IMG/VR virus record: IMGVR_UViG_3300042305_001483 | Source: a virus | Strand: one strand, 5' to 3' | DNA length: 64,000 bases | In this document: positions 1-64,000 of the stretch, one piece after another | Position numbering within the stretch: the stretch's first letter is position 1 | How the letters are laid out: each line of letters opens with the position of its first letter | The notes under the pieces: generated by a model | Databases searched by the model: none | Seen by the model: only the letters and a program-made list of their open reading frames with translations | Told to the model about the DNA's origin: nothing | Translations under genes and position numbers: made by a program

Positions 1-48
1 AATGGCCGTGTCAATGAAGACATTGTTATCCTTAAGGTTTTCAAATAG
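1..48 (+). CDS. C-terminal end of a gene entering from the left (…NGRVNEDIVILKVFK*)
   Basis: Open frame 1 ending at TAG 46-48; partial. Confidence 0.55.
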   Translation, partial: NGRVNEDIVILKVFK

Positions 49-70
49 CCACTAAGGTATAAAATGAAAC

Positions 71-304
71 TTGTGCAATTTAACAAAACTCCCTGATCAA
101 ATCATGAATAAATCTACAGAAAAAGTACTTCCTGCACCCGAAGCATTGATGCAATTAGACCATCCTATGGCTAGTAAGTTTGCTAAATTTTGGACGACTT
201 ATCAGTTTGATCCCACAGGAGCAAAGTCCTGGATAGAGGCTAATCCTAAAGAAGCACAAGAACTTAGGGCTTTTGTACAGAAATTTGGGTCACAGTTTAT
301 CTAA
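71..304 (+). CDS. hypothetical protein (start uncertain, possibly ATG 104)
   Basis: ORF in the co-oriented gene run. Confidence 0.55.
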   Translation: MCNLTKLPDQIMNKSTEKVLPAPEALMQLDHPMASKFAKFWTTYQFDPTGAKSWIEANPKEAQELRAFVQKFGSQFI

Positions 305-309
305 CATTT

Positions 310-507
310 ATGAATACTAGTTATCAACCCACCCGAAGCCAACAATTAATGCTGGCATCTGCTGTAGCAGAAAAGTATGGCAAGCGTTCTCCCTACGAAC
401 GTATCATTGTACACTATGTACTTAAAGATACACACTTGGTTTTGCACCTTCAAATTGAAAGACAGTGTCCAGAGCATGGGGTGTTTTTTGAACGTGTATA
501 TCTATAA
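310..507 (+). CDS. hypothetical protein
   Basis: ORF tightly packed with neighbours. Confidence 0.6.
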   Translation: MNTSYQPTRSQQLMLASAVAEKYGKRSPYERIIVHYVLKDTHLVLHLQIERQCPEHGVFFERVYL

Positions 508-518
508 TCGGAGTTAAA

Positions 519-815
519 ATGAACCGAGAGGATGAAAAACTTAAAAATTCCAAACGCAGGCATCGTGATGAAGTTGCTGTAAAACGCCAGGCTAAAATTG
601 CCAAAGAACATGGTGCACCAGTTAAGGACCCACATAAACTGCATAAAAAACATGCTATGGATTGTGGTAACCCGGGTTGTTTCTTGTGTGGAAACCCTCG
701 AAAGATTCATAAGGATAAACTTACTCAGCAAGAAAAACGTCTTTTTCAAGACATCGATGCACCCAATGACAGACACAGTAATGGAGTAAAAAATGACCAA
801 GAAGATTTACTATGA
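519..815 (+). CDS. basic hypothetical protein with CGNPGCFLCGNPR Cys cluster
   Basis: GGAG SD upstream; Cys motif. Confidence 0.75.
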   Translation: MNREDEKLKNSKRRHRDEVAVKRQAKIAKEHGAPVKDPHKLHKKHAMDCGNPGCFLCGNPRKIHKDKLTQQEKRLFQDIDAPNDRHSNGVKNDQEDLL

Positions 816-1251
816 AAAAAAGGGACGAAGGTATGTACCCGTAGCCGAGTATGACAGCGACTATTTAGATAGTTTTCCCAAGGGAAATCATCTTGTTATG
901 TGCTACCCCGGAGGATCTAGCCGAGTATTCAATATCAATCCAGACTATGCTAGTCTTATTGCTGCTAGTCGGGTAGCACATGATGCTATGTGCAGATCTA
1001 TTGTCAAAGCCAGTGAAATGAAACCTAAGAAAACGCCCCTTACCCTCGAACAAAGGCAGGCATGGGATAATCTAAAAAAAGCATTTGGTGATGAAATGTA
1101 TTCTCTAAAAATTGACAGTGCCTATGACGTTGCTCAAGCAGGCATAAAGGCTTTACAAGAGGAAGCAAAGATGCTACAATCTAATGAAGCCGTTAAAAAG
1201 GCTATGGATCATCTCAATCTCATTGTCGAACTTACAAAGGAACAAAAATGA
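793..1251 (+). CDS. hypothetical phage protein
   Basis: GGAG SD; overlaps neighbours. Confidence 0.8.
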   Translation: MTKKIYYEKKGRRYVPVAEYDSDYLDSFPKGNHLVMCYPGGSSRVFNINPDYASLIAASRVAHDAMCRSIVKASEMKPKKTPLTLEQRQAWDNLKKAFGDEMYSLKIDSAYDVAQAGIKALQEEAKMLQSNEAVKKAMDHLNLIVELTKEQK

Positions 1252-1823
1252 TTAATCTTAAACAGTGGATGGAAGTTGTTGATTACCGTATTACCGAAGG
1301 TGATCAATATTACAGTGAAGTATTTGGCAACGACGCCAGATGCTATTGCCTCAGTGCATGGAATGGTGACCACGACGGTTATACTTTCAATATTATATTT
1401 GACACTGATACTCAAGTGGTCTATATGGTAGAGGCATGCGATTACAAACATAATCGGGCATATCGTCGAATCAATCCAAATTTTGTTGATGCATACAATA
1501 AAAATGCCAATGAAATGGATCATGTTGCCTGGGACGATGTAAAGTACATTGATCTTGATGTCGATGATGATTGGATGGACAAGGCGCTTGCTATCAAATC
1601 AGGTGAAGACTATGATACTCGCGTTAGTATTCCTTTAGATTTTACAGATGAAGAACTACTGAAGTACATGAAAATGGCTCATGAAAAAGATATGACCTTT
1701 AATAAGTTTGTTGAAGAAGCACTTAAGGCTGCAATTGACCACTATGAAAAGGATCCAGAAGGAGCCTTGGCTCGTGCCAAGGAATGGAAAGAATCTCAAT
1801 TGATCAAATCGGAAGATTGCTGA
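1248..1823 (+). CDS. hypothetical phage protein
   Basis: ATGA overlap with upstream gene; AAGGA SD. Confidence 0.8.
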   Translation: MINLKQWMEVVDYRITEGDQYYSEVFGNDARCYCLSAWNGDHDGYTFNIIFDTDTQVVYMVEACDYKHNRAYRRINPNFVDAYNKNANEMDHVAWDDVKYIDLDVDDDWMDKALAIKSGEDYDTRVSIPLDFTDEELLKYMKMAHEKDMTFNKFVEEALKAAIDHYEKDPEGALARAKEWKESQLIKSEDC

Positions 1824-1824
1824 A

Positions 1825-2079
1825 ATGACTTTACCCGACGAAAGATATCGTGCTGTAATGTGGGCTAAAAGGTTTTTAGAGAGTGTTGCTTACAAACCAT
1901 CAGTCTACCCTCGTGTACCAAAATATTTACGAAGAGAAGCAAATAGTATCCTTCGTCATTTTCCCAGTGAGTGGGACTTACAACAAGCAGCCGAAAAGGC
2001 ACCATCTGTGTTTCAAGAAAAAATGGAACCGTTGTATCGAATGGTCAAACAACACGAACAGGATAAACAAGATGTATAA
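1825..2079 (+). CDS. BPSL0761-like small protein
   Basis: MTLPDERYRA…LRHFP motif. Confidence 0.6.
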   Translation: MTLPDERYRAVMWAKRFLESVAYKPSVYPRVPKYLRREANSILRHFPSEWDLQQAAEKAPSVFQEKMEPLYRMVKQHEQDKQDV

Positions 2080-2503
2080 CGAAAATGAATATGATATCTT
2101 CGAAAAAAAGATGATGGAGACCTATCCTAAAATGTTTGCAAATCCCTACGGTGGGATTGCAATTGGTTCAGGCTGGTGGCCAATTATCGAAACTCTGTGC
2201 CGACATATTCAACATCACATTGATTGGAAACAACAACAAAAGGAAAAGTACGGCCGTGGTGAAGGTTGTGAACAAGTCGTAGTTGCTCAAATTAAAGAAA
2301 AATTTGGTGGACTGAGATTTTATTACGACGGCGGGGACGATGTAATTGGCGGTATGGTCCGTATGGCAGAGGCTTGGGCAGGTAATTCCTGCGAAGAATG
2401 TGGTAAGCCCGGAAAGAGCCGTGAAGGGGGTTGGATACGAACTCTCTGTGACGAGCACGAAGCCGAATATCAGGCAAGAAAAACTCAAAATGAAATTAAG
2501 TGA
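2072..2503 (+). CDS. conserved phage protein (QIKEKFGGLRFY, C-terminal CxxC…C)
   Basis: Start re-called to ATG 2072; recognisable phage motif. Confidence 0.75.
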   Translation: MYNENEYDIFEKKMMETYPKMFANPYGGIAIGSGWWPIIETLCRHIQHHIDWKQQQKEKYGRGEGCEQVVVAQIKEKFGGLRFYYDGGDDVIGGMVRMAEAWAGNSCEECGKPGKSREGGWIRTLCDEHEAEYQARKTQNEIK

Positions 2504-2816
2504 ACTTAAACGACTAGTTGAACGCTACGATCTTAATCCATACCACGAAGATGCAGAAGTAGTGATCCAAATTAAACTGCCATACTCTACCGTTGGTGGT
2601 ACGCCATTCGTCAAAGTAAAAACCGTTTATCCTGGATTTGACTGGGATCAGGGCAAGTTCTTCATTATTCCAGAAGAAGATGTTACGCCCAGTGATCGTG
2701 ACTTCGCCAAGCAGATGAAAGAGATGCAAGATCGTGCTGGTTGGGCAGACTATGAGAACCGCAACCTCAAGGCTGAGATCAAGCAATTGAAGAAGAAGTT
2801 GAAGACAGAAGAATGA
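2490..2816 (+). CDS. hypothetical protein with coiled-coil C-terminus
   Basis: Start re-called to ATG 2490. Confidence 0.7.
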   Translation: MKLSELKRLVERYDLNPYHEDAEVVIQIKLPYSTVGGTPFVKVKTVYPGFDWDQGKFFIIPEEDVTPSDRDFAKQMKEMQDRAGWADYENRNLKAEIKQLKKKLKTEE

Positions 2817-3007
2817 ACGAACAAATTAAGAAACTGTTGGATAAAGGATATTCACATTGCGCAATCGCTATGTACTGTGGAGGTCCAGTTGGAACAGCAG
2901 AGTACTATAAAGTGCTAAATGAGTTAGATCCACATCGTCCTATAGGTTGCCCACATTGTGGAGAACCTTGTTTCGGTACTGGTGATTGTAATTGTCGGGA
3001 TTCATAA
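2813..3007 (+). CDS. small Cys-rich hypothetical protein (MNEQIK…)
   Basis: ATGA overlap. Confidence 0.65.
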   Translation: MNEQIKKLLDKGYSHCAIAMYCGGPVGTAEYYKVLNELDPHRPIGCPHCGEPCFGTGDCNCRDS

Positions 3008-3008
3008 A

Positions 3009-3314
3009 ATGAATGAACGTCTCAAGGAACTATACGAACAAGCACATATGATCAGGGAATACTCAGCAGATGATCCTATGCGTGGCGGGAATCCTTCGAC
3101 GGTGTACTGGGATGGTGAACGCAGCGCCAAGAAGTTTGCTGAGTTGATTGTGCGGGAATGTGTTGATAGCATGGAAAAATGTTTTGCTGGCGGCATAGGG
3201 ACCGATAATAACAAAGACGTATGGGGACCTTCGGCAAGCACATTCAAGGCGTGGAACGGCGCAATTAAGTTTAGTCGTGACAAGATTAAAGAACATTTCG
3301 GAGTTAAAGAATGA
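3009..3314 (+). CDS. MNERI-family small phage protein
   Basis: MNERLKEL…KFAELIVREC…IKEHFGVKE. Confidence 0.75.
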   Translation: MNERLKELYEQAHMIREYSADDPMRGGNPSTVYWDGERSAKKFAELIVRECVDSMEKCFAGGIGTDNNKDVWGPSASTFKAWNGAIKFSRDKIKEHFGVKE

Positions 3315-3520
3315 AACCAAAGTCAGCCAACGGTGTAAATGGTGTTTTGATAAGAACACTTAACGGATATATGTTCCGTGTCTACGATGACGAACATAAT
3401 TTTGTAGATTATGATTTACAACATAGTGACCTATCTGTTACAATAACTGATGAAGATGCGTATTTCCATCTCAACTCAGTATTGGATCACGCTCCTGCAA
3501 CATTAGGACACGAAGAATGA
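3311..3520 (+). CDS. hypothetical protein
   Basis: ATGA overlap. Confidence 0.7.
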   Translation: MKPKSANGVNGVLIRTLNGYMFRVYDDEHNFVDYDLQHSDLSVTITDEDAYFHLNSVLDHAPATLGHEE

Positions 3521-3735
3521 ACGAACGAATTAACGGACTTTGGTGGAAGGCTCGGATAGGCTATAACAATCAAAACTGTGATCCAGAAGTGTTAGAAAAG
3601 TTCGCCGAGTTGATTGTAGAGGAATGTAGGACGGTTGTAACTGAGGTGTATCGTAATACTCCTTTAGAACTATGTGGTCCTTTGCTCACAGCCGATGAAA
3701 AGATTGCAGAACATTTTTACAGAGTTAAAGAATGA
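3517..3735 (+). CDS. MNERI-family small phage protein
   Basis: MNERI…KFAELIVEEC…IAEHFYRVKE. Confidence 0.75.
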   Translation: MNERINGLWWKARIGYNNQNCDPEVLEKFAELIVEECRTVVTEVYRNTPLELCGPLLTADEKIAEHFYRVKE

Positions 3736-3914
3736 TTTTGTATTTTATTTTATTTCTTATCTTATGGACAGTTGTTAGTGTTTGGTGGTTCTTCTATAAT
3801 CTACCAAACAAAAACAAACCTGGTCGTTGGTATCAGTGGATATTTGTGCCGCCTTGTCTGGCAATCGCATTTATAGTTGGAAAGGTCATAAAGTTCAGGA
3901 GTAAATTAAAATGA
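3732..3914 (+). CDS. small membrane protein (2 TM)
   Basis: Two hydrophobic segments; ATGA overlap. Confidence 0.7.
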   Translation: MILYFILFLILWTVVSVWWFFYNLPNKNKPGRWYQWIFVPPCLAIAFIVGKVIKFRSKLK

Positions 3915-4156
3915 ACGAACGAATTAAAGAACTCGCCATCAGTGCCGGTATGACAAAGATGAACCAGCGCAGTGATGGGTTGTATGTTGTAGGCGAAGAG
4001 GTCTTTGATACATTTGCTAAAATGCTTATTGAAAAATGTGTAGGTGCGTGTTCCTTGAACGCAGTAGGTATGGTAGGAACTCATGCTAGCGCATATAATA
4101 GCGCAATCGGTGCTTGTGTTAAAAATATTAAACAAACATTTGAGATCGAACCATGA
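3911..4156 (+). CDS. MNERI-family small phage protein
   Basis: MNERIKELA…FAKMLIEKC…IKQTFEIE. Confidence 0.75.
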   Translation: MNERIKELAISAGMTKMNQRSDGLYVVGEEVFDTFAKMLIEKCVGACSLNAVGMVGTHASAYNSAIGACVKNIKQTFEIEP

Positions 4157-4392
4157 ACAAGCATTTACGTAGACTAGAAGATCAATGTTGGGAAGAGCGA
4201 ATTGTTGATGGTGAACCAATTTGGTATTTTGATACTGAACGATATGCTAAACTAATACTACTTGAAGTTACAGATATTCTTTCCACCTATCGTCTAAAGG
4301 TTGATTTTATTGATGGATTCGAATATAATTGTGTTCACTCTATTCAAGCGATAGAAAAACATTTCGGAGTAAAAAATGAAGATCGGACTTAG
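4153..4392 (+). CDS. MNERI-family-like small protein
   Basis: …YAKLILLEV…IEKHFGVK. Confidence 0.7.
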   Translation: MNKHLRRLEDQCWEERIVDGEPIWYFDTERYAKLILLEVTDILSTYRLKVDFIDGFEYNCVHSIQAIEKHFGVKNEDRT

Positions 4393-4795
4393 TTTTAGCA
4401 GATGTATTAAAGATATCTTCCTAGGAGAAGTAGACTATGAAGATGTGCTAATAATTATTGCCAGAACTCGATTTAACCCTAACGACGACCAAGAATGGGA
4501 AGGTATCTGGTCGGGATATCATCACGGCGGAATGTGGAGTCATCCAGAATGGAATGAGATCCCAGATGACAAAGAAGGGGAACTAAGGGCACTGGCCTGT
4601 ATGTTATACAACGACGGCAAACTTCATCAGCCTAGATATTTTGGTGCCGGAGTGCCTCGTAGGCCGGAAATTTGGTTGGAAACGGTGTTACCTAGCCGTG
4701 AACTAGAAAAGAATCCTGCTGCTAAAAAAGCATGGGATCACTTTCAAGTTGTAGCAGGGCTGACCAAAGTTGATCTTAATAAGGATTACGGATGA
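4376..4795 (+). CDS. hypothetical phage protein
   Basis: GGAG SD; ORF. Confidence 0.8.
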   Translation: MKIGLSFSRCIKDIFLGEVDYEDVLIIIARTRFNPNDDQEWEGIWSGYHHGGMWSHPEWNEIPDDKEGELRALACMLYNDGKLHQPRYFGAGVPRRPEIWLETVLPSRELEKNPAAKKAWDHFQVVAGLTKVDLNKDYG

Positions 4796-5055
4796 AAAAC
4801 TTTTTTGGTTTTATTCGTTGGCAATGGCGAAAGTGGGAAACATGGCAAAAGATGTTTATTTTTTCTATGTTTTTTGTTGTTTTAAGCACTCAATTTGAAG
4901 GTATTATGCGGACACTTCTATCAGCAATACCACTGCTGGTAGTATTTTCTTATGCATTAAAATGGTTTGTTTGGGAACAGACTAAAGAAAATTATCAAAA
5001 GTATAAAAAAGAAAAACAGAGCCTGCTCGAAACAATTAAAACATCTGATCAATAA
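4792..5055 (+). CDS. small membrane protein
   Basis: Two hydrophobic segments. Confidence 0.75.
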   Translation: MKNFFGFIRWQWRKWETWQKMFIFSMFFVVLSTQFEGIMRTLLSAIPLLVVFSYALKWFVWEQTKENYQKYKKEKQSLLETIKTSDQ

Positions 5056-5402
5056 TGACAAAAAACGCATTTATTTTCAGTTGGGACTGTAATGGCATCG
5101 AGTCTATTATTCCCATTTCTAAATACGAACACTGGGATAAAGAAAATCTAATCAGATTACTTAAAGAACAATCCAGAACAAGAAATCCTTTAGATTCAAT
5201 TGTTCATAATTTAATTCTTCGTGCAAGAGTTAACACACAGCGGCGTTATGAGATTTATGCTATTGATTGCGATCCTAGCCTCGACGAAGAATTTTGGCGT
5301 CGGCAGTGGGAAGAACACCCGCAGTTTACCGCAGATCTTATTCGAGAAAAAGGACATAAAATTTACAGCGATAGGCAAACTACGCAATCAGTTATAACTT
5401 AA
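5055..5402 (+). CDS. hypothetical phage protein
   Basis: TAATG overlap. Confidence 0.75.
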   Translation: MTKNAFIFSWDCNGIESIIPISKYEHWDKENLIRLLKEQSRTRNPLDSIVHNLILRARVNTQRRYEIYAIDCDPSLDEEFWRRQWEEHPQFTADLIREKGHKIYSDRQTTQSVIT

Positions 5403-5411
5403 AGGAAATAT

Positions 5412-5996
5412 ATGTTAGTACCAATGGTAATTGAAAAAACAGGACAAGGTGAAAGAGCATTTGATATCTACAGTAGATTACTCAATGAAAGAATCGTTTT
5501 CCTAAATGGTCCAGTAGACGATGTCAGTGCAAATCTTGTAGTAGCACAGATATTGCACTTAGAAAGCCAGGACAGCGAAAAGGATATTAATTTTTATATT
5601 AACAGTCCAGGTGGAGTAATCACAGCAGGAATGGCCATTTACGACGTAATGCAATTTGTTAAACCCGATGTTTCTACTTATGTTATGGGGCAGGCTTGTA
5701 GCATGGGAAGTTTTTTAGCGCAGGCAGGCACTCCGGGAAAAAGATATATGTTGCCTAATTCCAGACATATGATTCATCAACCCAGCGGAGGTGCAAGAGG
5801 CATGGCGTCGGACATTGAAATTAGTTACAAAGAAATCATGTTTTGGAAAACTAGATTAACTATGCTGTATGTAAAGCATAATTCTGCTGGAAAAACTTAT
5901 AATGATTTTGAAAGAGATATGGACCGAGATACCTTTATGAGCGCAGAAGAATCGTTAAAGTATGGCTTGTGTGATCATATAGTTCAACATAGATAA
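5412..5996 (+). CDS. clpP: ATP-dependent Clp protease proteolytic subunit
   Basis: DIYSRLL.ERI, YINSPGG, GQACSMG (catalytic Ser), MIHQPSGG (His), MDRDTFM (Asp). Confidence 0.97.
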
Positions 5997-6020
5997 TTAA
6001 CTTCTATGTTATTTTTAAAG

Positions 6021-6057
6021 GTTCTTTGAGTAAATATCTTACTCAAGGAACTTTTTT
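6021..6057 (+). terminator. hairpin plus U-tract (likely clpP terminator) containing a TAAATA late promoter and the downstream SD
   Basis: gttctttgagtaa (6021-33) / ttactcaaggaac (6039-51), then T6; TAAATA at 6031-36. Confidence 0.7.
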
Positions 6058-6369
6058 ATGGCAAACAAATTACAACAATATAGAAGCAAAATTAAAAAAA
6101 TTAATGAAAATCAAATTTTATGGCTCAGACTTAGTGGGTTCGTAGTTATTTCTATTTTCATAGTTCTATTAGGATGGAATTTTTTAACAGATAACACTTT
6201 TATATACATAATCATTTTTTCTGGTTTAATTTTATCATGTTTCTGGTGGTATTTAACTATTAAATTAATAAAAGATTTATTAAACCACAGGAACACCGAA
6301 GTAGAAATTTTGAATGAAATAATTCAAGAACTTAAAGTTATCAAAGAAGATGTTAAAAAAATATCCTAA
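6058..6369 (+). CDS. 2-TM membrane protein
   Basis: Two hydrophobic helices. Confidence 0.75.
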   Translation: MANKLQQYRSKIKKINENQILWLRLSGFVVISIFIVLLGWNFLTDNTFIYIIIFSGLILSCFWWYLTIKLIKDLLNHRNTEVEILNEIIQELKVIKEDVKKIS

Positions 6370-6373
6370 CCTA

Positions 6374-6402
6374 TTGACAAGTTAAATAATAACTTATAAC
6401 AT
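6374..6402 (+). promoter_or_regulatory. sigma70-type promoter for queD
   Basis: TTGACA-17-TAACAT. Confidence 0.7.
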
Positions 6403-6409
6403 AATACAT

Positions 6410-6452
6410 AGAGGACTTGACGCTCGACCCTCTTTAAATATTCCGCCCGTCA
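6410..6452 (+). ncRNA. candidate preQ1-I-like riboswitch aptamer (H-type pseudoknot) in queD leader
   Basis: P1 AGAGG/CCTCT, P2 TGACG/CGTCA, AC immediately 5' of the P1 3' strand, TTAAATA after P1; upstream of a preQ0-pathway gene. Confidence 0.55.
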
Positions 6453-6486
6453 TCAAACTTGCTACCTAACATAAAGGAGACTAGAG

Positions 6487-6996
6487 ATGGCAAATCAACC
6501 TATTACCTATAAATGGACCAGCACTAAAGAATACCACGATTCTTTTCCCTGTGCATACAGACAATGGCGAGCCGATAGTCATTGTAATCTAATTCACGGC
6601 TACAGTTTTAGCATGAAGTTCTACTTTGGAACTAATGACCTCGATGTTCGAAACTGGGCTGCGGACTATGGCGGTCTTAAAGAACTCAAAAAAGTTTTAG
6701 AAGATCAATTCGATCACACGTTACTAGTTGCTCAAGACGATCCCCAACTTGAAACATTCAAACTACTCCAAGAAAAGAAAATGGCTAAACTTACTATCCT
6801 TCCAAGATTAGGTTGTGAAGGTCTAGCAGATATGTTATACAAGTATGTTAATGGAGTATATATTCCTCAACTATGGGGAGATGGGGAATCAAAACGTCTA
6901 TGGTGTTATAGAGTCGAAGTTCGTGAAACACAAAGCAACATGGCTTTTAGAGAAGGCCATCGTGAATGGAACGAAGATTTATTTGAAGAATTTTAA
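6487..6996 (+). CDS. queD: 6-carboxy-5,6,7,8-tetrahydropterin synthase (QueD/PTPS family)
   Basis: HC.LIHGYS, FDHT, CE.LA, VRET motifs; AAGGAG SD. Confidence 0.9.
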   Translation: MANQPITYKWTSTKEYHDSFPCAYRQWRADSHCNLIHGYSFSMKFYFGTNDLDVRNWAADYGGLKELKKVLEDQFDHTLLVAQDDPQLETFKLLQEKKMAKLTILPRLGCEGLADMLYKYVNGVYIPQLWGDGESKRLWCYRVEVRETQSNMAFREGHREWNEDLFEEF

Positions 6997-6998
6997 AA

Positions 6999-7682
6999 AT
7001 GCTGTCAACTCAAATTATCATGGTCGGTACAACTAGTATACCGGCATTGGATAATTCAATAATTGATCAATTATTAGATTGGCACGATTCTAAAAAAACA
7101 ATTTTAGAAAATCCAGGGAGTATTGGTTTGAATACTCCCTGGGTGCATACAAAAATAAGAGATTCCGATCCGATGGAAAAATCAATACAAATAAAAAATT
7201 CAATCAGCGGATCTCCTTGGAATTTAGATTTTGTAGAAAATTTTCCAACTTTAGTAGAAAGTTTTAATCAATTACCACTAAATTTCATTAACAAAATTCT
7301 TATATTAGAAACTGTAAAAGAATGTGTTCCTCATATAGATGGAAGTAGTAGGACTTACTTAGATAAAAGTATCGAACCTTGTAATTATAGAATGCTTTTG
7401 AGAAAACCTAAAAACAGTAAGGGTTTTTATGTTCAACCATTATTAAAAGAAAATTTTGGAATTAGTGCAAGAAAAGAAATTGATACACCTTATTCTAAAA
7501 ATTATTACTCTCCAGAAATAGGAAAATGGTGGGTACTGAACAATTGGTGTTGCCAGCATGGCAGCGATTGGTTACCGGAAGATAATAAAGCGTTAATATC
7601 AGTGATAGGTACTCCATCTAATGAACACAAACAAATATTAAATTCATTATCAAACACAATTAAACACCCCGATTATACCTAA
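6999..7682 (+). CDS. hypothetical protein, possibly 2OG-Fe(II) oxygenase-like
   Basis: PHID…QHG, HxD…H spacing. Confidence 0.45.
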   Translation: MLSTQIIMVGTTSIPALDNSIIDQLLDWHDSKKTILENPGSIGLNTPWVHTKIRDSDPMEKSIQIKNSISGSPWNLDFVENFPTLVESFNQLPLNFINKILILETVKECVPHIDGSSRTYLDKSIEPCNYRMLLRKPKNSKGFYVQPLLKENFGISARKEIDTPYSKNYYSPEIGKWWVLNNWCCQHGSDWLPEDNKALISVIGTPSNEHKQILNSLSNTIKHPDYT

Positions 7683-7693
7683 AAGGATTAAAA

Positions 7694-7825
7694 ATGAACA
7701 TGATGGACAAAGATTGGCTAGAAAGAATAATCATTGCATATAAAGCATATCCATATCCCAATAAAGATATCGAAAGTTTTATTAACTGGCTTTACAAACA
7801 ATATGGAATTGTACAACCAAAATAA
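7694..7825 (+). CDS. 43-aa hypothetical protein (not in ORF track)
   Basis: AAGGA SD; MNMMDKDWLERIIIAYKAYPYP…. Confidence 0.65.
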   Translation: MNMMDKDWLERIIIAYKAYPYPNKDIESFINWLYKQYGIVQPK

Positions 7826-7841
7826 CCGATAAGATAAGTTA

Positions 7842-7870
7842 TTGACTATTTTCAAAAGTTGTTATAAAAT
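7842..7870 (+). promoter_or_regulatory. sigma70-type promoter
   Basis: TTGACT-17-TAAAAT. Confidence 0.65.
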
Positions 7871-7908
7871 ATAACTGTAGACATTATTGCTTAATAGGTG
7901 CAAAAATT

Positions 7909-8166
7909 ATGCTAGATCTTTCACAGCATTCGATTGACCCAACAACTATCAAGATTCACGTTCCCGAACGTATGTTCACTTTTGAAAAAAAAGAAATTGA
8001 ACAATCAAGTATAACCTTTCATACTCAACATAGTGAAATGTTAAAAATTACACCCGATGGGTTTTATGTTAGAGGAATTAAGGTGCCTGCGGATGATCAA
8101 GAAGCAGAATCGGTATACCGAGCATTTAAAGAATTTTTAATTTGGTCTGCACTTACAAGGAACTAA
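7909..8166 (+). CDS. hypothetical protein
   Basis: ORF with AGGT SD. Confidence 0.7.
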   Translation: MLDLSQHSIDPTTIKIHVPERMFTFEKKEIEQSSITFHTQHSEMLKITPDGFYVRGIKVPADDQEAESVYRAFKEFLIWSALTRN

Positions 8167-8167
8167 A

Positions 8168-8338
8168 ATGGAAAATCGTAGTTGGACCCTTACTGTAGAA
8201 GAAGATCCTAAAACTGGAGAATTAATTCTTCCTCTTCCCGCAGAATTACTTGCTATGCAAGGATGGTTCGAGGGCGACACCCTCGAATGGGAAGATAATA
8301 AAGACGGAAGTTGGACTCTTAAGAAAGTCGAAAAATGA
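8168..8338 (+). CDS. AbrB/MazE-like small DNA-binding protein (56 aa, not in ORF track)
   Basis: GELILPLPAELL…GW.EGDTLEW pattern; AAGGA SD; ATGA overlap with uvsE. Confidence 0.7.
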   Translation: MENRSWTLTVEEDPKTGELILPLPAELLAMQGWFEGDTLEWEDNKDGSWTLKKVEK

Positions 8339-9363
8339 CTAAACGCATTGGCTTTGCCTGCAAGTGGATTGACAATCCTGATCAAGTCAACGGTATTAAA
8401 CCCAAAGATGCTTGTAAAAAGTACAATACAGGCAGTACCACCGTTGCTTGGTTAAATAGACAAAGCAAAGATAAGGCCGTAGAAAAACTATGGGACCTTA
8501 TGAAGGGTAATATTGAATCTGCCCGTTTGCTAGTTGAACGAGTGGGCAATTTAAATGAAATTTTGCGAATGGTACGACTATCTAGCGACATCCTTCCTGT
8601 GTATACTGAGCCAAGCTGGTCTTGGTTTTACAGATCAACCGATGTCAGAGATTACGCAGAAAGACATTTTAAACGAATTGGAGATTCGGCCCGTGCGAAT
8701 AATGTTCGCCTTAGTTTTCATCCCGGTCAATTTTGCGTTTTGGCATCTGATAACCCAGATATTGTAAATAGATCAATAGAGGAGTTTGAATATCATGTGG
8801 ATATGGCCCGCTGGATGGGATACGGTAACGTATTTCAAGATTTTAAAATCAACGTACACATCGCGGGTCGAGTCGGTCCAGCCGGTATCCGAGCAGCACT
8901 TAAGAGACTCAGTCCAGAAGCAAAAAACACCATTACCATCGAAAATGACGAAATATCTTGGGGAATCGACTCAAGTCTCGAACTCGTCAACGATCTCGCT
9001 TTGGTGCTAGACATACACCATCATTGGATACACACAGGAGAATATATTGAAACTACTGACGATCGTATTAAAAGGATTATTGACAGTTGGCGTGGTGTGC
9101 GCCCTGTTATACACTATTCCGTTTCTAGGGAAGATGTACTTACAGGCCATCCCGGATTACAACGCCCCTCTCTTCCGACCCTCTTAGAATCTGGTTATAA
9201 GAAGTCTAAACTAAGAGCGCACAGTGATTTTTATTGGAATGATTCAGTCAATGAGTGGGCTTTGACTCACAGTCAATGGGCCGACATTATGTGCGAATCA
9301 AAGGGAAAAAATCTAGCCAGTGTTAATCTGGCTAGTATGGGAAAACAATTAGGACTTCTTTGA
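8335..9363 (+). CDS. uvsE: UV-damage endonuclease (UVDE)
   Basis: RIGFAC, RLSSD, RLSFHPGQF, IENDE, LDIHHH, HYS, AHSD, MCESK. Confidence 0.95.
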   Translation: MTKRIGFACKWIDNPDQVNGIKPKDACKKYNTGSTTVAWLNRQSKDKAVEKLWDLMKGNIESARLLVERVGNLNEILRMVRLSSDILPVYTEPSWSWFYRSTDVRDYAERHFKRIGDSARANNVRLSFHPGQFCVLASDNPDIVNRSIEEFEYHVDMARWMGYGNVFQDFKINVHIAGRVGPAGIRAALKRLSPEAKNTITIENDEISWGIDSSLELVNDLALVLDIHHHWIHTGEYIETTDDRIKRIIDSWRGVRPVIHYSVSREDVLTGHPGLQRPSLPTLLESGYKKSKLRAHSDFYWNDSVNEWALTHSQWADIMCESKGKNLASVNLASMGKQLGLL

Positions 9364-9786
9364 TCTACGCTTTGTAACTGAGACTGTTTCGGCAGTCTTT
9401 TTACTTTTTCTTGCAACAGATTTTACATCTTTAACAGTTACTTTTCCGTCGCCATCGACATCGGCTGCTTTTTTAACTCGAGATCTAGTTTTCTTAACTA
9501 CTTCTGCAGCATCTTTAAGATCGACTTTACCATCCTTATTAACATCTAATACATTTGTTTTTTGAACATCTGTGTTAGGTGTTGTTTCTTGCTGAGCCAC
9601 TGGAGCAGGCTGCACTGCCGGCGAATCAACTACTTCTACAGTTTTATTGCTCGCTGTAGAAACTCCCTCATCCGATCGATTAACATAATCTAACGGATGC
9701 TTTCCATTACCACTTTCTTTATTTAATGCTCGATAAATTAACCAAAGAGCAATTCCCCCTAAGGCTACAAAAAGTAAAAATTCCAT
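9349..9786 (-). CDS. membrane-anchored protein with two EF-hand/dockerin-like Ca-binding loops
   Basis: N-terminal TM; DVNKDGKVDLKD and DVDGDGKVTVKD; minus-strand TAAATA at 9811-16. Confidence 0.75.
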   Translation of the reverse strand: MEFLLFVALGGIALWLIYRALNKESGNGKHPLDYVNRSDEGVSTASNKTVEVVDSPAVQPAPVAQQETTPNTDVQKTNVLDVNKDGKVDLKDAAEVVKKTRSRVKKAADVDGDGKVTVKDVKSVARKSKKTAETVSVTKRRSKKS

Positions 9787-9906
9787 AATAGTTCCTTTAT
9801 AAAAGTATTGTATTTAATGTCTATAAATACTTTAGAATTAATTTTGAATAACGAAAGGAGGACATAAATTTTAAATTCTAATTAATTTCAAAACCAGGAG
9901 AAAATT

Positions 9907-10122
9907 ATGTCCCGAGAAAATATCGAGAATTTTGAAGAAACTGACGACTCAGAAGAATGGGAAGAAGGCGATTATGGATTTATAGTTGGTCCAGACGGAG
10001 AACTAAAAAGTATTATGTTCCCGGAGAATTTGTTTTCAGATCCTCCAGCAGAAATTAAAAAAATATTAAAAATATTTGGAATTAAAAATATATACGAAAT
10101 AGAAAACAGAACCATTCACTAA
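9907..10122 (+). CDS. acidic hypothetical protein
   Basis: AGGAG SD; TATAAATA at 9822-29. Confidence 0.8.
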   Translation: MSRENIENFEETDDSEEWEEGDYGFIVGPDGELKSIMFPENLFSDPPAEIKKILKIFGIKNIYEIENRTIH

Positions 10123-10138
10123 ATAAACAATTTTTCGG

Positions 10139-10166
10139 TAAATATCTCTATAGTACAGAGGTATTT
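10139..10166 (+). promoter_or_regulatory. late promoter TAAATA within an RBS-occluding hairpin
   Basis: aaatatctct / agaggtattt arms; GAGG SD in the 3' arm. Confidence 0.6.
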
Positions 10167-10168
10167 TA

Positions 10169-11236
10169 ATGTTAAATTGGGTTACAACATCATCATTAGG
10201 ATCTATCGAAACCGGAAGTATCAGTGAACTTTCTGTTTCAGCAACGCAATCATTATCTCAATCTGAAATTACATATAAATTAACTTCTGGAAATTTACCA
10301 AACGGACTTCAACTTAGACACGATGGGACTATTGAAGGGCAGGCAATTTACGATTCTACTGGCACGTTTACATTTTCTATCGAAGCATTTGATGCAACTA
10401 ATGTTGAATTAATCAGTAAAGAATTTCAACTTCAAGTTATTCAAAACAGCAGTAAAAAATTTACATCAATTTATGTTAAACCTTTGTTGTCAGTTCAAAA
10501 ACGAAAAGAATATTCTCAATTTATAAAAAATAATAAAATTTTTGACCCAAATTTAATATATCGATCCTATGATAAAAACTTTGGAATTCAAAGTAAAATT
10601 AAATTAATTTTAGATTTTGGCATAGAACAGTTAAATTTAGTCGAATATCTTTATCCTCTTTACGAAAATTTCTACAAAAAAAGAATTAGATTAGGGTCTA
10701 TTAAAACTGCAATTGCAAAAAATTCACAAGGAACGCATATATACGATGTAATTTATGCCAATGTTATCGATGAGTTAGCAGGAGCCTCAAGAATTTTCTA
10801 TACTGATTTTAATGATGAAATTTATTATCCTGGCAGTATAGATAACATGAAATTGCAACTGCAAGAAATAACATTGCAAAATTATAGTCAAATTACAGTC
10901 AACGAAAAGTTGCAACCTAGATTTATGCTAACAAATCAGGAAAATGATTTTAGATTAAAAACTTACTTTGCTGCCGTTCCAATTTGTTATACTTTACCTG
11001 GAAAAAGTCAGATAATTGTAAACAATATTAATAAAAGCAATTTTAAATTTAATGTAATAGATTTCGAAATTGATCGAATTTATGTGACAAAAAGTTTAGA
11101 TTACCAAGCGGATAAATATCTAATATTTGACAGACAATCCTTGGGCGATTTGGTAGATACTGATCAATATCTACTAGGCCCCGAAGGTTGGATAAGATTA
11201 GATGATGAAAATGATCAACCATTATTAAGAGAATAA
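10169..11236 (+). CDS. virion structural protein with N-terminal putative Ig (He_PIG-like) domain
   Basis: GNLPNGLQL…GTIEG…GTFTFSIEA motif; sits in tail gene cluster. Confidence 0.7.
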   Translation: MLNWVTTSSLGSIETGSISELSVSATQSLSQSEITYKLTSGNLPNGLQLRHDGTIEGQAIYDSTGTFTFSIEAFDATNVELISKEFQLQVIQNSSKKFTSIYVKPLLSVQKRKEYSQFIKNNKIFDPNLIYRSYDKNFGIQSKIKLILDFGIEQLNLVEYLYPLYENFYKKRIRLGSIKTAIAKNSQGTHIYDVIYANVIDELAGASRIFYTDFNDEIYYPGSIDNMKLQLQEITLQNYSQITVNEKLQPRFMLTNQENDFRLKTYFAAVPICYTLPGKSQIIVNNINKSNFKFNVIDFEIDRIYVTKSLDYQADKYLIFDRQSLGDLVDTDQYLLGPEGWIRLDDENDQPLLRE

Positions 11237-11239
11237 GCA

Positions 11240-12850
11240 ATGGCAAGAATTACAAATTTACAAACTTTAACTACCTTAACCAGTCTATTAGTAATTCCCG
11301 TTGTCGATGTTTCACAATTACCTAATAAAACTAGAAAATTGGGAATAAATGATTTAATTACTATTATTAACGGAAACATCGATAATTCATTAGATCCTGT
11401 TGCTAACATTCTAACTGTAACTAATACAACACAATCAATTTCTATTGAATCTGGATCAGTACAGATTGCAGGTGGAGTAGGAATCGGCAAAAATTTGTTT
11501 GTAGGCGGTTCAATTAATTCAAACAAAGAAATTTACACTAATAAATTCTTTAGAAGTCAATCTCCAATAATTGCTCCAACTAGTGCAGCATATCAAGGAT
11601 CTGGAGAACTTTCATTAACAACTTATAAAATTTCAACTGGATTAGGTCCTTGGAGTATTGTATTTCATTATACTGGTAAATTTTTATATGTAACTAACAG
11701 TAGCGGCAATAATATTAGCAAATATTCGATTAATCAAAATAACGGATTAATTAGTGAAATTTCAAGCCCAACATTTTCTGGTGCAGGAACAAGAAGTCTT
11801 TCTATTCATCCAAATGGAAAATATTTATATGCAGTAAATTTTTCAGGAGATTCAGTAAGTCAATTCTTTATTGACCAAAATACTGGTGAATTATCGACTA
11901 TTACATCTGCCATTCCTACAGGAAACGATCCTAACGGAATTGCAATAACACCTTCTGGTGAATTCGTATATGTTACCAACGGAGGTGGAACTATTAATCA
12001 ATACTCGGTTAACCTTTCTACTGGAGTGTTAACTTCATTAGGAAGTTTTAGTTCCGGAGGACTAACACCATTTGGGATTACTGTAGATCCATCAGAAAGA
12101 TTTGTTTATGTAACAAACAGCAGCGGAAATAATATTGGACAATTTGCTATCAATCAAACAACAGGTGTATTAAGTGCAATCACTTCTCCAATAGCATCAG
12201 ATAATGAACCAACCGGAATTGCTGTAGATCCAACAGGAAGATTTGTTTATGTAACAAATAATAATTCCAATACAATAAGTCAATATTCAATTAACCAAAC
12301 ATCAGGATCTTTAACAATTATTGCCTCTCCTATTGCAACAGGTGTAGAACCATTAGGAATTACAGTCGATCCATTTGGTAAATTTGTTTACATTACAAAC
12401 TATATTTCAGACACTGTAGGTCAATACAGTATCAACCAATTAACTGGAGAATTATCTGCTATTTCTACAGGCATTTCTTGTGGCAATGGTGCAAATTCAA
12501 TTGTAGTCGACCCAACAAATAGATTCGTATTGGCTACAAATTTTATAGAAAGAACCATTAGTAATTTTTCTGTTAAAAGTTTTAGTGCAGGGCAATCAGT
12601 GATTGCTTCAACAATTGATTCAACTTCAACAGATACCGGAGCATTACAAATTGCAGGAGGAGTCGGAATTGGTGGGAATGTTCATCTGGGTCAAATATTA
12701 TCATTAAGTATTTCTTCATCTGCTCCATCAATTACAAAAACTGGAATTATTGCAGTTGCAGACGGAATTAATTGGGATCCTTCTTCTAAAGCGACAGGCA
12801 GACCATACCCTGTATTTTATGATGGAACAAATTGGAATGCATTTTACTGA
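11240..12850 (+). CDS. tail-associated beta-propeller protein (lactonase/YncE-like repeats)
   Basis: About 7 repeats of P.GI.VDP.G.FVYVTN; flanking GALQIAGGVGIG fibre motifs. Confidence 0.8.
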   Translation: MARITNLQTLTTLTSLLVIPVVDVSQLPNKTRKLGINDLITIINGNIDNSLDPVANILTVTNTTQSISIESGSVQIAGGVGIGKNLFVGGSINSNKEIYTNKFFRSQSPIIAPTSAAYQGSGELSLTTYKISTGLGPWSIVFHYTGKFLYVTNSSGNNISKYSINQNNGLISEISSPTFSGAGTRSLSIHPNGKYLYAVNFSGDSVSQFFIDQNTGELSTITSAIPTGNDPNGIAITPSGEFVYVTNGGGTINQYSVNLSTGVLTSLGSFSSGGLTPFGITVDPSERFVYVTNSSGNNIGQFAINQTTGVLSAITSPIASDNEPTGIAVDPTGRFVYVTNNNSNTISQYSINQTSGSLTIIASPIATGVEPLGITVDPFGKFVYITNYISDTVGQYSINQLTGELSAISTGISCGNGANSIVVDPTNRFVLATNFIERTISNFSVKSFSAGQSVIASTIDSTSTDTGALQIAGGVGIGGNVHLGQILSLSISSSAPSITKTGIIAVADGINWDPSSKATGRPYPVFYDGTNWNAFY

Positions 12851-12884
12851 TAAATATAAAAATAATTATAATAGGTCCTAAAAA

Positions 12885-15800
12885 ATGTCAATTAGAGCAT
12901 CGCTATCAGAAGTTTTATCAATTGATTTAACGAATCCAACAGACAGTCAAACTGTTTTTATAGTAGGGCACGACGGTGTTGAGCAGACTCTTACTCCAGA
13001 AAGAGCAAGAACACTATTAAATACTGCCGGACCTGTTGGACCTCAAGGACCTCAAGGTATTACCGGACCTGTTGGACCTCAAGGTCCGCAGGGTGTACAA
13101 GGACCGCAGGGTGTACAAGGACCACAAGGTGTTCAGGGTCCGCAGGGTGTACAAGGACCACAAGGTGTTCAGGGTCCGCAGGGTGTACAAGGACCACAGG
13201 GTGTACAAGGTCCACAAGGTGTTCAGGGTCCGCAAGGTGTTCAGGGTCCACAAGGTGTACAAGGACCACAAGGTGTACAAGGACCACAAGGTGTACAAGG
13301 ACCTCAAGGTGTTACCGGCCCAAGCGGACCAACAGAAGTAACTGACGTACAAGGTGGAACTACTGGATCTATTCTAATTCAAAGTGCTTCCAGTCAAACA
13401 GCATTTATACCGTTAGGGCAAATAGGAAACATTTTACAGGTAATAGACGACAGCACCGCATCATGGGTAAGCACTTCGACCGTCCTAGTTGAAAGATCAA
13501 CAAAAGCAGAAACAATTTATGTAGATAATTTAGGTACATTAGAAATAACACCATTAAGATATATTACAATGTCTCTTGGTTCTGCAGATTATCAAGAATT
13601 AGGAGCCAGTTTAGGCCTATCTTATAACACTAACGAAAAAACATTAATTGTTGCTGCATTAACTGTTACAAATAATACAATATCTTCATCTCCACAAACC
13701 GGTGCTTTAAGAGTACAAGGTGGAGTTGGTATTGGTGGAGATCTGCATGTAGCAGGTGAAATTGTTTCACAAAAATTAACAATCGAATTAACCACGGTCA
13801 CTACTACGTTAATTGTAACAGATGATATTATCAAAACAAATAATACATCAAATTCTGTTTCAACAACAACAGGAGCATTAGTAGTTGCCGGAGGAGCAGG
13901 AATTGGCAGCGATTTAGTTGTCGGCGGAATTTTATACGCAGATAATATTTCTGGTAATATTACAACTGCAACAAATATAAAAGACGGTACTGTAAATCAA
14001 GTACCGTATCAAACAGGTCCGGGAACTACAGCATTTTTTGGCCCCGGTGAAGTCGGGCAAGTATTATTAAGCACAGGAACGAACACAGGTGGTCCCGTAT
14101 TTGTTGACCAAACTGAACTATATGTAGGTCGTTCTTTACTTGTAGATGATATTTTAGGTGGTGCAACAGGAAGTTTGCCATATCAAAGCACTTCAAACCA
14201 AACTGTGTTTTTAAGTTTAGGAAGCACAGGATCTGTACTAACTGCTGGTGCAGACGCTCCTGTATGGGTTCCACCTGATAACTTAACAATAGCGTTTGCA
14301 AATACTGCAACAAACCTAAAAGACGGAGCAGCAGGAAGTCTTCCATATCAAAGCGGCCCAGGTACAACTGTTTTCTTACCAATTGGTACCGAAGATCAAT
14401 TACTAAGTGTCAACAATTCTAATGCTCCAATTTGGGTTAATCGTTCTTCTATTACAGTATCAACTGCATCATTTGCAAACGATTTATTAGGTGGAGCATC
14501 TGGTTCTATTGTCTATCAAACTTCAGTTAATGATACTACATTTTTACCAATAGGAGCAGAAAAACAAATACTTACAGTTTCATCATCTGGTATTCCTCAA
14601 TGGATTAATAGAGAGGATGTTTCTGTTACCACTGCTACAAACATAGAAGATGGAACAATCAATCAAGTTCCTTATCAAATAAGCCCAGGAATTACAGGAT
14701 TTTTTGGACCGGGTCTTGTTGGACAGGTATTGTTAAGCACAGGAACCAATGCAGGGGGCCCTGTATTTGTTAATCAAACTGAACTATACGTAGGGCGTTC
14801 TTTACTTGCAGACGATATCGTAGGAGGCGCAACAGGAAGTATAGTTTATCAAAGCACAGCCAACAATACAGTATTTTTACCTATTGGAACAGAAACTCAA
14901 GTATTATCTGTAAATTCTCAAGGATTACCAGATTGGATCAATAGAGATAGTTTACAGGTTAATATTTCTGTTTATGCAGATAACTTATTAGGCGGATTGC
15001 CGGGATCTATTCCTTATCAAAGTGATATTGATACTACTACATTTTTAAATATAGGATCTACCGGAACAATATTAACTGTTAATTCATCAGGTTCACCGGT
15101 ATGGGTTAACAGAGATACTATATCTGTTTCCACTGCATCTTTTGCACAAGATTTATTAGGCGGTATTCAAGGAAGTATACCTTATCAAAACGCAGTTAAT
15201 GATACTGTGTTTTTAGGTATAGGATCGGAGGGTCAGGTACTAACAGTTAATTCTGCAGGGGTGCCTGTATGGGTTAACAGAGATTCATTATCAGTTACAA
15301 CTGCAACATTTGCACTTGATTTATTAGGTGGCGTAAAAGGTAGTATTCCATATCAAAATGCAGTAGACGATACTGTATTCTTAGCGATTGGAACCGAAGG
15401 GCAGGTTCTAACAGTTAATTCTGCAGGTGTTCCTGTATGGGTTAATAGAGGTACTATATCAGTTACTACTGCATCTTTTGCACAAGATTTATTAGGTGGT
15501 GCAACAGGAAGTATACCTTATCAAAATGCAGTAGATGACACTGTGTTCCTAGCAATCGGAACTGAAGATCAAATTTTAACAGTTAATGCCAGCGGATTAC
15601 CAGTATGGGTCAACAGAAGTACTGTAGCAGTTACTACTGCATCTTTTGCACAAGATTTACTAGGTGGCGTAAAAGGTAGTATTCCATATCAAAATGCAGT
15701 CAATGATACTGTGTTTTTAGGTATAGGATCACAAAATCAATTGTTATCTGTTAATGCCAGCGGATTACCAGTATGGATTAATAGAACAACATTATCTGTA

Positions 15801-18425
15801 ACAACAGCAACAAATATTGACGGCGGAACAATAAATCAAATACCGTATCAAATTGATTTTGGTCTCACTGGATTCTTTGGTCCTGGCGACACCGATCAAG
15901 TGTTAATTAGTAAAGGAACCGATCCCGGAGGACCAGCATTTGTAGATCAATCTACGTTAAGTGTAGGAAGTGCTAATATAGCCAACGAATTAAGTGGCGG
16001 TTCGGCAGGAAGTCTTCCATATCAGTCCGGTGCTAATAATACAACATTTTTATCTCTTGGATCTTTTGGATCTATACTAACTGCCGGTTCTACAGCACCA
16101 ACTTGGAGTGATCCGGGGGCGTTAACAATAGCAAATGCCAATACCGCAACAAACCTTGCAGGGGGCACAATTGGCAGTGTTCCATACCAAAGTAATCCTG
16201 GAACAACTACATTCTTAGGAATTGGTCTTCAATCACAAATTTTAACAGTAGGTGCTGGAAATTCATTAGAATGGGTAGATAGAGATACATTATCGGTTAC
16301 AACTGCAACATTTGCATTTGATTTGTTAGGCGGCGTAAAGGGAAGTATACCTTATCAAAATAATGCTAACGATACTATATTCTTAGGAATTGGCACACAA
16401 AATCAATTGTTATCTGTAAGCGCAGGAGGAGTACCTGTATGGGTTAACAGAGATACAGTATCTGTTACTACAGCATCTCTGGCTCAAGATTTAATAGGCG
16501 GATCAACTGGCGCTATTCCATATCAAAATACAGTTAATGACACGGTGTTTTTAAATATTGGTTCACCGACACAAATTTTGTCCGTTGGTTCGGGAAATAC
16601 ACCAGAATGGGTTGATAGTAGCAGTATGGCATCTTCTACTGCAACCAATCTTGCAGGTGGTGTAAAAGGAAGCATTCCATATCAAAGTAATCCAGGATTA
16701 ACTACATTCTTAGGAATTGGAGCACAAAATCAATTGTTATCTGTTAATGCTAGCGGGGTACCTGCATGGGTTAATAGAGATACATTGTCGGTTACAACTG
16801 CATCGTTTGCACAAGATGTACTAGGTGGAGCAAAGGGCAGTATTCTTTATCAAAATGCCGTAGATGATACTGTATTCCTAGCAATAGGAACAGAAAATCA
16901 AATTTTAACAGTTAATGCCAGTGGTGTTCCTGAATGGGTTAACAGAGACACATTGTCAGTAACATCTGCAGATAATTTAACAGGTGGCGCTGTTGGTTCT
17001 ATACCGTATCAAAATAGTGTAAATGATACTGTATTTTTGTCTATAGGATCAGAAAACCAAGTATTAACTGTAGGTAGTAACGGAAAGCCAACATGGTCTG
17101 GAAACGTTAATCAATCTAATACTTCTTTAACTTCAACAACTGCAACCAATCTTGCAGGAGGAGTAAAAGGCAGTATTCCATATCAAAGTAATCCAGGATT
17201 AACTACATTCTTAGGCATCGGCTTAGAAAATCAAATCTTGAAGGTCAGTGCAGAAGGTATTCCATTTTGGTCAGATACAGCAGGTGCTGCTGGTTCAGCA
17301 GCGGATGCAGATAAATTAGATGGTTTAAATTCTACACAATTCTTAAGAAGCGATGTAGGCGATACATGGGCTGCAACTGATGGTCCGTTAATTATAACAA
17401 CGCCTACAGGTGCTTTAGGAAATAATACAGGACAGGTTAACACACTTCAAGTTTATCAAGCGACTCTTAACACAGATGCATATATGACCTTCCATATTGG
17501 AAGTGATTATGCTGTACATTTTGGTCTAGATGGAACAACCAATGATTTATTCGTCGGTGGTTGGAGTGCAGGTGCTGTTAAAAATAAAATACTTCATTTA
17601 GGTAATACTTCATCAACAGATGTTACTTTTGATGTAGTAAGGGCTAAACAGTTTTACGATTCTGAAAATAGCAATTATTCATGGAATCCAAATACCAGCG
17701 ATGCTCATCGATTTAATACACCATCTGGATGGTTAGATTTAGGGCCAATGAATTCCAGTTATTGTCATTTCCAAACTGATAGAGATTTATTTTATTTTAA
17801 TAAAACAATAGATGTAGACGGAAGTGTTAGATTATATGATGACAATGCTAACAGATTTGATCTAGGAACATTAGTGTTGAGAGGTGCAAGTCCAACAGTA
17901 TACCTACGAGACACAAATAATAACTCAGCAATGTTACATTGCACTAGTGATTTATTTTATATTTTAAGAGGTGGCAATGACACAGAAACCTGGAGTCAAG
18001 TAAACAGTCAATGGCCTGCTTATTGGAACTTAACTAATAATCATATGTTTGCCGGTGGCGACATTAATGCCGTAGGCGAAGTTACAGCATATTATTCAGA
18101 TAGAAGATTAAAAACAAATGTTAAACCTTTAGAAAATGCATTAGAAAAAGTAGAAAAACTAAACGGTATAACATACAACCCAAATGACTTGGCTGAAAGT
18201 TTTGGATATGATAAATCAACTAACTTAGTTGGATTATTTGCTGATGAGGTAGAATCAGTTTTACCCGAAGCAGTAAAAAATGCACCTTTTGATAGAGATG
18301 AAAACGGAAATAGTAAATCTGGAGAAAATTACAAAACTGTTCAATATGAAAGATTAATTCCGTTATTAATCGAAGCAATTAAAGAACTATCAGAAGAAGT
18401 AAAGCAATTAAAATCAAAACAATAA
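12885..18425 (+). CDS. long tail fibre with collagen segment, ~45-aa repeats and C-terminal peptidase S74 intramolecular chaperone
   Basis: (GPQGVQ)n; repeated GGxxGSIPYQ…W; [10 protein letters not shown]…LIEAIKEL. Confidence 0.9.
13029..13331 (+). repeat. collagen-coding 18-bp tandem repeat (GPQGVQ)
   Basis: ggNccNcaRggtgtNcaR units. Confidence 0.95.
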
Positions 18426-18426
18426 C

Positions 18427-18681
18427 ATGACAAGTACGGTAACTAATTTTAGCAATTTAATAAATGAAAATTTTCCAGTAAAAGGAAAACTCAATGACTT
18501 AAAAGGATTTAGAAACAACTTTGATAAAATCAAAACTTCTATTGAAATAGTCGACGGCGAAATAAACAATATTAAATCTAGTGGAGTGTATTTGAACAAC
18601 ACAAACGATTTCAATTATTTCGGAACTATAACTAACGCCGTGATTGATAATTGTGAAATTTTTCTAAAAAGTTATCCTTAA
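18427..18681 (+). CDS. small virion-associated protein, paralogue of 18694
   Basis: INENFPVKG.NDLKGFRNNF. Confidence 0.7.
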   Translation: MTSTVTNFSNLINENFPVKGKLNDLKGFRNNFDKIKTSIEIVDGEINNIKSSGVYLNNTNDFNYFGTITNAVIDNCEIFLKSYP

Positions 18682-18693
18682 ATCGGAGTACAC

Positions 18694-19077
18694 ATGGCAA
18701 GTACAATAACAGATTATACAGAATTAATAGATATAAATTTTCCAACCCCCGGTGAAGATAATGATAGTCAAGGTTTTAGAACCAATTTTTCTATGATTAA
18801 GTCTGCATTAGATGTTGCAGGTGATGAGATTAGTACCTTGCAATCTAACCTAATTAGTTTATCATCAACAAATAACTTTGGTGGTAATATAATTAAAAAA
18901 GCAGCACTTGAAAATTGTTCTATAATATTAAAAAATTATACCCTGGCTGAATTAAGTGCGTTAGTAGACGAAGGTACCGCAATTAATGGTACATTAGTTT
19001 TTGTAACAGACACTTATAATTGCCCAGCGTATTATTATAATGGAAATTGGTATGCTATTTCGGGAACCTTGATCTAA
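18694..19077 (+). CDS. small virion-associated protein
   Basis: IDINFPTPG.DNDSQGFRTNF. Confidence 0.75.
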   Translation: MASTITDYTELIDINFPTPGEDNDSQGFRTNFSMIKSALDVAGDEISTLQSNLISLSSTNNFGGNIIKKAALENCSIILKNYTLAELSALVDEGTAINGTLVFVTDTYNCPAYYYNGNWYAISGTLI

Positions 19078-19078
19078 A

Positions 19079-19321
19079 ATGTTTAATCCTCTTTTACCAG
19101 ATTTAAGTAAATTAAAAAACGAAGATATTGACAATAGAATAACAGAGTTAATGAAAAAATTTCTTGTGGCTTCGAGGTCTGGACAAGGCGGAGTATGTAA
19201 CCAAATTTCTATAATACTAGAAGCATATAGAGAGGAACAGTCTAAGCGCCATCAAGCAGCGTTGGAAAAATTGGAATCAAAAGGCAAAAATTTTGATGAT
19301 TTTATCAACGTTGATCATTGA
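19079..19321 (+). CDS. hypothetical protein
   Basis: ORF, tight packing. Confidence 0.75.
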   Translation: MFNPLLPDLSKLKNEDIDNRITELMKKFLVASRSGQGGVCNQISIILEAYREEQSKRHQAALEKLESKGKNFDDFINVDH

Positions 19322-19346
19322 TTTTATTCAAGATATATGTTATCGT
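19318..19346 (+). promoter_or_regulatory. sigma70-type promoter, predicted leaderless start at ATG 19353
   Basis: TTGATT-17-(TGn)TATCGT; ATG 7 nt after the -10 box; no SD. Confidence 0.55.
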
Positions 19347-19352
19347 TAGTAA

Positions 19353-19868
19353 ATGAACATTGATAAATTTGGAAGAATTTTATTATCTCAAGATGAATTT
19401 TTTAGTCACTTGTATTCGGGTCAAATTAAAAATTATCAAAATATTTTTTTAAATGACGCAGAAACAGATAAATTTAATTCTTCACTAGATAAAAATAAAG
19501 ATAACTTTTCAAAATTAAAAAAGTATGTAGATCTAGATATTTCTACAGAAGAGTTCGATAAAAATAACCAAATTAATTGGTTTATGCCAAAAAATTATTG
19601 CCCAGAATTAATCGAACAATTATATTTACAATGCAATAGTGTTGAAGAAACTAACCGGGTAACAACTGAATTAGAACTTTTTGCTCAATATAATATGATA
19701 GATTTGTTGTATTATCTTAAATATTTAATAGATACAATGCGTAAACATAATATTGTTTGGGGTGTAGGAAGAGGATCAAGTGTTGCTAGTTTTGTTCTTT
19801 ACTTGATTGGGGTACATAAAATAAACAGTATTAAATACGAACTAGACATACATGAATTCCTAAAATAA
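19353..19868 (+). CDS. DNA polymerase III alpha (DnaE)-like fragment
   Basis: GVGRGSSVASFVLYLIG, the DnaE GRGS motif; only 171 aa. Confidence 0.8.
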   Translation: MNIDKFGRILLSQDEFFSHLYSGQIKNYQNIFLNDAETDKFNSSLDKNKDNFSKLKKYVDLDISTEEFDKNNQINWFMPKNYCPELIEQLYLQCNSVEETNRVTTELELFAQYNMIDLLYYLKYLIDTMRKHNIVWGVGRGSSVASFVLYLIGVHKINSIKYELDIHEFLK

Positions 19869-19878
19869 GGAGAATAAA

Positions 19879-20187
19879 ATGGGACGAATATATAGAACTA
19901 TGCAAGGCAAAGAAGTTGACATGGATAAATTAATGCGTCAGCACGAACTTATGCCAGCAATCGGAAATGTAAAAGTTAATGCTAGAGGTGATGAACTAGG
20001 ATCTGGTGGAAAAATTATTCGTAAACGAGAAGAAGTAATGGCAGAATATTACGAAAACAATCCAAAAGTAAAAAAAGAAGGTTCTAGAATTGTTGAAACG
20101 AAACCTCAACAAAATAATGTTCAACCTCAAACTACAGTAAATCCTCCAAAAAAAGTAAAAAATAACGAGAACGAAAATGAAAATTAA
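19879..20187 (+). CDS. hypothetical phage protein
   Basis: TAAGGAG SD; GN..VNARGDELG.GG motif. Confidence 0.8.
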   Translation: MGRIYRTMQGKEVDMDKLMRQHELMPAIGNVKVNARGDELGSGGKIIRKREEVMAEYYENNPKVKKEGSRIVETKPQQNNVQPQTTVNPPKKVKNNENENEN

Positions 20188-20512
20188 AGGTAAAATTTTA
20201 CCAATTAGAGATCATGTCTTAGTATCAGATATGAACTTTGGGGTACAACAAACTAAATCCGGAATTATTATTAATTCAGATGATGGAAAAACTTCCGGAA
20301 TCAAACCTCGTTGGGGTCGAGTTTGGGCAGTAGGACCTGAACAAAAAGATATCAAAGTTGGTGAATGGGTCTGTGTTGAACACGGTAGATGGACCAGAAC
20401 TATTGAACTTGAACAAGACGACGGCAGTATCTTAGAACTTAGGAGAGTCGAAACAAATGCTATTATGCTCACTGCCGACGAAAACCCCAGTGATGTCGAT
20501 GTTAGAGTTTGA
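20177..20512 (+). CDS. groES: co-chaperonin GroES-like
   Basis: PIRDHVLV, TKSGII, AVGP, VGEWV. Confidence 0.85.
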   Translation: MKIKGKILPIRDHVLVSDMNFGVQQTKSGIIINSDDGKTSGIKPRWGRVWAVGPEQKDIKVGEWVCVEHGRWTRTIELEQDDGSILELRRVETNAIMLTADENPSDVDVRV

Positions 20513-20528
20513 GAACTTGTGTAACGGC

Positions 20529-20568
20529 AAAATAGGACCTTGACAGGTCCTATTTTTTTTATTATAAT
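20529..20568 (+). terminator. intrinsic terminator overlapping a consensus sigma70 promoter
   Basis: aaaataggacct-tgac-aggtcctatttt plus T-run; TTGACA(20540)-17-TATAAT(20563). Confidence 0.85.
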
Positions 20569-20574
20569 AAAAAT

Positions 20575-20814
20575 ATGACCTATATTAAAAATTGGAGCGT
20601 GGAAGATATTTCTAGGCAAATTAATAATGCCTATCGAATTTGTGCATCGCCTCGACAAGATGGGTTTACTGCATGGGGTGTAAAACAAGATCTTTATCAA
20701 TTAAAATGGCTTTTAGACGAAGCAATTAAAAAATGCCCCACTTTTTCTCCAGAAGACGAATGGCTGAGAGAACAAGAAAAAAAGAAAGTAATTAAGATCT
20801 TAAAAGAAGAATAA
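20575..20814 (+). CDS. hypothetical protein (predicted leaderless)
   Basis: ATG 7 nt after TATAAT; no SD. Confidence 0.8.
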   Translation: MTYIKNWSVEDISRQINNAYRICASPRQDGFTAWGVKQDLYQLKWLLDEAIKKCPTFSPEDEWLREQEKKKVIKILKEE

Positions 20815-20815
20815 T

Positions 20816-21292
20816 ATGATTTTTAATAAAATTAAAGAACTTCAAGAAAAGAAAGTTGGTATTACTTTTAGTACCTTTGACCTTTTACATGCAGGGCATA
20901 TTGCTATGCTTAGTGAAGCAAAAAGACACTGTGATTATCTAATTGCAGCACTTCAAACAGATCCCACCATTGACAGACCTAATACTAAAAATAATCCTGT
21001 ACAAAGCATTGTAGAGCGGCAAATTCAACTTCAAGCAGTTAGGTATGTTGACGAAATCGTAGTATACCAAACAGAAAAAGATCTTGAAGATATACTGTTG
21101 ACTTTACCAATCAATGTTAGAATTTTAGGTGTTGAATATCAAGGAAAAGATTTTACTGGTAAAGATATTTGTATTAAAAGAGGAATTGAATTGGTATATA
21201 ACGGTAGGGATCATAGTTTTAGCTCTAGTAATCTTCGTAAACGAGTTAAAGAAGCAGAAACATTAAAAACTAATTTATCGGAGAAATGGTAA
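20816..21292 (+). CDS. cytidylyltransferase (glycerol-3-phosphate CTase/TagD-like)
   Basis: TFDLLHAGH (HIGH), SSSNLR. Confidence 0.9.
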   Translation: MIFNKIKELQEKKVGITFSTFDLLHAGHIAMLSEAKRHCDYLIAALQTDPTIDRPNTKNNPVQSIVERQIQLQAVRYVDEIVVYQTEKDLEDILLTLPINVRILGVEYQGKDFTGKDICIKRGIELVYNGRDHSFSSSNLRKRVKEAETLKTNLSEKW

Positions 21293-21293
21293 A

Positions 21294-21635
21294 ATGCACT
21301 ACGGGGCTCAAGCAAAACTATCATCAATAAACAATGTAAGAAGGGTTAATACACACATGAAAAAACATAGAATGCGTCGTTGGATACGAAATTGGTTAAT
21401 GAACTTTGACAGTCAACCTGAAAGAGAATCTGTGTTGTCTGTAGAACCAGCAGGTCTTCAATCCGAAGGAATGAAGTTTCAATTATATAGAGCCGCGGGT
21501 GGGTATGTTATTGAAACTACAACTTATGATCGGCATAAAGATCGTCGAAATACTAAAATGCATATTGTAACTGATGATCAAGATTTAGGTGATCAACTAG
21601 GTAAAATTGTTACAATGGAGGCTTTACGTGCCTAA
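21294..21635 (+). CDS. hypothetical protein
   Basis: GGAG SD; ORF. Confidence 0.75.
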   Translation: MHYGAQAKLSSINNVRRVNTHMKKHRMRRWIRNWLMNFDSQPERESVLSVEPAGLQSEGMKFQLYRAAGGYVIETTTYDRHKDRRNTKMHIVTDDQDLGDQLGKIVTMEALRA

Positions 21636-21789
21636 TTGTCGTATATGCAGACAGCCAATTAGTCCTTCCTGTGATTATAATCAAGGTCGGTGCCCACATA
21701 GGCCTCCCACAATTGACATACATCATTTGAGATTTTATAATCTTGTTAAAACAATTAAAGGATGGTTTAAAAATGAACGTTCAACCTAA
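21628..21789 (+). CDS. small Cys-rich protein (GTG start)
   Basis: GGAGG SD; CRIC…C…CPH. Confidence 0.6.
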   Translation: MPNCRICRQPISPSCDYNQGRCPHRPPTIDIHHLRFYNLVKTIKGWFKNERST

Positions 21790-21964
21790 AGATACAAGCA
21801 AGGGACACTTTTATGTTAGCCTTGTTAAAAGCGGTCTAAGAATTGTTGCTTCTGGATCTATTGTTGCTGCTGGATATATTATTCCTCACGGTGAATGGTT
21901 AATTGCCGGGGGAGTATTATTATTTTTAGCAGAAATTTTAGGTATTGCTGAGGAACTAGTATGA
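21773..21964 (+). CDS. small membrane protein
   Basis: Start re-called to 21773; AEILGIAEELV C-terminus. Confidence 0.7.
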   Translation: MNVQPKDTSKGHFYVSLVKSGLRIVASGSIVAAGYIIPHGEWLIAGGVLLFLAEILGIAEELV

Positions 21965-22887
21965 AAGAACTTTGGACTGAAAAATATCGCCCAAAAAACG
22001 TAAAAGATTATGTCTTTCGAGATAATGCTCAAAAAAAGCAAGTAGAAAGTTGGATTAAGCAAGGTAGTATCCCCCACTTGCTACTTAGTGGAGGACCGGG
22101 TATCGGAAAAACTACACTGGCCAAAGTTTTGCTAAATGAATTAGGAATTCAATCCTTTGACATTTTAGAAATGAACGCCAGTAGAGAACGAGGCATCGAC
22201 GAAGTTAAAAATAGAATTACAAATTTTATTCAAATGATTCCGTTTGGCCCATTTAAAGTAGTATTATTAGATGAGGCAGATTATCTAACACCAGAAGCAC
22301 AGGCTGCAATGCGAGGTGTTATGGAAGAATACTCAGCCACTAGTAGATTTATTTTAACCTGCAATCACCCTAATAGGATTATACCAGCAATCCATAGTCG
22401 GTGCCAAGGTTTCCATATGGAAAAAATAGATCAAACAGAATTCACAGCCAGATTAGCCACAATTCTAATTTCAGAGAACGTTGATTTTGATTTAGATATC
22501 CTTGATACATATGTTAAATTGGCTTACCCTGACTTAAGAAAATGCATCAATTTAGTCCAACAAAACATTATTGATAACAAACTTATAGAACCAAATAGCG
22601 GAAACGAAATGATTGGTGATTATAAGATTGAAATGGTCGAACTATTTAAAAAGAAAAAAATACAAGAAGCAAGAAAATTACTGTGCAGCAGAGCAAGACC
22701 AGAAGAAATTCCCGGAATTTATACCTGGATGTATGACAATATAGATTTATTCGGCGATACTGAAGAAACTAAAGATCAAGCATTATTAATTATTAAACAA
22801 GGACTTGTTGATCACACCTTAATTTTAGATCCGGAGATTAATTTAGCAGCAGTGTTAATTAAACTTGGAAGAAATTTGAAATCTTGA
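21961..22887 (+). CDS. clamp loader ATPase subunit (RFC small / T4 gp44-like)
   Basis: WTEKYRP, GPGIGKTT, NASRERGID, LDEADYL, SRC. Confidence 0.95.
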   Translation: MKELWTEKYRPKNVKDYVFRDNAQKKQVESWIKQGSIPHLLLSGGPGIGKTTLAKVLLNELGIQSFDILEMNASRERGIDEVKNRITNFIQMIPFGPFKVVLLDEADYLTPEAQAAMRGVMEEYSATSRFILTCNHPNRIIPAIHSRCQGFHMEKIDQTEFTARLATILISENVDFDLDILDTYVKLAYPDLRKCINLVQQNIIDNKLIEPNSGNEMIGDYKIEMVELFKKKKIQEARKLLCSRARPEEIPGIYTWMYDNIDLFGDTEETKDQALLIIKQGLVDHTLILDPEINLAAVLIKLGRNLKS

Positions 22888-22900
22888 AAATAAATAATGG

Positions 22901-23962
22901 ATGCTTATAAGAGAACTTATTTTTGAAGGTGGGTGGACCACTGGCGATAATCCTGGAATTAAAGCCAAGTTAGTTAAAGTAGGAATTCAATCTGTTAAAA
23001 ACTTTTTAAAAGATTTTAATCCTTGGTTAAAGTCTCAAGGATTAGGTCCTGCAGAAGTAGGCCATCCCACAGGTTCTGCTGCATATCACGAACTTGATGA
23101 TCCAGAAAACACCATATACGGTGATATGGATCTTCAACTTATTATTCCTGATATGCCCGAGTATGATTCAATGACCAGCGGTCAACTCCAGGGTAAATGG
23201 GGGTCGTTAATTGATTCTTTTATAAAAAACTCAAATTTATCATACATTGATAAAAATGAAAGTAAAGGTAGTCAACCAATGTTTATACTACCTGGAGGTG
23301 ATAAATTACAAGTCGATCTCATGCCTCACCCTGCTAAAACTTCAGAGTGGGGTAGATTTCGAGCCACCGGCGAACATGGACTTAAAGGCCTATTAAATGG
23401 AAACATGTTTGCCACAATGAGTGAATTATACCCTGTTAATCTGCAACACAAAGGAATTCAATATAAAACTATTAATGGTAAAAAAGTTAACTACGGTAAA
23501 ACACTTAAAGGTTATCAATTACATACCGTAGGTACTGATATTAAACGTTGGATACTAGACATATTTTTACACGAAGCAGAAGAACAAGGAATAGAAAATC
23601 CAAAAATTGATCCATTGCTAAAAAATAACCCGGGCGTCGATACACAAAATGTTAATGTTTTAAGATTAGTCAACGGTATAAAAGGATTCGCAAAAAGTTG
23701 CGAACTCAATAACATGTTTGGTCAAGGTAACTTAGAAAGATTTAATTCAGCAGATGATTTTCTAAGTCAATTTTTAAATCATTACGTTGAGAAGAGTCAA
23801 CACGCTATAACTGCACCAAAAAGAGACAAAGCCAGTACTCCAGCAAGTCAGGCAAGAGCAGTTAAAGATAGAGAAGCACTATCTCGAGGGTTAGAATACG
23901 TTAAAAGTTTATTTACTGGTTCAGAAAACAATCAACCTCGATATCGAGACTGGAAGAAATAG
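22901..23962 (+). CDS. Pol-beta-superfamily nucleotidyltransferase-like protein with capsid-targeting-like N-terminus
   Basis: MLIRELIFEGG; GS…GDMDLQ…QVD…GLKG; TAAATA at 22891. Confidence 0.65.
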   Translation: MLIRELIFEGGWTTGDNPGIKAKLVKVGIQSVKNFLKDFNPWLKSQGLGPAEVGHPTGSAAYHELDDPENTIYGDMDLQLIIPDMPEYDSMTSGQLQGKWGSLIDSFIKNSNLSYIDKNESKGSQPMFILPGGDKLQVDLMPHPAKTSEWGRFRATGEHGLKGLLNGNMFATMSELYPVNLQHKGIQYKTINGKKVNYGKTLKGYQLHTVGTDIKRWILDIFLHEAEEQGIENPKIDPLLKNNPGVDTQNVNVLRLVNGIKGFAKSCELNNMFGQGNLERFNSADDFLSQFLNHYVEKSQHAITAPKRDKASTPASQARAVKDREALSRGLEYVKSLFTGSENNQPRYRDWKK

Positions 23963-23998
23963 GTCAAATAGCCTAGGCAGGTTGTGCTATTTGACCTA
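23960..23998. terminator. 13-bp stem between convergent genes
   Basis: taggtcaaatagc / gctatttgaccta. Confidence 0.7.
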
Positions 23999-24003
23999 AT
24001 AAT

Positions 24004-24759
24004 TCAATCCAACTCTTTATATATTTTCAATACTTCTTGAACCACAGGATGTCTCTCAATATCCTTGGTTTCAAATTTTGCCATAGCAATCATACGATGT
24101 TCACCTCCTTGGCCGTATAAATTGCAGAATTCTAGCAAGCCGTTTTCCCTAGGCCGGTCCGCCTGATTTAAATCTCCAGTCACTACCATTCGACTGTAGT
24201 CACCTAATCTCGTTAACAGCATTTTCATTTGACTAGGTGTTGCGTTTTGCATTTCGTCTGCCACAATAAACGAATTTTTAAAAGTTCGACCTCTCATGTA
24301 GGCTAATGGCGAAATTTCAACGATTCCATCTTCTAACATTTCCTGTATTTCTCTAGGATGGAAATATTCCTCAAAAACATCAAATATAGGTCTTGTCCAA
24401 GGTTCCATTTTTTGATTTAATGTTCCTGGTAAAAACCCATGTTCTTCATCAACGCTAACAGCCGGCCGTGTGACAATAATTTTTTTAATCACCCCCTCTT
24501 TTAATAATTTGATGGCCATTTGAACTGCAATCATAGTTTTTCCCGTGCCTGCTGGACCCACAGCAAAAACTATTGATTTTTTGGAATTTTTTAACAGTTC
24601 TAGATAAGTTTCTTGACTTAAATTTCTCGGAATAATAGAAACTTCTTGTTTGCGTTTAAGATACGGCTTAATTTGAATTAAATTACTACTATTTTCTTTG
24701 TTGAATCTAGGGTCTTTTTCTAAGAAAAATTCCCTTTCTCTTCTCTTGGTTCTAGGCAA
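24004..24759 (-). CDS. phoH: PhoH-family ATPase (TTG start)
   Basis: GPAGTGKT, TRPAV, GFLPG, YMRGRTF, DEMQN, GDLNQ, RHP; AGGAGGT SD. Confidence 0.95.
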   Translation of the reverse strand: MPRTKRREREFFLEKDPRFNKENSSNLIQIKPYLKRKQEVSIIPRNLSQETYLELLKNSKKSIVFAVGPAGTGKTMIAVQMAIKLLKEGVIKKIIVTRPAVSVDEEHGFLPGTLNQKMEPWTRPIFDVFEEYFHPREIQEMLEDGIVEISPLAYMRGRTFKNSFIVADEMQNATPSQMKMLLTRLGDYSRMVVTGDLNQADRPRENGLLEFCNLYGQGGEHRMIAMAKFETKDIERHPVVQEVLKIYKELD

Positions 24760-24896
24760 TTGATACCTCCTATAATGAGATCAACCTGCACAAATATTTA
24801 AAATCAATTTAAAATATACGCCTAAAATAGCCGAATTTTTAAAATAAATTTCATCGGGCGTATAGATAAATATTTTTAACAAGAGAGCCAACTACT

Positions 24897-25418
24897 ATGC
24901 ACGATATACTCGAAGTAATTAAAAATGTACAAACATTAAGCGAAAACAATTCAGCATTTAAAATTCTAAAAGATTTTGAACGTGTTTTAGATGAATTAAA
25001 CATTTATGTGTTTAAAAATTGGGAAGAAGGGGAATTAATTTCAGGACCTCATGTTAATCGTTATTCAGTAACCTGTAAATTTATGTGGCCAGAGTTAGAC
25101 ATGCCTGACCCAAAAGGTGGAAAACGATTAATAGAGTACGGCTGTAAAGTAGTGTTTTCTAAAGACCATGTGTTAATGCCTAGAAAGATTAAAGATCCCG
25201 GAGACTTCCGCCCAGGAACCAAAAAAGGAAAAATTGATGAATATCCAATTTGGACTGTAGAAATTACTATGCCTAAAAAACTAATGCAAGATGTTTACAT
25301 TGGTAAAGAAAATAAAGAAAACAACAGAATGGCCGAATTGATGAAATATCATCAAGAGCAGGTAACTCCAGAAACTGCTGCACAAGAAGCACCAGAGGAA
25401 CCACAACAAAATGTATAA
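24897..25418 (+). CDS. conserved hypothetical phage protein
   Basis: TAAATA at 24867; ORF. Confidence 0.8.
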   Translation: MHDILEVIKNVQTLSENNSAFKILKDFERVLDELNIYVFKNWEEGELISGPHVNRYSVTCKFMWPELDMPDPKGGKRLIEYGCKVVFSKDHVLMPRKIKDPGDFRPGTKKGKIDEYPIWTVEITMPKKLMQDVYIGKENKENNRMAELMKYHQEQVTPETAAQEAPEEPQQNV

Positions 25419-26157
25419 GCAAAAATTAACTGAAAGCCTTCGAAGAGGTGACTTAAAAGATTATGTATCTGATATTTTTACCGTAGATAGATATAAAAGT
25501 AAAATGGGAGAAGACCAAGATATTTTAGTGCTTGGTTTTAAAGTAAAAGAAAAATATCCAGCAATTGATCTCATGGAATTTATTGAAAAAGGATACAATT
25601 TTATTTTGGATGCAGATATCAGTGCTGGAGAAGAAAGAGATGGGCAGTATCAGGTGTTTGTTGAAATTGAAAGAACGCCGGGGTTGACTGAACAATTAAA
25701 AGAGTTAGTAAATGGTATAAGTCAACTTTGTGATTGCTATGAATGGAAATTTAGATATCAATCGACTCCAAGGTATTTTTTGTTTAACGAAGATACTATT
25801 AAAAAACAAATTCCAATGACCCCAGAAGGCTATAAATCAAAAATTTTAGAAATTAAAAATTCTGATGTTAAAGATTTTTTTAATCAAGGAGCCGTTGAAG
25901 TAACTTTGGACGAAAGCAATAATTTAATTTTTAAGAAACCATTCGCTGGTGATTTATATGCAAAATTTGTTTCTATAGGAAAATACAAAGACGTTGAAAA
26001 AACATTACCAGGAGCAATTTCATTAGATGAAAGTAGTCAAAGTCAAGTTTTATTTTTAAACAAATATATCGGCAATTATGATATTCACAAAATTGGTAAT
26101 AAATTTTTAATTAGAAATGGAAATGATGCAATTATTATCGAAAAGGATAGGTGGTAA
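25411..26157 (+). CDS. conserved hypothetical phage protein
   Basis: GAGG SD; overlap with upstream gene. Confidence 0.8.
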   Translation: MYKQKLTESLRRGDLKDYVSDIFTVDRYKSKMGEDQDILVLGFKVKEKYPAIDLMEFIEKGYNFILDADISAGEERDGQYQVFVEIERTPGLTEQLKELVNGISQLCDCYEWKFRYQSTPRYFLFNEDTIKKQIPMTPEGYKSKILEIKNSDVKDFFNQGAVEVTLDESNNLIFKKPFAGDLYAKFVSIGKYKDVEKTLPGAISLDESSQSQVLFLNKYIGNYDIHKIGNKFLIRNGNDAIIIEKDRW

Positions 26158-26159
26158 TT

Positions 26160-26642
26160 ATGTGGCAAATATCTTGGATGCTAAGTTTATTACCTGAATG
26201 GTTTTGGTGGTCAGTTTTAATCTTAGGTCTAATAGCATTAGCACTTTCTTGGTTTCCTGTTCCTGCACAATTTAAATTTCCGTTAAAAATTGGAGGACTT
26301 GCCGGAATATTTTTAGGAACTTATATGGTAGGTATGGCTGCTAACGAGGCAAAATGGCAAGCAAAAATAAAAGAACTACAAGAACAATTAGAAATTGCTA
26401 AGAATCAAAGTAAAGAAGAAGTTGTTAGAATTGAAGAAAAAATTGTTTATAAAGACAGGATAATAAAAGAAAAAGGACAAACTCAAATTCAGTATATTGA
26501 TCGAGTCATTAAAGAAAAAGAAGAAATAAAAGTGTTTATAGAAAATTGTCCTATACCTAAAGACATTGTAGATGAACACAATAAAGCAGCAATCAATCAA
26601 TTGAATGAGGCCGCAAAGCCACCTAAGGGAGAAAAGAAATGA
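26160..26642 (+). CDS. inner-membrane spanin (Rz-like)
   Basis: N-terminal TMs plus coiled coil; precedes lipoprotein and endolysin. Confidence 0.7.
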   Translation: MWQISWMLSLLPEWFWWSVLILGLIALALSWFPVPAQFKFPLKIGGLAGIFLGTYMVGMAANEAKWQAKIKELQEQLEIAKNQSKEEVVRIEEKIVYKDRIIKEKGQTQIQYIDRVIKEKEEIKVFIENCPIPKDIVDEHNKAAINQLNEAAKPPKGEKK

Positions 26643-26917
26643 AATTATTAGTAGTTTTACTATCGTTGCTTATAGCAGGATGTGGAACTACTGTTCCCGT
26701 TAAACAAACTTTTCCCGATGTAGGAAAATCACTACAAGAAAAATGTCCAGACTTAAAAACGATTGAAGGTGAAAGAGTTTCAATCACAGACATGTTAAAA
26801 GTAGTCGTCGAAAACTACAATACCTATTACTCGTGTTCAAATAAAGTTGACGGTTGGAACGAATGGTATGTAAAACAAAAAGAAATTTTCGATAGAGTAA
26901 ATCAAAATAAAAAATAA
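26639..26917 (+). CDS. outer-membrane spanin lipoprotein (Rz1-like)
   Basis: Lipobox LIAGC; Pro/Cys content; NY..Y..C. Confidence 0.75.
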   Translation: MKLLVVLLSLLIAGCGTTVPVKQTFPDVGKSLQEKCPDLKTIEGERVSITDMLKVVVENYNTYYSCSNKVDGWNEWYVKQKEIFDRVNQNKK

Positions 26918-26926
26918 GGAGCACAT

Positions 26927-27562
26927 ATGTCAAACTTTATACTCAGCAGAGATCAACTTGCAGAATTAATTAAGGGTAACCCTTATGTAGATAACTGGTA
27001 TCATGCCATGGAATTATGTTTACCAGATTATGATATTAATACCCCCCAACGAGTGGCTGCTTTTGTTGCCCAGTGTGCTCACGAAAGTGCAGGATTTAAA
27101 TTTTTAAAGGAGAATTTAAATTATAGAGCAGCAAGTTTGAGAAAAGTATTTCCTAAGTATTTTCCTAATGATGACATAGCAAATCAATATGCTAATAGAC
27201 CAAATAAAGCAGAGGCGATTGCAAATAGAGTTTATGCTAATAGAATGGGCAATGGTCCAGAAGAAAGCGGAGATGGATTCCGCTATTGTGGTAGAGGGTT
27301 AATTCAATTAACTGGCAAACATAATTATGAAGCGTTTGCTATGAGCATAGAAACACCCGTCGAAGACATACCCGAGTATTTACAAACATTTGAAGGTGCA
27401 GTACAAAGTGCTTGTTGGTTTTGGGAAACAAATGGATTAAATCGTTGGGCCGATGCTGGAGATATTAAAGAATTAACAAGAAGAATTAATGGAGGATACA
27501 TCGGCCTTGATGATAGAATCAAACATTACAACCATGCACTTCATGTTATGGGTATACACTAA
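26927..27562 (+). CDS. glycoside hydrolase family 19 endolysin
   Basis: AQCAHES, ENLNY, GRGLIQLTGK.NY, TRRINGG..GL.DR. Confidence 0.93.
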   Translation: MSNFILSRDQLAELIKGNPYVDNWYHAMELCLPDYDINTPQRVAAFVAQCAHESAGFKFLKENLNYRAASLRKVFPKYFPNDDIANQYANRPNKAEAIANRVYANRMGNGPEESGDGFRYCGRGLIQLTGKHNYEAFAMSIETPVEDIPEYLQTFEGAVQSACWFWETNGLNRWADAGDIKELTRRINGGYIGLDDRIKHYNHALHVMGIH

Positions 27563-27582
27563 ACACTATTAAGGAGCAAATC

Positions 27583-28170
27583 GTGGCAACATCAGAAGAA
27601 TATGAAAAAATGAGCGCTAGCGAAAAGAAAAAAGAAGATTGGATGAATGCAAAGTGGCGTCCTATGATGGGATGGAGTTACATGGCCACATGTATAACTG
27701 ACTTTGTAATTTTTCCTATACTATGGTCTGTTGCGCAAATAATTGGCGGCGGTGAAGTTAAAATGCAATGGCAACCTATTACATTAATGGGTGCAGGTTT
27801 ATATCACGTTGCTATGGGTGCTGTATTAGGTTTAGCAGCATGGGGACGTACACAAGAAAAATTAAATGGAGCAAACAATGGCGGAATACAAACAGCATCA
27901 ATGGGCAGCACTCCAACATTTAGCCAACCTCAGACAGGAGGATTCGTTACACCAACCTCGTTTAATTCTTCAAATGCGTCAGGAGGTTTTACAAGAGTAT
28001 CAGCAGGCGGCTTTGGGGGAAATTCCGGAAGTAGTTTTAGTGCAGCGCCAGTTGCAGTAGCAGGATTTGGTGCGGCGGCAGCAGCATCTGTTCCTTTTAT
28101 GACAAATGAGGTTGTACTAGGACCAAACGGAAAGCCGGCTCCAGTACAACCAGAACAACCAGAAATTTAA
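27583..28170 (+). CDS. holin-like membrane protein
   Basis: WRPMMGWSY, TM segments, GRTQEK; follows endolysin. Confidence 0.7.
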   Translation: MATSEEYEKMSASEKKKEDWMNAKWRPMMGWSYMATCITDFVIFPILWSVAQIIGGGEVKMQWQPITLMGAGLYHVAMGAVLGLAAWGRTQEKLNGANNGGIQTASMGSTPTFSQPQTGGFVTPTSFNSSNASGGFTRVSAGGFGGNSGSSFSAAPVAVAGFGAAAAASVPFMTNEVVLGPNGKPAPVQPEQPEI

Positions 28171-28180
28171 GGAGATCAAA

Positions 28181-28222
28181 ATGGAAGAGTGTCCAAAATG
28201 TGGCGGAAAACATTGTAAATAA
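28181..28222 (+). CDS. 13-aa Cys/His micropeptide MEECPKCGGKHCK
   Basis: TAAGGAG SD 6 nt before ATG; stop overlaps the next gene's SD. Confidence 0.5.
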   Translation: MEECPKCGGKHCK

Positions 28223-28231
28223 GGAGAATAT

Positions 28232-28465
28232 ATGAAACATGTAATTTTTGTAGCAGGGTTAGCATTGACTCTATCGTACCCTGTACAGGCATCAAATGAA
28301 GGTCCAGGAAAAGGAGAAGTAAAAAAGGTTTGTACAGACAAAAAAGGAAAAGATGGAAAACCTGTATTAGATAAAGAAAAGAAACCAGTTCAAGAATGTA
28401 AGGATATAAAAGTTCGTAAAAAATTAGAAGGGACTGAGATTCCAGAAGATAAGAAAAAGAAATAA
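28232..28465 (+). CDS. small secreted Lys-rich protein
   Basis: Signal peptide (VQA), two Cys; TAAGGAG SD. Confidence 0.8.
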   Translation: MKHVIFVAGLALTLSYPVQASNEGPGKGEVKKVCTDKKGKDGKPVLDKEKKPVQECKDIKVRKKLEGTEIPEDKKKK

Positions 28466-28472
28466 TATTTTC

Positions 28473-28518
28473 TTGACTTAATCAAAAAGGTATAGTATTA
28501 TTATTACTATACCTTTTT
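28473..28518 (+). promoter_or_regulatory. sigma70-type promoter overlapping a 14-bp inverted repeat (probable bidirectional terminator)
   Basis: TTGACT-17-TATTAT; aaaaaggtatagta / tactataccttttt. Confidence 0.7.
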
Positions 28519-28522
28519 CTTT

Positions 28523-29353
28523 ATGAGTAATCATTATCAAACATTAGGCGTTAAAGCAAACGCTACCCAAGAAGAAATAAAAAAGGCCTATAGAAAATTA
28601 GCGGCACAGCATCACCCTGACAGAGGCGGCGATACAAAAAAATTTCAAGAAATTCAAGCAGCATATGATGTGTTAAGTGACCCAACAAAAAAACAACAAT
28701 ACGATAATCCAAATTCACAATTTGAAGAATTTCGAACATATGGAGGAATGCCGCCAGGGTTTGAAGATCTTATGAGTCAAATGTTTAATGGTGGGGGATT
28801 TACAGATCTTTTTGGAAAAAGACCAAATTCTTATAAAAACAAAACATTAAACTTTCAAACAACTATTTCTTTAGAAGATGCATTCTATGGTAAAATAATA
28901 ACAACAAATTTAAATCTCCCCAGAGGAGATGTTCAAACTTTAGAGGTAAAAATACCTGCAGGTATTAAAAATGGTAATGTTATAAGATTGGCAGGAGTAG
29001 GAGATAATTCTATACCCAATGCCCCCAGGGGAGATATTCATATAACAATTAATATTTCCAATCACTCGGTATTTACTAGAGAAAATGATGATCTTAGAAT
29101 GTCAGTAGAAATAGATTGCTTTGATGCAATACTGGGTAAAACATTGAAATTTAATTCAATAGATGGAAAAGTTTTAGAGACTGCAATTCCCCCCGGAATA
29201 CAACCTGGTCAAATGTTAAACATTCAAGGTTATGGTATGCCAAACATTTCGAATCCGTTAGCAAGAGGAAGACTGTTGTTAGAAATTAACATAACAATTC
29301 CAAAAACGTTAACAGACGAACAAAAAGATCAATTAAAAAAAATTATCAGTTAA
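28523..29353 (+). CDS. dnaJ: DnaJ/CbpA-class J-domain chaperone (no Zn finger)
   Basis: J domain with HPD; G/F region; DnaJ_C repeats. Confidence 0.93.
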   Translation: MSNHYQTLGVKANATQEEIKKAYRKLAAQHHPDRGGDTKKFQEIQAAYDVLSDPTKKQQYDNPNSQFEEFRTYGGMPPGFEDLMSQMFNGGGFTDLFGKRPNSYKNKTLNFQTTISLEDAFYGKIITTNLNLPRGDVQTLEVKIPAGIKNGNVIRLAGVGDNSIPNAPRGDIHITINISNHSVFTRENDDLRMSVEIDCFDAILGKTLKFNSIDGKVLETAIPPGIQPGQMLNIQGYGMPNISNPLARGRLLLEINITIPKTLTDEQKDQLKKIIS

Positions 29354-29378
29354 ATATTAAAAAATAAAGGAAACATAG

Positions 29379-31655
29379 ATGTTACAACCAAATAAAGATC
29401 TAGAGAAAATTTTTGAATTCGCTGTAGAAGTAGCCAGCGAAAAAAATCATGAATATGTGACTTTAGAACACTTTCTTTATGGAATGATTTCTAACGATGA
29501 GTTCGCTAAACTTCTAGAAAATTTTGGAGCCGATGTTAAAAGTTTGATTAAAAATTTAGAGCAATATATCAATGTAGAACTAAACGACATCGTTAACCCC
29601 AATGTTGATAAACCTAAAAAAACTACGTCAATTGATCGAGTTTTGAATAGAGCATTTACACATGTGTTGTTTGGCGGGCGAACTGTAATAGAGCCATTAG
29701 ATTGTTTCATCAGTATGTTTGCAGAAAAGAAAAGTCATGCAAATTATTTTATTAAAAAAGCAAACATTGATAAAGATCGATTTTTAAATTTCATTCAGAA
29801 AAAATATCAAGAAGAAAATGAAGAAGAATCAAGTTCTCAAAAAATTAATCCTCAAATTGAAAAAATGATCAATCAATTTTGCATTAATTTAACTGCAAAA
29901 GCCAAATCTAAAAAGATTGATCCAGTGATCGGAAGAGAAAAAGAAATTGAAGAAGTACAACTAGTTCTCGCAAGAAGAAATAAAAGCAATGTTATTTTGA
30001 TTGGAGATCCGGGTGTAGGTAAAACTGCAATTGCAGAAGGCATCGCTAAAAAAATTGTCGAAGGATCAGTTCCAAAATTTATCCAAGATCATATTGTGTA
30101 TAGTCTAGATATCAGTTCGTTATTAGCAGGAAGTAAATATCGAGGAGATTTCGAAGAACGCATTAAAATGATCATCAATGTTTTAGAAAGAAAAAAGAAT
30201 TGTATTCTTTTTATTGATGAGGCACACATGATGAACGGAGCCGGTGCTGCCAGCGGCAACAGCAATGATCTAGCAAATATGTTAAAACCAGCATTAACTA
30301 AGGGCACATTGAAAGTAATTGCCAGCACTACATGGGACGAGTTTAGAAAACATTTTGAAAAGGATCGTGCATTAATGCGTCGATTCCAACGTGTCACAGT
30401 TGATGAGCCAACCGAAGAAACATGTATTAAAATTCTAAAAGGTGTTAAAAAATATTACGAAAAACATCATAAAGTTAAAATTACCAATCAAGCATTAATT
30501 GATGCCGTAACATATTCTGTCAAATACATGACAGATAAAAAACTACCCGATAAAGCATTAGATTTAATCGATTGTGCTTGTGCTAGATTTAAGATTAAAG
30601 ATGAAGAAGGTGGAGTTGTCGACCACGATGAAATCGTTTACGAAGTTTCTAAACTTGCTAACCTTCCTGTTGAACAAGTAAGTTCCAAAGAAAGTGTAAA
30701 CCTTTCAAATCTAGAGAAAAATTTACGAAACAAAATTTTTGGTCAAGAGCAAGCAATTAGTTCTTTACTCGATAAAATTTTTATCAGTCAAGCAGGCCTC
30801 AAATCGTTTAATAAACCAATTGGTAGTTTTCTGTTTGTCGGACCAACAGGCGTTGGTAAAACTGAGGCTGCTAAACAACTAGCATCAGGATTAAATGTAA
30901 AACTTATACGTTTTGACATGAGTGAATTCCAAGAAAAGCATTCTGTAGCCAAATTTATCGGTGCTCCACCGGGATATATTGGGTTTGATGACAACGCAGG
31001 ACAATTAATTACTAATCTACAAGAAAATCCTAATTGTGTATTATTGCTTGATGAAGTTGAAAAGGCTCACCCAGATGTATTGACCATACTGTTACAATTA
31101 ATGGATAACGGATTTATCACTGGAAATAATGGAAAAAAAGCCGACGGAAGAAATGCTATTATTATTATGACTAGTAACCTCGGTGCTGTTGATGCTGAGA
31201 AAAATAGCGTAGGATTTGGTAATTTAGAAAGAGACGGTGATCCCAAAGACGCTGTTAATAGATTTTTTGCACCGGAATTTAGAAATAGACTTGACGGCAT
31301 TGTTAAATTTGGTAAACTTGATAAACCGACTATGTCTAAAATTGTCAAGAAGTTTATTGAAGAACTTAATGCACTTATTAAAGATAAAAGTATTCATGTT
31401 AAACCTACCAATGAAGCAGTAGAATTATTGATCGAAAAAGGATTTAATAGTAAAATGGGTGCAAGGCCCTTACAAAGAATTATCGATGAATTTATTAAGA
31501 AGCCAATGAGTAGAGAAATTTTGTTTGGAAAACTTGTTAATGGAGGTATTGTAGAAGTTAATGTCGTAGATAATAATCTCAATCTTAATATTATTGATCC
31601 AATGCCAATTTCAAAAGTGAAAGAAACAAATGAAAATTCAGAAACAAAAATCTAG
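29379..31655 (+). CDS. clpA: ATP-dependent Clp protease ATPase subunit, ClpA-type
   Basis: Clp N domain, two AAA+ modules (GDPGVGKT, GPTGVGKT), no middle domain, SVGF ClpP-docking loop. Confidence 0.92.
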   Translation: MLQPNKDLEKIFEFAVEVASEKNHEYVTLEHFLYGMISNDEFAKLLENFGADVKSLIKNLEQYINVELNDIVNPNVDKPKKTTSIDRVLNRAFTHVLFGGRTVIEPLDCFISMFAEKKSHANYFIKKANIDKDRFLNFIQKKYQEENEEESSSQKINPQIEKMINQFCINLTAKAKSKKIDPVIGREKEIEEVQLVLARRNKSNVILIGDPGVGKTAIAEGIAKKIVEGSVPKFIQDHIVYSLDISSLLAGSKYRGDFEERIKMIINVLERKKNCILFIDEAHMMNGAGAASGNSNDLANMLKPALTKGTLKVIASTTWDEFRKHFEKDRALMRRFQRVTVDEPTEETCIKILKGVKKYYEKHHKVKITNQALIDAVTYSVKYMTDKKLPDKALDLIDCACARFKIKDEEGGVVDHDEIVYEVSKLANLPVEQVSSKESVNLSNLEKNLRNKIFGQEQAISSLLDKIFISQAGLKSFNKPIGSFLFVGPTGVGKTEAAKQLASGLNVKLIRFDMSEFQEKHSVAKFIGAPPGYIGFDDNAGQLITNLQENPNCVLLLDEVEKAHPDVLTILLQLMDNGFITGNNGKKADGRNAIIIMTSNLGAVDAEKNSVGFGNLERDGDPKDAVNRFFAPEFRNRLDGIVKFGKLDKPTMSKIVKKFIEELNALIKDKSIHVKPTNEAVELLIEKGFNSKMGARPLQRIIDEFIKKPMSREILFGKLVNGGIVEVNVVDNNLNLNIIDPMPISKVKETNENSETKI

Positions 31656-32289
31656 TAAATTATTTTATAAAAAGTACCCTTTTAAAATAGAATGTTTGTG
31701 TGCCGGAGCACATAAATTGTCATCGTATTACTATAAAAATAGTGGAGATTTATTATTCAATAAAACGGATAAACCAGAAGATAGAAAAAAAATAAAAGAA
31801 TTTAGCGAAAAAACTAAGTTTTTAAGTTCTATGAGTGATCTAAGAATCAGAACTGAAGGAGTTCATTTTAATATTTTTTGTATGAATTTTGAACAGGTAG
31901 AACACATTGAAAAAGAATTAAGTCCATGGATTTCTGCAATTAGAGGTCCAACATCTAAAGAAGAACTTGAATTTTTATTAGAAAATGGGCCTAAAAAAAT
32001 CCTTTGTGATCGACTTCCTAGAAAAATTTTTAAATATAGGATATATTTTAAAAATAAATTTCCGCTAGATAAAAGACAGCAATTTCTTCAATGGGCTGAA
32101 AAAAATTACGATAAAATTTCGCTCAGTTATACCAGCAAAAGATGGATGCGTGGTGAAAGATCGTGGGCACAAGATCCATTTGGATATGTAAAAGATGACA
32201 AAAGTCTTAGCATGATCGGTCTTCAACTAAGCGGATTTGTTAAAAGTATTGATGAATTTGTCGAAAGGAATCAAGCATTGGTAACATAA
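31630..32289 (+). CDS. hypothetical protein
   Basis: ORF overlapping the end of clpA. Confidence 0.75.
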   Translation: MKIQKQKSSKLFYKKYPFKIECLCAGAHKLSSYYYKNSGDLLFNKTDKPEDRKKIKEFSEKTKFLSSMSDLRIRTEGVHFNIFCMNFEQVEHIEKELSPWISAIRGPTSKEELEFLLENGPKKILCDRLPRKIFKYRIYFKNKFPLDKRQQFLQWAEKNYDKISLSYTSKRWMRGERSWAQDPFGYVKDDKSLSMIGLQLSGFVKSIDEFVERNQALVT

Positions 32290-32301
32290 ATATATGTTAC
32301 T

Positions 32302-32739
32302 ATGCCAGCACTAAGTCAAAGTTTAACATTTACACAAAATTCAACCAGTACTGTTCTACTCAGTTACCCCAATACAGGAACAACCGCCCTTACCTATATT
32401 AGCGACCGCATAAAAGGCGACGGCTATTATAACGGAAGTGGCGGTTTTCATACTGTTCAGTTACAAATTAGTGATTTTGTAGGAAAATTTTCAATTGAAG
32501 GTTCTCTTGCATCAAATCCAACTTCAACTGACTGGTTTACAGTAGAGTTAGGATTGCCTAATAATCAAAGCATCGATACTTCAGGGTTGATCAGTGACGC
32601 TAATATTACTTCTATTCAATATTCCACAGCAACAACTTTAGTTAAAACCTACAATTTTATAGGAAATTTAGTCTGGGTTAGAGCAAAAATTAGTGAATTT
32701 ACAGAAGGTACTGTAAACAGCATCAAATATAATCACTAG
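32302..32739 (+). CDS. virion structural protein
   Basis: KGDGYY…HTVQ…F.GN.VWVRA; TAAATA 9 nt upstream. Confidence 0.7.
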
Positions 32740-32749
32740 GAATATACAA

Positions 32750-35700
32750 ATGGCCAAGCAAACAATTAACATAGGTACTGGTGAAACTTCAGGTGATGGC
32801 GAAAGTTTAAGATCTGCTTTTCAAAAAGTAAATTCCAACTTTGACGAATTATATATTACACCCGGTATTTCCGGACCAAGTGGACCGACTGGTGCAGCAG
32901 GAAGTAGTGGACCAACTGGTGCAGCAGGAAGTAGTGGACCAACTGGTGCAGCAGGAAGTAGTGGACCAAGTGGACCAACTGGTGCAGCAGGAAGTAGTGG
33001 ACCAAGTGGACCAACTGGTGCAGCAGGAAGTAGTGGACCAACCGGACCTCAAGATTTTTCAGCAATATCGGAGCACGTTTTACCGGCAGCAGATTTAACC
33101 TACGATCTTGGATCTACCTCTAGTCAATGGCGTAGTTTGTATGTTGGCACAGGAACAATTTATATCGGTGGAATTCCTTTAAGTGTAACAACCAGTGGTT
33201 CTTTAACGATTAGTGGATCTCCTGTAGTTACATACAGCACTAGTGGTAATTTTGTTGTTAATGGTAACACAGTATTAGGCGGCGGTCTACATACTATCAC
33301 TGTTCCAGCTGAAGTAGGTTCTACTTACAAAGGCCTACACGTAGCCTATGGTAGAGTGCATTCTAACGGTAATTCCAGCGAACTTAATGTTAGTAAAATT
33401 GTCATACACAAACCAGCAGCATCTACAGTAACCATAGACCCTGTAGGCAATCGAGATGATTTTCGAGTCAGCGAAATCAGCAGCAGTGATGTCCTTGCTA
33501 TGTTTGTCTTATACGGCAATGTCAACGGTGCTAAACCTTTAACCGATTTACAGGCATTCGCTGAAGCAGCTATTGACACAGTTATTCTAGATGAGGGACA
33601 GGAAGGTGTGTATAACAGTGTAGAACAAATGAAAACATTGTTCTACGAAAATCATGAAACTCTAGCAGCAGCAGCAAATGGTCTAGACACTGACTTTGTA
33701 TTTTATAGGACCAGCTTATCTACACTTAATGGCGGCCCAACTGTAACACGTCAAGGTTCGGGAGCAGTATTTGATGTAAGTAATAACGGCGACGGAACTT
33801 ATTCTATTGCGTCAATTGTTAACAGCGGAACTAACTATCTACCAGGACATAGAATCAGCATATCAGGAGAAATATTTGGCGCTACTGTTGGTGCGGCATC
33901 TGCTATGATAGTAACCAACGGACCTAATCTTAACTGGTCTAATACCGACGTATCTGGAGCCGACGGAATGGATTTCTCATTCACGGTAGACGAAAATGGT
34001 AATGCCACAGTTACTAATATTACTAATGGCGGCACTGATAAGACTGTTGGATACACATTTACCTTACTAGGAACTGCATTAGGTCTAGCAACTCCGGCAG
34101 ATGATATTAATTTTGAAGTAACCGCAATTACTTTTGCTCCCTACGATGCCATAATCACAGTTACATCAGTGACTGATACTACTATTGTTGCTGTCGAAGT
34201 CACTGGCACTGCGCCAGACTCTAGTTCAACAGTTTATACAAATGTCACTGGCACAAACTATAATGTAGGTTCAGGATTTACTGTAGCCAGTGTATCCAGT
34301 AGTAGTATTAGTTCAAACAGTATAGGAACTAACTATGTTGTAGGTGATGTCTTAACTCTATTAGGAGAAAACATCACCAACGGCACAACTCCAACAAACA
34401 ACATTACTATAACAATCGACGCCGTTGACGGCCTTGGCCAAGCATATAATTATACTAGTTCAGGAACAATACCACAAGTTTGGCCAACTAATAATATCAA
34501 CGACGGTGGTAACGATCAATACGATACAGCCAACTATATTAGAACCAATCTTGCCGATCGAATATCCTATAACAATGGCGCGACTGTAGTAGACGGAACA
34601 GCAGCATTTGGCACAGGAAGTTCTTACAGTTTTGTTTACAACACCGGAACATTTGGTCTGTTTGCCACAGGAACTAGTGTTACCTTTGTCGAAACCAATG
34701 GTAACAGCGGTGCTGACAGCAACAGCATTACTGATTCAGGACATATTTACGGTCCAAGCACAACAACATCAACCTATGACAATGCTGTTACACACCTTAA
34801 TCTTGTAGGTGATGTTTATGCTGGTCCGCTGGTAACTTTTGTAAAAGCTGACAATACCAATACTGTTGACATTATAATCGCAGACGATGGTGATGGAGCA
34901 GGTGTTGGCATTACTAGAGGCGAAGAAAACGGTATATACAATCCGTATAGAGAAGACGGTTGGGACAGTGATGTTAGCCCTAGCGGCACACTATGGAACA
35001 TAGATGGATGGAATGATTTAAGCAATGTAGAGTCAAGAACCTACAGAAACTTGTATGCAGCATTCGGCAATGGCGGATTAGGTAATAAGATTGTAGGCGC
35101 AGAGTGCGTGATGTATCTGCCAGACAACGGCAAATACTATGCCGTTAAATTTACTCAATGGACACAAGGTGGCGGCGGTGGATTTGCTTACACTCGCAGA
35201 GAACTAGATCTCGAAAGTCTACAAGAAGGCATACGTTTCAACGACGGTTCTGTATTGAAATCCGCAGAAGGCATCGGTCGTGTTAAGTTAGAATCACCGG
35301 GCAATCGTAGAATTGAAGAAGTCTATGGATTTAAGCAAGTCGTAGTCACTGAAATAATTACTACTAATCTAACTGCTACAGCATCAAGAAGTGCGGTAAG
35401 CGAGAATAGAATCTGGGTCGACACTACTACAACTACAATAGATAATGTACTAAACAATTATACTCTTGCTGGAATTTGGGATAGTAATACTATAGAATTT
35501 AGTTTAGATAATGCCACTTGGTACAAGTATAACGGTGGAATCAGCGCTGACGGGAACGAAAGAGCATATGGATTAAATCTTCCTGGTGGTATTTTAAACT
35601 ACAACGCGGGTGATACGGTTTGGTTTAGATACAGCACAGGGGGAGAACCTGTGATATGGTGGGATAAGAATGAACTACCCGGAGGGGGAGGCTACTTCCG

Positions 35701-35959
35701 TGGTGCTGTTATAGACTATCATGCCTACGATCGTAATGCAGGAACATTAGTTGGCACCATACACATTGTCGATGATAATGGTAACGAACATGTAGCCCAC
35801 ACCGAAGTTACTAGTGGTGGCACTGAAAGTGAAAATGTAATACTGTGGCTGCAGGACAACGAAGGCCAACTCAAGTTTAGGCGTATAGACGGTGTCGGAA
35901 CTACTATAAAAATACAGTGGACTGCTAAAGTATTCTACGGTTCAGAAACTTGGGATTAA
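32750..35959 (+). CDS. tail fibre/baseplate protein with T4 gp9/gp10-like N-terminus and short collagen segment
   Basis: KQTINIG…[21 protein letters not shown]; GPTGAAGSS repeats; YDLGS…WRSLY. Confidence 0.85.
32864..33052 (+). repeat. collagen-coding 27/36-bp tandem repeat (GPTGAAGSS[GPS])
   Basis: ggaccaactggtgcagcaggaagtagt units. Confidence 0.95.
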
Positions 35960-35974
35960 TTAGGGGCAAAATAA

Positions 35975-38044
35975 ATGACACGAGTAAGAAGACTAAACGT
36001 AAGTCAAGTTGAAGGTGGAGGATCAAACGATAACAATACCAACAAAATTCGCCCCTACGGTGAACTTGCTCTTTATGTTGGTGATAACAATAAATTAGAA
36101 CTGTTAATGTTTGACGGTGTTCGCACACATGTAAACAGCAAAGTTTTAAGCAAAGGCACATTCTACGGTGGAGATGCCGACAGCAGTGACGGATTAAATT
36201 ATGATTCTATTAAATTAGTTCCTGATGAGTTCTTAAGACGAGACGGTAGTGACCAATATGTTATCATTGAACCTACAGGCGGCGAACCAGGACATGTTCA
36301 CATTAGAGCAGGTGGCTCTATAGATTCTAGCACTGCCGACTTATTTTTAGGCGGTGAAAAAAATAATGTGCGTGTCAGTGACACTAATGATCGTGTGACT
36401 ATTACCACAGATGCTGGTTTTGACGATATTACACGCACTTGGACTTTTGACGCCAACGGTGATTTAGTGTTTCCCGGAGCAACTAGTAAAATAGGTGAAA
36501 GCGAACCTGGACTGGTAGTATTCAGCGATAACAGATTTGCCATATTAACCAACGCAGCTACTACATCAAGCCAATCTTGGATATTTGATACAGATGGCGA
36601 TTTAACATTTCCTAGTAATCTGGTTATAACTCCTATAGGCGATTTTGCTCCAGTAACTGGAACATTCATTACTCAAGCTCCTGGTGAATTTTTAGGTATA
36701 GTTTCAACAGGAGACGGGGGTGGCAGTCAAATAGGTTGGGCAGAAAATGCCTTTGTTCCAGGTAGGACGGCCGCATTAGCATTTAATGCCGGTAATGCTG
36801 GAGATGTGGATATCATAACCGGTGACTACACAGGGACTGTTTATACTTGGATTTTTAGAGCAAATGGTATTCTAGAATTACCTGGCGGTGGGGAAATTAC
36901 ATCCAATGAAATCACCAATGAAGTATTTGGAACTACAACAACTTCTTTAACATTAGTTCCGGCTGGTGCAACTGACGCAGGTCAGCGTTTAGAAATATAC
37001 TCAACTATCGGAGATGAAGGTAATCATTTACATCTAACTTCTGGTAGCACATCTACTGAACTATATTTAGGTAATGATTCTCAATATGTTAAATTAGGCT
37101 CATCGGGTGAAATAGAAGTCAGTGCCCAAAGTGGATTGACGTTGCGTGGCGAAGGAGCAGGGTCTTATGCCTACCTAACATTACCAAACAATGTTGATTC
37201 GTCATCGACTATGGTAACATTGAACAATTCCAATGGTGATGTTTTAATACGAGCAGCAGAACCCAGTGACCCAGCTCCTCAACAATGGGCTTTTGGTAAA
37301 GATGGTAGTTTAAAATTTACAGATGGCACATCAACTATTAGAGCTCTTAATACAACCACCGACGGCCTACCAGGATTGAGTTTATTTGCTCCAGAGAGAA
37401 TATTCCTTGGCATTAGTGGCACAAGCACAAATTGGAGTTGGGACTTTAGAAACTACGGTCAAAGTGACTACTCTACAGATAAAAAACCTGCGGTAATGTT
37501 GCCGGGCGGTAGCGTAATTGAGGAAGATCTAACAAATCCTCTATTGAATAATGGAATGGCGGGTCCATTGACCGTAAGCAGCCAAGATAACTTAACTTTA
37601 AGAACTAATACTTTAGACGAAGCGCAATCTCCGACAGCAACTTACGATTGGGTGTTCGGTAAAGATGGCGTCTTAACATTCCCTAACGATGATTTAACGG
37701 TTAGCAGTATTGAAAACGAGTCAAGAATATGGACAACGGCCACAGACATCACCGTATACCGCAACGGTCAAGATGGTTATGGCATAAAAGAAAATGAAGT
37801 AAGTGTCTATGTTAGTAACAGTAAAATCACTCAAGTTGTTCCAACAGGTTTAGAGATAGTCAACGGTTCATTAAAATTCCCAGACTCTACCATACAGACT
37901 ACTGCTTTTATAATTGGAACTGCTCCACTAAGTTCCACATCTACAGGCACAGCAGGAACAATTGCATACGATGCAAGTTATTTTTATGTTTGCACCGCAA
38001 CCAATAGCTGGCAAAGAATTGGTTGGGATCCAACACCTTGGTAA
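35975..38044 (+). CDS. tail fibre protein
   Basis: Repeated W.F..DG.L.FP motifs; C-terminal GT.GTIAYD..YFYVC. Confidence 0.8.
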   Translation: MTRVRRLNVSQVEGGGSNDNNTNKIRPYGELALYVGDNNKLELLMFDGVRTHVNSKVLSKGTFYGGDADSSDGLNYDSIKLVPDEFLRRDGSDQYVIIEPTGGEPGHVHIRAGGSIDSSTADLFLGGEKNNVRVSDTNDRVTITTDAGFDDITRTWTFDANGDLVFPGATSKIGESEPGLVVFSDNRFAILTNAATTSSQSWIFDTDGDLTFPSNLVITPIGDFAPVTGTFITQAPGEFLGIVSTGDGGGSQIGWAENAFVPGRTAALAFNAGNAGDVDIITGDYTGTVYTWIFRANGILELPGGGEITSNEITNEVFGTTTTSLTLVPAGATDAGQRLEIYSTIGDEGNHLHLTSGSTSTELYLGNDSQYVKLGSSGEIEVSAQSGLTLRGEGAGSYAYLTLPNNVDSSSTMVTLNNSNGDVLIRAAEPSDPAPQQWAFGKDGSLKFTDGTSTIRALNTTTDGLPGLSLFAPERIFLGISGTSTNWSWDFRNYGQSDYSTDKKPAVMLPGGSVIEEDLTNPLLNNGMAGPLTVSSQDNLTLRTNTLDEAQSPTATYDWVFGKDGVLTFPNDDLTVSSIENESRIWTTATDITVYRNGQDGYGIKENEVSVYVSNSKITQVVPTGLEIVNGSLKFPDSTIQTTAFIIGTAPLSSTSTGTAGTIAYDASYFYVCTATNSWQRIGWDPTPW

Positions 38045-38054
38045 ATATTAAATT

Positions 38055-38537
38055 ATGCGTATACTAGACTTAATCGAATCAGATAATACTATTAGAACTG
38101 GAGATGTATTTGCTCTAGAGCTTGATAACGGACTTCTTATAGAATCTGTTATCGTTGGATTTATGAATGACGGAGTTGTTATTCAAGGTGATGACACGGT
38201 GTTATCATATCTATCACATACCCCTGTCCAAGAATCTATCACTAAATTTACAGAAATGCAACTGGCAATCATGGAGGGCGGTGGCAGTCTTGATGAAGCC
38301 GAATATCAAGGACGCAATGTTCAGTTAGGTAAACCCATGTCTGGTGATGTTAAAAAATCTAAAGTTTATGTAAAAGGTCCAAAAGGAAATGTTGTCAAAG
38401 TCAATTTTGGCGATAAAAAGATGAAGATTAAAAAGTCTAATCCTAAACGTCGCAAAAGTTTTAGGGCTAGACATAATTGTGCTAATCCCGGGCCGCGGTG
38501 GAAAGCAAGATATTGGTCTTGCAGAGCATGGGAGTAA
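38055..38537 (+). CDS. putative internal head protein with basic C-terminal domain
   Basis: MRILDLIES; LDE|AEYQGR…RKSFRARHNC…YWSC. Confidence 0.7.
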   Translation: MRILDLIESDNTIRTGDVFALELDNGLLIESVIVGFMNDGVVIQGDDTVLSYLSHTPVQESITKFTEMQLAIMEGGGSLDEAEYQGRNVQLGKPMSGDVKKSKVYVKGPKGNVVKVNFGDKKMKIKKSNPKRRKSFRARHNCANPGPRWKARYWSCRAWE

Positions 38538-38541
38538 TCTA

Positions 38542-38907
38542 ATGTTCTTAAAAGAATTTTTCAGCAAACCTATTGACATTGATCATAATCAAAAAAATAA
38601 AAATCAAATGCAAAATTTTGACGATGACTTATTTTGGTTTATTTTAGATAATGATCGGTTGCATAAAGAACATTTTTTTCCAATTTCTAAAAAAATAAAA
38701 TCATTAGACGAATGTGGCGATCGACAAATATACGAATTGTTTATGCCAATGGTCGTAGACGGTTGTAAAAACTTTTATGAAGACAAAAAAATGTCCGGTA
38801 GGATGAATAAAAAATTTCCTCAAGAAATGAGAGAAGGCATTTGTAAAAGGTTGTATGACCACTATTGTGAAAATTATGGTTTGAGAAATAAAAATGAAAA
38901 TCTTTGA
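38542..38907 (+). CDS. hypothetical late protein
   Basis: Start re-called to ATG 38542 (GGAG SD); MFLKEFF. Confidence 0.75.
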   Translation: MFLKEFFSKPIDIDHNQKNKNQMQNFDDDLFWFILDNDRLHKEHFFPISKKIKSLDECGDRQIYELFMPMVVDGCKNFYEDKKMSGRMNKKFPQEMREGICKRLYDHYCENYGLRNKNENL

Positions 38908-41900
38908 AATTATAAATATCTTTCAAAATAAAAAATTAACTGAAGGCGGTAATGCTCAAGTCGCCGATAGAGATAATCCAGAGATTGTATATTCTGCTGA
39001 AAAAATTGATCTTGAAAAAACTAACAGAACTCAGGCTGCTAATTTAGTAAAACAAACAATTAATGCGTTGAATCAAAGTTTTCAATCCATTTATAAAGAA
39101 CCAATTTTTGGAGAAGAATTATTTAAATCAAACGAATATTTAAGCGGAAGTTCTAAACACTTTTTTAATACTGCTGGAATTTCAGATCAAGAATTTACAA
39201 AATATAAACAAAAAGTCGGCGATATCGATGTACAATGCGATGTAGATCAAAAACCACAGATACAAAAATTTTTAGATGATCATTATAAACAACAGTTTGG
39301 TCCAGGAAGATTATTGGGATATTCTTCTTCTGCGGAACAATTCAATTCAATTTTTCGTATCGACGAAATTGGACTAAATGTTCAAATTGATTTTGAATTT
39401 GGGCAATATGATAAAGAATTAGGTCACCCCACCGAATGGTATAAATTTAGTCATAGTTCAGAGTGGGACGATATTACCGCAGGCATTAAGGGTGTATTTC
39501 ATAAATGGATTTACAGAGCATTACCTGCTGCTAAAGTAACTCCAAAGCACATAGCAGCATATAAAGGCTCGGGAAAAAATCGTGCTATTAATATAGAACC
39601 AGAACCTACTCAATCAAAAGATATAAGTTTTGCAGTAGGAAGCAGTCAGGGAGGTGGAGCAAGTTATAAATTCTCTCCTTACTTAGATCCGCAAACTGGA
39701 AAACCTATGGATATAAAAGGTGTTCCTGTACAACAAGAATTGCCCAGCGCTCAAAGAACTTATATACAAAATTTAGATCAACAGTTCGAAATGTTTTTTG
39801 GAGTGCAGCCCAGCGGAAACGATAAAACTTTACAAAAAAGTTATGTAGGGACTTTAGAACTAATGAACAAATATTTAGATCAAAGTCAAATAACTGCTGC
39901 ATTTGAAGAATTTATAAAAATTTGTTTTGACGAAGCAGCACAGATGATCGATCGAGATAATCCAGAATCCGATGCTGAGGCAAAATTTGCCGCAATTGAT
40001 AAAGGACTAGAAATTTTAAAAATTTCAAACAAAAAACAATTACGAGATCAAGCAGTAGCAATGGCAAAAATATATTCAGATGAATATTTTGATTTACAAC
40101 AATTTAAGAAATGGTTTGATAGTTTACCTAAAGAAAAACAAGATGCTATCAATGTAACCAGCAAAGGTGCTGCTAGAAAAGATATTCAGTATAATTCTCT
40201 TAGAAAAAAATTAAAAGCAGCCGGACAATGGCCTATTAATGTATTAACAGAAGAAGATGCCAAGCCAAATTATGGTAGGCAAGGTATTGAACACATTTAT
40301 AGTCGTAGACCCGACGGTACTCCAAGTAGTACAGAAATGAAGCCTGCTGCATTCGTAGAATTATGCGACGAAATAGCACAACTAGGCGGAAATTTAGATA
40401 ATATACAGATAAATTTAAAAGTCGACGGAATGGGTATGAGATTCGGTAAAGACGAATCTGGAGAGCCATTTTTTATTACTAGCAGTAGATCAGATCCAGT
40501 TAGATTAAAAGATGTAGGATCATTCTTGGCTTATAATCAAGAATTAGTAAAAAAAGGTGAATTAGATCCGAACAGCGAATTAGGTAAAGCCGCAATTGCA
40601 AGAGCAATTAATTATGACAAGGCTGCTGAAACAATTTTAAAAAGTAAATTTATTCAAACTTTACCCCCCGACACAATTGTACAAGCAGAAATGATGTACG
40701 ATTCGAATATGACTCCAGACAGTCAAGGATTTAAAACATTTGTTAATATTCCTTACGATGTAAAAAAATTAGGGAAAGTAATGACGTTGGCCCCGTTCAT
40801 GGTTAAAAAGTATTCAACTAAAGAACGAATACCCGATGAACAAAATATAATTAAAAAATTACTATCAACAAGTGATTCTAACATTAAAATTATTTCAAAC
40901 GAATTAGATCAATCAGGAATAAATGTTGGTAAAATAATTGCTCCTGTTGTCAATTTGCCTGCAGATTTGCGGGCAACACTGACTAGCAGAAAACCAGCAG
41001 ACAGAGCCATTAGAGATGCTCAAGTAATTCCTGTATTAGATAAAGCAAGGGCAGAATTAAGTAAGGCAATTATTGATAGTCCAAAATTAAAAGGTATGGA
41101 TATGCTAGGCCCATACAACGAAGGTATTGTTGGAAACATGCCTAGTGGAAGACTATTTAAAGTTACAAGTCCCTTGATGAAAGAAAAAATATTACAAAAG
41201 CAATCATTTGGATCTGTTGAAAAAAGATCTGCGGTTGTTGCCATGGGTAGTTTTGCTGGACATAGAGGTCATGAACAGTTAATAAGTATTGCCATAGATA
41301 GAGCAAATAAAGAAGGAGCGACTCCATTTGTATATGTAGGTGGTAAAGTAGGACCAGATGATCCATTTCCTGTAGAAACAAAATTAGAAACTCTTAGAAA
41401 ACTATTTCCAGGAGTAGGCATATTAAGTGTAGACGCACAATTTGATTTACAAACAGATAAAGCAACAATTGGTCAATTTGGTAAGAAAGTCGAATATGAA
41501 CTAATGAAAAAACCGCCGTATTTTAATCATATTATTATAGCAGTAGGCGAAGACAGAAAAGCATTTGCAGATGGGTTAGTTGCATGGGCAACCAATAGAT
41601 TTGGAAACCATCCAAATCTAAAGCATGTTAAATGGGAAGAAGATATAAGTTCTCGAAATGAAGAAGCAGGCGGAACTGGTGTAAGCACTACTCAAATGAG
41701 AAATGCATTAAAAACTATGCCTGAAAATCAAGCCCTTCAAATATGGAGCAAAGGTTTTAATGTAGAAAAATTAGGTGTTGAATATATCAAACACCTAATG
41801 GATGTTGCAAGAAAAAATATGAATATCCAACCTCCCGCTGCTGCTCCCGTAGTAGAATCATCTATATTTGATCCTGTACCTGGAAAAATAAATGTAGGTG

Positions 41901-42151
41901 ATTTAGTTTCATTTAAAGGTTCTAGCGAAACATGGAAAGTAATAGCAGTTAATTTAGATCGATCTAAAGCAAAAATAAAATCAGTTGACACAGGAATGAT
42001 TCATAAATTCGACACTGAAAATCTTTATAAAATTAATAATAAAGATTATACATCAGAAACTAGATTGTTTAATGCACTATTAAGGTTAAATTTTACCAAT
42101 GAAACAGTATTACATCACTCAAGAAAATATCGCACAAGACAGCCCCGATGA
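38894..42151 (+). CDS. multidomain protein: Pol-beta-like NTase + ligase-like (KxDG) domain + HIGH-family nucleotidyltransferase
   Basis: GS…VGDIDVQ…QID…GIKG; NLKVDG…EG.V; GSFAGHRGH…VGEDR…GVSTTQMR. Confidence 0.7.
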   Translation: MKIFEIINIFQNKKLTEGGNAQVADRDNPEIVYSAEKIDLEKTNRTQAANLVKQTINALNQSFQSIYKEPIFGEELFKSNEYLSGSSKHFFNTAGISDQEFTKYKQKVGDIDVQCDVDQKPQIQKFLDDHYKQQFGPGRLLGYSSSAEQFNSIFRIDEIGLNVQIDFEFGQYDKELGHPTEWYKFSHSSEWDDITAGIKGVFHKWIYRALPAAKVTPKHIAAYKGSGKNRAINIEPEPTQSKDISFAVGSSQGGGASYKFSPYLDPQTGKPMDIKGVPVQQELPSAQRTYIQNLDQQFEMFFGVQPSGNDKTLQKSYVGTLELMNKYLDQSQITAAFEEFIKICFDEAAQMIDRDNPESDAEAKFAAIDKGLEILKISNKKQLRDQAVAMAKIYSDEYFDLQQFKKWFDSLPKEKQDAINVTSKGAARKDIQYNSLRKKLKAAGQWPINVLTEEDAKPNYGRQGIEHIYSRRPDGTPSSTEMKPAAFVELCDEIAQLGGNLDNIQINLKVDGMGMRFGKDESGEPFFITSSRSDPVRLKDVGSFLAYNQELVKKGELDPNSELGKAAIARAINYDKAAETILKSKFIQTLPPDTIVQAEMMYDSNMTPDSQGFKTFVNIPYDVKKLGKVMTLAPFMVKKYSTKERIPDEQNIIKKLLSTSDSNIKIISNELDQSGINVGKIIAPVVNLPADLRATLTSRKPADRAIRDAQVIPVLDKARAELSKAIIDSPKLKGMDMLGPYNEGIVGNMPSGRLFKVTSPLMKEKILQKQSFGSVEKRSAVVAMGSFAGHRGHEQLISIAIDRANKEGATPFVYVGGKVGPDDPFPVETKLETLRKLFPGVGILSVDAQFDLQTDKATIGQFGKKVEYELMKKPPYFNHIIIAVGEDRKAFADGLVAWATNRFGNHPNLKHVKWEEDISSRNEEAGGTGVSTTQMRNALKTMPENQALQIWSKGFNVEKLGVEYIKHLMDVARKNMNIQPPAAAPVVESSIFDPVPGKINVGDLVSFKGSSETWKVIAVNLDRSKAKIKSVDTGMIHKFDTENLYKINNKDYTSETRLFNALLRLNFTNETVLHHSRKYRTRQPR

Positions 42152-42407
42152 TTGCTATCTTGCACCCGACGATCCCGCACATCAAATAAAAAGACTTCAG
42201 TTTTTAGGAGGTCTAGGCGGACAAGCAAGATTAGCGGAATATAATCAACAGACTGCGCAATCTAGATTAAATCAAGGTGGTAACATTACAACAACCGCAG
42301 CAGAAAATGCTCGTATTATGCGTGAAAAAAATATTCAGCCAGGAACAGAAGAATGGTTTAAACTTTGGTTCAGTAAACCCTACCTAACTGGCGAACGTAA
42401 AATTTAA
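42099..42407 (+). CDS. hypothetical phage protein
   Basis: IQPGTEEWFKLWF motif. Confidence 0.75.
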   Translation: MKQYYITQENIAQDSPDDCYLAPDDPAHQIKRLQFLGGLGGQARLAEYNQQTAQSRLNQGGNITTTAAENARIMREKNIQPGTEEWFKLWFSKPYLTGERKI

Positions 42408-42420
42408 TAAATATACGATC

Positions 42421-42855
42421 ATGGAACAATTACACCAATTAGCAAAAATAGCATTTGCCAGCGAGTTTAGTTTTTATCTAAAAGCACACCAATTCCATTG
42501 GAACGTAGAAGGTATGTTTTTTGAACCTTTGCATAATCTATTTGGTAAAATTTACGAAGAAGTTTATGAAAGCATAGATGTGTTTGCTGAACAAATTCGT
42601 AGTTTAGATACATATATGCCCGGCAGTTACACTAGACTTAATATGTTAACACAAGTCGAAGACGAAACAGAAATCTTCGACGGTAAGCAAATGGTTGCTG
42701 AATTGCTTAAAGATAATGAAAAAATGAAAGTTATCTTAAAGAAATTGTTCGAAGTCAGTGAAGCAGCAGGCGAACATGGATTTAGTGATTTTATTGCTAG
42801 TAGATTAGATGCTCATGCTAAACACGGTTGGATGTTAAAGGCAACACTTAAATGA
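42421..42855 (+). CDS. dps: Dps / ferritin-like DNA-protection protein
   Basis: HQFHWNVEG..F..LH, D..AE.IR, H.KHGWML. Confidence 0.93.
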   Translation: MEQLHQLAKIAFASEFSFYLKAHQFHWNVEGMFFEPLHNLFGKIYEEVYESIDVFAEQIRSLDTYMPGSYTRLNMLTQVEDETEIFDGKQMVAELLKDNEKMKVILKKLFEVSEAAGEHGFSDFIASRLDAHAKHGWMLKATLK

Positions 42856-43217
42856 GAGCACGCGAATTCATGGTTGAACGCAAAGGCGGAAAAATGACCA
42901 AGCGTCAACAAAATCCTACCCGCGGCGTTAACAAATACACTGATGACGATAAGTGGAATAGCGATTACAAATTATATAGATTGGGCTTGGCACTGGCTGC
43001 AACTGATGGAAAAACAATGCCAGAGATGGATGAAGAAAGTTGGATCGGTAGATATAAAAGTCTACATCCATATAGTCAATGTGATCAAGATATGATCAAT
43101 GTTGCGGCTAAAGTAGCCGGAGTTAATATACACGATGTAAACAAAGGTGACATGAGAAGTCAAGAAACACCAGATACTTATACAGTAAGTCCAGTGGCGA
43201 ATTGGAGTAAAAAATGA
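42852..43217 (+). CDS. putative internal head protein
   Basis: MRAREFMVE resembles the T4 internal-protein targeting sequence MKTYQEFIAE. Confidence 0.7.
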   Translation: MRAREFMVERKGGKMTKRQQNPTRGVNKYTDDDKWNSDYKLYRLGLALAATDGKTMPEMDEESWIGRYKSLHPYSQCDQDMINVAAKVAGVNIHDVNKGDMRSQETPDTYTVSPVANWSKK

Positions 43218-45163
43218 ACGAAGAATTTAAAAAAGTTAAATTACCTAATGAAACTAGGTACGTTTTAGAAACAACAACTGCAGGTGCTATTGGAACGAAT
43301 AGTATTGCTACTGCGGAAAAACCCCTAGGTGAACTTCAAAGACGACAGACAATTTCTGTGCCTGTTAATCAGAAGCCTCGTCAAGGTCCGATGAAATCAC
43401 AGACCGGTGCAGGTGCGCATCGTGATAAGAAAAAAGAACAAAAACAAGGTAAAGAAAAACATCGTAAGCCTTTTGATGAAGAGAAAGGTGTAGCAGAAGG
43501 AATTGAACAAGCCGATCTAAGTCCAGAGGTTATTGAAATATCCAAGGATCTTTATAAATCCTTGCGTCGTTCAGCCAGAGATTCGTTACGAGCCAAAAAA
43601 ACTATGTTAGTTATTAAGATAACCCGTGAATTGACCCCTCAAGAAAAAAAACTAGTAGATGACACTATGAATCAATCTGGTATTGAGTATCAGATCAAAA
43701 ATAATGTAAACGATTATGTGTATGGAACCTATAAAAATACATTAATCGGTATACCATATACACAATCTACTACGGAACAAGGTGTGGCGGAAACAACAGG
43801 TGACGAAAAATTTGATAAATCAATGAGAAAAATGACTGGAAAAATTACTCCAGGCGATGCTGACGAGATGTGGCCGACACAAGAATTTGAACCAGTTGAT
43901 CTTGATCCATCATACTTGCCAAGTATGGAAAAATACAAGGCAAAATTATTTCCATTGGCTTACCAATACTGGACTGACGGCGACAATGCAGATGAATTAA
44001 GGGCATTAGGATGGGAACCCGATTATGGCGACGACTATGTTATGGTGGTGCTGTCTGGCATCGGACACGACGGTCACATTCAATACGACAAATATGATTT
44101 TGATGCTGAAGATGAAAACAATGAAGGTGTGGCGGAAGGCGATCAAGAACCTGACCACGAAATTAGCATGGCCAGCAACGAACTCCAAAGTATCATGTCT
44201 GATGCTAAAAAATTATTAGTTCTAATCAAACGTTATAGCGAGATGGAAGGGCTAGAAGCATGGCAACAAAGTAAAATTACTAAATCGGCAGATTATTTAA
44301 CTGCTGTATTGCGCAGCATCGGTGGAGAACAAGGTGCGTTAGAATCTCAAGTTAATGAGTACGAAACCCACACTTATAAAGATAGTCAAGGCAATGTATG
44401 GCGTGTCAACGACGAGGGCGAAAAAGAATTACTTCGTGGAGCACCGGGCAGTAGTTATGGCGGTAGCAGATATGGATCAAGATATCCTAGTAGATCATAT
44501 TCAAAGCCTTCAGGAATGTATTTTTATAACGTAAAACCTGGGCAAGAAAATGATGCACAATCTGCTGGTTTAAAACAAAGCAAAAGTGGAAAATGGTATT
44601 CGACTTATCAAAATTCACAAGCAGATAAATTATTTGGTCCAGGAAAGTTTTGGCAACCAAAAAATGAAGCAAGTGTAGCGGAAGGTATGAATTCTTTATC
44701 ATTCTGGAAGCGTGAAGCACAAAAGGCCGGTGGTGCTGCCAATATTGATTGGTATGCTATTGGCGTCGAACACGGCAAACAAGGTATTGTAATGAATCCT
44801 CCATATGGTGTAGGCGCTAAAGCCGTAACATTATACGGCAAAGGATTAGATGCCGGTCAGCAAGGTGTAGCGGAAGGCAAGAAAAAAGGTGTAGATGGTA
44901 AAGCCTGCTGGAAAGGTTACAAACGTATGGGCACTAAAAAGAAAGGTGGCCGCACTGTAGACAACTGTGTACCAGTAGGCGAGGATTCTTATATCGAAAG
45001 TCTTATGAATCAACTATATGAAAAGGCTCCTCCAGGAGACAAATATGAACGTATAGTCAAGCATATTAAAGCAGGATATAGAAAAGACGGTAAACTAACT
45101 GATGTAGAAAAACGCAAGGCCTACGGTGCTGCTTGGAAGGCAAAAAATAAATCAAAAAAGTAA
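43214..45163 (+). CDS. modular putative polyprotein with repeated GVAE(G) linkers
   Basis: Five (G/S)VAE motifs separating compositionally distinct modules. Confidence 0.8.
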   Translation: MNEEFKKVKLPNETRYVLETTTAGAIGTNSIATAEKPLGELQRRQTISVPVNQKPRQGPMKSQTGAGAHRDKKKEQKQGKEKHRKPFDEEKGVAEGIEQADLSPEVIEISKDLYKSLRRSARDSLRAKKTMLVIKITRELTPQEKKLVDDTMNQSGIEYQIKNNVNDYVYGTYKNTLIGIPYTQSTTEQGVAETTGDEKFDKSMRKMTGKITPGDADEMWPTQEFEPVDLDPSYLPSMEKYKAKLFPLAYQYWTDGDNADELRALGWEPDYGDDYVMVVLSGIGHDGHIQYDKYDFDAEDENNEGVAEGDQEPDHEISMASNELQSIMSDAKKLLVLIKRYSEMEGLEAWQQSKITKSADYLTAVLRSIGGEQGALESQVNEYETHTYKDSQGNVWRVNDEGEKELLRGAPGSSYGGSRYGSRYPSRSYSKPSGMYFYNVKPGQENDAQSAGLKQSKSGKWYSTYQNSQADKLFGPGKFWQPKNEASVAEGMNSLSFWKREAQKAGGAANIDWYAIGVEHGKQGIVMNPPYGVGAKAVTLYGKGLDAGQQGVAEGKKKGVDGKACWKGYKRMGTKKKGGRTVDNCVPVGEDSYIESLMNQLYEKAPPGDKYERIVKHIKAGYRKDGKLTDVEKRKAYGAAWKAKNKSKK

Positions 45164-45203
45164 GTGAGCAGGAACCGCAAGATCCGGCACAGGATCCTGC
45201 TCA
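45154..45203 (+). promoter_or_regulatory. predicted -1 programmed ribosomal frameshift signal
   Basis: In-frame A_AAA_AAG (45154-60) directly before the stop; 9-bp stem tgagcagga/tcctgctca 4 nt downstream. Confidence 0.7.
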
Positions 45204-45381
45204 AGATAAACCTAAATTAAAGCCGGCAGTAAAATTAACTCCTGCCGTGTCATTGGATCAATGGGAACAAACTTTTTTAGATGCTGACCCAGAAAGATAT
45301 CATCAATTTAGAAATAAAACTCCTGCTAAAAAAATTCAAATGGCACAGTCTGCTAGAAAACACGCTATTGAGAAAAACTGA
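45160..45381 (+). CDS. -1 frame extension (~73 aa) of the 43214 protein
   Basis: Open -1 frame VSEQEPQDPAQD…RKHAIEKN*; no start codon or SD at its 5' end; TGA overlaps next ATG. Confidence 0.65.
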   Translation, partial: VSEQEPQDPAQDPAQDKPKLKPAVKLTPAVSLDQWEQTFLDADPERYHQFRNKTPAKKIQMAQSARKHAIEKN

Positions 45382-45809
45382 TGAGAAATTTTATAACATT
45401 AGTCGAATCGGCAAATAAAGGTTGCCCAATTGCCACACATAACATAGATATTAATTTAAAAAATCGGCAAAAAGCCATAGACGAATATCACTACGGGCCA
45501 GCCAATCCCGATAAACCAGAAGATTATTGGAAAAAATCTGCTAAGATATTTGGAGTAAGTGAGACAACTGCTAAAACAATGCGATGCGGTAATTGTGCAG
45601 CATTCGATGTTAGCGATAGCATGAGGGAATGCATTGCAACTGGGATTAAAGGCAACGAAAAAAATATTGACCCAAACGCAACTATAAATCTCAGCGATCT
45701 AGGATATTGTAATTTTTTACATTTTAAATGTGCAGGTAGTCGCAGTTGTAAAGCATGGGTTACCGGAGGCCCAATTACTGAAAAAGATAAAGGTAAGAAA
45801 GCAGATTAA
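45381..45809 (+). CDS. Cys-rich putative internal head protein
   Basis: MRNFITLVES; CGNC…C…C…C…C. Confidence 0.75.
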   Translation: MRNFITLVESANKGCPIATHNIDINLKNRQKAIDEYHYGPANPDKPEDYWKKSAKIFGVSETTAKTMRCGNCAAFDVSDSMRECIATGIKGNEKNIDPNATINLSDLGYCNFLHFKCAGSRSCKAWVTGGPITEKDKGKKAD

Positions 45810-45810
45810 C

Positions 45811-46374
45811 ATGAGATTTAAAGAGTTAAATGAAATTAGTCCTCCGACCTTTAAGGGTAGTTTAACTCCCGATCTGCTAAAAAGTAAACTTTGGCTATGC
45901 CAAAATTTAAAAGTGTTAAATCGAGAAAAATTCTCAACAATTTATATATTAGGATCGTGGTACGGCACAATGGCAATAATGCTAGACCGATGCGGAATAA
46001 AATTTAAAAAAGTGATTAATGTTGATTTAGACAAAAATCATATTGCTATTTCTAAAAAAATACTTTCAGCATTAAAAATAAATCATCAGTGTATCCAAAA
46101 AGATGTTAACACGTTAAAATTTGAACAATTGGATAAAAACAGTCTAATTATTAACACTTCAATAAACGACATTAATGGAACAGAATGGTTTGATAAAATT
46201 CCAGATGGGACATTGATAGCACTACAAAGTAGAAACAATGCCAACGGAGTATACGATACATTAGAAGAATTAGATCAAGAATTTTTTCTTACTGATACCT
46301 TAGTTTTAGACGAAAAAACTTTCGAAGATCCAGAGACTCAATATCAAAGATTTATGAAAATTGGCATTAAATGA
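45811..46374 (+). CDS. class I SAM-dependent methyltransferase-like protein
   Basis: Start re-called to 45811 (MRFKELNE); ILGSWYG, VDLD, INTS. Confidence 0.6.
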   Translation: MRFKELNEISPPTFKGSLTPDLLKSKLWLCQNLKVLNREKFSTIYILGSWYGTMAIMLDRCGIKFKKVINVDLDKNHIAISKKILSALKINHQCIQKDVNTLKFEQLDKNSLIINTSINDINGTEWFDKIPDGTLIALQSRNNANGVYDTLEELDQEFFLTDTLVLDEKTFEDPETQYQRFMKIGIK

Positions 46375-46375
46375 T

Positions 46376-46405
46376 TTGACTTTAATCCTTTAATTTTTAT
46401 ATAAT
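46376..46405 (+). promoter_or_regulatory. sigma70-type promoter
   Basis: TTGACT-18-TATAAT. Confidence 0.65.
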
Positions 46406-46425
46406 TAAATTATTAAGGAGAAATT

Positions 46426-46695
46426 ATGAGTAAATCATTCGGGACCCCCGAGCAGGCCAAAATTAAACAAATTATTTCAGAAGGTGTTACTGTTCTACAA
46501 GAAATTCAAGATCTTACTGAAGGGCTAAATGAAACTATTAAAGCCGTTGCACAAGAGTTAGATGTTAAACCCAGTGTAATTCGAAAAGCAATTCGTATTG
46601 CACTTAAAGATCAATGGGATCAGGTATTCCGTGAATTTGATGACCTCGAAACTATTGTCGATATCAGCGGACATGCTAATCGCCGTGAAGACTAA
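46426..46695 (+). CDS. small dsDNA-binding protein (T4 DsbA/GapR-like)
   Basis: IKAVAQELDVKPSVIRKAIRIA helical pattern; TAAGGAG SD. Confidence 0.6.
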   Translation: MSKSFGTPEQAKIKQIISEGVTVLQEIQDLTEGLNETIKAVAQELDVKPSVIRKAIRIALKDQWDQVFREFDDLETIVDISGHANRRED

Positions 46696-46697
46696 AA

Positions 46698-46988
46698 ATG
46701 TTAGATTTGTTAAAGCCAACATTTGATTGGATTCGAGATGACTTTCGTTCTTATCCTTTTAGGTTCATTGTTGAGTTGGGTGCTTGGGCAATATCTATTG
46801 GTTGTGCAATCACAATGGCCCTTACAGTCCCAACGCCGCCGCTTCTCGTTCTATATCCTATTTGGATTACAGGTTGTGCTATGTACGCTTGGGCTGCTTA
46901 CACTCGTCAATCCTTCGGAATGCTCGCAAACTATCTATTACTTACCACAATCGATTCAGTGGGTTTAATTCGGATGTTAATACAATGA
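46698..46988 (+). CDS. small membrane protein (3 TM)
   Basis: Hydrophobic segments. Confidence 0.75.
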   Translation: MLDLLKPTFDWIRDDFRSYPFRFIVELGAWAISIGCAITMALTVPTPPLLVLYPIWITGCAMYAWAAYTRQSFGMLANYLLLTTIDSVGLIRMLIQ

Positions 46989-47089
46989 TTAGATTATTAA
47001 AATCACTTTTCCAAAAGTGGAGACAAAAAAAGCAATTAAAACAAAGAATTAAAGAATTGCGAAAAAGAGATCCATTTATCTATAAATGA
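46985..47089 (+). CDS. 34-aa basic protein (…KRDPFIYK)
   Basis: ATGA overlaps on both sides. Confidence 0.6.
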   Translation: MIRLLKSLFQKWRQKKQLKQRIKELRKRDPFIYK

Positions 47090-47961
47090 AAATTTTTGGA
47101 ATTAACGCACTCAATCACGACACAAGTATATGCGTGTTCGATAAAGACATACTTTTTCATAAAAAATCAAAAAACAGTCTTTATTTAACTAATGATCTTG
47201 TGGAAGAAGCAAAGAAATTTGGAAATCCAGATGTGATTGCGTGGTACGAAAACCCTTGGCTTAAAAAAACAAGACAGATCTATGCCGGTCAATTTAAAGA
47301 TGCATTATCTTTTAAAAATTTGCCGTCTGTATATCTAAAACAATTTAATTTAAATTCAATTCCTATTTTTTATGCACCCCATCATCTAAGTCATGCACAT
47401 TTTGGTGTTTATTCTAGCGGTTTTGATAATACGGCTGTACTAGTAGTAGATGCTATCGGAGAGTGGAATACTGTCAGCATTTGGAATTACAGTTATGGAA
47501 ATTTTGAACGTGTTATGGTTAAAAACTACCCATATAGTTTAGGTTTATTTTATTCAGCATTTACAGAGTTAATTGGATTAAAACCAGTTCGAGATGAATC
47601 TGTATTAATGAATATAAGTCAAAAAGGAAATCCTTGGATTTACCACGATAAAGTTAAATCTTATTTAGATAAAAATTTGCATAAAGGAATATGGGATTGG
47701 GACGTTAACACAAGTAATAGCAACGATACAATTAATATTGCGGCTTCGGTTCAGTTTGTGTTCGAGAAAGAAATTATTAAATTAGCCAATATTGCAAGGC
47801 AGTATAGTAATAAACTTGTATTTACTGGAGGTTGTGCGTATAATAAATTTGTACACAACAAAATTAAGATTTTATTCAAAGATTTTCATGTGCCAAATTT
47901 TCCCGGTGATGCCGGTTCTAGTATAGGTGCCGCTTTATATATCAGCAAAAAAATTCTATAA
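47086..47961 (+). CDS. carbamoyltransferase (NodU/CmcH) N-terminal domain only
   Basis: HDTS, HHLSHA, VDAIGE, SLGLFYS, GGCAYN, GDAGSSIGAA; lacks C-terminal domain. Confidence 0.85.
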   Translation: MKIFGINALNHDTSICVFDKDILFHKKSKNSLYLTNDLVEEAKKFGNPDVIAWYENPWLKKTRQIYAGQFKDALSFKNLPSVYLKQFNLNSIPIFYAPHHLSHAHFGVYSSGFDNTAVLVVDAIGEWNTVSIWNYSYGNFERVMVKNYPYSLGLFYSAFTELIGLKPVRDESVLMNISQKGNPWIYHDKVKSYLDKNLHKGIWDWDVNTSNSNDTINIAASVQFVFEKEIIKLANIARQYSNKLVFTGGCAYNKFVHNKIKILFKDFHVPNFPGDAGSSIGAALYISKKIL

Positions 47962-47976
47962 TAAATAATTTTGTTC

Positions 47977-48029
47977 AAGGTTAGCGAGCCATAATTCGCA
48001 TTATTAAGGTTAACCGGCCATAAACGGTA
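47977..48029 (+). promoter_or_regulatory. tandem structured RNA element in the DNA polymerase leader
   Basis: AAGGTTA-GCGA-GCCATAAT-TCGC-A and AAGGTTA-ACCG-GCCATAAA-CGGT-A; second copy abuts AGGAG. Confidence 0.7.
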
Positions 48030-48038
48030 GGAGAAAAA

Positions 48039-50711
48039 ATGAGTTACGTTGATGCTATCTGGGATAGAGAAAAGGACACCGTTTTTGTTGTTGAACGAGA
48101 CAATAAGAAAGGCAGAATTTATCAAGAATATCCTGCAAGATATATTTTTTATTACCCCGATACAAAAGGGAAACACCGATCAATATACGGAGAAAGTCTA
48201 AGTCGTGTATTGTGCAAGAATTACAAAGACTTTCAAAAAGAACAACGAGTTTATAGCAATCATAAACTTTTTGAACATGACATTAATCCAATCTTTAGAA
48301 CATTAGAAGAAAACTATTTAGGTCGAGATGCACCAAAATTACATGCAGCATTTTTTGACATCGAAGTAGATTTTGATCCCGAAAGAGGATACGCTAGTCC
48401 AGATGATGCATTTATGCCAATAACGGCAATTACTGTATGTCTTCAATGGCTTGATGTCTTAGTAACACTAGCAGTTCCACCAAAAACACTAACTATCAGT
48501 CAAGCAACCGAATTAGTTAAAGACTTCCCCAACACTCACTTGTTCGAAACTGAAGGTGAAATGTTAGAAATGTTCTTACAATTAATTGAAGATGCAGATG
48601 TGTTAAGCGGATGGAACAGCGAAGGTTTTGATATTCCTTATACTGTTAATAGAGTTGCAAAAGTTTTAAGTAAAGACGACACTAGAAGTTTCTGCTTATG
48701 GAATAAGTTTCCTAAAAAGCGTGAATATGAAAAATTTGGTAAAGCCGCAACTACTTACGACTTAGTCGGTCGTGTACATATGGACAGTCTCGAACTATAT
48801 CGCAAGTATACATATGAAGAACGACATAGTTATAGATTAGATGCTATCGCTGAATACGAATTAGGTGAAACTAAAACAGTTTACGAAGGAACCCTAGATC
48901 AGTTATATAACAATGACTTTCGAAAGTTTATAGAATATAACAGACAGGACGTTTCTCTGTTAGATAAACTAGATAAAAAATTAAAATTTTTAGATCTAGC
49001 CAATACAATTGCACACGAAAATACAGTTTTGCTACAAACAACACTCGGGGCTGTTGCTGTCACTGAACAGGCTATTATTAATGAATCACATCAGAGAGGA
49101 TTGATTGTTCCTAGCAGATCAAACAGAGACGAATTAGGAGATACACAAGCCGCAGGTGCATATGTTGCATACCCTAAAAAAGGTCTTCACGACTGGATAG
49201 GATCAATGGACATTAACAGTCTATACCCTTCAGTAATTCGTGCGTTAAACATGGGTCCAGAAACTATTGTAGGACAATTAAGACCTGTAAAAACTGATCA
49301 ATTTATACATGAGCAAATGAATTTGCATAAAAAATCGTTTGCAGCAGCATGGGAAGGTATGTTTGGTACATTTGAGTATGAGGCTGTCATGCGGCAAGAT
49401 CGAGCATTTGAAATTACGTTAGATTTAGAAAACGGAGAGACTCATATTTTAAGTGCGGCTCAAGTTTATCAACTTATTTTTGAAAATAATAAGCCATGGA
49501 TGTTAAGTGCTAACGGAACAATTTTTAGTTACGAAAACGAAGGTATTATTCCCGGATTGCTAAAAAGATGGTATTCAGAACGTAAAGAGTTACAGGCTAA
49601 ATTAAAGGAAGCAATTAAAGCCGAAAATAAAATTGAAGAAGAATATTGGGATAAAAGACAACTAGTTAAAAAGATTAATCTAAACAGTTTATACGGAGCC
49701 ATTCTTAATGTCGGATGTAGATTTTTTGATAAAAGAATTGGTCAGAGCACTACGTTAACTGGAAGACAAATTGCCAAGCACATGGCTAGCAAAATTAATG
49801 AAGTAATTACTGGAGAATACGATCACACTGGAAAGAGCATCATTTATGGTGATACTGACTCTGCTTACTTCAGTGCATACAGTACATTAAAAATTGACAT
49901 TCAGAAAAACTTAGTCCCCTGGGATAAAGATATTGTTATTCAACTTTATAACACTATTGCAGAAACAGTTAATGCCACTTTTCCTCATTTTATGCAAGAT
50001 TCATTTCATTGTCCAAAATCTAGAGGAGAAGTAATTAAAGCAGGTAGAGAAATTGTTGCCAGTAAAGGCCTCTTTATTACAAAGAAAAGGTATGCTGTTC
50101 TTTATTACGACAAAGAAGGTAAAAGACTAGACGTCGACGGTAAACCTGGTAAAATTAAAGCAATGGGATTAGACTTAAAACGTGCAGATACTCCAGAATT
50201 TATGCAGATATTTTTAGAAGAAATTTTAACCAAGGTACTAAACGGTGCTCAAGAAAAAGAAATATTGGAGAGAATTAGTGAGTTCAGAACAGAATTTAAA
50301 ACTCGCCCAGGATGGGAAAAAGGTTCGCCCAAACGAGCCAACAACATTACAGAATACGAAGATAAAGAGAAGAAGGCTGGCAAGGCAAATATGCCTGGTC
50401 ATGTCCGAGCAAGTATTAATTGGAATACGCTCCGTAAGATGAATGGTGACAAATATTCTATAGGAATCGTTGATGGAATGAAAGTCATCGTCTGCAAAAT
50501 GAAAGATAATCCCCTAGGATTTACCAGTGTTGCATATCCTGTAGACGAACTTAGACTACCTAAATGGTTTCAAGAATTACCGTTTGATCATGCAGAAATG
50601 GAAGCCACAATTATTAACAACAAATTAGACAACCTAATTGGTGTTTTAGAGTGGGACCTAAACTCAACTAAAGATGATAATATGTTCGGAAAATTGTTTT
50701 CCTTTAATTAA
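48039..50711 (+). CDS. family B DNA polymerase (T4 gp43-like)
   Basis: DIEVD exonuclease motif, DINSLYPS, KINLNSLYG, YGDTDS, KKRY; C-terminal LFSF clamp-binding-like tail. Confidence 0.97.
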   Translation: MSYVDAIWDREKDTVFVVERDNKKGRIYQEYPARYIFYYPDTKGKHRSIYGESLSRVLCKNYKDFQKEQRVYSNHKLFEHDINPIFRTLEENYLGRDAPKLHAAFFDIEVDFDPERGYASPDDAFMPITAITVCLQWLDVLVTLAVPPKTLTISQATELVKDFPNTHLFETEGEMLEMFLQLIEDADVLSGWNSEGFDIPYTVNRVAKVLSKDDTRSFCLWNKFPKKREYEKFGKAATTYDLVGRVHMDSLELYRKYTYEERHSYRLDAIAEYELGETKTVYEGTLDQLYNNDFRKFIEYNRQDVSLLDKLDKKLKFLDLANTIAHENTVLLQTTLGAVAVTEQAIINESHQRGLIVPSRSNRDELGDTQAAGAYVAYPKKGLHDWIGSMDINSLYPSVIRALNMGPETIVGQLRPVKTDQFIHEQMNLHKKSFAAAWEGMFGTFEYEAVMRQDRAFEITLDLENGETHILSAAQVYQLIFENNKPWMLSANGTIFSYENEGIIPGLLKRWYSERKELQAKLKEAIKAENKIEEEYWDKRQLVKKINLNSLYGAILNVGCRFFDKRIGQSTTLTGRQIAKHMASKINEVITGEYDHTGKSIIYGDTDSAYFSAYSTLKIDIQKNLVPWDKDIVIQLYNTIAETVNATFPHFMQDSFHCPKSRGEVIKAGREIVASKGLFITKKRYAVLYYDKEGKRLDVDGKPGKIKAMGLDLKRADTPEFMQIFLEEILTKVLNGAQEKEILERISEFRTEFKTRPGWEKGSPKRANNITEYEDKEKKAGKANMPGHVRASINWNTLRKMNGDKYSIGIVDGMKVIVCKMKDNPLGFTSVAYPVDELRLPKWFQELPFDHAEMEATIINNKLDNLIGVLEWDLNSTKDDNMFGKLFSFN

Positions 50712-50720
50712 AAAAAATTG

Positions 50721-50749
50721 TTGACTTTTATCATTAACCTAAATAAAAT
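50721..50749 (+). promoter_or_regulatory. sigma70-type promoter overlapping TAAATA
   Basis: TTGACT-17-TAAAAT. Confidence 0.65.
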
Positions 50750-50766
50750 AACAGAAAGGATTTTAT

Positions 50767-51501
50767 ATGAAAGATATTTTACAAGACATTGTTAGTCACA
50801 CACACAGCCTGGGATTCCTTAATATTGTTAGGGTAACCGGCACAGATGAAAAAACACAAATCGACAGCATGGCCGATGATCGAACTGTTATCATGTTTGC
50901 AGAAACATCTAATCCGTACGAAGACATGATCGGAGTATTTGGAATGGCACAAATGAATAAACTAAAATATTTGTTAGATTGCCCCGAATATAAAGAAGGT
51001 GCAAAAATTGAAGTAGTCAAAACTGACAAAAACGGAGAAACTTTTCCATCCGGACTACTTTTTGAAAATGCTTTAAAAGATTTTAAAAACGATTATCGTT
51101 TTATGAATTCCGAAGTTATTAATATTAAACTTCAAACAGTTAAATTTAGAGGCGTTAAGTGGGATGTCGAAGTTCAACCAAGCATTGCTAGTGTACAAAG
51201 ATTTGCATTCCAAGCAGCAGCAAATAGCGAACATGCTACATTTTTAACAAAAACTGACAGCAATAATTTAAAATTTATTTTCGGTGATGCAGCAAGTCAC
51301 GGTGGTGAATTTATTTTCGCACAAAATGTCACAGGTAGTCTAAACAAAAATTGGTCTTGGCCTGTGTTACAGGTATTGAGCATACTCAAAGCATCCGATG
51401 TTAACAATTGCAAAATGAGTATCAGCAATGAAGGTGCTCTACAAATTACACTGGACAGCGGCCTAGCAACTTACAAATATATTATTCCAGCATTGACATG
51501 A
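50767..51501 (+). CDS. putative sliding clamp (gp45/PCNA-like)
   Basis: Size, position after polB, C-terminal YIIPA; clamp loader present in window. Confidence 0.55.
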   Translation: MKDILQDIVSHTHSLGFLNIVRVTGTDEKTQIDSMADDRTVIMFAETSNPYEDMIGVFGMAQMNKLKYLLDCPEYKEGAKIEVVKTDKNGETFPSGLLFENALKDFKNDYRFMNSEVINIKLQTVKFRGVKWDVEVQPSIASVQRFAFQAAANSEHATFLTKTDSNNLKFIFGDAASHGGEFIFAQNVTGSLNKNWSWPVLQVLSILKASDVNNCKMSISNEGALQITLDSGLATYKYIIPALT

Positions 51502-51854
51502 TTACAAGTCTATCATCTGGAAAATACATAACTGTTAACGGCTCTTCTGGATCGTATTATAATAATTCTTCTCAGACGTTTACAGGCATGTTACGCTATC
51601 ATAGCGGCGGACGAGTTGAAGTTTTTGATGGTACTTCTTGGATGCAGGTTAATTCAAATCAATTTGTAGATTTAAGCCCAGATACTCAAATAATTATAGA
51701 ATGGGCAAGAAGTAAGATGATAGAAGATCAAGAATTAGAAAAACTAAGCCAAGAACATCCTGCTGTTAAAGCCGCATATGAAAATTTAAATCATGCAAAA
51801 GAACAGTTAAAAGCAACAATTATATTGAGTAAAGATGAAGAAACCACCAGTTAA
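51498..51854 (+). CDS. hypothetical protein
   Basis: ATGA overlap. Confidence 0.75.
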   Translation: MITSLSSGKYITVNGSSGSYYNNSSQTFTGMLRYHSGGRVEVFDGTSWMQVNSNQFVDLSPDTQIIIEWARSKMIEDQELEKLSQEHPAVKAAYENLNHAKEQLKATIILSKDEETTS

Positions 51855-53388
51855 CTTAACCCCATTACAAAAAGACTATGCTGTATATTTGCCAGCTATT
51901 AGTAGTTTCTACAGTACCTATGTTGCCAAGCAACGCCTAGAAGAATTTGTTCCTAAAGATCGAATTCCTAAAGGATTTGATCGCGGTATTGAGGGAATGA
52001 ATTTCTTAAATGAAGAACAAGGATACTTTACCTACAAATATGCTCTTTATTCAGCAGGCCATGCACAATTAGATCTTCAAAAAAGTCTAGAACAAGAGTC
52101 TATGATTCAACAACGTGATCGTGGACAAACTATGATTTTAGGAGATTCTGGTGGATACCAGATTGGTAAAGGTGTTCTTAAATTTGATTGGTTAAATTTT
52201 GAAGGTGCAGAAGCAAATAAAACACGTCAAAAAATTCTAGAATGGCTAGAACTAACTGCTGACTGGTCTATGATGTTAGACGTTCCAACTTGGGCCTGTG
52301 ATCATATACACAGTCCTAAAACTGGACTAAAGACATTTGAAGATTGTCTAGAAAAAACACGTTTCAATAACGATTACTTTCTTAAGAATCGCTTAGGTCA
52401 AACTAAATGGCTAAATGTTCTACAGGGATCAGATTGGGATACTGCGGAACAATGGTACAATGGTGTAAAAGAATTTAGTGACTCCACAGGTCAGTACGCT
52501 GGCAAAGAAGCAGAAGGGTGGGCCTTTGGTGGTGCTAATATGTGTAAGATGGACATTACTCTTAAAAGATTAATGACCATGAGGGAAGATGGAATGCTGA
52601 AAGGCAAAAATTGGATCCACTTCCTGGGCACTGCTCAATTAGATTGGAGTTGTTATCTTACATTAATCCAAAGACAACTAAGGAAACATATCAATGAAGA
52701 AGTTACCATATCTTTTGATTGCGCCTCACCGTTTATCGCAACTGCACACGGGCTTGTCTACACAGACAGTTCACACCAAGCCAAAAGGTGGAGTGTTATT
52801 ATGGACAAAGCACCAGATAACAAATCACTTTCAAAATCAGACATCCCATTCCCATGGAAATCAGAAATCGCTGATAGGTTAACTATGGGAGACATTTGCT
52901 GGTATGCTCCGGGAATGTTAAACAAAGTAGGTAAAGAAGGTAAAACTTCTTGGGATAGTTTTGCTTACGCTCTAATGATGGGCCATAATGTTTATTGCCA
53001 TATTGCAGCAGTGCAAAAAGCACAACAATTAATGGACATCGAATCTGCAAGATTTAATCCAAATTGGAGATTGTCGGGAATCGAAGGTAAAAAAGAAAAA
53101 GAATATAGCGAATGGGTTCCAAATCGAATACTTTACTTTAAAAACTTTTTAGATGAATTGTTTTCCACAAATACTAAAAAAGAAGCATTTGATCTAATTG
53201 AACAAGCATTGCCATTTATAAAAAGTTTGGAAGGCGCTAGACTACAAGGCGGTCCTGCTCAAAACAATTTTAGAGTTTTATTTAAATCTAGCGAAATTAA
53301 AAAAGAAGAAATTGATCTTGCTAACCCAGATGACGACGAATTAAGAGCCTTAGAAGAAAGTATTACAGGAGAATTAAATGCCTCGTAA
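51835..53388 (+). CDS. TGT-fold guanine transglycosylase (DpdA-like, DNA 7-deazaguanine insertion)
   Basis: GDSGGYQ, MLDVP, VLQG, AFGG, HFLG, SFDCAS; queD and queE in window. Confidence 0.8.
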   Translation: MKKPPVNLTPLQKDYAVYLPAISSFYSTYVAKQRLEEFVPKDRIPKGFDRGIEGMNFLNEEQGYFTYKYALYSAGHAQLDLQKSLEQESMIQQRDRGQTMILGDSGGYQIGKGVLKFDWLNFEGAEANKTRQKILEWLELTADWSMMLDVPTWACDHIHSPKTGLKTFEDCLEKTRFNNDYFLKNRLGQTKWLNVLQGSDWDTAEQWYNGVKEFSDSTGQYAGKEAEGWAFGGANMCKMDITLKRLMTMREDGMLKGKNWIHFLGTAQLDWSCYLTLIQRQLRKHINEEVTISFDCASPFIATAHGLVYTDSSHQAKRWSVIMDKAPDNKSLSKSDIPFPWKSEIADRLTMGDICWYAPGMLNKVGKEGKTSWDSFAYALMMGHNVYCHIAAVQKAQQLMDIESARFNPNWRLSGIEGKKEKEYSEWVPNRILYFKNFLDELFSTNTKKEAFDLIEQALPFIKSLEGARLQGGPAQNNFRVLFKSSEIKKEEIDLANPDDDELRALEESITGELNAS

Positions 53389-53590
53389 AAAAGAAACAGT
53401 AAAAGAAAAAGATGTAAAATGGCCCAAAATTATTCAAGGTAGTCATAGTACCAGAACCGAATATGAAGATGGTCGAGTAGAATTCGTTACAGATTGGGAT
53501 GCTCTTCAAAAAGATGTTCATAATGCATTGACAGAATATGAAAATTCCGTTAAACTAAAAAAGTCAAAAACTTCAAAAGTTAAAAAATGA
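53378..53590 (+). CDS. hypothetical protein
   Basis: AGGAG SD. Confidence 0.7.
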   Translation: MPRKKETVKEKDVKWPKIIQGSHSTRTEYEDGRVEFVTDWDALQKDVHNALTEYENSVKLKKSKTSKVKK

Positions 53591-54099
53591 AAAGAAATTA
53601 CGCATCTGGTGTTAACGAAAACATTGTTTTCTTTACTGGCAAAGAAGTAGAACGGACTCCAGCATACGGAATGACTACATTATTTGTAGTAGGTATTCAA
53701 TCCGTAGAATCTATTGCACTTAAAATGCAAGGTTGTGAGCATATCTTCTTTGGTGCTAACCATAGTTATAATCCTCAAACTTATGACGAACATAAGGCTT
53801 GGGAAGAAATGATCCAATTTTTCCTTGATAGAGATTATCTATGCAGTCTTGATATTCCGATGAATCAAGTCGAAGAATTTCATGAAGGTGGTCTTTGCGA
53901 ATATGATAATTTTATTCCGCAAATTCGTGTACCAATTCCGTATATTAAACTTTGGAATTACAATACGATGCTCAAAATTGATGACAAAGGTTTTAATTCA
54001 ACTAACCCCGGTGTGTGGTCACACAGTCTACATACACTAATGGATCGTAGTAAATTTACAGACTGGAATCAATATAATAAGGACAACGTGCTTCAATGA
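53587..54099 (+). CDS. conserved hypothetical protein in the deazaguanine cluster
   Basis: FTG.EVE.TP, HIFFGANHS, KIDD..F..TNPGVW. Confidence 0.75.
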   Translation: MKRNYASGVNENIVFFTGKEVERTPAYGMTTLFVVGIQSVESIALKMQGCEHIFFGANHSYNPQTYDEHKAWEEMIQFFLDRDYLCSLDIPMNQVEEFHEGGLCEYDNFIPQIRVPIPYIKLWNYNTMLKIDDKGFNSTNPGVWSHSLHTLMDRSKFTDWNQYNKDNVLQ

Positions 54100-54482
54100 A
54101 TACCGAACAATCCATGATTTGGGTAACTTTCCAAAAAGAAGGCATTCATCATTATCCAGACGCTAGGTTTAATCCTAAACTAGTTACTAATGATGAATAT
54201 GATGTAAGTTTTTTAGGTTATCCACATAGACACATTTTTCATTTCAAAGTATATATCCAAGTTCATCACGATGATCGTGATATTGAATTTATTCAATTTA
54301 AACGTTGGCTCGAAAGCCTATACAACGAAGGCACACTCGAACTCAACCACAAATCCTGCGAAATGATTGCAAGAGATCTTCATGCAACCATTAACGCAAG
54401 ATACCCAGTCCGAGAGGTCTGGATTAGTGTAAGTGAAGACAACGAAAATGGTTGCTTCATTAAATTTCCATCAACCCTTTAA
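54096..54482 (+). CDS. QueD-like T-fold protein (second copy)
   Basis: EGIH…HRHIFH…SCEMIA…VSED. Confidence 0.65.
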   Translation: MNTEQSMIWVTFQKEGIHHYPDARFNPKLVTNDEYDVSFLGYPHRHIFHFKVYIQVHHDDRDIEFIQFKRWLESLYNEGTLELNHKSCEMIARDLHATINARYPVREVWISVSEDNENGCFIKFPSTL

Positions 54483-54499
54483 TTTAAGGTATTTTTAAA

Positions 54500-54703
54500 A
54501 TGGCATTGTCTCCTAACGTTCAACGCACTCTTGTTATGAAGCCCGAAGTGACTAAGATCTTCGATGATCTTGAAGCGTGGCTCGATCATTGTCGGTTTAA
54601 TCTGCTCAAGTATGACGAGAGAGATCTTTACAAATCCCCCGAATACAAAGCATGGGCTAAGGAAAAAGGAAAAAAGACAAAAAGTTATAAGAGACATTCA
54701 TAA
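54500..54703 (+). CDS. hypothetical protein
   Basis: AAGGT SD; ORF. Confidence 0.7.
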   Translation: MALSPNVQRTLVMKPEVTKIFDDLEAWLDHCRFNLLKYDERDLYKSPEYKAWAKEKGKKTKSYKRHS

Positions 54704-54704
54704 T

Positions 54705-54733
54705 AAAAAAGCCGCATTATGCGGCTTTTTTTT
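54705..54733. terminator. bidirectional intrinsic terminator
   Basis: A6-gccgcat-t-atgcggc-T8 between convergent genes. Confidence 0.9.
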
Positions 54734-55577
54734 AGATCTTTTCTTTTGGAACCCAAAATCTATCCATCTTTTTAGGTACTACTTGCCAATCTCTACCCAG
54801 TACTGTACCATCATTAAGTGTTTGAACATAATCAATATCATTCATATATTCACACAGTTCTTGTGCAGTATAACCAGCACGTAAACATTGTTTTTCTACC
54901 ATTTCTGTTTGAATAACAGGCCTATCTCTATCGATCAAAGTCCTAGCACCTTTAATAACAGGCAATTCCCATCCTTCAACATCGATTTTGATTCCATCAA
55001 CTTCTGTAAATCCAAAACTATCTAATGTTTTAACTTCGACTGAATATTTAATTTTTTCAACTTTTGGTTCTCGACGTTTTGCCCATCCACTTTTAGTCAA
55101 CTGCATTTCTCCTTCTGGGACAATATGATTATGGCCAGCATTTCTTGGATGACAATACATTTCAGTATTGTATGCTTTATCACTAAGTGCATATGGAAAA
55201 ATTTCAACTTTCCCCACAGGCGCTAAACTTGCCCAAGAATCATCTGCTAATTTATACCATCCGTCGCTGTCAATAAATGTAGATTGATTATGTTGTAAGT
55301 TTTCTTCAAACCAACTTCTTACCCAAGGTGTAGGTTCAAAACTTTTTACTTGTTTTGCCCATGTTGCATATTCAATAGTGTTATTTCCAATATTTGCACC
55401 AACATCGATCAATGTTCTTGCATTTTTAGTTAGATCTCTGAATCTTCGTAAATTACTAATTTGATAACCTCTTCCTGCCAATCTTTGAAGGTATAATGTA
55501 TCCTGGTCTTCTAAAATAAATTTTCTTCCTATGCGATTGGTAATATAAGTAGTTGCGGGACTATAAACTTGTGTCAT
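54732..55577 (-). CDS. FkbM-family methyltransferase
   Basis: IDVGANIG, FEP, TLDS, IKIDVEGWE; minus-strand TAAATA at 55603-08. Confidence 0.9.
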   Translation of the reverse strand: MTQVYSPATTYITNRIGRKFILEDQDTLYLQRLAGRGYQISNLRRFRDLTKNARTLIDVGANIGNNTIEYATWAKQVKSFEPTPWVRSWFEENLQHNQSTFIDSDGWYKLADDSWASLAPVGKVEIFPYALSDKAYNTEMYCHPRNAGHNHIVPEGEMQLTKSGWAKRREPKVEKIKYSVEVKTLDSFGFTEVDGIKIDVEGWELPVIKGARTLIDRDRPVIQTEMVEKQCLRAGYTAQELCEYMNDIDYVQTLNDGTVLGRDWQVVPKKMDRFWVPKEKI

Positions 55578-55640
55578 ATAATATCCTTAAAATTGTTGAA
55601 GATATTTATGACACAATTTTTTTAAAGTAAGGATTCGTGA

Positions 55641-56714
55641 ATGTCAATTTATATAATAGATCTAGAACCGGTTGAATCTAGATACACAGCACAATGGAAA
55701 GATCATGTACCAGAACTTCTTAAAAAAACAGGACATCAAATTCAAGTTATTAGTGGCCCTAAAGATATTCCTAATGCCACTACTCCTGGTGCCTTTCTTA
55801 ATTTTGGGGGGACTAATGTTTATAAGTCTAGCCAAGTTGAGCAACTGGGTCGTTTATTTTGCGCCGGAGCAATTAAGTCTGGTGATCATTTTCTGTTTAC
55901 TGATGCTTGGCATCCTGGTATCATAAACTTAAAATACATGAGTGAACTTCTTAACATCCCAGTTAAGATTCACGCTCTGTGGCATGCCGGTAGTTATGAT
56001 CCACATGATTTCTTAGGCCGACTTATCAATGATGCACCATGGGTTAGACATGCCGAAAAAAGTTTTTTTCATGCCATCGATCATAACTATTTTGCAACTA
56101 AATTCCATATTGAAATGTTCATGGAAAATCTTTTAGGAGTAGATTTTAGAACAGGTGCGATGAGATACATGGAAAATAAAAATATCATCAGGTCTGGCTG
56201 GCCTATGGAATATATGGAAAAAACACTTGAGCCTTTTAAAGGTCTCACAAAGAAAAATCAAATTGTTTTCCCTCATCGAATTGCTCCAGAAAAACAAGTA
56301 GAAATTTTTAGAGATCTTGCCAAACATTTACCACAGTACAATTTTGTAGTTTGCCAAGATCAACAACTAACAAAAGACGAATATCATAAAATTTTAGGCG
56401 AATCTAAAATAGTATTCAGTTGCAGTCTACAAGAAACACTAGGTATAGGCTGTTATGAAGGTGCGTTAGTGGGTGCAATCCCAATGGTTCCAGATCGGCT
56501 TTCCTATAAAGAAATGTATTACGAAGGGTTTAAATACCCTAGCCAATGGACCGAATCTTGGAAGTCTTATGAAATTCACCGACGAGAAATTTGCTTTTCT
56601 ATAATTAGATTTATTGACAACTACGATAAACATCTTGTTTATCTAGAAAAACAGGCAACAGATCTTACAAATTATTTTTTCAGTGCAAATTCGTTATTGG
56701 AGAATTTTAAATGA
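55641..56714 (+). CDS. GT-B glycosyltransferase (GT4-like)
   Basis: HRIAPEKQ, QETLGI…EG, P…SY.E. Confidence 0.8.
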   Translation: MSIYIIDLEPVESRYTAQWKDHVPELLKKTGHQIQVISGPKDIPNATTPGAFLNFGGTNVYKSSQVEQLGRLFCAGAIKSGDHFLFTDAWHPGIINLKYMSELLNIPVKIHALWHAGSYDPHDFLGRLINDAPWVRHAEKSFFHAIDHNYFATKFHIEMFMENLLGVDFRTGAMRYMENKNIIRSGWPMEYMEKTLEPFKGLTKKNQIVFPHRIAPEKQVEIFRDLAKHLPQYNFVVCQDQQLTKDEYHKILGESKIVFSCSLQETLGIGCYEGALVGAIPMVPDRLSYKEMYYEGFKYPSQWTESWKSYEIHRREICFSIIRFIDNYDKHLVYLEKQATDLTNYFFSANSLLENFK

Positions 56715-57184
56715 AATGGTTACTAAATATTCTTGAAAAGAATAATCGAAAAAGAATTGTATTGGATAGACAATCAAATGAACCATATCTCGAACGCTAT
56801 TATCTATTTCTCCGCGACAGAAAATGGTTTCCTTTCAATGTGTTCTTGCACAAGTTTCTTAAGTCAGACCCCGATGATGTGCATGATCATCCATGGCCTT
56901 ACGCTACTTTAATTCTCAAGGGTGGTTACTACGAATGGGTTCCACAATTTAATTCTACTGGAAAAAAGATTGGCGAAATACGTCATTGGAGGGGACCCGG
57001 TCATTTTCGTGTATGCCGGTCTACTTCGTATCATCGCATCGAACTTGCCGAAGGAGTAGAATGCTGGACAATGTTTATGCCAGGACCTCAACGTCGCGAA
57101 TGGGGGTTCTTAATTCCAGGACAAGAACATGATCGTTGGGTACACAACAACGTATACTTAAAACATAAATCAAAAAATGGATAA
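56711..57184 (+). CDS. cupin-fold protein
   Basis: HDHPW…GGYYE…HRI…WT. Confidence 0.7.
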   Translation: MKWLLNILEKNNRKRIVLDRQSNEPYLERYYLFLRDRKWFPFNVFLHKFLKSDPDDVHDHPWPYATLILKGGYYEWVPQFNSTGKKIGEIRHWRGPGHFRVCRSTSYHRIELAEGVECWTMFMPGPQRREWGFLIPGQEHDRWVHNNVYLKHKSKNG

Positions 57185-57551
57185 AAATAAAGAATTAGAA
57201 ACTGCCGATGTCCCTTGGACAAATCCCATTAACGAAGATTATCATGTCACTGTTTACCGAGATGGATATCCTGTTTCTCTCGGACACCTGTTGTTCGTTC
57301 CCAATTACAACACTCCAGAAGTTATTCAAGATGCATTTTACGATGCATATAAGGCAGGACTAGAATTAGTAAAGTCTGGAAAGGCAGATGGGTTTAACAT
57401 TGGGTTTAATTTTGGTAGTGCCGCAGGACAAACTGTAATGTATCCTCATGTGCATTTAATTCCTAGATACGAAGGTGATGTTGAAGATCCCGTTGGAGGA
57501 GTAAGAAACGTTATTCCAGGAAAAGGTAATTATAGAAAGTGGCCTAAATGA
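57177..57551 (+). CDS. HIT-family nucleotide hydrolase
   Basis: [20 protein letters not shown]. Confidence 0.92.
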
Positions 57552-58654
57552 GAATCGAAGACGAAATTAAGTTAGATTTTAAAGACGTATTAATTCGCCC
57601 AAAGCGTAGTACACTTAGTAGTCGCAAAGAAGTTGATTTAAATCGCACTTACAAATTTAAACATAGCGGGTGGGAATGGACTGGTGTTCCAATCATGGCT
57701 GCTAACATGGACGGAGTGGGTACTTTTAATATGGCGGAAGCATTGCAAGAACATAAAATGTTTACTTGTCTTGTTAAAAGTTATCTACTGAATGATTTTA
57801 TTTACATGCAAGAACTTATCAATGGTAAGCATTTTGCCGTTAGTACAGGCACCAGTGACAAAGATTGGACCAAATTACAGCAAATTCTAAATACGTATCC
57901 AGAATTACATTTTATATGTATCGATGTAGCAAACGGTTATAGTGAACACTTTGGAGACTTTGTTGCTAAGGTCCGTGCTAGATATCCTACACATACTATT
58001 ATTGCAGGTAATGTAGTTACTGCTGACATGACACAGGAGTTAATTTTACGTGGAGCAGATATTATTAAAGTTGGTATTGGGCCTGGTAGTGTTTGCACTA
58101 CTCGTATTCAGACAGGTGTTGGCTATCCGCAATTATCCGCTATTATTGAATGTGCCGATGCCGCTCATGGTCTTGGTGGACACATCATTGCTGACGGCGG
58201 CTGTACTTGTCCTGGAGATGTAGTCAAAGCATTTGGGGCCGGTGCTGACTTTGTAATGCTAGGCGGTATGCTAGCCGGTCATGATGAAGGTGGTGGGGAA
58301 GTAATTACAAATTATTTTAAAACCAATGAAGTCCTAACCAAAGAATTTGATAAAAATGGTGATTTGCTAATTCATAACTATAAAGTTGAAGTAAAAAAAT
58401 TTGTTGAATTTTATGGCATGAGTAGTGATACTGCAATGGATAAACACCACGGCGGAGTAGCAAGTTATCGTAGTAGTGAGGGTCGCACAGTTACAATTCC
58501 ATATCGAGGAAAAGTGAACGATACTGTATTAGATTTATTAGGCGGGTTAAGAAGTGCTTGTACTTATGTAGGTGCACCTACATTAAAACAACTTAGTAAG
58601 TGTACCACATTTGTGAGAGTAAGCAGACAAATAAACGATGTGTTTGTTAAATAA
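57548..58654 (+). CDS. guaC: GMP reductase
   Basis: [39 protein letters not shown]. Confidence 0.95.
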
Positions 58655-59498
58655 TTTTTGTTATTTTTTGATCGTAAATTGACGTACAGGCTTGCATTTT
58701 ACATGGTTCGGGTTCTTTTAACAAATCAAAATTTTTAAAAATATTTCCATGATTGGTATTATTGCAATCTGAACCAGAAATGTAACCTTCTGCCGATATT
58801 TTTAATTTTTCAATTCCGGCAAAACATTTTTTTCCTGTAAATGAGGGACTGGTCTCTAGTATTTCAACCCATTTTTGTTTAAAAGTTTCTTCTTGTTTTC
58901 CTCGATTTTTATCAACCCATTCTTTTCCAAATAATTTTTCTAACTGATTTTCTGTATACGGCAACAATCCTAACATATATTCGGCACTTTTATATAAAGC
59001 AGTTTTTTCTACATGCATATTATGCATTTCTTGTACTAACTCGGCCCTGTTCCAATCTTCATCGAAATAGTCAGGTCTAATTGGAACCATCATTTTAAAA
59101 GTTGTACTCTTAGATTTAAAAGTTTGAATTATATAATTAATAAGATTAGGATTTTGCCAATAATGATAAGTTAAAATCAAATTATCTAAATTAGGTTCAA
59201 TAGCAAACCAGTCTAACCAAAGTTTTCCACCGTTGGTACTTAATGTTGTTGTTCCACCATTTTCTTTACACAGTTTTAACAACATTGGAAATTCAAAAAA
59301 TTCTAACGGTTCTCCTCCATCAAATTTCCAATTAATTATTCTCCCCATACTATTAAAATGCTCTATCATTTTTTTAGCAACTGACATGTATTCATCAAAA
59401 TGCCTAATACCGCCTCCCCAAAATTTTGAAGGACAGTATGAACATCCGCCTGTGCAATAATTATGAATGGTCCAAGAAATTTCAGTTTTATTATTCAT
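58647..59498 (-). CDS. radical SAM protein with C-terminal Cys (twitch/SPASM-like) region
   Basis: [15 protein letters not shown]; C-terminal C…C…C…C. Confidence 0.85.
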
Positions 59499-59503
59499 TG
59501 CTC

Positions 59504-59532
59504 TTGATTTTTCTAAATATTAGTAATATACT
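59504..59532 (+). promoter_or_regulatory. sigma70-type promoter for queE
   Basis: TTGATT-17-TATACT. Confidence 0.6.
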
Positions 59533-59555
59533 TACTTATTATTCAAGGAATAAAA

Positions 59556-60404
59556 ATGGCAAAAATTAAAGTTAGTGAACTATTTTATTCTATCCAGGGA
59601 GAAGGAAGATATATGGGCGTGCCTAGTGTGTTCTTAAGAACATTTGGGTGCAACTTTACCTGTGATGGATTTGGAATGCCTAAAGGAGAAAAATCAAATG
59701 AACGACACAATGTGGCAAGTCGTATTTCAGAGTTTAAACAGTATAGAGATTTACCTCTTGTTCATACCGGTTGTGATTCTTATGCTAGTTGGGATCCTAG
59801 GTTCAAAGACCTTTCACCTATGGTTGAAACGGATGGCCTTGCGGAGGATATCGTCAACCTCTTACCATACAAAAGATGGACGAGGGAACATTTAGTCATT
59901 ACTGGAGGCGAACCTCTTTTGGGATGGCAACGTGCTTATCCAGAGTTACTAGAACATCCAAAGATGCAGAGTCTTAAAGAAATTACATTCGAGACGAACG
60001 GTACTCAAAGATTAGACGAAAAATTTAAAAAATATCTAAAAGAATGGCAAACTGCTAACCGTGATCGAGAAATTACTTTTAGTGTCAGTGCAAAACTTCC
60101 TGCAAGCGGTGAACTGTGGGAAGATGCAATTAAACCAGATATTGTATATGATTATTCCACAGTCGGTTATACGTATCTTAAATTTGTCGTAGCCACAGAA
60201 GATGACATTAAAGATGCGTTAATGGCAATGGGAAAATTTAGAGACGAAGGTTTCCTTGGTGAAGTATATCTTATGCCTGTTGGAGGCGTCGAAAGTGTTT
60301 ATAATTTAAATAATAAAAACGTAGCACTGGCATGTATGAAACACGGTCTTAGGTACAGTGATAGATTACAAGTACCGCTTTTTAAGAACGAGTGGGGAAC
60401 TTAA
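59556..60404 (+). CDS. queE: 7-carboxy-7-deazaguanine synthase (radical SAM)
   Basis: ELFYSIQGEG, VFLR..GCN..C…CDS, TGGEP, ETNGT, LKFVV. Confidence 0.9.
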   Translation: MAKIKVSELFYSIQGEGRYMGVPSVFLRTFGCNFTCDGFGMPKGEKSNERHNVASRISEFKQYRDLPLVHTGCDSYASWDPRFKDLSPMVETDGLAEDIVNLLPYKRWTREHLVITGGEPLLGWQRAYPELLEHPKMQSLKEITFETNGTQRLDEKFKKYLKEWQTANRDREITFSVSAKLPASGELWEDAIKPDIVYDYSTVGYTYLKFVVATEDDIKDALMAMGKFRDEGFLGEVYLMPVGGVESVYNLNNKNVALACMKHGLRYSDRLQVPLFKNEWGT

Positions 60405-60405
60405 A

Positions 60406-60852
60406 ATGAATAAATTTATAGAAAAACTTTTTGGTATTGATAAAATCAAAGCAGAAACTGAAGCAAACATTCGTGCAGCAGAAGAAGCCAAAAAACAAGC
60501 AGAAGAAGCAATCGCCGCTGCTGAAACCGCAAAAGAAACAGAACGTTTAGCCAAATTAAGTCCAAAAGAGTTAGCAACAGAACGAAAAGAACCCTGGGTT
60601 GCGGTTTTAGATACCCATGTAAATAAAGATAATCTCAGAAACGGTTTTTTTGAACTTGACTGGAATGAATATTTTGTGTTATCGTTACGTGAATCTGGTT
60701 ACACCGGAGAAACTGAAGAAGCAGTAGTAGATCAATGGTTTCAGGAACTATGTAAAAACATAGGATCAGAATCCGGTGTTAACATGGAAAGAAGAGGAAG
60801 TGGCTATGTCAATCGAGCACTTCGTGATGATGGTATGACTGAGGTTTATTAA
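60406..60852 (+). CDS. conserved hypothetical phage protein
   Basis: Start re-called to ATG 60406; FELDWN..F motif. Confidence 0.75.
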   Translation: MNKFIEKLFGIDKIKAETEANIRAAEEAKKQAEEAIAAAETAKETERLAKLSPKELATERKEPWVAVLDTHVNKDNLRNGFFELDWNEYFVLSLRESGYTGETEEAVVDQWFQELCKNIGSESGVNMERRGSGYVNRALRDDGMTEVY

Positions 60853-61838
60853 TGGCTACATATATTCTTGTCGATACTGCTAATACTTTTTTTAGAGCAC
60901 GCCATGTTGTTAGAGGCAGTCTCGAAGATAAAGTGGGCATGAGTCTCCATACTGTATTTGGTAGTATTAGAAAAGCATGGAGAGATTTTAACGGCGATCA
61001 TGTTGTCTTTTTCCTAGAAGGGAGATCATGGCGTAAAGATTTTTACGAACCCTATAAAAGGCAGCGTTCAGAAGCAAGAGCAGCACTATCTCCTAGAGAA
61101 GCAGAAGAAGATCGTACCTTTTGGGAAACATTTGATCAATTTAAAGATTTTGTTATCAACAAGACAAACTGCACAGTATTGCATAATCAGCAACTAGAAG
61201 CAGACGATCTTATTGCTGGCTGGATTCGTTTTCATCCTAAAGATACACACATTATCATCAGTACAGACGGCGATTTCGCGCAATTAATTGCACCGAATGT
61301 AAAACAATATAATGGTGTAACTGGAGTTACTACTACACATGAAGGATACTTCGACGAAAAAAATCGCCCTGTTGTAGATAAAAAAACAAAGCAAATTAAA
61401 CCGGCTCCGGATCCCGAATGGTTACTTTTTGAAAAATGTATGAGGGGTGACACTAGCGATAACATTTTTAGTGCGTATCCGGGTGTAAGAGAAAAAGGAA
61501 CAAAGAATAAAGTTGGTCTAAGAGATGCGTTTGCAGATAGAAACAGCAAAGGATGGGCATGGAACAATCTCATGCTACAGAAATGGATTGATCACGAAGG
61601 GGTTGAGCATCGTGTGCTAGACGATTACTATCGCAATGTTAAACTTTGTGACCTTAAGGCCCAGCCTGATGATATTCAGAAAATCATCGACGATACCATT
61701 ATTGCAAATAAAAATTCAAAAAATGTTGAACAGGTGGGGATTAGACTTTTGAAGTTCTGTTCAACATATGATCTTCAAAAAATTAGTGAGCAAATACAAA
61801 GTTATTCAGAACCGTTGAATGCGAGGTATACCACATGA
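60852..61838 (+). CDS. rnh: RNase H / 5'-3' flap exonuclease (T4 Rnh-like)
   Basis: LVD, WRK..Y..YK..R, EADD, STDGD, GDTSDNI. Confidence 0.9.
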   Translation: MATYILVDTANTFFRARHVVRGSLEDKVGMSLHTVFGSIRKAWRDFNGDHVVFFLEGRSWRKDFYEPYKRQRSEARAALSPREAEEDRTFWETFDQFKDFVINKTNCTVLHNQQLEADDLIAGWIRFHPKDTHIIISTDGDFAQLIAPNVKQYNGVTGVTTTHEGYFDEKNRPVVDKKTKQIKPAPDPEWLLFEKCMRGDTSDNIFSAYPGVREKGTKNKVGLRDAFADRNSKGWAWNNLMLQKWIDHEGVEHRVLDDYYRNVKLCDLKAQPDDIQKIIDDTIIANKNSKNVEQVGIRLLKFCSTYDLQKISEQIQSYSEPLNARYTT

Positions 61839-62302
61839 TTATTTCAAAAAATATTGTCCCAAACAAAGAATGGATTTTAGAAGACGAACAAGGAAAAATT
61901 GGATCTATTTCAAAAAAGAAAAAAGGTTACGACTTTCTTAGAAAAGGTCAAAAATTTGAATTTAAAAATCTAAACGAAATCAAAAAAGAGTTAGGAATAC
62001 AAACATTAGAAAATTCTAACCCTTCTCCTTGTGTAGAAGAAAAGTACGAAATTTACGACTATCCGTGTAGTTCCAAACCGTTTAATCCTTTATACAACAT
62101 ACGAAAAAAATTACCGTTATTTTCTAAAAGCAATAAAAGTAAAAGCCAATATTGTGCAGGATATTATTTGGTAAAATTTAGAAAAGGATGGGTAAAAAGT
62201 TTTTGTCCAAAATTAATTACTATAGAACGATATCAGCATCACGGTCCATTTAAAACAGATACTGATACAAAACTATTTTTAAACAAAATTAATAAAATAT
62301 GA
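61835..62302 (+). CDS. hypothetical protein
   Basis: GAGG SD; ATGA overlap. Confidence 0.8.
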   Translation: MIISKNIVPNKEWILEDEQGKIGSISKKKKGYDFLRKGQKFEFKNLNEIKKELGIQTLENSNPSPCVEEKYEIYDYPCSSKPFNPLYNIRKKLPLFSKSNKSKSQYCAGYYLVKFRKGWVKSFCPKLITIERYQHHGPFKTDTDTKLFLNKINKI

Positions 62303-62520
62303 AACATCTAAATACTTTACCAATTGAAGATTTTTTAGATAAAGCAAGGATTGCTATTAAATCAAATCAAAAATCAATCACTTTAACTTTGCAAGAAGTT
62401 ATCAATTTACAAAGTAGTTTAGCAATTGTAATGACAAAATTAGCAGGTGATTTAGATCAAAAAGCATCGACTCCTACACCTAGTATGGTCCAAATAAAAA
62501 TGGACGGCGGAAAATTCTAA
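62299..62520 (+). CDS. hypothetical protein (…MDGGKF)
   Basis: ATGA overlap. Confidence 0.75.
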   Translation: MKHLNTLPIEDFLDKARIAIKSNQKSITLTLQEVINLQSSLAIVMTKLAGDLDQKASTPTPSMVQIKMDGGKF

Positions 62521-62530
62521 TTATACATAA

Positions 62531-62565
62531 TAAATATACACGTACTTTTTGGAGATACGTGTATA
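62531..62565 (+). promoter_or_regulatory. late promoter plus 10-bp hairpin over the translation start region
   Basis: TAAATA at 62531; tatacacgta / tacgtgtata with GGAG in the loop. Confidence 0.6.
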
Positions 62566-62567
62566 CT

Positions 62568-62867
62568 ATGAGCCGCCCAAAACCAAAAATTTTATTAGAG
62601 ATTGTAAATAAGAAAAATTATAAAACAGATCAAGTTTTAGAATCCGATGCCATTTGGGCTGTTTTTTACAAAGGTAAACCAATAAATTTAAAAACTTCAA
62701 GTTTGTTAGGGGAATCTACGGGTCCAAAATACAAAAAAGTTAGTTTTTCAAATAGTGGTCATGCCTTCAATTTGGCTGAAAAATTAAATAAAATATTTGA
62801 TACAGACGAGTTTTCTGTTTATAAGTTAACTACTGGTCAAAAAATTAATAATGAATCCGAAATTTAA
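62568..62867 (+). CDS. conserved hypothetical phage protein (MSRPKP…)
   Basis: ORF; start ATG 62568 or GTG 62559. Confidence 0.8.
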   Translation: MSRPKPKILLEIVNKKNYKTDQVLESDAIWAVFYKGKPINLKTSSLLGESTGPKYKKVSFSNSGHAFNLAEKLNKIFDTDEFSVYKLTTGQKINNESEI

Positions 62868-63249
62868 TATAACCACACTAATAGCAAAAATTTTAAATCT
62901 TCCCTGTGACGAAAAAAATATAAAAAAATATACTCGAGTATGGTGGGTAAACCCAAGAGACAAACGAACTGGAGGTCTTCAACTTACCGAAAAAGGGTTT
63001 GAAGTATTCCAAAAGTCAAATATAAAACACTACGAAATAGTATTAGAATCTCCAATTATATACACAAACAGTATGATAGTTTGGTTAGACAACAAAATAG
63101 ATTGTCCTTACTTTTTAACTAATAAAAAAATATTTGTATTTGGTGAAAAAACTGCTGTCCAATTGTTATTGTTTTCCGGAGACTTAAACAAAATGAAACG
63201 GGCTCAAGACAGATTTCAGCAAAAAGTCCTTGACAATTCGTTGCGGTGA
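62851..63249 (+). CDS. hypothetical protein
   Basis: ORF; LTEKG motif. Confidence 0.75.
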   Translation: MNPKFNITTLIAKILNLPCDEKNIKKYTRVWWVNPRDKRTGGLQLTEKGFEVFQKSNIKHYEIVLESPIIYTNSMIVWLDNKIDCPYFLTNKKIFVFGEKTAVQLLLFSGDLNKMKRAQDRFQQKVLDNSLR

Positions 63250-63258
63250 CGCTAATAT
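63230..63258 (+). promoter_or_regulatory. sigma70-type promoter
   Basis: TTGACA-17-TAATAT. Confidence 0.65.
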
Positions 63259-63291
63259 AATAAAACAAACTTAAACTTTAGAAGGTGTTTT

Positions 63292-64000
63292 ATGGCAAAA
63301 GAAGCAATGTCTGCTAACAGAACTGTCAGCCCTAACGAAGCAAAATTTGCTCTTCGTAAGGCTATTAAAAAGCAACGTCCAATTTTCATGTGGGGTCCTC
63401 CAGGTATTGGTAAATCTGATATTATTAAACAACTCGGAGACGAACAAGGTCGTGAAGTTGTCGACGTTAGATTAAGTCTATGGGAACCTACTGACATTAA
63501 GGGCATTCCTTATTACAACAGTCAATTGAACTCTATGAGTTGGGCTCCTCCTGCAGAACTTCCTACTGATCCAGAATCTACTGCTATTCTATTCCTAGAC
63601 GAACTCAACTCTGCGGCTCCTGCTACTCAGGCTGCTGCTTATCAACTAATTTTGAACCGTAGAGTTGGAACATATGTTTTGCCAAAAGGCGTGGCAATTG
63701 TTGCTGCCGGAAATAGAGAAACTGACAAAGGTGTTACATATCGTATGCCTGCACCGCTGGCTAATAGATTTGTTCATATCGAACTTCGTGTTGATTTTGA
63801 TGATTGGCACCAATGGGCTGTTATGAATCGTCTGCATGAACAAGTTGTTGGTTACATCGGCTTTGCCAAGCAAGATCTTTACGATTTTGATCCAAGGAGC
63901 GCCAGTAAGGCTTTTGCTACTCCTCGTTCTTGGAGTTTTGTTAGTGAACTTCTCGAAGACGACGACGTTAGCGAAAATACATTAACCGATCTTGTAGCAG
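63292..64000 (+). CDS. MoxR-like AAA+ ATPase, truncated by window end (not in ORF track)
   Basis: WGPPGIGKS, DIKGIP, LFLDELNSA, AAGNR, PLANRF, TPRSW. Confidence 0.9.
   Translation, partial: MAKEAMSANRTVSPNEAKFALRKAIKKQRPIFMWGPPGIGKSDIIKQLGDEQGREVVDVRLSLWEPTDIKGIPYYNSQLNSMSWAPPAELPTDPESTAILFLDELNSAAPATQAAAYQLILNRRVGTYVLPKGVAIVAAGNRETDKGVTYRMPAPLANRFVHIELRVDFDDWHQWAVMNRLHEQVVGYIGFAKQDLYDFDPRSASKAFATPRSWSFVSELLEDDDVSENTLTDLVA

Follow-up and report, generated by a model that had tools for sequence, protein, structure and literature searches.

A covarying pseudoknot in the leader of a QueD-like gene of uncultured jumbo phages is a candidate translational ON switch

Results

The QueD-like gene and its leader

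The DNA analysed here, referred to as the window, is a 64-kb stretch (64,000 nucleotides) of a 125.5-kb phage record in IMG/VR (IMGVR_UViG_3300042305_001483) for which CheckV gives a completeness of 35%. The source is a lake jumbo phage, and its motif-bearing relatives are jumbo phages of 300-383 kb. The window carries a gene for a QueD/PTPS-like protein, and the leader of this gene contains a compact RNA element of about 45 nt (Table 1) that recurs 5' of a QueD/PTPS-like gene in more than 230 uncultured phage contigs. The first-pass annotation had read this leader as a promoter followed by a preQ1-I-like pseudoknot. The letters it cited are all in place, i.e., TTGACA (6374-79), AGAGG (6410-14), TGACG (6418-22), CCTCT (6429-33), CGTCA (6448-52), TAAAGG (6472-77) and the start codon ATG (6487-89). 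Genes for a ClpP protease (5412-5996, PF00574, 8e-76) and a UvdE UV endonuclease (8335-9363, PF03851, 9e-38) lie nearby, and their position relative to the QueD-like gene varies among relatives. The 227-aa open reading frame directly after the QueD-like gene (6999-7682) matched nothing in Pfam, NCBIfam or PHROG and has no counterpart among 199 related loci.

Table 1 Features of the QueD-like gene, its leader and the distant QueE-like gene in the window.
Feature	Position	Strand	Basis or remarks
Sigma70-like promoter, TTGACA-N17-TAACAT	6374..6402	+	10/12 matches; predicted transcript start ~6408-6410
P1 5' strand, AGAGG	6410..6414	+	partner 6429-6433; fully paired in all 52 sequences
L1, ACU	6415..6417	+	family consensus NCU; C6416 invariant
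P2 5' strand	6418..6426	+	variable UGACG 6418-22, unpaired C6423 and U6424, conserved C6425 and G6426
L2, AC	6427..6428	+	family consensus YC; C6428 invariant, at the P1/P2 junction
P1 3' strand, CCUCU	6429..6433	+	pairs with 6410-14
L3, UUAAAUAUUC	6434..6443	+	W/A-rich, then AYUC
P2 3' strand	6444..6452	+	conserved C6444 and G6445, unpaired C6446 and C6447, variable CGUCA 6448-52
Start-codon-sequestering helix, 5' arm GUCAUC	6449..6454	+	MFE folds, family statistics; overlaps the P2 3' strand by 4 nt
Shine-Dalgarno sequence GGAG	6476..6479	+	read from sequence
Sequestering helix, 3' arm GAUGGC	6486..6491	+	MFE folds, family statistics; includes the start codon 6487-6489
QueD/PTPS-like gene, 169 aa, the regulated gene	6487..6996	+	Pfam PF01242, 7e-16; phrog_2389, 4e-37
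QueE-like radical SAM gene	59556..60404	+	phrog_2076, 6e-51; best NCBIfam matches all QueE models, below cut-offs

A search with the downstream protein yielded more than 588 viral contigs and an exact RNA pattern search at least 120 additional stretches; pooled, these searches gave 187 motif copies, 144 of them distinct. Covariation of P1 was assessed on an alignment of 52 relatives, P2 pairing was counted in the 144 distinct copies, and folds of the putative expression platform were computed for 142 distinct copies. Note that the carriers are all uncultured phages of a single related group, and copy counts therefore do not represent independent events.

Across the family the element has a constant order: a 5-bp P1 is followed by L1, a P2 5' strand of 4-7 nt, the sequence UCAYC and the P1 3' strand, after which a 13-nt stretch ending in AYUCUGC leads into the P2 3' strand. 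L1 of relatives has 0-7 additional variable nucleotides after NCU. In the window, P2 consists of five variable pairs, an internal mismatch and then the pairs C6425-G6445 and G6426-C6444. Six unpaired bases are invariant family-wide, two of them outside L3 (C6416 and C6428, the latter in 52 of 52 sequences) and four within it (A6436, A6440, U6442 and C6443). The window copy is the most deviant of the family. It alone has A at position 6427, where 142 of 144 copies have a pyrimidine, and a second mismatch (C6423.C6447) turns the interruption of its P2 into a 2x2 internal loop. With 46 bits, it also ranks last among the six genomes searched with the model (48-68 bits for the others). The 'AC' that had been highlighted just ahead of the P1 3' strand is therefore half a family feature: C6428 is invariant, while A6427 is peculiar to this copy.

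The promoter proposed for the leader, with a transcript start at P1, agrees with what is found in relatives. Sigma70-like sites as such are not above chance in the region (15 found, 16.9 expected), and a strong match (at least 10/12) precedes the motif in 22 of 189 distinct upstream regions. In all 22 of these copies, the -10 element ends 5-12 nt ahead of P1 (7 nt in the window), and this spacing fits an RNA that begins at P1. Most other copies closely follow a stop codon and are probably transcribed by read-through from the upstream gene.

Conservation and covariation of the pseudoknot

The first-pass annotation had proposed an H-type pseudoknot at the 5' end of the QueD/PTPS-like mRNA and a covariation check on the leaders of relatives. 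Compensatory changes are present in both helices. P1 occurs as AGAGG/CCTCT, AGCGG/CCGCT, AGTGG/CCACT, ACCGG/CCGGT and TGCGG/CCGCA, with changes on both sides at three of the five pairs and complete pairing in all 52 sequences. Scored on gap-free pairs only, P1 gave a covariation value of 0.322 compared with 0.066 in shuffled alignments, none of 500 shuffles reaching the observed value, and control helices slid along the alignment were only 31-60% paired. As MAFFT misregisters P2 helices of 4 bp with respect to those of 5 bp, the variable part of this helix was counted with an anchored script in which the flanking conserved blocks alone set the register, without fitting. Three or more consecutive P2 pairs were present in 106 of 144 distinct copies, as opposed to 43 of 144 when partners were shuffled. 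The first P2 position is occupied by UA (62 copies), AU (36), GC (16) or CG (10), and the third by CG (68) or GC (52).

Beyond the variable part, perfect A-U/G-C covariation links position 3 of UCAYC to the position third from the end of AYUCUGC. IMG/VR-wide scans in which P1 was set to AGCGG recovered at least 120 copies with A and U and 49 with G and C at these positions, and none with G and U or with A and C. The window carries the G-C form (G6426-C6444). In a phylogeny of the downstream gene (226 rows), the state of this pair switches at least 18 times, and the G-C form is seen together with three different P1 versions, so that it does not stem from a single inherited event. The covariation between what would otherwise be L2 and L3 means that P2 does not stop at a U.C mismatch but is extended by two conserved pairs, C-G and A-U/G-C, which leaves only YC for L2 and 10 nt for L3. 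The leader thus has one general hallmark of riboswitches, a structured and conserved 5'-leader aptamer domain with covariation and with conserved unpaired bases.

A competing helix at the translation start

The minimum free energy fold of nucleotides 6408-6495 contains P1 together with a helix between 6449-54 and 6486-91, which covers the AUG. When the sequence from the end of L3 to twelve nucleotides past the AUG was folded for each copy, the P2 3' strand paired with the start codon (60 copies) or the Shine-Dalgarno sequence (76 copies), i.e., in 136 of 142 folds, as compared with 54 of 142 for shuffled sequences. Uninterrupted pairing of at least six nucleotides between this strand and the start region is possible in 120 of 142 copies and in 14 of 142 shuffles. 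The family has arrived at four sequence solutions for sequestration, GUCAUC/GAUGGC (window), GCCAUUG/CAAUGGC, CCUAUG/CAUAGG and AUGUCU/AGACAU. The calculated duplex energies average -5.8 kcal/mol for P2 and -8.5 kcal/mol for the sequestering helix; the window copy has -6.8 and -8.5 kcal/mol, respectively. Accordingly, a second hallmark of riboswitches, an expression platform mutually exclusive with the aptamer, is also recognizable. This platform is not the one suggested originally: the pairing of TCTTTA with TAAAGG gives run lengths hardly different from those of shuffles and is not kept across the family.

On the basis of these data, it is nearly certain that the conserved pseudoknot and its built-in competing helix are real. 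The P2 3' strand corresponds to an anti-AUG or anti-SD sequence and not to the Shine-Dalgarno sequence itself. Being complementary to AUG or SD, it should leave the start site free when it is engaged in the pseudoknot. Judged by base pairing, translation would be off by default and switched on once the pseudoknot is stabilized, provided that the pseudoknot is the bound state.

Distribution of the motif

A single strong model match per genome was found in each of six genomes (46-68 bits), the remainder being noise, and second copies within the same genome were absent from all six. Of 186 copies, 181 lie directly 5' of a QueD-like gene. Among the five exceptions, four have one extra gene between motif and QueD-like gene and one runs off its contig. 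The inserted genes, located in L118, L123, L128 and L157, encode a cupin, a DUF1698-type methyltransferase-like protein, a 243-aa protein and a 293-aa open reading frame, and in these loci the motif consequently heads a small operon.

In a pattern scan of 185,579 species genomes (one per species), eight matches were obtained, one of which is a true copy; the other seven fall within GC-rich coding sequence and are due to chance. The true copy resides on a contig of 8 kb (CAZXGO010000106.1, L206) that was assigned to a Chitinophagales MAG, and comes with a QueD-like gene. The contig is probably of phage origin and provides no more than a weak hint to the host. The strong Shine-Dalgarno sequences and TTGACA/TATAAT promoters of these phages suit a Bacteroidota host poorly.

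No carrier was found among cultured phages: megablast of the region against cultured phages gave no match, and the motif model detected nothing in the homologous loci of ACP17, R5C, BUDD and Me-ZS1 (best score 6 bits), where the QueD-like genes abut the upstream gene and have no leader. A literature search turned up no published description of the motif.

The regulated protein and its pathway

The first-pass annotation had named the downstream gene queD and placed it in the preQ0 pathway. Membership in the PTPS fold family is clear (58.7 bits for PF01242 with a cut-off of 22.4) and the company of FolE and QueE-like genes is in line with such a pathway, but the protein stays well below the QueD equivalog cut-off (TIGR03367, 34.3 bits versus 89.25). 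The CxxxHGH motif of QueD is replaced by C-NLI-HGY, which is invariant across the phage family. More generally, proteins of the phrog_2389 family have tyrosine in place of two QueD histidines (AYRQW for AH...; C-x3-HGY for C-x3-HGH). The same substitutions are found in phages with full que clusters, including the homologues of Me-ZS1 and R5C, which are themselves located in que clusters. Provided that the replaced histidines bind the metal, as is known for QueD, the catalytic site of the phage proteins may differ from that of the canonical enzyme. The regulated proteins are 33-100% identical to that of the window and fall into at least two subfamilies; the RNA is thus better conserved than the gene it precedes.

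Six genomes, the window record and five near-complete relatives, were examined for further pathway genes. FolE and a QueE-like gene are present in all six. The QueE-like gene is 53 kb away from the QueD-like gene here and 1-3 kb downstream in many relatives. At 135 related loci FolE is encoded upstream in the same orientation, and at 107 the QueE-like gene follows downstream. QueC was represented in the six genomes by weak PP-loop fragments only, and the Pfam TGT family was detected in none of them, with all controls positive. The phrog_887 family, employed as a probe for DpdA, matched nothing even in control genomes, and a very divergent DpdA may exist in these phages. As neither QueC nor TGT/DpdA was detected, the DNA-modification pathway originally assumed for this phage is left unsupported. 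The viral pathway seems to run as far as 7-carboxy-7-deazaguanine (CDG).

Our analyses also drew attention to other proteins encoded near the QueD- and QueE-like genes. A 271-aa protein (e.g., L118:4294-5106, minus strand) occurs in about 80 related loci, directly after the QueD-like gene in about 50 and ahead of the QueE-like gene in many, and is absent from the window record. It has no Pfam match, and a profile search against PDB sequences yielded nothing. Its AlphaFold model (pLDDT 91) is matched by Foldseek to TarP and TarS at 1e-8; the closest structures (TarP, TarS and RmlT) share about 12% identity with it, and the protein thus models as a GT-A glycosyltransferase fold. Close to the QueE-like gene of the window are genes for a HIT-domain protein (57177-57551), a GMP reductase above the equivalog cut-off (57548-58654) and a second radical SAM protein with a weak viperin-like match (58647-59498, minus strand). 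This gene group (57177-60404) may be a sign of chemistry on 7-deazapurine nucleotides that goes beyond CDG.

Comparison with known riboswitches

The element shares several properties with preQ1-I riboswitches. Both are small H-type pseudoknots with a 5-bp P1 whose hairpin loop pairs with the 3' tail; both have a conserved C at the P1/P2 junction, here the invariant C that adjoins the P1 3' strand, and an A/U-rich beginning of L3. Both reside upstream of genes of 7-deazaguanine-pathway type (for preQ1-I, e.g., B. subtilis queC and T. tengcongensis), and P1 of the B. subtilis RNA is the same AGAGG/CCUCU as in the window copy. In this respect the topology originally described has stood up. By analogy with preQ1-I, C6428 is the candidate ligand-pairing base.

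Membership in preQ1-I has not. No Rfam 15 family matched the window at gathering score. The covariance-model search that had been suggested, with RF00522, RF01054 and RF02680, gave no match at E<=10 for positions 6300-6560 (261 nt), nor did any preQ1 family match a copy closer to the consensus (L015:2915-3010, 96 nt); what Rfam returned at E<=10 were chance matches to snoRNA and miRNA families. The differences are substantial. The conserved U that opens L1 of preQ1-I is a variable base in the phage motif (U 62, C 56 and A 26 among 144 distinct copies), and P2 is longer, with 7-9 layers including the two conserved pairs, and L2 measures 2 nt. PreQ1-I RNAs carry a highly conserved 12-nt tail rich in adenine (AUAAAAAACUAA in B. 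subtilis), and their minimal aptamer has 34 nt (PMC3273816), whereas the phage motif has the tail N6-AYUCUGC followed by a variable P2 strand in place of the A-tract, and an aptamer of 43-50 nt. Unlike preQ1-I, the motif is confined to phage contigs. Finally, the bound fold of preQ1-I engages the Shine-Dalgarno sequence or a terminator and turns expression off, while the structure of the phage motif, with an anti-AUG or anti-SD sequence as its P2 3' strand, predicts the opposite logic. A divergent preQ1-I member with preQ1 or preQ0 as its ligand and repression of queD as its output, as in bacteria, is therefore quite improbable, and the pseudoknot with its invariant junction C is better described as a riboswitch-like element distinct from preQ1-I.

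Among other classes, SAM-II/SAM-V, preQ1-II, guanidine-III and NAD+-II also form compact pseudoknots by the ribosome-binding site with conserved loop nucleotides; the phage motif has no Rfam match to any of them. As far as is known, these classes bury the Shine-Dalgarno sequence in the pseudoknot and switch expression off. The phage pseudoknot is predicted to do the opposite and to release the start site. A further parallel is the phage-borne glutamine riboswitch of marine myophages, likewise a metabolite-type RNA switch on a phage gene (PMC9004378). The glutamine riboswitches of phages, however, are copies of bacterial classes, and the motif described here had a single true copy in the 185,579 species genomes.

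Discussion

We consider it fairly probable that the element is an ON riboswitch for a small molecule and represents a class absent from current catalogues. The mRNA of the QueD-like gene would then carry, in its leader, a compact H-type pseudoknot that serves as a cis-acting switch of translation. By default, the P2 3' strand would pair with the start region and hide the AUG, the sequestering helix being the more stable of the two on its own, and stabilization of the pseudoknot would release the start codon. The likeliest stabilizer would be a small molecule accommodated at the P1/P2 junction. From the junction C and the FolE/QueD/QueE context we infer a ligand with a guanine-like face. Candidates are dihydroneopterin triphosphate as a pterin intermediate, CDG or preQ0 as 7-deazaguanines, or a guanine nucleotide. 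Ligand binding as such and the direction of regulation are likewise inferred. Note that ON switches are less common on biosynthetic genes than feedback repression, which counts against the ON reading.

A more specific proposal, which we put forward tentatively and with somewhat less than even confidence, is that of a phage-only riboswitch class that senses a pterin or 7-deazapurine intermediate, e.g., dihydroneopterin triphosphate or CDG, and feeds forward as an ON switch into a viral pathway, FolE-QueD-(GT-A glycosyltransferase)-QueE, that ends before preQ0 is reached.

Alternatively, the RNA could be an operator bound by a phage translational regulator or by the QueD-like protein itself, on the model of T4 gene 32 or the leader for ribosomal protein S15. 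The conserved loops and the competition between pseudoknot and start-site helix would fit protein binding no less than metabolite binding, and pseudoknots in phage mRNAs are known to bind proteins. Yet the element occurs once per genome and before one enzyme gene only, and no conserved candidate regulator adjoins the motif. Furthermore, the RNA is nearly unchanged ahead of QueD-like proteins that share just 33-40% identity, which argues against autoregulation by that protein. Overall, a protein operator appears unlikely. Least probable of all is a ligand-free folding device, stability element or RNA thermometer that sets the level of translation: the two states are only about 2-3 kcal/mol apart and could be shifted by temperature or Mg2+, but the invariant unpaired bases exceed what a thermometer needs and the tertiary-type pair covaries strictly as Watson-Crick pairs with not a single G-U.

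A small-molecule ON riboswitch would have consequences beyond the phages studied here. To our knowledge, the riboswitch classes present in phages are all borrowed from bacteria. If our reading is true, this would be a phage-confined class with preQ1-I-like architecture and reversed logic, implying that viruses evolve metabolite sensors of their own, and it would at the same time be a very small natural ON switch of about 45 nt. The A-U/G-C pair offers a ready test by compensatory mutation. The motif flags an unexplored viral pathway that comprises FolE, QueD-like and QueE-like proteins and often a GT-A glycosyltransferase, without a detected QueC or a recognizable DpdA. The identity of the ligand would help to reveal the product of this pathway.

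Follow-up and report, generated by a model that had tools for sequence, protein, structure and literature searches.

A probable cargo precursor of a giant T4-like lake phage, with modules exchanged at a short joint conserved in peptide and DNA

What kind of protein is assembled from unlike segments separated by nearly identical short motifs, and what keeps those motifs constant as DNA as well as peptide? The locus that raises this question lies in a 64,000-nucleotide stretch of viral DNA (IMG/VR record IMGVR_UViG_3300042305_001483), hereafter the window. The polyprotein ORF (43214..45163, + strand) is open, with a zero-frame product of 649 aa, and this stretch is present in five lake-metagenome runs (97–99% of sampled words). 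The source is an uncultured giant T4-like lake phage. Its contig, which is 125.5 kb long and 35% complete, is collinear over >100 kb with the complete genome G003, and the DNA polymerases of the two are 73% identical. The original prediction, made from the letters of the window, had placed five (G/S)VAE motifs at 43487, 43781, 44126, 44672 and 44864, and we found them there, with the junction DNA it described (GGTGTAGCAGAA, GGTGTGGCGGAA twice, AGTGTAGCGGAA and GGTGTAGCGGAA; GCG in four of the five). The intervening segments are as dissimilar as it claimed, comprising a basic leader, an acidic module C, a helical module D, and basic E and G+H, and the additional x-x-E sites that it listed are present as well (VLE at residues 17–19, ALE at 375–377, VNE at 380–382, VGE at 588–590 and LYE at 601–603). 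The motif GGTGTRGCRGAA, allowing up to one mismatch, occurs six times in the window against 0.61 expected, a count reached in 0 of 100 shuffles, and five of the 10 VAE tripeptides found in ORFs of at least 80 aa across the whole 125.5-kb contig are in this one ORF. The parts of the gene are as follows.

43214..43270, + strand: CTS-like propeptide, residues 1–19, ending Y-V-L-E (alignment of 74 leader sequences)
End of 43214..43270, + strand: predicted first cut, before TTTAGA (leader alignment and leader HMM)
43271..43498, + strand: remainder of leader module A, residues 20–95, basic (pI 10.1), ending KHRKPFDEEKGVAE
43487..43498, + strand: joint 1, GGTGTAGCAGAA (GVAE); left breakpoint, at 43500, of the B+C replacement in run X15
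43499..43792, + strand: module B, residues 96–193, with a helical start (coverage step; AF2 helices at 104–154; no family match)
43781..43792, + strand: joint 2, GGTGTGGCGGAA; left edge of a 98.9%-identical block common to L002–L007
43793..44137, + strand: module C, residues 194–308, acidic (pI 4.1)
44126..44137, + strand: joint 3, GGTGTGGCGGAA; right edge of the shared block; breakpoints at 44124 (X15) and 44123 (X19)
44138..44344, + strand: module D, residues 309–377, a helical hairpin ending QGALE, a joint-like site (AF2 pLDDT 82–91)
44345..44683, + strand: module E, residues 378–490, a small, basic, beta-rich domain (AF2 pLDDT 88–98 over residues 431–485; coverage step)
44672..44683, + strand: joint 4, AGTGTAGCGGAA (SVAE)
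44684..44875, + strand: module F, residues 491–554; copies 87–91% identical stand elsewhere in the order in P0011, P0050 and P0078
44864..44875, + strand: joint 5, GGTGTAGCGGAA; breakpoints at 44875 (X7, X9) and 44878 (X19)
44876..45013, + strand: module G, residues 555–600, a CWKGY...NCV beta hairpin (AF2 pLDDT 75–85)
45014..45160, + strand: module H, residues 601–649, a DUF6321-like helical tail

Structure prediction, put forward as a check alongside the original prediction, succeeded for part of the protein: AF2 gave confident folds for D, E and the hairpin of G, and modules B, C and F were poorly folded. Leader residues 1–19 were predicted to form a beta hairpin (pLDDT 73–75). All five joints fall in stretches with pLDDT <50, between confident domains. 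Some module boundaries have no joint; GALE occupies the D|E boundary, and none is found at G|H. No usable match to the modules was obtained in Pfam (each module, E≤5), NCBIfam or PDB sequences, nor by Foldseek of the AF2 model against the PDB, and ESM Atlas matches had TM scores of ≤0.43. PHROG matches to G and H were only to families of unknown function. None of these results speaks for or against the anti-defence role that the original prediction suggested for the modules. The Pfam DUF6321 model (PF19846) matched neither the whole protein nor residues 555–649; homologues carry a precomputed PF19846 label, and one cyanophage relative is annotated DUF6321.

The modules recur widely. Leader module A was detected in 286 representative clusters (E≤0.001) and is N-terminal in about 80 of 120 homologues. 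Module D is the most widespread after the leader, with a D-like segment in cyanophages S-H9-1 and S-WAM2, and module G is 80–89% identical at the nucleotide level across >100 loci. Module H is 53–72% identical to small cyanophage proteins, some of which begin with a T4-like CTS (MKTFKQFRE or MKTFKQLRE). Hundreds of mosaic phage proteins have single modules in common, at 60–90% identity and in differing orders, with (E/K/Q)-Q-G-V-A-E-G as the separator. Among 239 relatives, GVAE is the commonest tetrapeptide (361 occurrences), VAE was observed 474 times against 43 expected, and 20–24% of internal alignment ends lie within 5 aa of a joint, compared to 5% at random.

The claim that the joint is conserved as DNA beyond the need of its amino acids drew strong support from codon counts. 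The 21-nt core, GAG CAA GGT GTG GCG GAA GGC, is fixed also at silent sites: among distinct joints the Ala codon is GCG in 48 of 54 (background 5.4%), the Val codon GTG in 45 of 54 (17%), and the Gly codon GGT in 45 of 45 (49%), with GGC at the +1 codon in 27 of 32 (28%) and GAG at the –2 codon in 20 of 26 (16%). Control peptide motifs that are equally conserved in the same ORFs vary normally in their codons. Since GGT and GAA are the commonest codons yet GCG is the rarest, the pattern is sequence-specific and not an effect of rarity, and we rejected rare-codon pausing on this ground. A genome-wide Chi-like role was likewise rejected (the motif is restricted to joint-bearing ORFs), as were internal translation starts after the joints (no start codon is consistently present). 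The peptide is kept too. The exact 12-mer of the joint occurs 48 times; 46 copies are read in frame 0 of a long ORF, and no long ORF has a copy in a different frame. At least 120 IMG/VR stretches contain the exact 17-mer, and 23 of 23 within-locus spacings there are multiples of 3. Variants with one mismatch are synonymous in 16 of 28 cases, compared to 28% expected, and Val, Ala and Glu are retained where codons differ; the excess of synonymous variants suggests that the joint is under protein-level selection. We found no paper describing this joint system. A full-text literature search for GVAE or QGVAE in phage yielded nothing relevant, the QGVAE matches all being alpha-synuclein repeats, a likeness that we take to be coincidence.

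We then compared variant contigs from the lake, in which parts of the locus without contig cover are no evidence of absence. The X15 contig, with only two mismatches in 1.7 kb of flank, carries 221 other letters in place of 43501–44123, so that modules B and C are swapped exactly between joints 1 and 3, giving the architecture of P0001. Loose ends of other variant contigs lie at 44123, 44875 and 44878, at joints 3 and 5; two breakpoints, 43726 and 45256, are away from the joints. Over 359 nt, module C is 98.9% identical to positions 7261–7619 of L004, and its flanks there are 73–76% identical or unalignable; the shared block is bounded by joints 2 and 3. In other proteins, module C follows 12 different upstream neighbours. 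Single-linkage clustering of all inter-joint segments produced one giant cluster because many segments contain several modules, and we retained the figures for module C alone. In L114, a module designated X follows a different leader, at an identity of at least 97%. The modular architecture that had been proposed is thus strongly supported, and related loci show gain, loss and replacement at the joints both in diverged phages and in nearly identical phages that co-occur. A fixed module order with synonymous divergence of the GVAE codons was named beforehand as the pattern that would speak against exchange; instead, orders vary and the codons are fixed.

Any pair of joints can recombine without loss of frame, because the joint is always read in one and the same phase. 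Exchange probably proceeds by general phage recombination. The breakpoints at joints could also mean that the only recombinants to survive are those in which domains stay whole. Passive microhomology may not be the entire reason for silent-site conservation: the 21-nt core could have a specific DNA or RNA function, either as the site that a phage nuclease or recombinase recognises to initiate exchange or as a Shine-Dalgarno-like pause (AGGUG, GGAAGG) that separates the folding of modules. A sequence of 17–21 nt fixed over hundreds of otherwise unrelated genes is longer than short-homology recombination needs, and the core does include AGGTG and GGAAGG. However, no nuclease or recombinase gene linked to the locus was found within the window, the motif lacks dyad symmetry and was not found outside such ORFs in the 125-kb contig, and exchange itself would maintain a frozen joint compatible across the pool. 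We consider a specific function of this kind unlikely, though it is the strongest of the alternatives to the cargo-precursor reading developed below.

How the peptide of the joint might be used is suggested by T4, whose internal proteins are loaded by way of a 10-aa CTS and whose gp21 protease cleaves after L/I-x-E (PMC9026906); the sequence of the T4 CTS is MKTYQEFIAE (PMC8442874). V-A-E fits the hydrophobic-x-Glu rule of a gp21-type protease, and Val at P3 does not appear in the published T4 L/I-x-E logo. Like the short leaders of T4 internal proteins, the leader here (M1–E19) ends hydrophobic-x-Glu, in Y-V-L-E, and is conserved in 74 relatives. The leader HMM aligns its first-cut site with a capsid protein segment of G003, ..RKYLAE|TASAGTTSAGNVA (E 3e-6), which is a predicted maturation site. 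G003 encodes portal, gp21 protease, scaffold and gp23, and a gp21-family (Peptidase_S77) protease and a gp23-type capsid protein are present in G003, G004 and G005; in the contig, which is 35% complete, PF03420 and PF07068 are absent, with no gp21 or gp23 gene. YLAE|T/S occurs in the capsid proteins of G003 and G004, and eight (L/I/V/F)AE sites are found in the scaffold of G004. A CTS-like start (M-x4-10-h-x-E) was found in 27 of 48 joint-bearing ORFs and 88 of 446 other ORFs (Fisher p 2e-7), with a crude, loosened pattern that only 56% of the joint-bearing ORFs pass. Some ORFs have a joint straight after a 9-residue leader (MRATEFIIE-GVAEG). Cyanophage homologues of both H and D start with MKTFKQFRE and adjoin genes annotated as structural or head proteins. 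From these sequence relationships we infer that the polyprotein is probably packaged, and cut by a gp21-type prohead protease. The protease analogy of the original prediction fits in its T4 gp21 half, whose hydrophobic-x-Glu rule VAE follows, and not in its phiKZ half. The phiKZ protease follows the rule S/A/G-x-E, and P3 is Val in the five joints and at 474 sites in the family. The protease rule would be satisfied by a much looser joint, and a further constraint must also act.

The protein might instead remain uncut, a multidomain protein in which GVAEG is a flexible linker whose DNA is made uniform by recombination, with no need for proteolysis. The position of every joint in a predicted disordered linker agrees with this, and constancy of the peptide could follow from fixation of the DNA alone. 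Yet joint variants are mostly synonymous, with Val, Ala and Glu surviving codon changes, the peptide belongs to the same h-A-E class as the sites in the relatives' capsid and scaffold proteins, and CTS-like leaders are enriched among the carriers; moreover, a spacer would be unnecessary after the 9-residue leader of MRATEFIIE-GVAEG. We find this account doubtful, and somewhat more so than a specific function of the core. Cutting in the cytoplasm by another protease, without packaging, appears very improbable. The window does encode a candidate, a large ATP-dependent protease (29379–31655; phrog_4871), a host enzyme being the other, and in G003 the locus and the head genes lie far apart. Against it, the leader matches the predicted maturation site of the capsid protein, CTS-like leaders are enriched, T4 internal-protein genes likewise lie away from the head genes, and we know of no ATP-dependent protease that makes site-specific cuts after Glu. 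Chance, low-complexity sequence or an assembly artefact, favoured by the shortness of the motif and nothing else, is refuted by the shuffles, the contig-wide VAE counts, the five independent runs that contain the stretch, and the hundreds of independent contigs that carry the joint in frame.

The polyprotein also appears to be extended by a conserved dnaX-type –1 frameshift, as judged from three features at the end of the ORF.

45154..45160, + strand: slippery heptamer A_AAA_AAG, just before the TAA stop, conserved in seven distinct relatives
45166..45202, + strand: stem-loop 6 nt after the heptamer, with 7-bp arms GAGCAGG / CCTGCTC
45154..45378, + strand: –1 frame extension of about 75 aa (KKVSEQEP...), without a start codon of its own

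The stem-loop arms are invariant in six relatives while the loop varies, with no covariation or compensatory changes. A homologous –1 segment is fused in frame in L016, and the alternative cassette in X7 and X9 rejoins at 45256, inside the –1 extension. As in dnaX, the zero frame closes on an identical heptamer, and an open –1 frame follows that lacks a start codon and encodes a conserved peptide; the stem-loop 6 nt downstream is a candidate for the stimulatory structure. In contrast to dnaX, where the shift shortens the product, the predicted shift here lengthens it.

Taken together, we assign a probability of roughly 0.6 to the reading that this gene is a cargo precursor of a giant T4-like phage, with a targeting leader and swappable small modules bounded by (E/K/Q)-Q-G-V-A-E|G and cut in the prohead, the joint DNA serving exchange, and with a –1 frameshift form. 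The leader at the N-terminus, ahead of a series of small modules that fold independently, would bring the precursor into the prohead core. A gp21-type protease would then cut after Glu at YVLE|T, KPFxE|, the five xVAE| joints and probably GALE|S, releasing seven to nine proteins of 7–13 kDa, which would remain associated with the DNA and accompany it into the host. It is exactly at the joints that phages replace modules, gain them or lose them, and a –1 frameshift at A_AAA_AAG would yield a second, longer form with one more module.

The T-even internal proteins (IPI, IPII, IPIII and Alt) are loaded into the prohead core and injected, and their loci are hypervariable between related phages (PMC9026906, PMC3012670). 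They share with the present system a short N-terminal leader ending hydrophobic-x-Glu and small, very variable cargo, often basic or acidic, and probably prohead loading and injection as well. The cyanophage homologues of H and D represent the classical form of one leader for one protein (MKTFKQFRE, compared to MKTYQEFIAE in T4), whereas here one leader serves seven or more modules in one ORF, the internal joints resemble cut sites with Val at P3 in a fixed seven-residue context, and their DNA is fixed at silent sites. PeSL cassettes are intergenic elements of about 100 bp that comprise a promoter and a terminator (Arbiol et al. 2010, PMC2839356), short conserved DNA elements that flank non-essential cassettes in hyperplastic T4-type regions (PMC2839356; Comeau et al. 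2014, PMC4122927); as these two papers relate it, T-even internal-protein loci have conserved leader elements (Repoila et al. 1994). PeSL and internal-protein loci and the present one alike show insertion, deletion and replacement of cassettes by short-homology recombination at conserved elements: the joint is a conserved DNA element flanking cassettes, and breakpoints lie within it, 43726 and 45256 excepted. Unlike PeSL, the joint is in frame, only 12–21 nt long, has neither promoter nor stem-loop terminator, encodes a peptide with a probable function of its own, and shuffles protein domains rather than genes.

The giant phages phiKZ (gp175) and SPN3US (gp245) process many head proteins with a gp21-related protease that recognises a motif of three residues and cleaves after its Glu; the resulting pieces are ejected (PMC9026906, PMC10052503). 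Cutting after Glu in such a motif is predicted here from sequence too; the head genes of this phage's relatives, however, are of T4 type. To our knowledge, substrates of phiKZ-like proteases are not mosaic arrays with a DNA-fixed joint. Integron arrays resemble the present system in that variable arrays are built from a shared stock of exchangeable cassettes with one short site in common; they differ from it in that no integrase or attC-like structure is seen here and exchange occurs in frame within a protein. Speculatively, and we think it improbable, T4-like phages might possess a protein-level integron, a system devoted to the in-frame exchange of cassettes, with the 21-nt joint as its attachment site. 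Single modules would then pass from one cargo polyprotein to another among co-infecting phages, moved by a nuclease or recombinase that the phage encodes or in the form of excised mini-circles. If so, a community-wide pool of injected effectors would be reassorted within one infection, and the same seven codons would be both protease site and recombination site.

The injected internal proteins of T4 are a classic fast-evolving counter-defence arsenal in which each protein has a separate gene. In the probable cargo precursor described here, such an arsenal appears to be written in one reading frame, and its joints seem to carry two codes: the peptide is a probable protease site, and the DNA a recombination site compatible across the pool. 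The system offers a clean test of whether recombination compatibility alone can maintain silent-site conservation, and with the 17-mer as a simple sequence handle, candidate injected proteins in metagenomes could be catalogued by the hundred. The arrangement also hints at a natural rule by which T4-type capsids could be designed to take up several proteins, and a two-code joint would explain how large uncultured phages reassort their cargo quickly with reading frames intact.

The polyprotein ORF carries five [G/S]VAE motifs, confirming both the positions and the joint DNA reported in the original prediction. The features concerned are as follows:

43214..45163, + strand: polyprotein ORF, 649 aa
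43487, 43781, 44126, 44672 and 44864 (starts), + strand: five [G/S]VAE motifs (joints 1 to 5)
45154-45378: putative dnaX-type −1 frameshift signal (A_AAA_AAG, TAA, stem GAGCAGG/CCTGCTC) with extension

With at most one mismatch, GGTGTRGCRGAA has six matches in the window where 0.61 would be expected, and none of 100 shuffles reached six. Half of the 10 VAE tripeptides in all contig ORFs of at least 80 aa lie in the polyprotein ORF; the parent IMG/VR contig is 125.5 kb and estimated to be 35% complete. Steps in BLAST coverage at the joints set the limits of modules A (residues 1-95), B, C, D (ending QGALE), E, F, G and H.

Phages swap modules at the joints. The DNA of module C (43778-44136) is 98.9% identical to six phage loci (L002-L007) in which neighbouring genes are 73-76% identical to those of the window and the modules adjacent to C are unalignable; the block of identity runs from CAAGGTGTGGCGGA (joint 2) to GAAGGTGTGGCGGA (joint 3). 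In the homologous protein P0001, modules A and D-H are 100% identical to the query and B+C are replaced by one 79-residue module (module X). A 3,080-nt contig from lake-metagenome run X15 aligns with 42400-43500 and with 44124-44720, two mismatches in all, and has 221 different letters between, the exact length expected for the 79-residue module between joints 1 and 3, which confirms the P0001 form. The same module, at least 97% identical, stands behind GVAEG in a protein of phage locus L114 whose leader differs. In other lake runs, loose contig ends fall at joint 3 (44123) and at joint 5 (44875 and 44878), and 44875 is also linked to 45256; two breakpoints in lake-run contigs, 43726 and 45256, are not at a joint. 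Logan contigs are built with 31-mers, longer than the joint repeat, and therefore the repeat itself should not cause false joins. In three runs, contigs begin or terminate at one 30-mer just past joint 4 (44691-44720), which suggests a further population branch point a few codons into module F.

The mosaic extends across the family. Most of the 603 protein-collection hits to the query cover 8-30% of it at 60-90% identity, in proteins of widely differing length, and nearly all homologues contain several copies of [E/K/Q]-Q-G-V-A-E-[G/A/D/E]. In the 123,453 residues of 239 family members, the top tetrapeptide is GVAE (361 times), and VAE occurs 474 times vs. 43 expected from composition. Common modules stand in differing order, for example A-F-D..E-F-G or A-E..D-G, and 20-24% of internal alignment ends are no more than 5 residues from a joint vs. 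5% at random positions. The leader alone retrieved 286 representative clusters (E ≤ 0.001), nearly always at the N terminus of proteins of 97-825 aa. Its basic part (QKPRQGP..GAGAHRDKKKEQKQGKEKHRKPF) behaves as a module of its own because it is also found internally in P0147, P0159, P0170, P0178 and residues 121-173 of the polyprotein of the relative phage genome G003, where the N-terminal leader part is a separate 68-aa gene. Module G (CWKGYK...GG..V.NCVP, ~40 aa; 44876-45013) occurs at 80-89% DNA identity in >100 otherwise unrelated phage loci and in many contexts, including directly after a leader resembling the T4 capsid targeting sequence (CTS) in L209 and L244. In L114 (4000-5486), a D-like module and module X follow a second leader type, MKIDQIINEM/TSSGAVASVS.., which resembles the start of the window's 1085-aa neighbour gene.

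Joint DNA is fixed at silent sites family-wide. For codon counts, loci were fetched with peptide patterns that exclude the joint, giving 54 distinct joints.

Codon use at the joints and background in the same ORFs
Joint Ala: GCG 48/54; background 5.4%
Joint Val: GTG 45/54; background 17%
Joint Gly: GGT 45/45; background 49%
Gly after the joint: GGC 27/32; background 28%
Glu two codons upstream of the joint: GAG 20/26; background 16%

Equally conserved control peptides in the same ORFs (KPRQG, QTGAGxH, KPFxE, HEISMA and CWKGY) showed normal synonymous variation. When the search began from DNA, the exact joint 12-mer was found 48 times in ~1.5 Mb, 46 of them within long ORFs in frame 0 and none in another frame of such an ORF. 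Its one-mismatch variants were synonymous in 16 of 28 cases vs. 28% expected, so the joint peptide is under selection too. The exact 17-mer CAAGGTGTGGCGGAAGG is present in at least 120 IMG/VR stretches, often two to four times per locus, and all 23 intra-locus spacings among the matches listed are multiples of three. Three candidates may account for the particular 21-nt sequence: compatibility with a shared cassette pool, kept up by exchange itself; a specific enzyme; or a Shine-Dalgarno-like pause. Full-text literature searches found no description of the joint motif. Human alpha-synuclein contains the same QGVAE string in its repeat peptide KTKQGVAEAA, which we take as coincidence.

T4 loads highly variable internal proteins through a 10-residue N-terminal CTS (PMC9026906; PMC3012670), MKTYQEFIAE (PMC8442874), and its gp21 protease cleaves after Glu in L/I-x-E (PMC9026906). 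Indirect evidence points to putative capsid loading of the polyprotein and cutting at its joints. The phiKZ cut rule does not fit, because P3 of the joint is Val. The family leader is conserved as MNNEFKKI...TRYVLE/TASAGATSAG.VA, with a basic stretch after it that ends in KHRKPF[A/M/Y]E/. Against all ORFs of two genomes, its profile matched the G003 capsid protein at ..NTRKYLAE/TASAGTTSAGNVATLNRV (E 3e-6), 41 residues from the N terminus, presumably where T4-type capsid proteins mature, as at the T4 gp23 site. A second relative, G004, has a capsid protein with the same YLAE/S and a scaffold protein with eight [LIVF]-A-E sites. The joint-bearing ORFs retrieved with the 17-mer are very diverse; 27 of 48 with an intact 5' end start M-x4-10-hydrophobic-x-Glu vs. 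88 of 446 other ORFs in the same loci (Fisher p 2e-7), with CTS-like examples such as MRATEFIIE-GVAEG, MKINEIISE and MRFKQIIE-TTTAGSVATV. Module H has homologues among the small proteins of T4-like cyanophages; those in S-RSM4, S-H9-1 and S-WAM2 begin MKTFKQFRE or MKTFKQLRE and all adjoin genes annotated as structural proteins, and the S-H9-1 and S-WAM2 proteins also contain a D-like segment. An AlphaFold model (50-sequence alignment, mean pLDDT 59.6) is confident for D, G, H and part of E, and it places all five joints in stretches with pLDDT <50.

The window has long tail-fibre genes and encodes a T4-type DNA polymerase and an ATP-dependent protease (758 aa, 29379-31655; phrog_4871, E 8e-249). 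Genes for gp21 and gp23 were not found in the 125.5-kb, 35% complete contig. It is collinear over >100 kb with G003 (399,796 bp, completeness score 100%) at 40-73% protein identity (DNA polymerase, 73%), and in G003 the genes for portal, Peptidase_S77 (gp21) protease, scaffold and gp23 capsid protein follow the T4 order; by synteny, the head-gene block of the window phage would lie just past the contig end. Local order is also shared: nucleotidyltransferase genes, a 125-aa gene, small leader-like genes, a GVAE polyprotein (663 aa in G003) and DNA polymerase. Neighbouring ORFs (42852-43217, 45381-45809 and 38894-42151) have T4-CTS-like leaders (MRAREFMVE, MRNFITLVE and MKIFEIINIF..KLTE), as do syntenic G003 genes (MKIREILAE, MRLRELYE/TASGGATSAGNV, MTIKNFIQLVE and MKSIKNYISLVE). 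Judging from the neighbours' leaders, genes for capsid-targeted cargo appear to be clustered at this locus.

The polyprotein ORF ends TCA AAA AAG TAA, and the −1 frame, without a start codon, is open for ~75 more codons. Seven distinct relatives share the heptamer and the stop, and their −1 frame likewise encodes KKVSEQ[E/D]P; a 7-bp stem 6 nt downstream of the heptamer is invariant in six, with a variable loop. In L016, a segment homologous to the extension is fused in frame. This conserved signal is a putative dnaX-type −1 frameshift.

No module matched Pfam, NCBIfam, PDB or Foldseek entries, and an ESM Atlas search gave no usable lead; that modules may be anti-defence effectors, as originally proposed, is suggested by the example of T4 IPI rather than by any result. 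In function, the polyprotein most resembles the T4 internal proteins and their targeting sequence; in DNA mechanism, it most resembles PeSL cassette shuffling in T4-type hyperplastic regions (PMC2839356; PMC4122927). Unlike either, the polyprotein has many cargo modules behind one leader in a single frame, and the element at which it is shuffled is a coding joint of 12-21 nt, whereas that of PeSL is a 100-bp intergenic promoter-terminator.

Follow-up and report, generated by a model that had tools for sequence, protein, structure and literature searches.

Behind the stop codon of a gene for a 649-aa modular polyprotein, a large phage genome carries an open -1 frame that has no start codon near its 5′ end, which raises the question of whether ribosomes reach this frame by slipping out of the polyprotein gene. 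The locus lies in a 64,000-nt stretch of virus record IMGVR_UViG_3300042305_001483, which we call the window. We consider it likely, with good confidence, that a programmed -1 ribosomal frameshift at the heptamer A_AAA_AAG extends the polyprotein. The original prediction, made from the letters of the window, was of an unannotated frameshift that uses this heptamer and a 3′ hairpin to add one module, and comparison with related viruses strongly supports it.

Locus structure

All coordinates in the original prediction (ORF end, heptamer phase, 9-bp stem, 4-nt spacer, and 73-codon -1 frame) are right, and they are collected in Table 1 with those of the neighbouring features. The polyprotein ORF finishes with TCA (45152-54), AAA, AAG, and TAA (45161-63), and five (G/S)VAE junctions can be read in its translation. 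The first new codon of the -1 frame is GTA at 45160. The frame is already open four codons earlier, is closed further upstream by a TAA at 45148-50, and offers no ATG, GTG, or TTG until 45247, where a GTG occurs. Its 73 codons read KK-VSEQEPQDPAQD... after the slip, i.e., a linker rich in Pro, Gln, Ala, and Lys followed by a conserved domain.

Table 1. Features of the probable frameshift locus (window coordinates)
Feature	Position	Strand	Details
0-frame gene	43214..45163	+	649-aa modular polyprotein P0001; C-terminus ...AWKAKNKSKK, then stop
SD-like GGAAGG	45135..45140	+	13 nt 5′ of heptamer; probably no part of signal
Slippery heptamer A_AAA_AAG	45154..45160	+	X_XXY_YYZ phase; codons TCA AAA AAG
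0-frame TAA stop	45161..45163	+	abuts heptamer
-1 frame extension	45160..45381	+	73 codons (45160-45378) + TGA 45379-81
Putative stimulatory hairpin	45165..45203	+	arms 45165-73 / 45195-203; loop region 21 nt; spacer after heptamer 4 nt
Conserved C-terminal domain of extension	45232..45378	+	KL.P...LD.W..F..ADP..Y.QF.NKTP.KK..MA.AA; alignment A1
GTG-started 44-aa ORF	45247..45381	+	annotation by gene callers; rival reading
Next gene	45381..45809	+	142 aa, N-terminus MRNFITLVES; ATG 45381-83 overlaps extension TGA (TGATG)

The domain is modelled as two helices (AlphaFold2, mean pLDDT 95). Neither it nor the whole extension has a Pfam or PHROGs match, and Foldseek returned no PDB structure for the domain at E <= 0.001. 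It is also not a copy of the DUF6321-like C-terminus of the 0-frame protein, as hhalign found no relation between the two (probability 0.6%). Among 50,697 phage records, megablast and blastn of the region found no match, so no cultured relative was recovered, and tblastn of the extension likewise found none. With the polyprotein as the tblastn query, only the last ~50 aa matched; the hits were cyanophage proteins, of which two are named as containing a DUF6321 domain.

Comparison with relatives

Twelve viral loci match the extension from its first residue, with 54-72% identity. In all of them, the -1 frame opens 3-5 codons upstream, has no start codon, and lies behind AAAAAAG-TAA or AAAAAAA-TAA. 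A broader search used the C-terminal domain alone, leaving the slip site and hairpin outside the query, and it returned 76 viral loci (58 distinct). Among these, 33 distinct cassettes have the heptamer and TAA with a long 0-frame ORF ending there. Another three (L200, L241, and L242) have a run of 9-10 A in which A_AAA_AAG is in phase; their 0-frame stop comes a few codons further downstream. In approximately 36 distinct loci, the domain is therefore encoded in the -1 frame downstream of an A_AAA_AAG or A_AAA_AAA that is in phase. These loci come from many samples and span 42-84% domain identity.

In 11 complete loci, the domain is instead fused in frame to the polyprotein. From the polyprotein start, the frame stays open over 367-717 codons, and the junctions take the form ...(L/V)(A/S)E joined directly to KL.P. 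These fusions show that the domain belongs on the polyprotein, and none of the 76 loci has a stand-alone copy with its own start. The original prediction had allowed that relatives might simply be in-frame fusions, but this is true of a minority only (the 11 complete loci versus ~36 of the -1 type); most relatives keep the heptamer, stop, and hairpin.

Polyprotein module sets differ among relatives. The domain is missing from L002 and L013 and has decayed in L094, so the extra module is dispensable. The L094 copy has two in-frame TAA codons at Gln positions of the domain, and we considered stop-codon reassignment there; we rejected it because the frame also breaks downstream while the neighbouring genes are intact. 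Homologues of the next gene lie downstream of the polyprotein in L013, L015, and L016, and the stop-start overlap with that gene is retained in 16 of 31 distinct cassettes.

Slippery site and adjacent stop

By itself, the heptamer is not beyond chance in the window. The + strand ORFs contain ten in-phase copies of A_AAA_AAG, while the two remaining phases hold 24 and 6, and we saw no avoidance of in-phase copies elsewhere in the window. However, of the ten only the copy at 45154-60 lies at a stop codon and has both a hairpin and an extended open -1 frame behind it.

Across relatives, the site is held constant in its nucleotides. Every one of the 33 distinct frameshift-type cassettes whose heptamer abuts a TAA has either AAAAAAG or AAAAAAA. 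The codon containing the first heptamer base can be GCA, TCA, AAA, CTA, ACA, or CCA (encoding A, S, K, L, T, or P) but is always NNA. TAA is retained even though the -1 codons overlapping it differ (GTAAGT, GTAAGC, GTAATT, ATAAAA, or GTAAAA), and the 0-frame C-termini 5′ of the slip site come from at least six different modules. Since NNA and TAA stay constant while the encoded residues and upstream modules vary, selection at the slip site acts on nucleotides and not on residues.

How readily this heptamer slips depends on the host. If tRNA-Lys(UUU) is the only tRNA that decodes AAG, as in E. coli, A_AAA_AAG slips very readily, but it may do so much less in a host with tRNA-Lys(CUU). Neither the window nor the entire 125-kb record yielded tRNA genes, so a phage tRNA-Lys cannot enter the argument.

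Downstream hairpin

The 9-bp stem is the minimum-free-energy fold (-18.4 kcal/mol), with a z of -3.7 relative to dinucleotide shuffles, of which none (0/200) was equally stable. A corresponding hairpin was found in 30 of the 33 distinct heptamer+TAA cassettes, and the stem core AGCAGG/CCTGCT is constant in 27/27. The linker that encodes it is missing from the in-frame fusions. A spacer of 4 nt is near the lower limit for -1 stimulators.

Codon choice also points to the RNA structure. In every hairpin-bearing case, the stem arms use the rare codons GAG and CAG, whose background usage is 16% and 23%. In all 27 cassettes tested, the natural fold exceeds synonymous recodings of its peptide in stability (z from -3.2 to -7.1, mean -4.8; -3.9 for the window's own hairpin). 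We do not claim covariation support: the 6-bp core is invariant, so compensatory changes are few. At the inner stem position 9, for example, there are 13 G-C pairs, one A-T, one T-A, and 12 mismatches. This was an anchored count, used because loop lengths differ and the MAFFT alignment therefore puts the 3′ arms in the wrong place. The structural case is thus mainly one of conservation and codon choice, and it indicates a hairpin that is conserved and under selection.

Upstream SD-like element

The original prediction described the signal as dnaX/IS911-type. The phased heptamer, the 3′ structure, and the startless coding -1 ORF bear this out, but the upstream SD stimulator, expected ~10-14 nt 5′ of the heptamer, does not. 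GGAAGG is an imperfect SD and is not conserved among the 33 distinct cassettes; it falls on the codons of a conserved Trp-Lys-Ala stretch and alternates there with GGAAAG. No SD core (GGAG, GAGG, or AGGA) occurs upstream of the heptamer in the window cassette. Nine of the 33 distinct cassettes do have a core 5′ of the heptamer, but at ~6 nt upstream, a spacing unlike that of GGAAGG. Because an upstream SD is not conserved, the signal is not fully dnaX-type. A Bacteroidota-like host that does not use SD sequences was also considered and is unsupported, as an SD core precedes 27 of 60 ORFs, versus a 10% background.

Proposed mechanism and alternatives

Ribosomes would arrive at TCA AAA AAG with TAA in the A site, where the GC-rich hairpin 4 nt downstream would be positioned at the mRNA entry channel. 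In a fraction of cases, the tRNA-Lys pair would slip one base back, from AAA-AAG to AAA-AAA, and the -1 frame would then be read as ...KK-VSEQEP... for 73 codons. The majority of ribosomes would terminate to give the 649-aa protein, while those that slip would give a product of ~722 aa with the linker and an extra two-helix module. The two isoforms may be made at a fixed ratio, and translation of the next gene may be coupled to the slipped ribosomes.

The same extended product could be made if RNA polymerase, and not the ribosome, slipped, inserting one A into the A-run of the transcript. The site is a homopolymeric A-run, and six distinct relatives (L184, L222, L227, L241, L242, and L200) have runs of 9-10 A in which polymerase slippage is plausible and may contribute. 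Efficient realignment by bacterial RNA polymerase, however, requires approximately 8-9 A, while the run in the window has six and most relatives have six or seven. Moreover, the conserved hairpin follows the run at a distance that suits a ribosomal stimulator and does not precede it in the nascent RNA, and polymerase slippage gives no role to the conserved G at position 7 or to the adjacent stop. We therefore regard transcriptional slippage as an improbable explanation for this locus.

Another alternative is that no recoding occurs: the domain would be an independent 44-aa protein started at GTG 45247, and 45164-45246 would be untranslated spacer. This is how gene callers annotate the locus, and the ESM Atlas has an entry for exactly this ORF (its feature hits were all below 0.8 and were disregarded). 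Many relatives also have an in-frame Met shortly before the domain (KLKPDMPLD). The start itself is poorly supported, though: there is no SD 5′ of 45247, the GTG is GTA in X22 (a 94% strain), and L015 has no start at the corresponding place. The supposed spacer also behaves as coding sequence. It is open in the -1 phase across relatives, the slip-to-domain distance taking 12 values from 45 to 129 nt, all 0 mod 3, and its substitutions are biased to third codon positions (12 of 17 across the X22 extension, in the -1 frame). An independent 44-aa protein would leave the conservation of heptamer, stop, and hairpin without a reason, and the 11 complete loci described above have the domain as an in-frame part of the polyprotein. 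This second alternative is very unlikely, and the conservation pattern is explained only by translation across the junction.

Finally, the window is a metagenome-assembled contig and relatives do contain in-frame fusions, so a homopolymer miscall or a recent frameshift mutation could have split such a fusion, but this is scarcely credible given that the run length is the same with zero indels in independent assemblies, that ~36 distinct cassettes share the -1 arrangement across diverged domains, and that a chance mutation would not bring a conserved adjacent stop and a linker absent from the fused forms. The check for a sequencing indel thus came out in favour of a true frameshift: contigs from independent lake/freshwater runs (X9 of 2017 and X10) are identical over the site, and X22 has 34 substitutions and 0 gaps, with the heptamer, stop, and stem arms untouched.

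Polyprotein context

A head-protein context had also been proposed. The gene neighbourhood, with a DNA polymerase gene and a Dps-like gene nearby, does not show this; the proposal leans on the V/I-x-E junctions and on the T4-type protease and capsid genes in contigs of relatives, and such a context is putative. Neither gp21 nor gp23 was found in the phage's own contig, a 125-kb fragment that is 35% complete. Contigs of relatives, however, contain a T4 gp21-type protease (PF03420, Peptidase_S77; E 2.5e-26 and 8.6e-26) and gp23 (PF07068; E 1e-96 and 4e-81). These two related contigs, G001 and G003, carry the cassette or the fused form.

T4 gp21 cleaves after L/I-X-E (PMC9026906), and capsid-targeted proteins that it processes would have this motif at module boundaries and behind an N-terminal targeting peptide. 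The polyprotein has VLE near its N-terminus, and the extension opens with VSE, VIE, or IKE, though the motif is short. A T4-type prohead protease would cut the polyprotein at V/I-x-E junctions, including the VSE of the extension, and this protease-processing reading has some support. The frameshift would then set the number of copies of the last module relative to the others. More tentatively, and with appreciable doubt, we suggest that slip site, stop, hairpin linker, and two-helix domain together form a portable dosage cassette. If the polyprotein is cut by a protease and packaged in the capsid, the cassette would hold one delivered module at a sub-stoichiometric copy number; via the conserved stop-start overlap, it would also link how often the next capsid-targeted protein is translated to how often ribosomes slip. 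In evolution, the cassette alternates with plain in-frame fusion or loss.

Comparison with known systems

The closest signal is that of E. coli dnaX (tau/gamma), which has A_AAA_AAG in the same phase, a stem-loop a few nt downstream, and two products from one gene. In dnaX, however, the slipped ribosome stops almost immediately and the frameshift product is shorter, whereas here it would be longer. Further, dnaX has a well-placed upstream SD stimulator while none is conserved here, and here the 0-frame stop directly adjoins the heptamer. IS911 and other IS3-family elements (orfA-orfAB) also combine A_AAA_AAG and a 3′ structure with a startless -1 ORF fused near the end of the upstream ORF. They differ in encoding a mobile-element transposase and in having a long orfA/orfB overlap and an SD-like stimulator; the present case is a phage polyprotein with an overlap of ~4 codons.

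Extension of a phage structural protein by this means has precedents. The major head protein of Lactobacillus phage A2 is described as gaining a C-terminal extension by -1 frameshift (Garcia et al. 2004, as cited in PMC10885494). In both A2 and T7 gene 10A/10B, a slip near the 3′ end extends the C-terminus in a minority of molecules, as proposed here. Both are major capsid proteins whose slippery sequences differ from the present one, while P0001 is a modular internal polyprotein that is probably protease-processed and presumably virion-associated. The lambda G/GT tail assembly chaperone is likewise a conserved tailed-phage -1 frameshift found by comparative genomics, with some lineages using alternatives, but it differs in gene, function, and slippery sequence (G_GGA_AAG). 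Retroviral gag-pol offers a more distant likeness: a polyprotein with protease sites whose distal part is made, as a fixed minority, by a -1 slip at a heptamer with a 3′ structure. Gag-pol, however, belongs to a eukaryotic RNA virus and its extension consists of enzymes; here, a dsDNA phage would add a 73-aa module, and proteolytic processing is putative. In the limited literature searched, we came across no account of frameshifting in polyprotein or internal-protein genes of this type.

Significance

This locus is very probably a new, well-supported example of a known recoding mechanism, in a large uncultured lake-water phage. Gene callers end the gene after 649 aa and add a spurious 44-aa ORF that starts at GTG, where the correct product would be a fusion of ~722 aa, and the same annotation correction applies to dozens of freshwater jumbo-phage contigs.

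For recoding biology, the locus adds a -1 frameshift that is well conserved and replicated by nature in a gene other than the customary tail chaperone. The variants among relatives form a ready experimental series: A6G, A7 (as in L082), and A9-10 runs (L200 has A10 and a distant stop), forms with the hairpin or lacking it (as L184 does), forms with or without the adjacent stop, and in-frame fusions such as L016. Should the polyprotein prove to be packaged and processed, frameshifting would give the phage a route to tuning the dose of one module in a multi-effector precursor, and if the cassette reading is true, this would be gag-pol-like logic in a dsDNA phage.

Source contig and polyprotein gene

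The window comes from a 125.5-kb IMG/VR viral contig (33.9% G+C) with a completeness rating of approximately 35%, which makes a jumbo phage the probable source. In public runs, this stretch occurs in lake-water and freshwater metagenomes (22 studies). The feature coordinates are listed below; those of the original prediction (heptamer, stem, Shine-Dalgarno-like element and reading frames) were all correct on re-checking.

Features of the window at and around the probable frameshift site
Feature	Position	Strand	Description
Polyprotein ORF (P0001)	43214-45163	+	649 aa; unrelated segments with five (G/S)VAE motifs between them; 3' end TCA AAA AAG TAA
GVAE-bounded module	43775-44140		P0001 residues 188-308; GVAE at either boundary
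Additional module	45017-45151		P0001 residues ~602-646; ~45 aa, DUF6321-like
SD-like GGAAGG	45135-40
TAA closing the 5' side of the -1 frame	45148-50
Slippery heptamer	45154-60		A_AAA_AAG
0-frame stop	45161-63		TAA
Extension	45160 to TGA 45379-81	+	73 codons; TGA overlaps ATG of next ORF
Stem	45165-73/45195-203		9 bp
Conserved C-terminal domain	45232-45378		in the extension
GTG	45247		first ATG/GTG/TTG of the -1 frame
Stop-start overlap	45379-45383

The GVAE-bounded module has 98% protein identity to segments of three related viral loci (L002 4330-4620, L005 291-653 and L006 178-540), the polyproteins of which otherwise carry modules that are ~50% identical or unrelated to those of P0001. The pattern suggests a recent exchange of cassettes at GVAE junctions. 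The additional module, which T4-like cyanophages also have, follows the conserved ...YIESLMNQLYEK helix and precedes the slip site. L082-type relatives do not have it there, and their 0 frame terminates with ...LMAALESKK, so module insertion also occurs just upstream of the frameshift cassette (i.e., heptamer, adjacent TAA, hairpin linker and domain). Two genes upstream of the polyprotein homologue in L002 (1-3150) is a gene with a product of >1,049 aa, in which the same small modules (ENFADG..., CWKGYK...) accompany segments that resemble LysM and T4 lysozyme (the latter KDHEGVKNKPYQDTKGLWTVGVGHL), making it a candidate for another packaged multi-module protein.

Conservation of the extension

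The heptamer by itself is unremarkable, because A_AAA_AAG occurs in phase ten times in the + strand ORFs of the window. At the other nine sites, the -1 frame is open for 2-12 codons (eight sites) or 54 codons (one site, 56962). A sequencing indel had been named as a possible explanation, but independently assembled contigs from public runs, X9 (2017) and X10, are identical across the site, which indicates that the frame change is not an assembly error. A third contig, X22, is from a 94% identical strain and differs by 34 substitutions over 44900-45463, without any gap. The heptamer, stop and stem arms are untouched, and of the 17 substitutions within the extension, 12 change the third base of a -1-frame codon.

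When the 73-aa extension was searched against viral contigs, 12 loci matched from residue 1 (54-72% identity). In these, the frame opens 3-5 codons upstream without a start codon and is preceded by AAAAAAG-TAA, or by AAAAAAA-TAA in one lineage. To avoid slip-site bias, a second search used only the domain (alignment A1, 49 aa) as its query, giving 76 loci (58 distinct) with three arrangements. The majority are type A (frameshift), with 33 distinct cassettes in which a 0-frame ORF of up to 811 codons leads into AAAAAAG or AAAAAAA and then TAA, with the domain in the -1 frame. Three more type A loci (L200, L241 and L242) have a run of A9-A10 with A_AAA_AAG in phase and a 0-frame stop a few codons on. 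In type B (in-frame fusion; 11 complete loci, not counting 8 interrupted by contig ends), the frame of the domain extends 367-717 codons upstream without a stop, as far as the polyprotein start, and the junction (...SL..(L/V)(A/S)E-KL.P....D.W) has neither slippery run nor linker. In type C the domain is absent (L002 and L013) or decayed.

The predicted slippery site and hairpin are therefore kept in the majority of relatives, and plain in-frame fusion occurs in a minority (11 complete loci). Two loci syntenic with the window (upstream 121-aa gene 64-71% and downstream 142-aa gene 65-69% identical) have different forms: L015 is of type A and L016 of type B. No stand-alone domain gene with its own start was found among the A1-search loci. 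On these comparisons, the extension is a conserved protein and never a gene of its own.

The decayed copy (L094 2995-3330) is an in-frame domain with TAA codons in place of two conserved Gln residues and a frameshift after them. Stop-codon reassignment was rejected for L094, because the frameshift accompanies the two TAA codons and the neighbouring genes are intact.

The domain is predicted with high confidence to form two helices with a conserved ADP..Y.QF turn between them (mean pLDDT 95), and it had no counterpart in Pfam, PHROG or PDB.

The probable frameshift signal

In the 33 distinct cassettes, Lys-Lys is preceded by A, S, K, L, T or P, and the codon of that residue has A in third position throughout (GCA 17, TCA 7, AAA 3, CTA 2, ACA 2, CCA 2). 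The TAA after the heptamer is invariant, with overlapping -1 codons that encode VS, VI, VK or IK. Upstream of the site, the 0-frame C-termini come from at least six different modules (e.g., ...AWKAKNKSKK, ...VEELAKK, ...LPEKKKSKK, ...ALESKK and ...YKSHKAKK), so the cassette is maintained independently of the preceding sequence. Heptamer and domain Trp codon are separated by 12 different distances (45-129 nt), every one a multiple of three, which for an untranslated spacer would have a chance probability of ~(1/3)^11. These patterns indicate that selection targets the nucleotides of the signal.

The predicted 9-bp stem is the minimum-energy fold of 45154-45215 (-18.4 kcal/mol vs -8.75 +/- 2.6 in shuffles). 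A hairpin starting 4-6 nt past the heptamer is predicted in 30 of the 33 distinct cassettes. Its 6-bp core (AGCAGG/CCTGCT) is invariant (27/27) and the flanking pairs are variable, but they covary only in part, so we do not claim covariation. Three other features are stronger arguments for the hairpin. First, the 5' arm is always GAG CAG, while the polyprotein background favours GAA for Glu (84%) and CAA for Gln (77%). Second, synonymous versions of the same peptide drawn from background codon usage folded much more weakly in 27/27 cases (z -3.2 to -7.1, mean -4.8); for the window hairpin, z was -3.9 and 2/300 synonymous recodings were equally stable. Third, the Pro/Gln/Ala linker which encodes the hairpin is found only in the frameshift class, and in-frame fusions run directly from ...AE to KL.P. 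Three loci (L184 2483-2560, L222 and L227) have A9-G and TAA without the EQEP hairpin linker.

The SD-like element proposed as an upstream stimulator is present, although imperfect, and falls on the Trp-Lys-Ala codons of a conserved ...AAWKAK... motif, where GGAAAG alternates in relatives, and a GGAG/GAGG/AGGA core occurs in only 9/33 cassettes (the ...VEELAKK group), ending ~6 nt before the heptamer. We therefore take the signal to be the heptamer, adjacent stop and hairpin, without a conserved upstream stimulator.

Proposed mechanism

By analogy with the well-established cases of dnaX and IS911, the explanation favoured here is tandem slippage, in which the tRNA-Lys pair on A_AAA_AAG would move back by one nucleotide (-1), promoted by a pause at the adjacent stop and by the hairpin at the mRNA entrance. 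Transcriptional slippage is unlikely at A6 or A7 runs and leaves the downstream hairpin and adjacent stop unexplained, though it may contribute in the six distinct relatives whose run is A9-A10. A separate translation start at GTG 45247, as annotated by gene callers and in the ESM Atlas, is contradicted by the loss of this codon in a close strain (GTA in X22), its lack of an SD, the phase and third-position evidence, and the fused forms of the domain.

Proposed head-protein context and novelty

The original prediction also proposed a head-protein context, which the neighbourhood does not show: genes near the cassette encode a Dps-like DNA-binding protein, a carbamoyltransferase and a DNA polymerase, and gp21 and gp23 were not found in the 125.5-kb contig. 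The proposal does fit the V/I-x-E junctions and the gp21 and gp23 of relatives. Related contigs G001 (frameshift cassette) and G003 (fused form) each have genes for gp23 (PF07068) and a prohead protease of the T4 type (PF03420). T4 gp21 cleaves on the C-terminal side of L/I-X-E, and internal proteins reach the prohead by means of short N-terminal targeting propeptides (PMC9026906). The candidate cleavage motifs here (VAE junctions, VLE near the N-terminus, V/I-x-E opening the extension, and (L/V)(A/S)E before the domain in fused forms) would all fit T4-type prohead processing, and the polyprotein may be processed and packaged. In 16 of 31 distinct cassettes, the extension stop and the next start codon overlap (as ATGA, TGATG or TAATG), whichever gene follows, and the next gene differs between lineages. 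This is consistent with the predicted translational coupling.

In the literature searched, frameshifting is described for tail chaperones and for capsid proteins (T7 gene 10; phage A2, cited in PMC10885494). No case in a modular or polyvalent phage protein came up in that search, and the word "frameshift" is absent from the text of a polyvalent-protein survey (PMC5512222). The natural variants (L184, L222, L227, L200, L241 and L242) lend themselves to telling ribosomal and transcriptional slippage apart. The proposed mechanism is that of known -1 frameshifts; the novelty lies in the gene, the phage group and the cassette-like distribution.

Follow-up and report, generated by a model that had tools for sequence, protein, structure and literature searches.

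The DNA polymerase gene (polB) of a large uncultured lake phage is preceded by a 77-nt leader with two small, similar hairpins. Are these hairpins a genuine RNA element and, if so, what do they do for the polymerase message? The locus lies in a 64 kb stretch of phage DNA, called the window here, and all features described below are on its plus strand. The polB ORF (48039–50711, ATG at 48039) encodes an 890-residue family-B DNA polymerase resembling T4 gp43. It matches Pfam DNA_pol_B (2e-36) and an exonuclease domain (1.4e-17), and its product shares 25% identity with T4 gp43 over 689 residues (E 2e-55).

The leader opens with a promoter-like TAAATA box (47962–47967), which resembles the T4 late promoter core and lies directly 3' of the upstream stop (47959–47961). 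Unit 1 (47977–48000) reads AAGGUUA-GCGA-GCCAUAAU-UCGC-A. After an initial AA, it is built from GGU (47979–47981), a linker (47982–47983), the 5' stem GCGA (47984–47987), the loop GCCAUAAU (47988–47995), the 3' stem UCGC (47996–47999), and A48000. An A/U-rich spacer of variable length (48001–48005) leads to unit 2 (48006–48029), which reads AAGGUUA-ACCG-GCCAUAAA-CGGU-A. Its parts follow the same order: AA, GGU (48008–48010), a linker (48011–48012), the 5' stem ACCG (48013–48016), the loop GCCAUAAA (48017–48024), the 3' stem CGGU (48025–48028), and A48029. The Shine-Dalgarno (SD) sequence AGGAG (48029–48033) adjoins the 3' stem of unit 2. As described in the initial annotation, the two 24-nt units start 29 nt apart, their stems differ at three of the four pairs while both remain paired, and the last base of unit 2, A48029, is also the first base of AGGAG.

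The pairing in this one genome had been read as covariation. The pairing itself is correct, but the repeat is weak evidence alone because mismatch-tolerant matches are at chance level: the full 24-nt pattern occurs only at the two unit sites in the window, and with three mismatches it occurs at 4 sites versus 3.6 expected by chance. Single-sequence folding of the leader is also undistinctive (z = -0.42), and the minimum-energy fold is a different structure; thermodynamics alone would thus have missed the element. The units are lifted beyond chance by the recurrence of both hairpins, with compensatory changes, in related phages.

A comparison of the leaders of these relatives shows both hairpins to be conserved as RNA structure: over 200 related phages retain them, and base changes in the stems are compensated at the pairing partner. 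In a MAFFT alignment of 76 leaders (A2), 91.7% of the stem cells are paired, versus 63.3% in shuffled alignments; none of 500 shuffles reaches 91.7%. Pairing falls to at most 35% when the stem partner is slid. All ten stem pairs, five in helix 1 and five in helix 2, show double (compensatory) changes, and the covariation score is 0.814 versus 0.294. RNAalifold predicts both hairpins independently, and G.U pairs in helix 2 of the same alignment mark the plus-strand RNA as the structured species. The leader alignment proposed at the outset as a check therefore yielded two conserved hairpins with abundant covariation. A covariance model matches 99 of 100 related loci, once each, with no other match in 470 kb.

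The consensus unit consists of GGY, 5–9 nt comprising the linker and the 5' stem, an 8-nt loop RCC-N-N-A-A-N, and the 3' stem. Stems range from 4 to 7 bp among the related leaders, and loops are 8 nt, rarely 9. The loop consensus is G-C-C-A-Y-A-A-N in unit 1 and G-C-C-N-N-A-A-R in unit 2, and the AA at loop positions 6–7 is invariant. The period from one GGY to the next is 26–32 nt in the 76 leaders. Sequence conservation is absent from the spacer between the units and from the linker predicted to span the helix. A single-unit form exists among the leaders, and unit 2 is the one that persists. A more distant clade has an unrelated, conserved hairpin in place of unit 1.

The conserved GGY and RCC segments suggest a tertiary interaction. 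Pairing of the upstream GGU with the loop GCC, giving an H-type pseudoknot, had been predicted from the two units; the prediction fits nearly all natural variants and is accompanied by a co-evolving junction position, so that the putative GGY/RCC pseudoknot has moderate support. Among about 280 distinct units, the third GGY/RCC pair is U.G in 239, C-G in 28, and U-A in 6. The first pair shows a double change, AGU/GCU, in one case (leader L130), and a clear mismatch occurs in one case (L177). In addition, the Y of GGY co-evolves with the last loop base: among 16 phylogenetically independent pairs, about eight change in the same way and none in the opposite way (independent-pairs sign test, p about 0.008). 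These counts come from a custom parser rather than from alignment columns. GGY does not occupy one alignment column because the linker varies in length; it is out of register in a MAFFT alignment (A3) and in the covariance-model alignment (A4), and a formal count on A4 carries 21–23 out-of-register rows.

The element is closely tied to polB. Among 228 distinct leaders, 211 immediately precede polB; the remaining 17 precede a different gene, which in the loci examined is located between the leader and polB. In a pattern scan of IMG/VR, all 54 matches with a stem are at polB loci, and the element stays with polB where the upstream gene differs. Descriptor scans of the phage's own 125.5 kb record and of a related 221 kb record return the polB units plus chance-level matches (1.6 and 2.9 expected, respectively), and thus no further copy of the element in either record. 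A loose, stemless pattern occurs at or below control frequency in related records. The polB leaders of the cultured relatives Phosso, Atu_ph07, and Vibrio 2.275.O are without the motif, and blastn against GenBank phages returns matches in the polB coding sequence only.

The SD sequence always lies 0–5 nt after the minimal stem of unit 2, including where another gene has been inserted, and longer stems in relatives take in its first 1–3 bases. This abutment suggests control of initiation. Genes inserted behind the element include 2OG oxygenases and an HNH endonuclease, and in these loci the element and its SD are kept together. The inserted 2OG oxygenase ORFs of leaders L252 and L232 end in an ATGA that overlaps the polB start. 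The repeated capture of the SD by inserted genes shows how insertions land behind the translation start of polB.

The TAAATA box is conserved as well. It is present in 70 of 76 related leaders, and in 47 it stands 11 nt before the GGY of unit 1. Non-coding sequence makes up 6% of the window and holds 18 of the 39 plus-strand copies, most of them 10–50 nt before gene starts. The box, proposed at the outset to set a transcription start just before unit 1, is conserved and promoter-like in this genome; the start site itself is placed by inference, presumably a few bases downstream of TAAATA, and the element would begin about 5 nt after it.

What, then, could such an element do? An autogenous operator is the best analogy, given the restriction of the element to polB loci and the place of its 8-nt-loop hairpins beside the SD. 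We tentatively favor a translational operator analogous to that of T4 gp43, a reading to which we give slightly less than even odds. That the leader acts on translation, and that the polymerase is its effector, is suggested only by the analogy. The polB message would start just after the TAAATA box, and its 5' end would fold into two independent mini H-type pseudoknots. Each would contain a 4–7 bp stem of free sequence, with the RCC of the 8-nt loop pairing with the GGY 5–9 nt upstream and the A-rich remainder of the loop (N-N-A-A-N) packing against the short GGY/RCC helix. Surplus DNA polymerase would bind the units and block 30S binding at the adjacent SD. The polymerase would thereby repress its own translation, as T4 gp43 does, together with that of any inserted, translationally coupled gene in front. 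Against the operator, control of polB in the 17 leaders where the adjacent SD belongs to another gene would need translational coupling. The replacement of unit 1 by an unrelated hairpin in the distant clade is a further feature that counts against an operator, since it would be odd if both units bound the same protein.

A less probable reading, though one that retains some weight, is a structure that acts without any protein. The 5' mini-pseudoknots would block 5'-end-dependent decay, or would insulate or present the SD as a standby or enhancer element, and the polymerase level would be fixed. The pseudoknot fold, with a base triple arrangement, would account for all conserved bases, so that no protein is strictly required. 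The position suits such a role, with TAAATA 11 nt away and the inferred start site about 5 nt upstream, and the distant clade's different conserved hairpin in the place of unit 1 is what a generic 5' structure would lead one to expect. The element and its SD stay together where unrelated genes are inserted, and neither an anti-SD sequence nor a switching alternative fold is visible in the leader sequence or its folding. However, simple protective hairpins require neither invariant loops nor a precise fold that is preserved in over 200 leaders. A generic structure also leaves unexplained why polB alone carries the element, with no copy elsewhere in 125 kb and 221 kb of phage sequence, while the window's other genes behind a TAAATA box have leaders that are short and without structure. 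The strict 0–5 nt abutment to the SD likewise speaks for initiation control.

An operator for another trans-acting protein, whether an RNA-binding regulator encoded by the phage or a factor of the host (ribosomal protein S1, for example), is unlikely. It shares the structural and positional evidence with the polymerase operator, and two similar units with flexible spacing (26–32 nt) would suit a dimer or two monomers. A precedent exists in RegA of T4, a phage-encoded general translational repressor (PMC3014915). However, a general regulator is expected to have several targets, and one site per genome was found. Moreover, the upstream neighbors vary, and no candidate binding protein is consistently co-located.

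A riboswitch is slightly more doubtful still. One or two very small pseudoknot aptamers would sense a metabolite (a nucleotide, a dNTP, or a 7-deazapurine precursor) and gate translation through stabilization of the SD-adjacent helix. Small pseudoknot riboswitches such as preQ1-I combine an H-type knot, an A-rich third loop, and a last helix that touches the SD, the topology proposed here, and guanidine-II is a tandem mini-hairpin riboswitch. The junction pyrimidine toggles between U and C together with the loop base, and a match to the 7-deazaguanine gene family QueD is found in the record of this phage and in a related one. The Rfam search suggested at the outset matched no family: with gathering thresholds, the covariance models of Rfam 15 gave 0 matches over the whole 64 kb. 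With the cutoff relaxed to E 10, positions 47900–48100 gave noise only (a snoRNA, the cyano-S1 leader at E 0.87, and preQ1-II at E 8.3, where the SD accounts for the score), with no match to preQ1-I (RF00522) or any credible riboswitch. The unit is only about 25 nt, no conserved unpaired bases are left for a pocket, and the helix-crossing linker is not conserved. Riboswitch classes normally serve several genes, whereas this element occurs at polB loci only. The deazaguanine link is mere proximity; both long records contain QueD and neither contains the TGT Pfam, so co-occurrence cannot discriminate. Least probable is the specific version in which every unit, about 25 nt long, suffices by itself as a ligand-sensing pseudoknot that reads a nucleotide or 7-deazapurine metabolite at the junction of Y and the last loop base. 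If true, it would be the smallest natural riboswitch aptamer, and the polymerase would be made only when building blocks for (modified) DNA are available.

Other classes can be dismissed: a DNA-level binding site (the stems covary, and the G.U pairs are A-C mismatches on the other strand), a terminator or attenuator (no U-run 3' of either hairpin), a tRNA or tmRNA (none in the window), a dispersed repeat family (GCCATAA and AAGGTTA are at chance frequency in the window), ToxI-like type III antitoxin repeats (the stems differ, the downstream gene is polB and not an endoribonuclease toxin, and a single-unit form exists), and guanidine-II itself (no ACGR tetraloops and no Rfam match).

We infer that the leader is a real control element of the polymerase message, with a putative function; our literature search found no description of the motif. 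Whichever effector it serves (polymerase, other protein, metabolite, or none), the element is a new RNA family ready for Rfam. Its small size, 228 distinct natural variants, and tertiary covariation signal recommend it as a model of minimal pseudoknot and triple folding, and it is a marker of the polB start and of the transcription unit in phage contigs from metagenomes. To our knowledge, studies of replicative DNA polymerases that control their own synthesis through their message have been confined to T4, RB69, and RB49. If the polymerase operator is real, such autocontrol would also hold for uncultured phages in very large number, from lake as well as other metagenomes, and would use an RNA solution different from the T4 type, with one or two mini-pseudoknots.

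Several known elements resemble the polB leader in part. Like guanidine-II (mini-ykkC), it has tandem small hairpins with conserved loops and variable stems and linker upstream of an SD. However, the loops are 8-nt GCCAUAAR here and ACGR tetraloops there, the loops here are not mutually complementary, and a single-unit form exists. Like preQ1-I, SAM-II, and SAM-V, it would form a compact H-type knot whose A-rich loop follows a short helix and whose 3' helix touches the SD. In preQ1-I the 3' helix is the conserved one, whereas here the 3-bp GGY/RCC helix is conserved and the 3' helix is variable. The unit is also shorter than preQ1-I (about 25 versus 34 nt), lacks an unpaired conserved pocket base, and serves a single gene.

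The leader pseudoknot of T4 gene 32 mediates autogenous translational control by gp32 (PMC3014915). It is likewise a small H-type pseudoknot at the message 5' end of a replication gene in a T4-type phage. In gene 32, a long distance separates the knot from the SD, and cooperative binding spreads from the knot over an unstructured tract, whereas the units here are tandem, abut the SD, and precede the polymerase gene.

The closest parallel is gene 43 of T4, RB69, and RB49, which carries a translational operator for autogenous repression by gp43; some T4-related polymerases are not autoregulating (PMC3014915). The T4 reference sequence has a 5-bp hairpin with an 8-nt loop, located 8 nt before the SD. 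The element described here is separated from its SD by 0–5 nt, stands behind a late-type TAAATA box, and mostly has two units instead of one. Its upstream GGY would pair with the loop, whereas the T4 operator is reported without a pseudoknot (PMC3014915). The loop GCCAUAAR also differs from AAUAACUC of T4 and RB69 (core UAAC) and GUAAAU of RB49 except for the UAA core, a dissimilarity that weighs against an operator; the G-C-C-A-Y-A-A-N loop shares only UAA(A) with these loops, in a different register. The RB49 operator has UAAA in its loop, and binding depends on the AC/AA bases on the 3' side of the loop (PMC3014915); the AA at loop positions 6–7, invariant here, offers a parallel. Both elements are nonetheless specific to the 5' leader of a gp43-family polymerase gene, where a short stem (4–7 bp here and 5 bp in T4) with an 8-nt UAA-rich loop adjoins the SD.

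The phage's family-B DNA polymerase gene, polB (48039–50711, plus strand, 890 aa), encodes a distant homolog of T4 gp43 (25% identity over 689 aa, E 2e-55). Its leader contains two similar units, at 47977–48000 (unit 1) and 48006–48029 (unit 2), with starts 29 nt apart, exactly as placed and spelled out in the initial annotation. The flanks (AAGGUUA and a final A) are identical in the two units, as are seven of eight loop bases (GCCAUAA). The stems, GCGA/UCGC and ACCG/CGGU, differ at three of four pairs, with pairing kept in both. Unit 2 ends on the first base of AGGAG (A48029), and the polB ATG follows at 48039. The stem differences had been read as covariation within one genome; the sequences are as described, but the window genome alone provides thin evidence. 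In the window, a relaxed unit pattern occurs only at chance frequency, and half-motifs of the unit are not enriched. The predicted folding energy of the window leader does not stand out (z = −0.42), and the minimum-energy fold differs from the two hairpins.

Upstream of the leader lies a 291-aa ORF with an N-terminal carbamoyltransferase-like part (47086–47961; phrog_1601), whose stop is followed by a TAAATA box (47962–47967, plus strand). It is not the usual neighbor of the leader, where most relatives have a gene ending in ...GLIRML, and so seems to have been inserted locally.

The window belongs to a 125.5-kb IMG/VR record that is estimated to be 35% complete, so the phage is large. Among named phages, the closest by polB are Sinorhizobium phage Phosso (52% identity), Atu_ph07, and Rak2-like phages. 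Uncultured relatives abound and comprise eight IMG/VR contigs at 80–84% identity and the best 80 of 495 relatives from a metagenome scan, apparently mostly from lake samples; additional IMG/VR sets extend to 71% identity and lower. The tandem arrangement is conserved among them: both units lie directly 5′ of the polB Shine-Dalgarno sequence (SD) in 88 of the first 89 leaders (77 distinct), with compensatory changes, and the element is retained at polB where the upstream gene differs. Two polB relatives (L135:1200–1503 and L263:1100–1206; L numbers denote the locus of one related phage, with local positions) lack the element, which was lost or never present. In L135, an upstream membrane-protein gene extends straight into the polB SD. 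In L162, L167, L168, L171, L151, L164, L284, and L326, polB starts with TTG, not ATG, right after the element.

Two 5-bp helices were scored in a MAFFT alignment of 76 related leaders made without structural guidance. Helix cells are paired in 91.7% of cases, versus 63.3% in shuffles, and none of 500 shuffles reaches the observed value. Sliding the partner strand by 1–3 columns leaves at most 35% paired. Double compensatory changes occur at each of the ten pairs, and the covariation score is 0.814 against 0.294. RNAalifold recovers the same two hairpins without a supplied structure, with all eight of its pairs compensated. G·U pairs are frequent in helix 2; the folded molecule is therefore plus-strand RNA. 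A covariance model built from the alignment gives a single match, at the polB leader, in 99 of 100 related loci and no further match across 470 kb. The data show an RNA whose structure is under constraint.

Each unit is sequentially composed of (A)-A-G-G-Y, a stretch of 5–9 nt, the loop R-C-C-N-N-A-A-N, and the 3′ stem strand. The 5–9 nt comprise a linker of 0–3 nt and the 5′ strand of a 4–7 bp stem. The loop is 8 nt long, rarely 9, with the consensus G-C-C-A-Y-A-A-N in unit 1 and G-C-C-N-N-A-A-R in unit 2; the AA at positions 6–7 is invariant. Because their period varies (26–32 nt), the units look like independent modules. The SD begins 0–5 nt after unit 2, and longer versions of stem 2 include the first 1–3 bases of AAGGAG.

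A more distant polB clade contains a single unit, adjoining the SD, and a different conserved hairpin replaces unit 1 (L252:500–620, L232:515–635, L259:515–635, L266:1100–1206, and L235:1100–1206). This hairpin consists of ACGCC, an internal loop, an inner stem, GGC, and AUG (ACGCC ... GGCAUG), followed by UAGAAAGGU and the single GCCAUAAG unit. Among the leaders read, the inner stem varies yet pairs (GCC/GGC, AGC/GCU, and GGCA/UGCC). The SD-proximal unit is the core of the element, since it persists where only one remains.

The initial annotation also paired the loop GCC with the upstream GGU to form a pseudoknot. Among the relatives, this corresponds to pairing of GGY, the triplet 5′ of each stem, with RCC, the first three loop bases. 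GG and CC are practically invariant and hence cannot covary. The third pair is U·G in 239 cases, C-G in 28, and U-A in 6; the loop ACC marks the U-A cases, all of which have GGU and none GGC. AGU combined with GCU in L130 is a double change preserving the first pair, and a single leader (L177) has a U-U mismatch. In unit 1, the GGY pyrimidine co-varies with the last loop base: GGC accompanies G in 16 of 21 cases, and GGU mostly A or U. A tree built from the polB coding DNA next to the leader places 17 changes of this pyrimidine. When 16 phylogenetically independent pairs are compared, the loop base shifts in parallel with it in about 8 and against it in none (median p 0.008 by sign test). Such a signal is what a junction base triple would give, because an H-type knot that lacks a second loop has its last loop base right at the junction, next to the Y-R pair. 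A protein reading Y and the last loop base together would give the same signal. With pairing kept in nearly all variants and covariation at the junction, the pseudoknot is moderately well supported as real, short of proof.

The element is tied to polB. A descriptor requiring GGY, the spacing, the loop, and a stem of 4 bp or more picks out the two polB units and two chance-level matches (1.6 expected) in the phage's own 125.5 kb; in a related 221-kb record, the two polB units come with five poor matches (2.9 expected). Of 80 readable loci from an IMG/VR pattern scan for one unit plus GGAG, the 54 that have a real stem are all polB loci; the other 26 lack a stem and look like chance. Among the distinct leaders, 228 in all, polB follows directly in 148 tandem and 63 single-unit cases. 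In the other 17 a different gene comes next, which in the cases examined stands between leader and polB; in L275 a further ORF follows the leader.

The intervening genes are of several types. One is a PF13759 2OG-Fe(II) oxygenase of ~200 aa (L252:584–1204, L232:599–1204); another, in different lineages, is a 204-aa ORF unrelated to the oxygenase and with no Pfam match (L170:874–1488, L203:574–1188). In L077 (351–603), the tandem element is followed by a 61-aa ORF that belongs to no known family. The stops of this ORF and of the two oxygenase ORFs examined overlap the polB start as ATGA, which suggests translational coupling to polB. An HNH homing endonuclease gene (L277:3330–3995, also L327) opens with TTG-AGT-TAT, the first three codons of polB (M-S-Y), and polB restarts ~610 nt downstream; the endonuclease has therefore captured the polymerase leader and SD.

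Most leaders have TAAATA 11 nt upstream of the unit-1 GGY, with nnTnT-GAG-n-A-A-GGY after the box. In the window, 18 of 39 plus-strand TAAATA copies fall within the 6% non-coding sequence, a strong enrichment, usually 10–50 nt before gene starts (for example at 6031, 24867, 28216, 38042, 42408, 50740, and 62531). These boxes resemble T4-late-type promoters of the phage, and a DNA polymerase gene carrying one is noteworthy. The polB leader, at 77 nt, is among the longest TAAATA-to-start distances in the window. If transcription starts ~5 nt after TAAATA, as inferred from T4 late promoters, the message would begin almost directly with unit 1.

The Rfam search proposed in the initial annotation found no family matching the element in the window, and a search of the available literature found no description of the motif. 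In cultured phages the element was not found, either by blastn against GenBank phages or in the three polB leaders read (Phosso, Atu_ph07, and Vibrio phage 2.275.O). The RNA motif is new, and it belongs to a known general kind as a putative operator in the structured 5′ leader of a phage replication gene. Its architecture is unusual and its comparative support very strong.

The profile would best fit a gene-specific translational operator, because a structure-constrained RNA is tied to one gene, at the message 5′ end, and joined to the SD. Autogenous translational repression by the polymerase is tentatively ranked first, as gp43 of T4, RB69, and RB49 is the one precedent for polymerase genes. 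This reading is weakened by the pseudoknot evidence, by the exchange of unit 1 for an unrelated hairpin in one clade, and by a fold that accounts for all conserved bases. A protein-independent structural role, in 5′ protection or SD presentation, is rather unlikely, and an operator for another binding protein is doubtful. A riboswitch is less probable still: the topology, the U/C switch at the junction, and a 7-deazaguanine gene (QueD) in the phage record favor it slightly, but the unit is tiny, matches no Rfam family, has no spare conserved bases, and is restricted to one gene.

Autogenous repression by the polymerase can be compared with the known gp43 operators. In T4, the operator hairpin has 5 bp and an 8-nt loop (AAUAACUC) and lies 8 nt before the SD; that of RB49 has the loop GUAAAU and overlaps the SD. 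The polB leader units differ from these operators in loop sequence, which further weakens the autogenous reading. The 3′ AC/AA loop bases of gp43 operators matter for binding (PMC3014915); in the polB leader units, AA is invariant at loop positions 6–7.
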